10,889 nt of DNA from Promethearchaeota archaeon (GTDB taxonomy: Archaea > Asgardarchaeota > Lokiarchaeia > Sigyniarchaeales > SOKP01), in assembly GCA_004524535.1 (NCBI GenBank), contig SDNY01000120.1:1-10889 (forward strand). The letters run 5' to 3'. This document shows positions 1 to 10,889 of the stretch, one piece after another (the stretch's first letter is position 1; each line of letters starts with the position of its first letter). The position numbers and the translations under genes are program-made. The notes beneath the pieces were generated by a model. The model was given only the letters and a program-made list of their open reading frames with translations. It searched no databases and had not been told where the DNA came from.

Positions 1-75
1 CAAGGAGAAATAATTGAGGTTCCCCATCATATTGCTGTATTTTTGCTGTGTAGAGGGGTTGCTAAGACTGCTTAA
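1..75 (+). CDS. priS: 3' end of a gene, probably the C-terminal domain of DNA primase small subunit PriS (partial)
   Basis: Frame 1 reads QGEIIEVPHHIAVFLLCRGVAKTA-stop (TAA 73-75). This matches the 'Ge.ievP...AvfLlcrG.A' ending of the archaeal PriS C-terminal domain, a fold shared with the GINS B-domain. Only 24 aa are visible. Supported by the GINS-like start at the other end of the insert. Confidence 0.6.
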   Translation, partial: QGEIIEVPHHIAVFLLCRGVAKTA

Positions 76-82
76 GTTAATA

Positions 83-147
83 ATAAATTCTTTCTCTACT
101 TTTTCTTTTTTAAGAATAAAAAAATTTTCTTAATTTATGGATATTAA
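83..147 (+). repeat. 65-bp exact direct repeat, left copy (attL-like or duplicated target)
   Basis: ataaattctttctctactttttcttttttaagaataaaaaaattttcttaatttatggatattaa is identical base for base to 10666-10730. It includes ATGGATATTAA, the start of the ORF at 10720, which here stops after 7 codons. Confidence 0.97.
88..111 (+). terminator. Oligo-pyrimidine (T-rich) tract, candidate archaeal terminator after the priS-like gene
   Basis: ttctttctctactttttctttttt starts 13 nt after the stop codon. Confidence 0.4.
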
Positions 148-388
148 AATTATTTTTTAATAAATTCAAATTAGTAGATTAAAGTATATTTTACTCTTAA
201 TTTGAAAAAAGAATTTAGTCTTAAATTTTAGCTAAAAGAAATTTCTAAAAAAATTGAAAGAAGTTTTATTTTCCCTGAGTTTAATCCCTAGTTGCGTTAA
301 ACAAATTATTAAGAATTTGGTAATATCAGCATGATTTGTAATTTAAACTTCACTACCAATTCCGCCAGAGCCATTATACATGTAAATC

Positions 389-1372
389 CTAAGGTTCGTA
401 TAAAGATAAATCTGGTCTGCCCCATTTGGTGTGATTTGGATATTTTTTTTCCTTAATTTGACGGAATTTTGATGGATATTTTATCCACTCTGGAATTGGG
501 TCAAATCTATTTTCATAAAAACTTAATTCACACAAACCATTTAATTTAAAAATAGAGTCAGGAACAGATTCCAAGCGATTATCCCCTACGTAAAGCCTTT
601 CTAATGACGAAAGATCACCGATCGATTCCGGTAGCTCCTGAAGCTTATTGGAATATAAATATAAATCCTCTAATCTTTTTAAATTACCGATAGATTCAGG
701 GAGGCTTCTTAATTTGTTATGATGTGCCTGGAATCTCCTTAAATTTGTTAAATTGCCGATCGATTTAGGTAACGCGGATAGCTGATTATTGGATATGCTC
801 AAATATCTCAGATTCTTAAGATTTCCAAATGATTCGGGAAGTTCAAGGAGTTGATTATTGGATATGCTCAAATATCTCAGATTCTTAAGATTTCCAAATG
901 ATTCGGGAAGGCGTCTAAGGTAATTTTCATATATTTTTAGTGAAATCAAATTTTTGAGGTTCCCAAACGATTTTGGTAATACTTTTATTTTATTATTGAT
1001 TATGCTTAACCTTTTTAATGAATGTAATTCACAGATAGACTTTGGAAGCGTCTTTAATTTACTTTTGTATATATCCAACTCCTCTAATAACTCTAATCCA
1101 CCAATTGATTCGGGAAGCTCAGTTAAATGATTATTATTTAGGATTAATTCTTTCAGCCATCTTAAATTACCGATTGATTTGGGGAGCAATGTAAGATCCA
1201 CTCCATTGCATTGAACCCTACAAATGTGATTGTCTGTCGTAATAAAGCTTGCTAAGGGTGTGTTTATACCAAATTCAGTAACAAGTGAAAATTCAATATC
1301 TAATTCTTGCTCTAATTCACTAAGAAAAAGTGCCTCTGGTTTCAATAACATAGCTTCTCTGAATTTAATCAT
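389..1372 (-). CDS. Leucine-rich repeat protein (about 10 repeats of 23 aa, LxxLPxSIGNLxxLxxLxLxxNx)
   Basis: Regular LPESIG/LPKSFG 23-aa LRR units through most of the ORF. Likely start is ATG at 1370-1372 (MIKFREA...); the ORF track starts at TTG 1381. A TTTAAATA TATA-like box lies about 30 nt upstream. Confidence 0.95.
   Translation of the reverse strand: MIKFREAMLLKPEALFLSELEQELDIEFSLVTEFGINTPLASFITTDNHICRVQCNGVDLTLLPKSIGNLRWLKELILNNNHLTELPESIGGLELLEELDIYKSKLKTLPKSICELHSLKRLSIINNKIKVLPKSFGNLKNLISLKIYENYLRRLPESFGNLKNLRYLSISNNQLLELPESFGNLKNLRYLSISNNQLSALPKSIGNLTNLRRFQAHHNKLRSLPESIGNLKRLEDLYLYSNKLQELPESIGDLSSLERLYVGDNRLESVPDSIFKLNGLCELSFYENRFDPIPEWIKYPSKFRQIKEKKYPNHTKWGRPDLSLYEP
783..910. 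repeat. Intragenic tandem duplication, 69-bp period (59 bp identical: 783-841 and 852-910)
   Basis: Both copies encode LPESFGNLKNLRYLSISNNQ with identical nucleotides. Confidence 0.95.
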
Positions 1373-1433
1373 GATTTTCAAATAATTTTAATCAATTAGC
1401 TTATTTAAATATTATGAGGGTATGAATTTTGTG

Positions 1434-4400
1434 TTATTTATCTCCTAAATAATTATCTATCTTTTGCTGGGGGTCTTTCTTAGGAAAAGCATTATCTCTC
1501 AGAATATCTAATAAACCATGATCCTTAAGATATCTTTCCCAACCCTTTTCCATTAAATCTTCTCCATATTGAACAGGAAGAATGACCTCAAGCATCTTTT
1601 TATCGATTTCGCTATTTTTCTTTAATTTATTATAATATTTTTCTTTAAATGGTCCGAACGATCCCTTAGCAAAGAATTCAGTAGCATCCTTAAAATTATC
1701 ATAATAGGTCGAAGTGAACCGAATAAATTCAGCAAATTCCTCCTTATTCAATACTAATACATGTTCGAGCATAGGTATTTCATCTTTTGGTCGATATAAA
1801 TCATCTCTAAAAGGCTTTCCGCTCTTTTCTGTACCCGTAAGAACGATAACTAATAACTTATGCTTGCCTTGAAATCCTCTCTGTGCATGTTCGACTATAG
1901 ATTTAGGATCAGTTGTATGGATAAACTCAATATTCATCTGCTTAATATCTCTCATCATGCTCCCTGTTATTTCAAATTCCAGCTGGTCAGTTACTTTCTG
2001 TTTTCTAAAAATATAATTTGCAAAAGCGCTTCCTTCTTCAAGCATGACAGAAACATCAGGTCTGTGTCTATTATATTCAGAAAATGTCTCATAATATGTA
2101 GGCGCTTGCCACTTATCACGTAGATAAGTCAAGGTCCAATAGATATCGCAAATATGTTCAAATCTTCCTAAATTGCTCAATCTCTCTGTATTGATAGTTT
2201 CCAGATTAGAGAATTCTACAATCTCAGGGTAACTATATCCTTCCCTTACTATCGCATCTAAGAAGCCACTATATTTATAATTCCGTAACCACGTATAAAG
2301 AGGAGCCGTATCTGAAGAAAGACTCACACCCTCACCTTCCTTTACAGCTCCAAGAAAATCTTTGTCACCTAAAATCTCTTTCTGTAAAAACAGCGCAAAA
2401 TCTTCAATTGTATGCAAATTGGCATAACGCTGACCATAATACCCTTTTCTTTCTTTAAAATCTTTATAATCAGTTATACTATCTATTGCCATAGAAAGGT
2501 AATTTTTTGCAGTCCCTATACTAATAGAATACATTTCTGTAAGATCATTATATATATCCTTGATATGTTTATATTTAATAGGATCCTCCATCATATCTAA
2601 TAAAGCCATAAGTCTTTCTAATTTTCCTCTTATATTACTTTTAATTTTTCCTTCAAACCCAATCTCTGTTAAGATTTGATCTACACTCAATTTACGCATT
2701 TTCTTATATTTCATTAATTCATGGGTAGCTTTTAAAAAGGAAGCCACATCAACTTTCTTATATGCAGATTTTTGCCTTGAAGCCCCTATACTATGAAAAT
2801 ACGCTCCGAATTTTTGAAGTAAACGTTTAACAAACGTATTTCCATGTCTGTCACTGTATTTATTAAAAAGAAGAGCTTCTAATACTTTTTTAGAAATTCC
2901 AAGGAAATTGTATTGTCTATCGTATTCTGAATAAGATTTAAACTTAATGAAATCTATATTATGCGGGTTTTCAGGCAAAAGTTTATCGTATAATGCCGTA
3001 AGCTCGATATAAGCTTTTATATAATCATCAGAATATCTATGTCGTAGTATATCAAATTTAACTATTTTTTTATGAATTTGCAATCCCTTTTCCTCACCAT
3101 ATTTATTTTTACATGTATCTATAAATCTTTCCTTAATTTCTTTCTTTTTAAGATTGTATTCATCACTTAATTCTCCAAGTGGCTTTGATTGATATAATGT
3201 GACTATATCTAAATCTTCTACTTCACCAATATCTTTTAATAAATTGTCAAGTGCCTCTTCTAAGCTTATTTTAGGTTCTGGCTGACCACGACTACTCTTA
3301 CTTTTCTTTTTGTCTTGTGTATACGCTTCCTTGGGGTCAAACGCTGCTGCTTGTTCTCCTATAACGACTATCGGTCTTAATAAAATAATCTCGCCAGACT
3401 CGGAGATCTCATATGTTCCTTCCAGAAATCCGTCCAAAGAAATAACTTCTCTCAACACTTTACGATTGGCAATAACTTTGAGATTTAGTATTGGATTGAG
3501 TCGATAAGTTTGCTTAATAACCCTTTTGGCTTGACCTAACGGCATTCCCTTCTCTATATATATGAACTTAACCGCCTCATCCGGCGGAACCCCCGCAAGA
3601 CGGAACGCAATCAGTCGGCAGTCCTCCTTGGCAGCTCCCTCTTTAATATACGCCTTTGCTTTATACTGCTCGTACTGTCCCTTACTATTTTTTACCTTAT
3701 AGGTTAAATCTTCGGTCTTGAACTTTATATCCGTCGGGGCGTCTTCGTCGATAAGCTCGACCTTCTTTTCGAGCATGTTTTCAAATACATTCTTCTGCTG
3801 TTCTTCCCAAATCGAAAGACCTGCCTCGTCGTAAATCTTGAAACGGTGATTTAAATCGAATTTGGTCGTTCCGTACGAAGGAATGGGCTTCATTTCATTT
3901 TGAATTTTAGCGAACCCTTCCTGATAAGAGCGTTTGTCTACTAAGTGGTGTTGTCTGGGGTTGTGGACCTCTTCGTTGTCTAACGGTGCGAAGAAATCTA
4001 AAAATTCTTTTATTGCTTTAGCCTTTTCTTCGGCAACTATCTGTTTATATGTTTCTTTGAGCGACTTTTTGGCAGAGTGTTGAGCGTATGCACCATAGGC
4101 AGTGGCGATGGTTCCAACGGCAATTATAGCTCCGATGCCGAAAGTTGCCGCAGCAATAGTAGCAAGAATGGCAACCACTTTTCTCGTTATACCCGCTTTT
4201 CTTGTAATCTCCTTTTGTCTTTGTTTTAATTGTTCTTCCATTTGTATATTTGCCTCACTTTTTTCTGAAGTGGAAGCTTGGTCCTGCTGTTCAATATTAG
4301 TCTGTTGATTAATATTAGGATTTACACCACCAGTAAGGGCTTCTCTGGCAGACTCAGCTACGATACTCCATACAATTTCATCATATCTGTCGCCTCCTAA

Positions 4401-4667
4401 ATCTCTCGCAAACTTGCTGGCAATCGCCTCCACCACAGGATCAAGGAATACCTCTTGTATTGGCTCAGATATAATTGCCCATGTAGCGGTACCGGGCAGA
4501 GCATAAAGAATAGCAGTGCTTAGCACAGTCACAGCCACTGTGTAGGCGATTTCATTTACTTTTTCTTGAGCTTGAACAGCTAATTGGGATTGATAATAAT
4601 ATTCCAGTACGGCAGCCTGAATGTTCTGCATCGCGGCGATCTTGGTAAGTTCGGGATCGTTATTCAC
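1434..4667 (-). CDS. Large multidomain protein, probably N-terminally truncated: two hydrophobic Gly/Ala-rich helices, a ubiquitin-like domain (~aa 351-442), a Lys-rich region and a C-terminal PD-(D/E)XK-like nuclease domain; polymorphic-toxin-like
   Basis: 1077-aa ORF with a GTG start. Hydrophobic segments IAYTVAVTVLSTAILYALPG and VVAILATIAAATFGIGAIIAVGTIATAYGA. Ubl-like RLIAFRLAGVPPDEAVKFIYI...YRLNPIL...GEQAAA. Nuclease-like G(RF)EH...YYE...RPD...NIEF...RGFQ...LLVIVL. The coding call is strong; the domain calls are by eye. Confidence 0.75.
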   Translation of the reverse strand: MNNDPELTKIAAMQNIQAAVLEYYYQSQLAVQAQEKVNEIAYTVAVTVLSTAILYALPGTATWAIISEPIQEVFLDPVVEAIASKFARDLGGDRYDEIVWSIVAESAREALTGGVNPNINQQTNIEQQDQASTSEKSEANIQMEEQLKQRQKEITRKAGITRKVVAILATIAAATFGIGAIIAVGTIATAYGAYAQHSAKKSLKETYKQIVAEEKAKAIKEFLDFFAPLDNEEVHNPRQHHLVDKRSYQEGFAKIQNEMKPIPSYGTTKFDLNHRFKIYDEAGLSIWEEQQKNVFENMLEKKVELIDEDAPTDIKFKTEDLTYKVKNSKGQYEQYKAKAYIKEGAAKEDCRLIAFRLAGVPPDEAVKFIYIEKGMPLGQAKRVIKQTYRLNPILNLKVIANRKVLREVISLDGFLEGTYEISESGEIILLRPIVVIGEQAAAFDPKEAYTQDKKKSKSSRGQPEPKISLEEALDNLLKDIGEVEDLDIVTLYQSKPLGELSDEYNLKKKEIKERFIDTCKNKYGEEKGLQIHKKIVKFDILRHRYSDDYIKAYIELTALYDKLLPENPHNIDFIKFKSYSEYDRQYNFLGISKKVLEALLFNKYSDRHGNTFVKRLLQKFGAYFHSIGASRQKSAYKKVDVASFLKATHELMKYKKMRKLSVDQILTEIGFEGKIKSNIRGKLERLMALLDMMEDPIKYKHIKDIYNDLTEMYSISIGTAKNYLSMAIDSITDYKDFKERKGYYGQRYANLHTIEDFALFLQKEILGDKDFLGAVKEGEGVSLSSDTAPLYTWLRNYKYSGFLDAIVREGYSYPEIVEFSNLETINTERLSNLGRFEHICDIYWTLTYLRDKWQAPTYYETFSEYNRHRPDVSVMLEEGSAFANYIFRKQKVTDQLEFEITGSMMRDIKQMNIEFIHTTDPKSIVEHAQRGFQGKHKLLVIVLTGTEKSGKPFRDDLYRPKDEIPMLEHVLVLNKEEFAEFIRFTSTYYDNFKDATEFFAKGSFGPFKEKYYNKLKKNSEIDKKMLEVILPVQYGEDLMEKGWERYLKDHGLLDILRDNAFPKKDPQQKIDNYLGDK

Positions 4668-5265
4668 CGAGCGATATTTTTCTAATTTAATTAGAAAATT
4701 CGCCGGATTGTTCTTTAATGTGAATTTCCCTAAATTCGATAATAGATTTTTTCAACCAAAAAAGAATTCTAAGACAGCTATCAAAAACACCAAGCAATTG
4801 AAAGACTATTCTGAGGAATTCAGATTTATTGTAGGGCAAAACGATTATATAACTAAGGAGTTTTTTCAATTACTTCATGACTTTCGGACTCGAAAAGTAA
4901 ATCCTAGTAATTTAGAGTTAGGCCAATTAAATAATCCACAAAAACTGTATAATTATTTACGGAATCATCATTGGTCTGTTAATATTCCAGAAGAGTTCTT
5001 AATTGATTGGATCAGTATGAAACTTACGGGACACAAACTTAGTGATATCGATATTTCCGATTTTAACCATATCTTCAATAAGTTAGGCATTTCATATGAT
5101 TTCCTTAAGAATATTGGAAATAAAAGCAATTCTTTACTTAATACAGAAAAAAATCCAAGGAAGAAATCTATCAACGGACCTTCTTCAATTACAGATTTTC
5201 CCCAACTTAAGAAATATATGTTAAAGAGACTAGAAGATATTGAAAGCCTTATAGACGAAAATTGA
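4621..5265 (+). pseudogene. Hypothetical protein, probably the 3' remnant of a longer gene (real coding part from ~4675)
   Basis: Open frame of 214 codons. The first ~16 codons are only the antisense of the 1077-aa ORF, and the next in-frame ATG is far downstream (a TTG at 4708 is possible). The rest has protein-like composition. GC falls at about 4675. Confidence 0.5.
4671..4703. repeat. Inverted repeat at the junction of two divergent ORFs
   Basis: ttttctaatt (4678-4687), t, aattagaaaa (4689-4698): perfect 10-bp arms, flanked by gcga (4671-4674) and tcgc (4700-4703). Confidence 0.7.
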
Positions 5266-5323
5266 GAGATTTAAATATTTTGAATCAATTATTATTTCAT
5301 CTTTCTTTATTATTTTTTTTAAA

Positions 5324-5554
5324 ATGATGTCTGAAAAGAAATACCATTGCCCTCGATGTGGCAACGAAGAAATTGCTGATTATACAGATTCGTTTGATTG
5401 TCCTTCTTGTAACCTTGAATTTGATAAAAAAGATTGTGATGAGTTAGAAGAGTCTCAAATCCTCTCAGTCGAAGAAAAATTAGGAATTATTAAAGGATTA
5501 GGGCTCGATATAAATAAAGAAACAAATTCTTCTAATTATTCAAGGGATATTTAG
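5324..5554 (+). CDS. Small Cys4 zinc-ribbon protein
   Basis: CPRCG...CPSC motif with an acidic tail, 76 aa. TTTAAATA upstream at about 5270. Converges on the next gene with a 1-bp gap. Confidence 0.8.
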   Translation: MMSEKKYHCPRCGNEEIADYTDSFDCPSCNLEFDKKDCDELEESQILSVEEKLGIIKGLGLDINKETNSSNYSRDI

Positions 5555-5555
5555 T

Positions 5556-6269
5556 CTATGAGAGATTAATATTGTTTCTTTTTAAAACCCATTCCTCTAC
5601 TAGAAATTTTTGATTAATACCTTTTTCTGGTTTGAATTTCGAGTGTATTGATGATTTTGGAATCCATACTTCTTGACCTGAATTAAAAACAATAAATAAT
5701 GCCTTCTCTGTTTCAGCTTTAATCGATCCTTGGACTTCAATAATATTTTTTCCTTCAGGAACAGATTGTTTTACAGTATTTATATTCATATCAACTTTCT
5801 CGACCTTTACTTCTGTTTGCGCTTTTGTTGTATTAGGACCATTCTTCTCCAATTTCGATGTATTAGATACTGTTGCGAATTCAATTTTTTCTTTAATTAG
5901 ATGTTTCATAAGTAATTTAAGTATTTCAATCTGAGCTTCACCAAGTAATTTGGAATACTCTCCTATTTTTATCCAGAACTTATTCTCACCATTTTTCTCC
6001 CAATTAAGAGAGATTTGAGTTTTATTTTCTTTATAGGAATGAAAGCCTGACCACGATTCAATCTTGCGTTTTAAGACTTTTAAAATCATAACCATTTCAT
6101 CTAAAGAGACCTTAATGGTCTTACCTTCTCCAGAAGATGGTTTTTCCCATTCGCCATTTTCTTTTTTTTTTATACATTTTATAAAAATATAAGGTTCACT
6201 TTTTGATGAACTACTTATTATCAACCCTGTGGTTTGGCCAAAAAAACTTTGACTATGATTATTTGTCAT
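5556..6269 (-). CDS. Two-domain hypothetical protein: N-terminal domain possibly Whirly/PC4-like (ssDNA-binding) and a C-terminal small beta-barrel (ETEKA...WIPKS...W)
   Basis: Long clean ORF. ATG at 6267-6269 is preceded by a GGTGA Shine-Dalgarno-like motif; the alternative GTG at 6278 overlaps the upstream stop. Two globular segments joined by a low-complexity linker. The fold call is tentative. Confidence 0.75.
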   Translation of the reverse strand: MTNNHSQSFFGQTTGLIISSSSKSEPYIFIKCIKKKENGEWEKPSSGEGKTIKVSLDEMVMILKVLKRKIESWSGFHSYKENKTQISLNWEKNGENKFWIKIGEYSKLLGEAQIEILKLLMKHLIKEKIEFATVSNTSKLEKNGPNTTKAQTEVKVEKVDMNINTVKQSVPEGKNIIEVQGSIKAETEKALFIVFNSGQEVWIPKSSIHSKFKPEKGINQKFLVEEWVLKRNNINLS

Positions 6270-6274
6270 TATTT

Positions 6275-6499
6275 TCACCTTTCTAGATTATTTTTTTTTA
6301 TCTTCTTTATTTTCAATTTGCCATTATGAGTGTTAACGAGATAACGCCAATTATTTAAGGAAGAGAAAGGATATTTATGCCAAATATCTCTTATCATATC
6401 TGGATATAACTTTCCTACTTTTGACACAGATATCTCTAAATATTTACTACTATTTTGGGTTTCTTCTTGCAAAAGATTATTTTCACTTATAGACATCAT
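6275..6499 (-). CDS. Small hypothetical protein (74 aa), probably co-transcribed with the downstream gene
   Basis: ATG start with a TATA-like motif 22-30 nt upstream. The stop overlaps the GGTGA/GTG of the next gene. Confidence 0.65.
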   Translation of the reverse strand: MMSISENNLLQEETQNSSKYLEISVSKVGKLYPDMIRDIWHKYPFSSLNNWRYLVNTHNGKLKIKKIKKNNLER

Positions 6500-6520
6500 A
6501 ATTATAGTTCTATAGCAGAC

Positions 6521-6537
6521 ATATTTAAAGAAAAAAG
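6521..6537 (-). promoter_or_regulatory. TATA-box promoter with T-rich upstream element (cttttttc-TTTAAATA-t), copy 1
   Basis: 17 bp identical to 6925-6941, located 22-38 nt upstream of the ATG at 6499. Confidence 0.6.
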
Positions 6538-6574
6538 TAAGATTTTAAATAATCTAGACTGCTATAATTTTTAA

Positions 6575-6898
6575 TTAACTTGCTTTCGCTTTGCGAACTC
6601 TTAATAGTTTAGAACCAAAAAGTTCTAATTCTTTTATATAGTTTAGTTTTTCCGAGAAGTAAGTAATTTTCACATTAGAACCTGTATTCTTATCAACATT
6701 TCTTACAAAAAAATATTTATGTAGGTATTTGCCAATACACCATCTAATGACGATTCTCGGTTTTTTTCTTTGAGAGCTAAAACACCACCAATCTTTACAA
6801 CGCTTAGAGCAAAATAGATGCGTCGAAGGAGAGTGTTGCGTATTTACTAATCGAACCGGGTTTTTCTTAATAACTTTCCTACAATATTCACAAATCAT
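6575..6898 (-). CDS. Small basic protein with an N-terminal TRASH/FCS-type treble-clef zinc finger
   Basis: CEYC-x(23)-CSKRC, preceded by Phe (FCS motif). ATG start with a TATA-like motif upstream. Confidence 0.75.
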   Translation of the reverse strand: MICEYCRKVIKKNPVRLVNTQHSPSTHLFCSKRCKDWWCFSSQRKKPRIVIRWCIGKYLHKYFFVRNVDKNTGSNVKITYFSEKLNYIKELELFGSKLLRVRKAKAS

Positions 6899-6924
6899 TT
6901 TCTCAATACCTATGTCTATTCGTA

Positions 6925-6941
6925 ATATTTAAAGAAAAAAG
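6925..6941 (-). promoter_or_regulatory. TATA-box promoter with T-rich upstream element, copy 2
   Basis: Identical 17-mer to 6521-6537, located 27-43 nt upstream of the ATG at 6898. Confidence 0.6.
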
Positions 6942-6984
6942 AATAAAAAATTTAAATTAGAAGTTCTTTATGTTATTTGGCAAC

Positions 6985-7115
6985 AAAAAAAAAAAAGACT
7001 CCTGCCGCACCCTGGATTTTTGTCTTTTGGTTAGTGCACTTAGGTGCGCTATGATTTTGCCCTGCTTATCCTATATCATTTATGACCTTTTTATTAGGTC
7101 TCGCTGGCAGGAGTC
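6985..7115 (-). ncRNA. Candidate ~120-nt structured RNA (multi-branch fold) ending in a U12 tract
   Basis: 10-bp closing stem gactcctgcc (6997-7006) / ggcaggagtc (7106-7115). Internal stems gcacc/ggtgc (7007-7011/7043-7047), atgat/atcat (7051-7055/7075-7079) and gacct/aggtc (7084-7088/7096-7100). A12 at 6985-6996 is U12 on the minus strand. TTTAAAAA on the minus strand at 7139-7146. No family recognised. Confidence 0.45.
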
Positions 7116-7120
7116 ATCTT

Positions 7121-7146
7121 TTTAAAATTTCTATAGAATTTTTAAA
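7121..7146. promoter_or_regulatory. 26-bp near-perfect palindrome, candidate operator
   Basis: tttaaaatttctatagaatttttaaa: 12 of 13 positions pair around the centre of ctatag. Confidence 0.4.
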
Positions 7147-7265
7147 TTAGCTTCAAAATTATATTTATAATATATTCTTCAGGAGAAAAAAAAAACACAT
7201 ATTGAACTTCTTCTTTTATCTTTCATTAATTTTCCAGACACTTATGATTTAAATTAATAAAATTT

Positions 7266-7968
7266 ATGAGTATCCAAATGCAGTCTAAAGATTTTTTAGA
7301 TTCAAAAGATATAAGAAAAGACAGAACAAAGACTGTTCAAGGCAATAATAATTTAGATTCAGATCCCAATTCTTTGAAATGCCAAGAGTGCGGATCCACA
7401 ATTATAAAGAATTCAGAGCTTGGGGAGTCTTGCTGTTCAAAATGTGGGCTAATCACACAAGAGAAGGAAATAGAAAAAAAAGGAAACAAACAATTATAAT
7501 TTAAAAAGAAGCGTTAAACATAATAGGCATCCATCTAATAGAGTCCGTCAATTGAGAACTGGATTTTCGGAGATATTACGAATTGGAAATAATCTTGGTT
7601 TATCATCTCAGGTTATGAATGAAGCACAACTTCTCTTTGTGAAGGCTTACAATAAGAAATTACTAATAGGTAGGGGCGCCATCAAGATTGCGGTAGCAAG
7701 TTTATATATTGCTTGTCGGAGAATTGGTATATTAAAAACCTTTAAGGATTTAATAGATAGACCAGAATTGAATCCTAAATCAATTAAGAAAACAGTAACT
7801 ACATTAATTCTCTCATTTAACTTAAAACTTCAGACTTCTCAACCTAGTTTCTTTGTTTCTTCTTTTATCTCCCAATTGTTCCTTTCTTTATCTTACTCCA
7901 TATTTCAAGAAATTTTTCCACGCATTTTTCCTTTAAAGCATCGCCATCAGGCAGATCACAAATTTTGA
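7266..7968 (+). pseudogene. tfb: Divergent transcription factor B (TFB/TFIIB) homologue, frameshifted and C-terminally truncated
   Basis: 7266-7499 encodes the TFB zinc ribbon (CQECGS...GESCCSKCGLI). The +1 frame, open from 7474, encodes cyclin repeat 1 (LGLS...KAYNKKLLIGRG...ASLYIACRR...KTFKDL...P.FFVSSFISQLFLS). One fewer A in the A8 run at 7474-7481 fuses them. Similarity ends at about 7887 and cyclin repeat 2 is missing. Confidence 0.8.
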
Positions 7969-8215
7969 CAATCTTATCATAATAGAATTCAATTTCTCCT
8001 GACATATAAGCAAAACCTTTGTTTTTTCGGTTCTTCAAGATCAATTCTTTATTGTCTTTACGATATTGTTTAGCTCTTTTTTTCATAGCTTCCTTATGAT
8101 TCTCATAATATGTTATTTTCCTGCACTCGTCATTGCAAAATTTTTGCGCGTTATGGGTTTGAATAAAAATTCCCCCGCATCCTACACACGTTTTCAGAGT
8201 TTTTGGAGGTTTCAT
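7865..8215 (-). CDS. Small basic protein with an N-terminal Cys4 zinc finger (CVGCG...FCNDEC) and a Lys/Arg-rich helix; possibly 3'-truncated
   Basis: 116 aa. CxxC...FCxxxC followed by YYENHKEAMKKRAKQYRKDNKE, a pattern common in virus and mobile-element proteins. TTTTTC-TTTATAAAT upstream at 8255-8269. Overlaps the tail of the TFB ORF. Confidence 0.65.
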   Translation of the reverse strand: MKPPKTLKTCVGCGGIFIQTHNAQKFCNDECRKITYYENHKEAMKKRAKQYRKDNKELILKNRKNKGFAYMSGEIEFYYDKIVKICDLPDGDALKEKCVEKFLEIWSKIKKGTIGR

Positions 8216-8429
8216 TTTTTACACGTTTTTTATTTATTATCGTATAATCCATTTATTTATAAAGAAAAATTTTTCTTCTCTCAGAAAATAAGTTTCAAAA
8301 TCGGATCATAAAGACAATTTTTACAAATTCTTGAATTATCTTTTTCAAAAATTTTACATACTCTTTTCTTTTATATAATCAAGATGATTACCAATTTTAT
8401 CAAGATATAATTTTCAGAGAGAGTGTAGT

Positions 8430-10340
8430 ATGACAGAAAACCAGACATCCAAAGATTTTGATAGTAAGAAAGAAAAAATTGAGTATTTAGTGAAAGAGAT
8501 TCAAAGACACCGCGATTTATACTATAATGACATTCCAGAGATTTCCGATGCTAAATATGATTTATTGGAAGATGAACTTAGAAAATTAGATCCAAGCAAC
8601 CCTATACTTACCACGATAGGAGAGGACAGTTCAGAGCTTTTCGAGAAAAAAGAGCATATTATTCCAATGGGTTCACAAGATAAGGTAACCACGCCGGAAG
8701 ACTTCTTAAAATGGGCAAGAAAAAGGCAACTTCCAAAATACATCATTCAATTCAAACTAGATGGGATAAGTATAGAACTTCAATATGACAAAGGCACTTT
8801 CATTCGAGCAGTTACCAGAGGAGATGGAAATGTCGGAGATGACGTGTCGGCAAATGTAAAAAAAATGGAAGGATTTTTACCTCACCTTAATTCCAATTTT
8901 ACTGGGGCCACAAGAGCAGAGATTTTATTATTTCACGATATTTTTGAGAAGAAATATTCTGATAAACAGAATTGTAGAAATGCTGCGGCAGGGATAGTAC
9001 GGAGAAAAGACGGAAAAGGCTGTGAAGATTTAAACCTTATTCATTATGATTCTATTTCTTTAGATGAAAATGTAGAGTTCACTTCTGAAATTAACAAGCT
9101 GAAATGGTTAAAGGAAGAGGGATTTCCCACAATAAAGACAAAGACAGTTAAAACCCCCCAAGAAGTTATTTCAGTGAGAGAAGAAGTTATGAACAAAACC
9201 CGGGATATGCTAGAATACGATATTGATGGGCTGGTGATAAAAGGAAATAAGATCGATTTAGAAGATATGAAGAGAGCAAGACCTATGAAACAGATCGCGT
9301 TTAAGTTTCACGCAGAAGAGATTGAAACCACCTTATTAGATGTCGAATGGAGTATTAGCGGGGCAAATTATACTCCTGTGGCTATCGTGGAAACCGTGAA
9401 TTTAATGGGAACAAATGTAAGTCGAGCCAGCCTTGCCAACCCCAATTTAATCGAGGAACTTAACCTAAAAATCGGCAGTGAAGTGGTTATAAGTAAAAGA
9501 GGAGATATTATCCCCAAGATTGAGAGAGTTATCAAGACACCACCCAATGCGAAAGACATAAATACGCCTGGGATCTGTGAAGTCTGTAAAACCGACCTTA
9601 TAAATGAAGGTACAAGATTATACTGCCCAAATGAAGAGTGCCCTAAAAGGCAGTATCATAGAATAACAAAATGGATAAAGAAATTGGATATTAAACACTT
9701 TAGCGAGAAATTAATGCTGAAAAAATTATTTGATACAGGGAAAGTCAGAAAGATCTCTGATCTCTATTCATTGAAAGTTTCGGATCTTACTAAATTTGAG
9801 GGAGTTAAGGAAACCTCTGCGAAAAAGGCATTAGACAACCTATATTCTGTTAAAGAAGTTCCATTGGCAAAATTTATTGCCGGGTTTGATGTGGAAAACA
9901 TTGGAGAAAGAATCGTGGTTAAAGCAGTGAATGATAGGTTTGGTTCCCTTGAGAAAATTTACAACGCCACAATACAAGACTTATCGAGAGTGGAAGGGTT
10001 CGCACACATCACAGCCAAGAATCTATATGACGGATTACATAAATTGTATCCTGATATGGTTGAATTATTAAATACAAACAAAATAAAAATTAAGGAGATT
10101 AGTATGTCAGGCAAATTAGAAGGGAAGAGTTTTTGTTTTACGGGCAAATTGGAAACAATGAAAAGGGCAGAGGCAGAGCAGATTGTTATCGAGAACGGAG
10201 GAGAGCCAAAGAAAAGCGTCGTGAAAGATTTATCCTATTTGGTGACAAACGAAACCACGCCTACCGCTAAATATAAAAAAGCCCAAGAACAAGACACTCA
10301 AATAATTTCAGAAAAAGAATTTTTGGATATGGTCAAATAA
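8430..10340 (+). CDS. ligA: NAD+-dependent DNA ligase
   Basis: Domain Ia (YYNDIPEISDAKYDLL), motif I KLDG, AVTRGDG..GDDVS.N, NCRNAAAG, YDIDGLVIK, AFKF, OB fold (RASLAN, KRGDIIPKI), Cys4 finger (CEVC...CPNEEC), HhH motifs and a C-terminal BRCT (GKSFCFTG). Confidence 0.98.
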   Translation: MTENQTSKDFDSKKEKIEYLVKEIQRHRDLYYNDIPEISDAKYDLLEDELRKLDPSNPILTTIGEDSSELFEKKEHIIPMGSQDKVTTPEDFLKWARKRQLPKYIIQFKLDGISIELQYDKGTFIRAVTRGDGNVGDDVSANVKKMEGFLPHLNSNFTGATRAEILLFHDIFEKKYSDKQNCRNAAAGIVRRKDGKGCEDLNLIHYDSISLDENVEFTSEINKLKWLKEEGFPTIKTKTVKTPQEVISVREEVMNKTRDMLEYDIDGLVIKGNKIDLEDMKRARPMKQIAFKFHAEEIETTLLDVEWSISGANYTPVAIVETVNLMGTNVSRASLANPNLIEELNLKIGSEVVISKRGDIIPKIERVIKTPPNAKDINTPGICEVCKTDLINEGTRLYCPNEECPKRQYHRITKWIKKLDIKHFSEKLMLKKLFDTGKVRKISDLYSLKVSDLTKFEGVKETSAKKALDNLYSVKEVPLAKFIAGFDVENIGERIVVKAVNDRFGSLEKIYNATIQDLSRVEGFAHITAKNLYDGLHKLYPDMVELLNTNKIKIKEISMSGKLEGKSFCFTGKLETMKRAEAEQIVIENGGEPKKSVVKDLSYLVTNETTPTAKYKKAQEQDTQIISEKEFLDMVK

Positions 10341-10345
10341 TCTAT

Positions 10346-10394
10346 ATTTTTCTTTTTTTTCATTTTATATTTCTTTCTTTTTTTTCTTTTCTTT
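10346..10394 (+). terminator. Long T-rich tract downstream of ligA, candidate archaeal terminator
   Basis: Several oligo-T runs directly after the TAA at 10340. Confidence 0.55.
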
Positions 10395-10665
10395 AAATAA
10401 ATAGAATGTTTAATATCTGTAAACATTTTTTCTTTAGTCATATAATTCTTAATAAAAATTAGCAGGTTTTCAGGGACTATTGACTATGAGGACGATTATA
10501 CTGAAACTATTGATAAAAAAAGAGTTTCTTAAAATTTCAGCGTTATTTATTAGACAGAGTAAAGTAAAAAAATTAAGAAATCAGAATATTCCGCCAGAAG
10601 TGTTCTTGTAGGATTTTCAGAGTATTTGTGGTCAGGATTGGAGTGCGTGAGATGAAGGAATATAT

Positions 10666-10730
10666 ATAAATTCTTTCTCTACTTTTTCTTTTTTAAGAAT
10701 AAAAAAATTTTCTTAATTTATGGATATTAA
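10666..10730 (+). repeat. 65-bp exact direct repeat, right copy (attR-like), containing the start codon of the downstream gene
   Basis: Identical to 83-147; ATG at 10720-10722. Confidence 0.97.
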
Positions 10731-10889
10731 GACCGAATTTGAGAAGTTATATCAATATTGGCTTAATGAATTTAATAATAAAGATTTGACTCATTTAACT
10801 AAAGAACTGTTTAAAGAATTTAAACAAACTCTTCAAATTCTTAATAATACAAAATTAAATGAAGTAGAAAATAATAAAATAAAATCCAA
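10720..10889 (+). CDS. 5' part of a probable GINS subunit (Gins15/Gins51 type), running off the window end
   Basis: Not in the ORF track. Reads MDIKTEFEKLYQYWLNEFNNKDLTHLTKELFKEFKQTLQILNNTKLNEVENNKIKS..., resembling the 'eLy..W..E.....L..L...Fy' N-terminus of GINS A-domains. Synteny with a priS-like gene supports the call. Confidence 0.6.
   Translation, partial: MDIKTEFEKLYQYWLNEFNNKDLTHLTKELFKEFKQTLQILNNTKLNEVENNKIKS

Follow-up and report, generated by a model that had tools for sequence, protein, structure and literature searches.

Integrated elements of archaea have been surveyed in Thaumarchaeota by a study (PMC6563490) that describes intergenic and protein-gene targets, 'cryptic integrated elements' and, for crenarchaeal elements, att sites of 29-69 bp. 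The elements it presents were detected by an integrase or other hallmark genes and checked against uninterrupted sites, and its protein-gene targets are 3'-distal. In Asgard archaea, the Yucahu-i element of Atabeyarchaeia, as portrayed in PMC11529989, has a length of 10,867 bp, an 11-bp att, a tyrosine integrase, a Holliday-junction resolvase and a coexisting circle, and the aloposons of Heimdallarchaeum, in the account of PMC8813620, carry tandem genes for proteins of 3,000-6,000 amino acids and a MinD/ParA-like ATPase, and integrate in tRNA genes. The integrase-less genomic islands reported in bioRxiv 10.64898/2026.01.13.699239 belong to bacteria and are associated with conjugative helpers.

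The window considered here is one whole contig (C70) of 10,889 nucleotides, from a Promethearchaeota (Loki-type Asgard) MAG of 198 contigs, and it contains an island that resembles each of these systems in part. Like the cryptic integrated elements of the survey, the island is a multi-gene insertion with direct repeats and mostly unannotated cargo, has been compared with uninterrupted sites, and has a target that is not a tRNA gene; its repeat of 65 bp lies within their 29-69 bp. Unlike the elements presented there, it has neither an integrase nor another hallmark gene, its host is an Asgard archaeon, and its repeat extends over the upstream part and the initial 11 nt, thus the 5' end, of a protein gene. 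It shares with Yucahu-i, as far as that element is described, an Asgard host, a similar size, a unique insertion site of low GC that recurs at both ends and, probably, populations that mix cells with and without the element, but its repeat is 65 nt long, and it has no integrase and no detected circular form. It is, like the aloposons, an Asgard integrated element with a large protein of unknown function, but it lacks the three aloposon features listed above. Like the bacterial islands of the preprint, it has att-like repeats, no mobility genes of its own and a possible dependence on functions in trans, but no helper was identified for it. The features of the insertion site are the following:

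1-75, plus strand: 3' end of priS, last 24 codons and TAA; the gene begins on the neighbouring contig C72
83-147, no strand: left repeat copy (attL-like), priS-gins51 spacer and first 11 nt of gins51
137-160, plus strand: decoy gins51 start, ATG and 6 codons, with TAA at 158-160, read from the sequence
148-10665, no strand: island body, 10,518 nt, missing between priS and gins51 in relatives
10666-10730, no strand: right repeat copy (attR-like), spacer/promoter region and start of the intact gins51
10720-10889, plus strand: 5' part of gins51; the gene runs on into contig C57
10731-10740, plus strand: cluster of four substitutions (10731, 10733, 10739, 10740) relative to the uninterrupted sites of genomes G008, G005 and G002, altering gins51 codons 4, 5 and 7

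The preliminary description of this DNA had proposed a block of about 10.6 kb, inserted between priS-like and gins-like genes and bounded by an exact 65-bp direct repeat. Both flanking genes are recognised by Pfam: the 416-aa ORF whose stop codon lies at 73-75 matches PF01896 (DNA_primase_S, 54.8 bits), and gins51 matches PF22090 (Gins51_C, 52.8 bits) over the 218 residues carried by C57. The gene gins51 is 90% identical to its orthologue in G008, a genome of the same genus, and the locus as a whole is a PCNA-priL-priS | gins51 cluster. The synteny comparison proposed in the same description covers 28 loci of 27 relatives: in 26 of them gins51 directly follows priS, and the other two loci end before the position of priS.

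The block itself can be compared with several uninterrupted sites. G008 matches window positions 1-149 at 97% and 10666-10887 at 95%, the two matches overlapping by the 65-mer, and its single copy of the 65-mer is 100% identical to the left copy. The same arrangement, priS-65mer-gins51, is found in G005, in G002 and in a metagenome contig, L019. In sequencing run X2, a 704-nt Logan contig joins position 148 to 10732; it comes from a relative, since 6 and 13 letters differ on its two sides. As these alignments read, the block is a real insertion relative to every relative open to testing, in agreement with what had been proposed, and it presents two marks of a site-specific element: flanking repeats that duplicate the target, and an uninterrupted target in related genomes.

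A repeat search of the window recovers the direct repeat at the coordinates first given for it: two 65-nt copies, 100% identical and 10583 nt apart. The longest exact repeat reached by chance in 100 first-order Markov simulations of the window was 12-18 nt, with a mean of 14; the 65-nt repeat is far above this expectation. The only other long exact repeat of the window, of 59 nt, lies within a gene for an LRR protein. Because the bases differ on both outer sides of the two copies (A at 82 vs T at 10665, and A at 148 vs G at 10731), the repeat is exactly 65 nt long, and local alignments of the flanks past the repeat score no better than shuffles (fractions of 0.24 and 0.52 of the shuffles reach the score). 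Its content, too, is as was first described: all but 7 nt of the priS-gins51 spacer, plus ATGGATATTAA, the first 11 nt of gins51, with a left copy that opens a frame of only seven codons. When at most 3 mismatches are allowed, the 65-mer has three matches in the genome, and the third, at the end of C72, belongs to a 149-nt overlap of the tail of that contig with window positions 1-149. The 65-mer is therefore no dispersed repeat, and a multi-copy repeat, for which a genome search had been suggested, is ruled out.

On balance, we take positions 148-10665 to be a horizontally acquired insertion, most likely the remnant of a decayed integrative element, or 'cryptic integrated element'. A circular DNA would have borne an attP consisting of a copy, some 65-67 nt long, of the host spacer and gins51 start, and this attP would have recombined with the identical chromosomal attB by means of a site-specific recombinase. 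The recombinase, now gone from the block, may have been lost in the internal deletions that truncated genes, or may have been supplied in trans. The crossover would have doubled the 65 nt and left the left copy at the head of a seven-codon dead-end ORF, with the consequence that priS would keep its 3' flank, and gins51 its upstream region and start codon. The latter gene does retain its own spacer and start codon, as expected from the earlier claim that duplication of the target keeps the host gene intact. The exact repeat, the uninterrupted sites of relatives, the absence of a recombinase and the truncated genes are observed; the circular intermediate, the recombinase and its loss belong to the model.

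A simple att crossover leaves the four substitutions just right of the right copy unaccounted for; contig L019 is of the ancestral type in this region, save for one further change. These substitutions appear to be linked to the island, while for an alternative haplotype identity is inferred over 149 nt on either side, a pattern expected from a donor-derived tract that ends just inside gins51. They argue for homologous recombination by the host, with no site-specific recombinase at any time: either a circular DNA that had captured 65-67 nt of the spacer and gins51 start was inserted by a single, Campbell-type crossover, or the whole island allele was imported from a related strain, by a double crossover in the conserved priS and gins51 flanks. 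The lack of a recombinase in the block, in a genome with two tyrosine-recombinase-like matches and no serine recombinase, points in the same direction, as does a cargo made mostly of diverged paralogues of Loki chromosomal genes. Furthermore, the bases AA that follow the left copy equal those of the ancestral gins51 codon 4 in G008, G005, G002 and L019; thus the incoming homology may have been 67 nt of ancestral-type site. However, base composition gives such a match an estimated chance of about 1 in 8 in this AT-rich DNA, the link between the substitutions and the island depends on the inferred haplotype, and a double-crossover import accounts for the spread of the duplication, not for its origin. 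A sharp, exact 65-nt duplication without trailing homology is the classic signature of att recombination, and we regard an origin by host recombination alone as possible, if rather unlikely.

The alternative haplotype is suggested by the ends of the contigs, which overlap by 149 nt in this assembly. The 149-mer common to C72 and C70 ends at position 149, the last base common to the island junction (65-mer followed by AAT) and to the ancestral empty site (65-mer followed by AAA), and the 149-mer common to C70 and C57 begins at 10741, the first base past the last of the four differences from the ancestral site. Both ends coincide exactly with the points at which, in an assembly graph of k=149, a path through an ancestral-type empty site would branch off and merge again. 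Because of this fit, together with the empty sites of relatives, an island-free haplotype probably co-occurs in the sample. The predicted alternative unitig, of 306 nt, is below the minimum contig of the MAG, 3062 nt, and 98 terminal 149-mers are likewise common to only two contig ends. In run X1, no empty-site joint is listed among the k=31 Logan contigs, which are interrupted at the repeat (record 1 begins at 118).

The same data bear on the eventuality of an assembly artefact, in which C70 would be chimeric at a 65-nt sequence that the chromosome shares with some unrelated molecule, for instance an episome from this or a different organism. The window is indeed a short contig in its entirety, ending no more than 160 nt from the repeat copy on either side, and, with the k=31 contigs broken at the repeat, the junctions are known from the assembled contig alone. 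Yet both junctions lie within one contig, in which chromosomal sequence continues for 82 and 159 nt beyond the repeat, and the words of the final graph are more than twice as long as the repeat, since contigs overlap by 149 nt. The empty-site path accounts for the exact positions of the contig ends, the word depth of the island pieces found in X1 is uniform at about 48-50, and the GC content of the island body, 0.326, is near that of the genome, 0.304. A chimera is thus highly improbable.

The cargo of the island comprises the following features:

389-1381, minus strand: LRR protein, 330 aa (PF23598, PF13855), directly downstream of the 1077-aa gene
1434-4667, minus strand: 1077-aa ORF, no known family, 5'-truncated member of a multi-copy family
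4689-4692, no strand: rearrangement junction, AATT common to both sides, two 5'-truncated genes fused head to head
4693-5265, plus strand: fragment, C-terminal half (residues 196-389) of a 392-aa protein family (blastp)
5324-5554, plus strand: 76-aa zinc-ribbon protein, weak zinc-ribbon matches only; 75%-identical paralogue on C27
5556-6278, minus strand: 240-aa protein, diverged paralogue (66%) of a conserved chromosomal gene near an SMC-like gene
6275-6499, minus strand: 74-aa ORF, no relatives found
6575-6898, minus strand: 107-aa zinc-finger protein, weak zf-FCS match; 77%-identical homologue on G008:C6
6997-7117, plus strand: structured GC-rich small-RNA-like element of about 121 nt, then oligo-T; multi-copy
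7266-7968, plus strand: fragmentary TFB/TFIIB, zinc ribbon at 7266-7499 (PF08271), one cyclin repeat from 7552 to about 7890 (PF00382)
7865-8215, minus strand: 116-aa zinc-ribbon protein, NinG-like N-terminus, sub-threshold
8430-10340, plus strand: intact NAD-dependent DNA ligase (LigA type), 636 aa (PF01653, PF03120, HHH, BRCT), sole copy in the genome

Judged by its predicted genes, the cargo is decayed and mosaic, a mixture of truncated genes with paralogues of Loki-type genes. One illustration is the pair of 5'-truncated ORFs, of 1077 and 214 aa, that are fused at 4689-4692. Residues 1-442 of the first are conserved and align with residues 610-1053 of paralogues of 1472-1570 aa (C155, C117, C153), and its C-terminal 635 aa or so are unique; window positions 4561-4692 are identical to the interior of the C155 paralogue at 131 of 132 positions. 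From 4689 on, the similarity is to the interior of a 392-aa gene of G008 (L023:9485-10660), and the fragment at 4693-5265, which has no Pfam family, is 60% identical to the product of that gene over 194 aa (blastp). The 1077-aa ORF has no match in Pfam, PHROGs, NCBIfam or PADLOC. Its family recalls the polymorphic toxin systems with standalone C-terminal cassettes described in PMC3482391: its members share a conserved N-terminal stretch of about 1050 aa, end in C-terminal tails unrelated to one another and are directly followed by a small ORF, the island member being a 5'-truncated cassette with 442 conserved residues and its own tail. The likeness is one of architecture, with no claim of membership: unlike the systems described there, no toxin, immunity or trafficking domain is recognised.

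Among the other genes, the TFB fragment lacks the linker and the second repeat, and covers only positions 8-49 and 128-236 of the 312 of NCBIfam PRK00423. The LRR protein has a 73%-identical paralogue on C188, and the chromosomal counterparts of the 240-aa protein, on C139 and G008:C28, are syntenic orthologues, 92% identical. Homologues of the island genes are dispersed over separate contigs of G008 at 75-84% nucleotide identity, as against 94-97% for the flanks. Since several genes of the cargo have their paralogues among the ordinary chromosomal genes of Loki-type archaea, the block could be captured chromosomal DNA, and not a dedicated element.

No recombinase, integrase, transposase, relaxase, replication initiator, or capsid or virion gene was found in the block by scans of Pfam, PHROGs, NCBIfam and PADLOC. 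When the whole genome was searched in six frames with PF00589 and PF00239, there was no match in the window, two tyrosine-recombinase-like matches in all, and zero serine recombinases, so the preliminary observation that no recombinase is visible is upheld. A split integrase of the SSV type is absent too, because no ORF of more than 42 codons spans the computed circular junction. In the collections scanned, no second occupied site, related island or free circular form was found: scans for exact patterns returned one metagenome contig and one genome contig, both uninterrupted, and 0 viral contigs, and scans of IMG/VR viral contigs with two island proteins returned no relative. With no mobility, replication or virion gene found, the first reading of the block as a mobile element targeting gins51 remains conjectural; among the origins then offered (mobilisation in trans, decay, or capture by repeats), the evidence favours decay, and leaves room for the routes by host recombination.

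It is quite unlikely that the island still moves, by a recombinase acting in trans or by one of its own ORFs belonging to an unrecognised recombinase family. The candidate in trans would be a divergent tyrosine-recombinase-like protein of 585 aa on C144, whose match to PF00589 is sub-threshold (22.7-24.7 bits; cut-off 27.1) and whose ORF adjoins a GmrSD-like gene; in the island, four ORFs are assigned to no family by Pfam, PHROGs or NCBIfam. Identical repeat copies would fit a recent or recurrent event, and so would the probable presence of an island-free haplotype in the same sample. However, the inferred haplotype has ancestral-type bases after the 65-mer, not those of the genome at hand, G000, and is therefore no precise excision product of the island; an excision product or a circle junction would put contig ends at 147 and 10814, and the ends lie elsewhere. 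Moreover, nothing ties the C144 gene to the priS-gins51 site, the largest family-less ORF belongs to a multi-copy family, of which it is a truncated paralogue, and the 214-aa ORF represents only a piece of a gene.

Three known classes were also considered and rejected. For a DNA transposon (IS, casposon, Tn7-like), no member of a transposase, Cas1, PolB or Tns family turned up, and no inverted repeats pairing the ends 148... and ...10665 were found among the longest 25 of 161 pairs; a 65-nt duplication far exceeds the usual target-site duplications of transposons. For a provirus, PHROGs matches are confined to LRR, zinc-ribbon and NAD-ligase families, with no virion gene. For an aloposon, the largest ORF has 1077 aa, there is no ParA match, and there is no tRNA in the window.

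The ligase gene of the island is intact. Its product is full length, with adenylation, OB-fold, HhH and BRCT domains in the order of LigA (PF01653 at 127 bits, PF03120, PF14520 and PF00533), and it matches phrog_3869 of PHROGs at an E-value of 3e-145 over residues 12-635. Its distribution is patchy: full-length homologues with at least 50% identity are present in 6 of 39 relatives, and the 8 genomes of the same genus contain no intact one. One may imagine, as an unlikely scenario, an Asgard island without its own recombinase that would move via a 65-67-nt sequence mimicking the promoter and start of gins51, an essential helicase-cofactor gene, by host recombination or by a highly divergent recombinase in trans; island-plus and island-minus haplotypes would segregate in a natural population, and the island would deliver a bacterial-type NAD-dependent DNA ligase into a core replication-gene cluster.

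The small-RNA-like element at 6997-7117 has no match in Rfam at E<=1. It is present in 5 copies in G000, the genome of the island, and in many copies in relatives; RNAalifold, applied to 18 copies, predicts 26 base pairs, 8 of them with compensatory changes.

The contig that makes up the window, C70, is one of 198 in a 3.66-Mb MAG, and overlaps of 149 nt place it in the chain C72(+), C70(+), C57(-). On the contigs so extended, Pfam confirms and makes precise the flanking genes, which had been described as priS-like and gins-like:

C72: PCNA (PF00705/PF02747)
C72: priL (PF04104)
C72, ending at window 73-75: priS (PF01896, 54.8 bits)
From window 10720, running on into C57: gins51 (Gins51_C, PF22090, 52.8 bits)
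After gins51, on the opposite strand: aIF2-alpha

The genome is that of a Loki-type Asgard archaeon. A domain common to archaeal PriS and GINS has been described before, and the C-terminus of PriS (residues 387-414; locus L004, C72 9505-10752) has a sub-threshold match to PF22090, with 23.3 bits against a cut-off of 27: judging by this match, the two genes parted by the island would have a domain in common.

The preliminary description of the repeat is correct in every detail. A repeat search of the window yields a 65-nt direct repeat with two copies, at 83-147 and 10666-10730, at 100% identity; it spans the spacer that follows priS, except for 7 nt, together with the first 11 nt of gins51, and its left copy starts an ORF of 7 codons whose stop is at 158-160. 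When the window is simulated 100 times with a first-order Markov model, its longest exact repeat has 12-18 nt. The neighbouring bases differ between the two copies on both sides, and the sequences outside the copies have local alignment scores that are not above those of shuffles: the duplication is thus sharply bounded. Sought across the genome with at most 3 mismatches, the 65-mer is no dispersed repeat, as its one further copy, at the end of C72, is merely the 149-nt overlap of the tail of that contig with the head of C70.

The relatives carry the site without the block. In G008, a genome of the same genus, window segments 1-149 (97% identity) and 10666-10887 (95%) fall at one place and overlap by the 65-mer, which is 100% identical, and priS, 65-mer and gins51 are unbroken. 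The same arrangement is found in two other relatives, G005 and G002, and in a public metagenome contig, L019 (left 96%, right 94% identity). When the gins51 protein was searched in 40 relatives, 28 returned loci, from 27 genomes, were inspected: in 26 of them priS is the next gene upstream of gins51, the other two stop before reaching 200 nt upstream of it, and at the 26 judgeable loci nothing lies between the two genes. The gap between their aligned ends is 84-327 nt, and 872 nt in one relative, G038, for which the gins51 alignment starts at residue 101. X2, another run of this study, has a Logan contig of 704 nt in which 148 is joined to 10732; this contig differs at 6 and 13 positions, and therefore comes from a relative, not from this strain, and the island share in this run is 0.03, or next to none. 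The block between priS and gins51 is a real insertion, and we regard a chimera made by the assembly as very improbable.

Assigning the ORFs of the island to families by Pfam, PHROGs, NCBIfam and PADLOC gives the following genes:

389-1381: LRR protein
1434-4667, minus strand: ORF of 1077 aa, no family
Within the island: ORF of 214 aa
Within the island: zinc-ribbon or zinc-finger ORFs of 76, 107 and 116 aa
Within the island: ORFs of 240 aa and 74 aa
Within the island: TFB in two pieces, covering only profile positions 8-49 and 128-236 of 312
8430-10340: NAD-dependent DNA ligase, intact

PADLOC reports nothing meaningful among these ORFs, and PHROGs no virion or plasmid hallmark. The 214-aa ORF corresponds to residues 196-389 of a G008 protein of 392 aa, and this truncated gene is joined head to head, at 4689-4692, with that of the 1077-aa ORF, also truncated. 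Segment 4561-4692 is identical at 131 of 132 positions to the interior of a gene on C155, another contig of the genome, and similarity to the G008 gene begins at 4689, so that the 4 bases AATT are common to both sides of the junction. Homologues of the island genes are scattered over different G008 contigs, with 75-84% nucleotide identity; the flanks are 94-97% identical to G008. The GC content is 0.326 in the island versus 0.304 in the genome. From the scattered homologues and the truncated genes, the block is foreign, mosaic and partly decayed. We rejected the 240-aa ORF as a marker of an element family: its closest paralogue, at 66%, is a chromosomal gene that is itself syntenic and 92% identical between this genome and G008. 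Also rejected were marginal PDB sequence matches of the 1077-aa ORF (E 0.002) and of the 240-aa ORF (E 0.06). Within the LRR gene, two adjacent 69-nt units (window ~785-875) have in common an exact stretch of 59 nt, the second-longest exact repeat of the window, a mark of very recent duplication or conversion of a unit.

That no recombinase is visible in the window holds in six-frame searches of the whole genome, where PF00239 has no match and PF00589 has two, the only recombinase candidates of the genome:

C126: ORF of 316 aa, PF00589, 139.7 bits
C144:14803-16560 (L030:6803-8560, minus strand): ORF of 585 aa, PF00589 below threshold, adjoining a GmrSD_N-like ORF of 614 aa

The island itself has no mobility gene. 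Of the frames that cross the computed circular junction, none exceeds 42 codons, so that there is no split integrase of the SSV type. Among 161 pairs of inverted repeats, none of the 25 longest links the island ends. An exact 43-mer has 0 matches in viral contigs, and a scan of IMG/VR with the 1077-aa ORF and the ligase, LigA, yields no relatives. In X1, the run of the source sample, the k=31 Logan contigs break at the repeat and show no empty-site or circle joint, which says nothing on absence. The insertion is real; a mobile element is a plausible but unproven reading. The element is probably dead, and we consider it unlikely that it still moves.

Where a target is duplicated exactly and within sharp bounds, and relatives have it uninterrupted, this is the mark of a circular DNA having recombined with a chromosome at an att site. 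We hold this, with modest confidence, to be the most likely mechanism: a circular DNA would have recombined with the chromosome at an att site, duplicating the 65 nt, and gins51 would retain its own signals at the right junction, because its start codon and all of its upstream region lie within the repeat. A putative TATA-like A/T-rich stretch, centred ~25 nt before the ATG, is also inside the repeat. The recombinase would have been either lost, which is plausible because deletions truncated three other genes, or provided in trans. The length of 65 bp falls within the 29-69 bp of crenarchaeal att sites, and archaea are known to have targets other than tRNA genes as well as “cryptic integrated elements” (PMC6563490).

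The main rival, which we find rather doubtful, is that host homologous recombination did the insertion, either through a captured homology of 65-67 nt or by uptake of the complete allele of a related strain. In favour of a captured homology, the left copy is followed by AA, equal to the ancestral site, and uptake of the complete allele would account for four substitutions right beside the right copy. Where the site is uninterrupted, in G008, G005 and G002, the 65-mer continues with AAACGAATAC, then GAGAAG; in the genome of the window, the left copy continues with AAT, and the right copy with GACCGAATTT, then GAGAAG. Compared to these three relatives, four positions of the 10 nt right after the right copy are substituted (10731, 10733, 10739 and 10740), which gives gins51 a T in place of N at codon 5 and an F in place of Y at codon 7, and the 40 nt past 10740 have one difference from G008. 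The four substitutions appear linked to the island haplotype, and may be either a tract of donor DNA left by recombination or a scar of repair.

The contig ends can be compared to an island-free path. With the assembly graph taken as k=149, from the contig overlaps, an ancestral-type empty path is predicted from sequence to depart from the island path after 149 and to rejoin it at 10741, the first base beyond the last of the four differences. The 149-mers of C70 common to C72 are those of 1-149, and those common to C57 are those of 10741-10889: these limits are exactly those of the predicted path. The alternative unitig would have 306 nt, versus 3062 nt for the smallest contig of the MAG, in which 98 terminal 149-mers are likewise common to just two contig ends. 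Since the contig ends fit such a path, the same sample probably holds an island-free haplotype with at least 149 identical nt on each side and ancestral-type gins51 codons 4-7. For a precise excision product or a circle, the breaks are expected at 147 and 10814 instead, and we thus think that this haplotype is not an excision product of the present island. If this haplotype is real, the locus offers a natural system in which to measure how such islands are gained and lost in an uncultivated population.

To our knowledge, descriptions of integrated elements in Loki-type Asgard archaea are few, and the elements so far found were recognised by their integrases. The locus works like archaeal integrated elements, but encodes no integrase, and we file the island as a cryptic, integrase-less integrated element; it is neither a transposon, nor a casposon, nor a provirus. 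Its target, the 5' end and promoter of an essential replication gene, is unusual in being neither a tRNA gene nor a 3'-distal region, although supplementary listings may hold comparable cases. The case combines a clean insertion, verified by comparison, in the middle of a PCNA-priL-priS-gins51 replication cluster with an att-like duplication where an essential gene starts, and has no mobility gene. It is a concrete instance of accessory genes, here an NAD-dependent ligase, an LRR protein and a cassette of a polymorphic protein family, entering Asgard genomes beside core informational genes. The island is similar to the Atabeyarchaeia elements (PMC11529989) in its size and in its population behaviour, and is not an aloposon (PMC8813620).

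LigA is single-copy in the genome, which also has an ATP-dependent ligase of the usual type (C140:3380-3976). Of 39 relatives, 6 have full-length homologues with at least 50% identity; an intact gene occurs in none of the 8 same-genus genomes, and fragments with stops in two relatives (G014:C92:9388-10361 and G006:C236:2775-3080). Given this patchy spread and these fragments, the bacterial-type ligase behaves as a mobile accessory gene among these Asgard genomes. No long direct repeats bound an island around the homologues in G018 and G014.

The locus also gives two unrelated leads: a polymorphic family of large proteins, and a conserved, multi-copy, structured RNA-like element. The first has these members in the genome of the window:

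C155:70-4488: long paralogue
C117:70-4782: long paralogue
C153:4-4629: long paralogue
Ends of C32, C43 and C48, and also C150: partial copies

Residues 1-442 of the 1077-aa ORF align to residues 610-1053 of the long paralogues, which have 1472-1570 aa. These are alike at ~70% over ~1050 N-terminal residues, then wholly divergent, with C-terminal tails of 400-600 aa unrelated to each other and a small ORF directly downstream of each, an arrangement that polymorphic toxin-like systems also have. In the island, the copy is a cassette truncated at its 5' end; over 370 nt, the DNA of its conserved part matches C155 at 97-99%, which points to recombination among copies in recent times. Several contigs break inside genes of this family. 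Pfam assigns no family to the three long paralogues and the 392-aa G008 protein, and ESM Atlas has no usable match to the 1077-aa ORF, for which a homologous-protein search gives, from 8000 scored candidates, one match (E 2.5e-27, 16% of the query). An AlphaFold2 model of its C-terminal 635 aa, made with no alignment, is unusable (mean pLDDT 37.8, pTM 0.25).

The second lead is a GC-rich element of ~121 nt, preferred to a 51-aa ORF at 6970-7125, which we rejected as a gene. Scans of the window find no Rfam match at E<=1 and no tRNA, hence no tRNA target or known RNA. The copies in this genome are:

6997-7117 of the window, plus strand: RNA-like element
C157:20721-20859: further copy
C123:47227-47363: further copy
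C7:44241-44381: further copy
C162:8964-9079: further copy

Beside these 5 copies, most family-level relatives have several, at 76-90% identity (loci L061-L080). The element has a closing stem of 9-10 bp, three internal hairpins, then oligo-T, and RNAalifold, applied to 18 copies, finds 26 pairs, 8 of them with compensatory changes. It resembles either a multi-copy small RNA, so far undescribed, or a MITE-like element that is transcribed, in either case one of this archaeal family.

Follow-up and report, generated by a model that had tools for sequence, protein, structure and literature searches.

Polymorphic toxins have as their hallmark differing domains at the extreme C-terminus, and the portion of the published survey that is drawn on here also names an LRR immunity class, Imm-LRR, and states that archaea seldom have the classical systems and acquired them from bacteria (PMC3482391). 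In the same portion, CdiA/CdiI, Rhs and LXG/WXG toxins have the cognate gene directly downstream and occur as mosaic copies, and orphan tip/partner cassettes of the classical systems keep a constant stretch (PMC3482391). The window analysed here, a 10,889-nt stretch of DNA from a Promethearchaeota archaeon, encodes a 1077-aa protein (P0001) and an LRR protein (P0002) that are similar to these systems in each of these traits, the likeness of P0002 to Imm-LRR being one of description. Of the features set out in the part of Zhang et al. 2012 that was used, the P0001 family has a variable tip, a co-varying downstream gene, and orphan cassettes with recombinational replacement; an N-terminal link to a delivery pathway (signal peptide, T5/T6/T7SS, PVC) was not found. 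The family differs from the classical systems in that neither RHS or FilH repeats nor known secretion, trafficking or pre-toxin modules (PT-TG, PT-VENN, HINT) were detected, its constant part is built of a new N-domain plus a pair of membrane helices, a ubiquitin-like domain (Ubl) forms the junction, and the host is an Asgard archaeon. It looks like an undescribed archaeal toxin/antidote system.

The T6SS prePAAR/Rhs effectors, like some other toxins, carry N-terminal TM helices before a C-terminal toxin. The helices of the Asgard family likewise precede the tip and could insert in a target membrane and pass the tip across; unlike in those effectors, neither PAAR nor an Rhs cage or chaperone gene was observed, and the helices are located mid-protein, after a 630-aa domain. 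In eukaryotic ubiquitin fusions (Ub-ribosomal protein and polyubiquitin), deubiquitinases cut after the ubiquitin C-terminus. The family Ubl also runs straight into an unrelated polypeptide, and a stand-alone Ubl has a precursor-like ending, but the Ubl tails within the family are degenerate, a processing protease was not recognised, and cleavage here is putative. As with ribonuclease inhibitor and RNase A, the proposed pair would have an LRR protein neutralising a nuclease, although P0002 has 23-residue repeats and the nuclease is PD-(D/E)xK-like and not RNase A. The hypervariable Ig-domain module of Thermococcales is also an archaeal conflict or self/nonself locus, in which variable genes lie downstream of one for a large protein; the comparison is with the part of its description used here, and that module centres on Ig domains, unlike the Asgard family (PMC8416519).

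Architecture and distribution of the family

The P0001 family has no prior annotation and is multicopy, with at least eight copies in the source genome. Full-length members begin with a constant front made up of an N-domain of ~630 aa and a pair of Gly/Ala-rich membrane helices, to which this clade adds a Ubl. The C-terminal part of 420-640 aa that follows is exchanged, the switch falling exactly at the Ubl tail. The mean pairwise identity of seven paralogues drops from 45-63% before this sharp junction (P0001 aa ~444, where the Ubl's C-terminal tail lies) to ~14% after it. The proteins on contigs C117, C153 and C155 are 68-74% identical across about the first 1040-1090 residues, after which the tip of C117 is unrelated to those of C153 and C155, and the latter two are alike to about residue 1420. 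Those on C32, C43 and C48 are 81-91% identical over about 146-178 aa with no similarity beyond. As the preliminary description anticipated for relatives of aa 1-200, the membrane module is found in much larger proteins, from 700 to more than 3000 aa, with unrelated C-termini. Comparison of the copies indicates that the tips are exchanged by recombination at the Ubl tail.

Members occur in 6 of 60 relatives and, phylum-wide, in 12 of 301 genomes, and no match to the membrane module was found in 48 of the 60 relatives or in 289 of the 301 genomes. The family appears confined to a single order of Loki-type Asgard archaea. The flanking genes vary from one family locus to the next, and in one genome (G001) both family loci are surrounded by housekeeping genes, and genes of a mobile or viral element are not seen close by.

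The preliminary description had pointed to the delivery/translocation N-termini of polymorphic toxins, and no counterpart was recognised in the family. Searches of Pfam, NCBIfam and PHROGs gave no signal peptide, trafficking, secretion or pre-toxin domain in any member, and the full-length N-terminus is acidic and without a leader. The two helices that had been placed near the N-terminus are indeed there in P0001, but this is not the N-terminus of the family, as the helices sit ~630-830 aa into full-length relatives. The N-domain model has a pLDDT of 63.9 and no structural match at E <= 0.001, and its aa 505-637 gave weak phage neck/tailspike-like matches (Z 5.0-5.8). With neither a signal peptide nor a domain for secretion or delivery recognised, the action between cells put forward in the preliminary description is conjectural, although delivery may use an archaeal route of a new kind. 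The simplest topology, with two helices and no leader, would leave both Ubl and tip in the cytoplasm of the producer.

P0001 itself has no match to PF00240 at E <= 0.1 in Pfam. Residues ~340-415 match small Asgard proteins or domains that themselves match PF00240 (P0077, 1.3e-9; P0080, 5.9e-8; P0093, 1.1e-7), and the Ubl aligns with an 86-aa stand-alone Ubl of the same genome (PF00240 E 4.1e-9). The Ubl that was claimed for P0001 thus stands by homology, and P0001 belongs to the ubiquitin family by transitive match only, because its relatives and not P0001 match PF00240. The Ubl tail of P0001, VVIGEQAAAF, lines up with the last residues of the stand-alone Ubl (...VMATQAGGF) and has no Gly-Gly processing/conjugation tail; the paralogue tails are degenerate (QQRGN, QQKGAG, QQRGRG and EQAASG), and the stand-alone Ubl reads QAGG-F. 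The stand-alone Ubl of the source genome also has an LRR neighbour.

The variable tip

The proposal of a nuclease-like C-terminus was upheld at the level of the fold. The predicted structure of P0001 aa 740-1077 has a pLDDT of 88.3, and structure searches with it give PD-(D/E)xK nucleases almost throughout, at modest scores (best Foldseek E 0.044; best VIA Z 6.5-6.9). These include AF1548 (Z 6.9, 131 aa, rmsd 3.6), Can2 (Z 6.5, 118 aa, rmsd 3.1) and the R2 RLE (Z 6.2-6.4). PD-(D/E)xK nucleases make up most of the 50 VIA matches listed, and one of the matches is a CdiA-CT toxin (4g6v, Z 5.0). According to the model, the tip has an alpha-beta-beta-beta-alpha-beta restriction-endonuclease core and is nuclease-like at the fold level. 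The conserved tip residues are H838, E860, D871, N912, D/E914, Y/F932 and K/R937, with E860, D871 ('PD'), D/E914 and K/R937 conserved in 17-18 of 18 aligned sequences. The canonical (D/E)xK Lys at +2 is missing, and the conserved K/R937 is found 23 residues on, in Y-Q-G-x-x-K. Tails similar to the extreme C-terminus of P0001 end P0008 and P0027 (..NFLGDK / ..NFLGEK), and the QQKIDNYL of P0001 resembles what we take to be a PCNA-interacting (PIP-box-like) motif.

The same tip occurs as a stand-alone protein in the P0004 cluster (613, 613 and 618 aa) and at L057 in a protein that also has the N-domain and is at least 2008 aa long. Further stand-alone tips are located at L056 and L063, giving a range of 576-618 aa. 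Tips on other family members match GIY-YIG (E 7.8e-5, passing the Pfam cut-off), which at L071 directly follows a PF00240 Ubl, and LAGLIDADG_3 (E 2.3e-4, just short of the cut-off). A treble-clef tip is also possible. Weak HTH/TFIIB-repeat matches were also seen in relatives.

The window copy, its LRR partner and its setting

Table 1. Coordinates of the features in the window, with amino acid (aa) numbering of P0001
Feature	Position	Strand	Remarks
Left copy of 65-nt perfect direct repeat	83..147	+	8 nt past primase small-subunit stop (~75)
10.5-kb insertion in PriS-Gins51 spacer	148..10665	.	
LRR protein P0002	389..1381	-	Conserved partner of the window's tip type; 23-residue repeats
Intergenic spacer P0001/P0002	1382..1433	.	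AT-rich TATA-like motif atatttaaataa
P0001, 1077-aa ORF	1434..4667	-	GTG start; mosaic copy, truncated at the 5' end, of the family with membrane helices, Ubl and variable tip
Variable C-terminal region, aa 451-1077	1437..3317	-	
Extreme C-terminal tail ...QQKIDNYLGDK	1437..1469	-	Conserved
PD-(D/E)xK restriction-endonuclease-like core, aa ~824-985	1713..2198	-	Predicted structure and conserved columns
Constant/variable junction, aa ~444-455	3303..3336	-	
Ubl with N-terminal extension, aa ~312-450	3318..3734	-	
Hydrophobic helix 2, aa 163-191	4095..4181	-	Kyte-Doolittle scan; Gly/Ala-rich, 29 residues
Hydrophobic helix 1, aa 39-58	4494..4553	-	Kyte-Doolittle scan
Upstream homology edge of P0001 vs full-length paralogues	4668..4692	-	
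Right copy of 65-nt perfect direct repeat	10666..10730	+	56 nt before Gins51 start (10786)

P0001 is preceded by an in-frame stop, the stop-to-stop frame running from 4751, and the match to C155 (99% nt identity) starts abruptly at 4692; N-domain coding sequence was found nowhere within the window. The nucleotide identity to C155 is 95-98% over 4670-4400 and ~35-60% over 4310-3860, and the identity to C32/C43/C48 is 95-100% over 3770-3680. Judged by these identities, P0001 is a patchwork of two paralogue lineages. It keeps 1.4 kb of the family's constant sequence, and its helix 1 falls within the best-conserved block of the family (IAxMQ..LEYYYQ..EIAYT). Since P0001 has no N-domain and a GTG as its sole start, expression may be absent, and without the ~630-aa N-domain it may be an orphan/reserve cassette and not an active weapon.

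The insertion that holds both genes is absent in six of six congeners examined. In addition to P0001 and P0002, it carries a TFIIB-repeat fragment, an NAD-dependent DNA ligase and several ORFs with no or weak family match (zinc finger, NinG/HNH-like). Profile searches recognised no integrase, capsid or packaging gene within the window.

P0002 is 330 aa long from a TTG (1381) or 327 aa from an ATG (1372), and the ATG is the likelier start. Depending on the start used, the gap to P0001 is 52-61 nt with both genes on the minus strand, in agreement with the ~60 nt given earlier. P0002 matches PF23598 (E 3.9e-42) and PF13855 (E 6.9e-34), contains tandem LxxLxLxxN repeats in which 23-residue units are visible, and has no signal peptide. 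LRR proteins of the ribonuclease-inhibitor (RI) class have repeats of 28-29 residues. The 23-residue repeats of P0002 are of the SHOC2/PIRL type, so the comparison with ribonuclease inhibitor that was made at the outset does not hold as a class assignment.

The LRR gene is directly downstream in five of eight other loci with the window's tip type, with partners of 316-320 aa that begin 42-60 nt downstream and are 47-52% identical to P0002 over nearly all of its length. The three loci without it are L056 (stop-interrupted), L059 (a fragment) and L063 (intact, with another neighbour). At L062 an intact LRR gene adjoins a 177-aa toxin remnant. In the source genome (G000), the gene that follows within ~60 nt on the same strand differs from copy to copy. 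Across the family, LRR genes flank 9 of 22 loci (seven on the same strand and two convergent) against some 35 LRR ORFs genome-wide, and the 3' neighbour is a non-LRR gene in the other 13. The downstream genes of the relatives are therefore small, variable and on the same strand with LRR genes strongly enriched, as expected from the preliminary description. That description had also cautioned that the LRR gene seems to have its own TATA box and could be an unrelated neighbour. A TATA-like motif, atatttaaataa, does precede the gene, ~30 nt 5' of the ATG, but P0002 is not a chance neighbour, because five of eight other loci with this tip type have an LRR partner of the same kind. Each tip type travels with its own downstream gene, often an LRR gene.

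Proposed function and its alternatives

We give an even chance to P0001 and P0002 being a cassette of a polymorphic-toxin-like conflict system in which the LRR protein is the cognate immunity protein and the Ubl is the swap/processing junction. The tip would be a DNA- or RNA-cutting toxin, and the cytoplasmic LRR protein would bind the tip and hold it inactive in the producer. The hydrophobic helices could anchor the protein in a membrane or carry it into one, and the Ubl tail would be the recombination junction and the likely site at which a Ubl-specific protease frees the tip. At 316-330 aa the LRR partner would be larger than most immunity proteins, which counts against this reading, as do the missing delivery part, the predicted cytoplasmic topology, the modest scores of the nuclease match, the missing Lys at +2, the loci in which no LRR gene follows the tip and the Ubl tail without GG. 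The window copy is most likely an orphan/reserve cassette (tip plus immunity gene), because it has no N-domain, is a two-lineage patchwork and lies within the 10.5-kb insertion. The 1.4 kb of constant sequence would let the tip and immunity gene recombine into a full-length locus, and the LRR gene could be expressed from its own promoter-like motif.

A role in antiviral defence or abortive infection is rather unlikely. P0001 would then be a membrane-anchored sensor with a swappable nuclease effector and the LRR protein a sensor or brake, as for the LRRs of eukaryotic innate immunity, and infection would free the tip at the Ubl so that it degrades nucleic acid in its own cell. The structural neighbours of the tip include Can2, Card1, Cap4, NucC, LmuA, Avs3 and HamA, the predicted topology is cytoplasmic, the family is patchy in distribution and island-borne, and effector swapping is known among defence systems too, all of which count for defence. 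However, none of 14 proteins, nine of them family members, had a credible match in PADLOC-DB 2.0, where the only row was a weak LmuB match of the LRR protein (E 2.9e-4, 17 bits), and neither an NTPase nor any other signalling domain was recognised. Additionally, at least eight recombining copies in one genome, the stand-alone tips and the L062 remnant fit toxin/immunity cassettes better. It is improbable that the family has no role in conflict and consists of membrane-tethered proteins acting on DNA or chromatin, with Ubl-type release like that of membrane-bound transcription factors and regulation by the LRR or other partners. The predicted cytoplasmic termini, the unassigned fold of the tip's N-terminal half (aa 466-740), the HTH/TFIIB-repeat matches, the PIP-box-like tail (if the motif is as we assume) and the LRR neighbour of the stand-alone Ubl are consistent with such a role. 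The extreme tip turnover, mosaicism and insertion setting are not the pattern of regulatory housekeeping, the family is missing from most relatives, and P0004, P0027 and P0033 do not share the PIP-like tail.

Selfish behaviour is likewise improbable, whether the tips are homing-type endonucleases that propagate by cleaving alleles without a tip at the conserved junction or the large protein serves an integrated element as part of its virions or transfer machinery. The LRR partner is conserved, which homing leaves unexplained, scans of IMG/VR gave no relative of the membrane module or the tip, and P0001 has no match in PHROGs; the G001 loci and the genes recognised within the window also speak against an element. 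The nuclease families seen in the tips are those of classical homing endonucleases, and this counts for a selfish origin, as do the insertion with its 65-nt repeats, ligase, TFIIB fragment and HNH/NinG-like ORF and the phage-like matches of the N-domain.

Constant front and variable tip

The 1077-aa ORF of the window (P0001) belongs to a multicopy family whose members share a constant front and differ in their C-terminal tips. Contig C70 of the source genome (3.66 Mb, 99% complete) consists entirely of the window, and at least eight related frames were found in this genome. The frames on contigs C117, C153, and C155 (1495-1593 aa) align with P0001 aa 1-~450 through their own residues ~630-1080 at 43-53% identity, those on C32, C43, and C48 begin at contig ends and align with P0001 from aa ~293, and C150 carries a diverged family member. 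The C117, C153, and C155 copies are likewise interrupted by contig ends. Among listed sequencing runs, one DNA run and no RNA run contains the stretch. The C117, C153, and C155 proteins are 68-74% identical to one another across about the first 1040-1090 residues; the C117 tip is unrelated to the C153 and C155 tips, and C153 and C155 are similar up to about residue 1420. The C32, C43, and C48 proteins share 81-91% identity over a stretch of about 146-178 residues with no mutual similarity detected beyond, and the C43 tip resembles the C155 tip (33% identity). When seven copies are compared, mean pairwise identity drops from 45-63% in the part ending at P0001 aa 443 to about 14% in the part beginning at aa 444.

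Positions of the features in the window
Feature	Position	Strand	Remarks
P0001, 1077-aa ORF	1434..4667	minus	GTG start
Extreme C-terminus of P0001 (aa 1067-1077)	1437-1469	minus	QQKIDNYLGDK
P0002, 330-aa LRR ORF	389..1381	minus	TTG start
Inserted block in the spacer between PriS (primase small-subunit) and Gins51	148-10665		10,518 nt
Perfect 65-nt direct repeats flanking the inserted block	83-147 and 10666-10730		
240-aa ORF in the inserted block	5556-6278	minus	
Segment with the 240-aa ORF and adjoining DNA	5305-6274		
138-aa ORF with a single TFIIB cyclin repeat	7552-7968	plus	PF00382, E 1.1e-14
116-aa ORF	7865-8215	minus	weak NinG/HNH-like matches; overlaps the TFIIB-repeat ORF on the opposite strand
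NAD-dependent DNA ligase LigA, full-length, in the inserted block	8430-10340	plus	TIGR00575, E 4.2e-157

The complete plan was seen in two full-length members (1450 and 1352 aa) from the nearly closed genome of a congener (G001). These have, in order, an acidic N-terminus that lacks a leader peptide, an N-domain of ~630 aa, helix 1, a loop of ~100 aa, helix 2, a linker, and the tip. The two Gly/Ala-rich hydrophobic helices noted in the preliminary description of P0001 were placed at aa 39-58 and 163-191 by a hydropathy scan, and its suggestion that homologues of aa 1-200 lie inside larger proteins was also borne out, with matches to aa 5-200 sitting in proteins of 742-2457 aa. Some relatives are giant (P0223 and P0028; loci L067, L070, and L073): their open frames span 2632-3377 aa, one cluster member has 5977 aa, and long unannotated N-terminal extensions lie ahead of the N-domain. 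A PDB sequence search with one full-length member gave no match, and the fold of the N-domain (model pLDDT 63.9) had no PDB or BFVD match at E <= 0.001; resemblances to picornavirus 2A/3C proteases and to pieces of phage necks and tailspikes (Z at most 5.8 or E at least 0.14) were rejected as too weak. In the N-domain of the C153 member (L011 4-1920), aa 243-279 form a third, weaker Gly-rich hydrophobic stretch in a predicted helical hairpin, so the membrane topology of the full-length members is uncertain.

P0001 has no match in Pfam, NCBIfam, PHROG, or PADLOC, a homologous-protein search with it gave one match only, and atlas look-ups gave no usable match. The constant region corresponds to no family in these four databases and was confined to one Asgard order among the genomes searched. 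Its membrane module is present in 6 of 60 relatives and in 12 of the 301 genomes of the phylum sample, all from two families of that order, and no relative turned up when viral contigs were scanned three times. PMC3482391 describes classical polymorphic toxins as rare in archaea and acquired from bacteria; the present family appears to be home-grown in Asgard archaea. No description of it was found in the titles and abstract openings of the literature searched, most subscription journals being outside the reach of that search.

The window copy is truncated and mosaic. Its DNA similarity to C155 (99% over 192 nt) starts abruptly at position 4692, 25 nt before the GTG, and an in-frame stop lies upstream of P0001. 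A continuation of the N-domain in another upstream frame was rejected, as none was found in the window by tblastn and a six-frame comparison. Identity to C155 is 95-98% at positions 4670-4400, identity to any full-length paralogue is about 35-60% at 4310-3860, and identity to C32, C43, and C48 is 95-100% at 3770-3680. These changes of partner along the constant part are the trace of family members having recombined repeatedly.

Ubiquitin-like junction and nuclease-like tip

P0001 was compared exhaustively, without a profile, against 1.8 billion representatives, and the 94 matches fall into three groups. The matches to aa ~340-415 are mostly small proteins, and PF00240 was matched by 9 of the 11 that were scanned (7 of them at E <= 1.4e-4); the third group, matching aa 466-1077, consists of tip-only proteins. 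The source genome has its own 86-aa ubiquitin-family protein (on contig C84; PF00240, E 4.1e-9), which is 70-99% identical across the class and aligns with the ubiquitin-like domain (Ubl) of the family. Its C-terminus, ...VMATQAGG-F, aligns exactly with the final conserved residues of the family (MAQQRGN, MAQQRGRG, and MVQQKGAG; VVIGEQAAAF in the window), which places the start of the variable region at the point where cleavage of a ubiquitin precursor would be expected. In a member from another genus, a PF00240 domain at aa 1752-1813 is followed ten residues on by a GIY-YIG match. The Ubl is not universal in the family, being absent from G001 and from locus L057. At C84 25460-27401 (L074 6461-8399), a gene for a 506-aa LRR protein lies 160 nt downstream of the 86-aa ubiquitin-family gene; a conserved Ubl-LRR pair was rejected as a general rule, since among 20 loci of relatives just 3 have an LRR gene after the stand-alone Ubl.

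The model of P0001 aa 740-1077, made with an 18-row alignment, has a pLDDT of 88.3 and a pTM of 0.86. Foldseek found nothing significant with it, and the top rows are restriction enzymes (MspJI at E 0.044, PspGI, HindIII, and Ecl18kI). An independent aligner returned AF1548 (Z 6.9 over 131 aa, rmsd 3.6), the Can2 nuclease domain (Z 6.5 over 118 aa), and the R2 restriction-like endonuclease (Z 6.2-6.4), values that taken alone lie in the range rated common by the aligner. The second-look list is almost wholly composed of PD-(D/E)xK nucleases, including a CdiA-CT toxin (Z 5.0). The tip is called PD-(D/E)xK-like because this list of neighbours is uniform and because residues are conserved, with G834, H838, E860, D871, N912, D/E914, Y/F932, G934, K/R937, and V942 retained in 16-18 of the 18 rows; the classical lysine at +2 from the second acid is absent in this alignment. 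Among the other tips, a G001 tip matches GIY-YIG (E 7.8e-5, above the cut-off), the C48 tip matches LAGLIDADG_3 (E 2.3e-4, just below the cut-off), and the C155 and C43 tips have weak treble-clef matches. The extreme C-terminus of P0001 is similar to that of distant tip relatives (..RIDNFLGDK and ..DDNFLGEK), and in two of these the tail conforms to the PIP-box-like pattern Qxx[I]xx[YF]L. The tail could be a docking motif.

Downstream partners and the toxin-immunity reading

P0002 is a plain LRR protein (Pfam PF23598, E 3.9e-42) with 23-residue repeats, in which a leader peptide was not found. Its true start is more likely the ATG at 1372 than the TTG. A homologous-protein search with P0002 returned 2714 LRR proteins of generic type, none of them a clear orthologue.

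At every copy in the source genome with a readable 3' flank, a same-strand ORF begins within about 60 nt. The partners of C70 and C48 are LRR proteins, those of C155, C117, C153, C32, and C43 are unrelated 133-223-aa proteins without a Pfam match, and in G001 LRR proteins of 379 and 324 aa come after the two members. A further sample of 13 loci from seven genomes had a same-strand LRR gene at 3, a convergent LRR gene at 2, a different same-strand ORF, 150 aa or longer and no more than 55 nt away, at 5, and small or distant ORFs only at 3. When the downstream genes were tabulated, LRR genes adjoined 9 of 22 family loci. There are about 35 LRR ORFs in the genome and, with this number and ~3300 genes assumed, chance adjacency was rejected on a binomial P of about 1.5e-6 for at least 4 of 9 loci, a value that is indicative only as the loci are not independent. 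The C32 partner (136 aa; C32 2165-2578) shares 35% identity with the N-terminal half of a partner in G001 (L044 12531-13505) whose C-terminal half is LRR, and some partners are thus fusions of a small domain and an LRR. No BLAST similarity was found between the G001 tips and the C32 tip, though their downstream proteins share a domain.

The preliminary description had allowed that the LRR gene could be an unrelated neighbour. Loci of tip relatives were found with a 7-row alignment (A2), giving 8 other loci (7 metagenomic and 1 genomic), and this tip-specific comparison decides against that possibility: in 5 of the 8, the same tip type keeps a P0002-like LRR protein of 316-320 aa, encoded 42-60 nt downstream and with 47-52% identity to P0002 along nearly all of its length. 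True orthologues of P0002 are at L057, L058, L061, and L062. The genes beyond the tip/LRR pair differ at every locus (Fen1, esterase, methyltransferase, and ribosomal protein S2). At L057 the protein preceding the P0002-like LRR has the N-domain and is at least 2008 aa long; at L062 the LRR is preceded by a 177-aa tip remnant. The same-tip loci without it are L056 (a stand-alone tip, stop-interrupted), L059 (a 200-aa fragment), and L063 (a stand-alone tip that is intact but has a different neighbour). A co-fold of the LRR protein with aa 740-1077 (score 0.00, mark 0.32), run without controls and with no alignment for the LRR chain, counts neither for nor against the pairing.

Polymorphic toxins are recognised, according to PMC3482391, by proteins that are alike save for the C-terminal-most domain, by stand-alone cassettes, and by a linked cognate gene, and Imm-LRR is there a named immunity class. 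The family likewise has a variable C-terminal-most domain, stand-alone cassettes, and a linked cognate gene. To this extent, the polymorphic toxin-immunity pair initially proposed for the window is supported; its delivery component is not, as the family has no recognisable delivery part and there is no sign of the protein leaving the cell. The cassette is therefore likened to polymorphic toxins and not classed among them, and we put the chance that it works like a toxin/immunity pair at about even. The family may instead represent a self-directed defence module, a regulated membrane-tethered DNA enzyme, or a selfish nuclease cassette.

Under the toxin/immunity reading, the helices would serve as a membrane anchor or in translocation and the Ubl would be a release site for the tip. 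In its fullest form, an Asgard toxin would be armed via a eukaryote-like ubiquitin-fusion mechanism. The Ubl at the constant/variable junction would be recognised by a Ubl-specific protease of either the producer or the cell under attack, the cut after the Ubl tail would free the nuclease from its membrane anchor, and a fast-evolving LRR scaffold would act as an all-purpose antidote, adapted afresh to every new tip. Taken as a whole, this mechanism is considered unlikely. Asgard archaea are usually taken as the archaeal group closest to eukaryotes, from which ubiquitin-like domains and LRR proteins are best known, and the family is built on a Ubl at the swap junction together with LRR partners. 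If the ubiquitin-fusion mechanism were true, ubiquitin-type processing and LRR-based recognition would both be at work in an Asgard conflict system. If the pairing is one of toxin and immunity, it would give a first handle on competition or kin policing in mostly uncultured archaea, as well as natural nuclease/LRR pairs in which to study how LRR scaffolds evolve specific inhibition. The Ubl junction would make the uses of Asgard ubiquitin-like systems directly testable.

Insertion site and accompanying genes

Contig-end overlaps of 149 nt join C72 to C70 and C70 to the reverse of C57. The C72 end carries PCNA, PriL, and PriS and the C57 end carries Gins51, eIF2-alpha, and EF1-alpha; in all 6 congeners in which Gins51 was matched, PriS immediately precedes it with a gap of about 130 nt. 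The two partial spacers on either side of the inserted block sum to the native spacer length. An integrase was not recognised in the inserted block. NAD-dependent LigA, which the block encodes, is a bacterial or viral ligase type that is unusual for an archaeon. The TFIIB-repeat ORF resembles a fragment, or else a small protein of decoy-like kind. Copies of the segment with the 240-aa ORF, 72-84% identical, are present on C139, C27, C174, and C135, so a repeated element family of the source genome accounts for parts of the inserted block.
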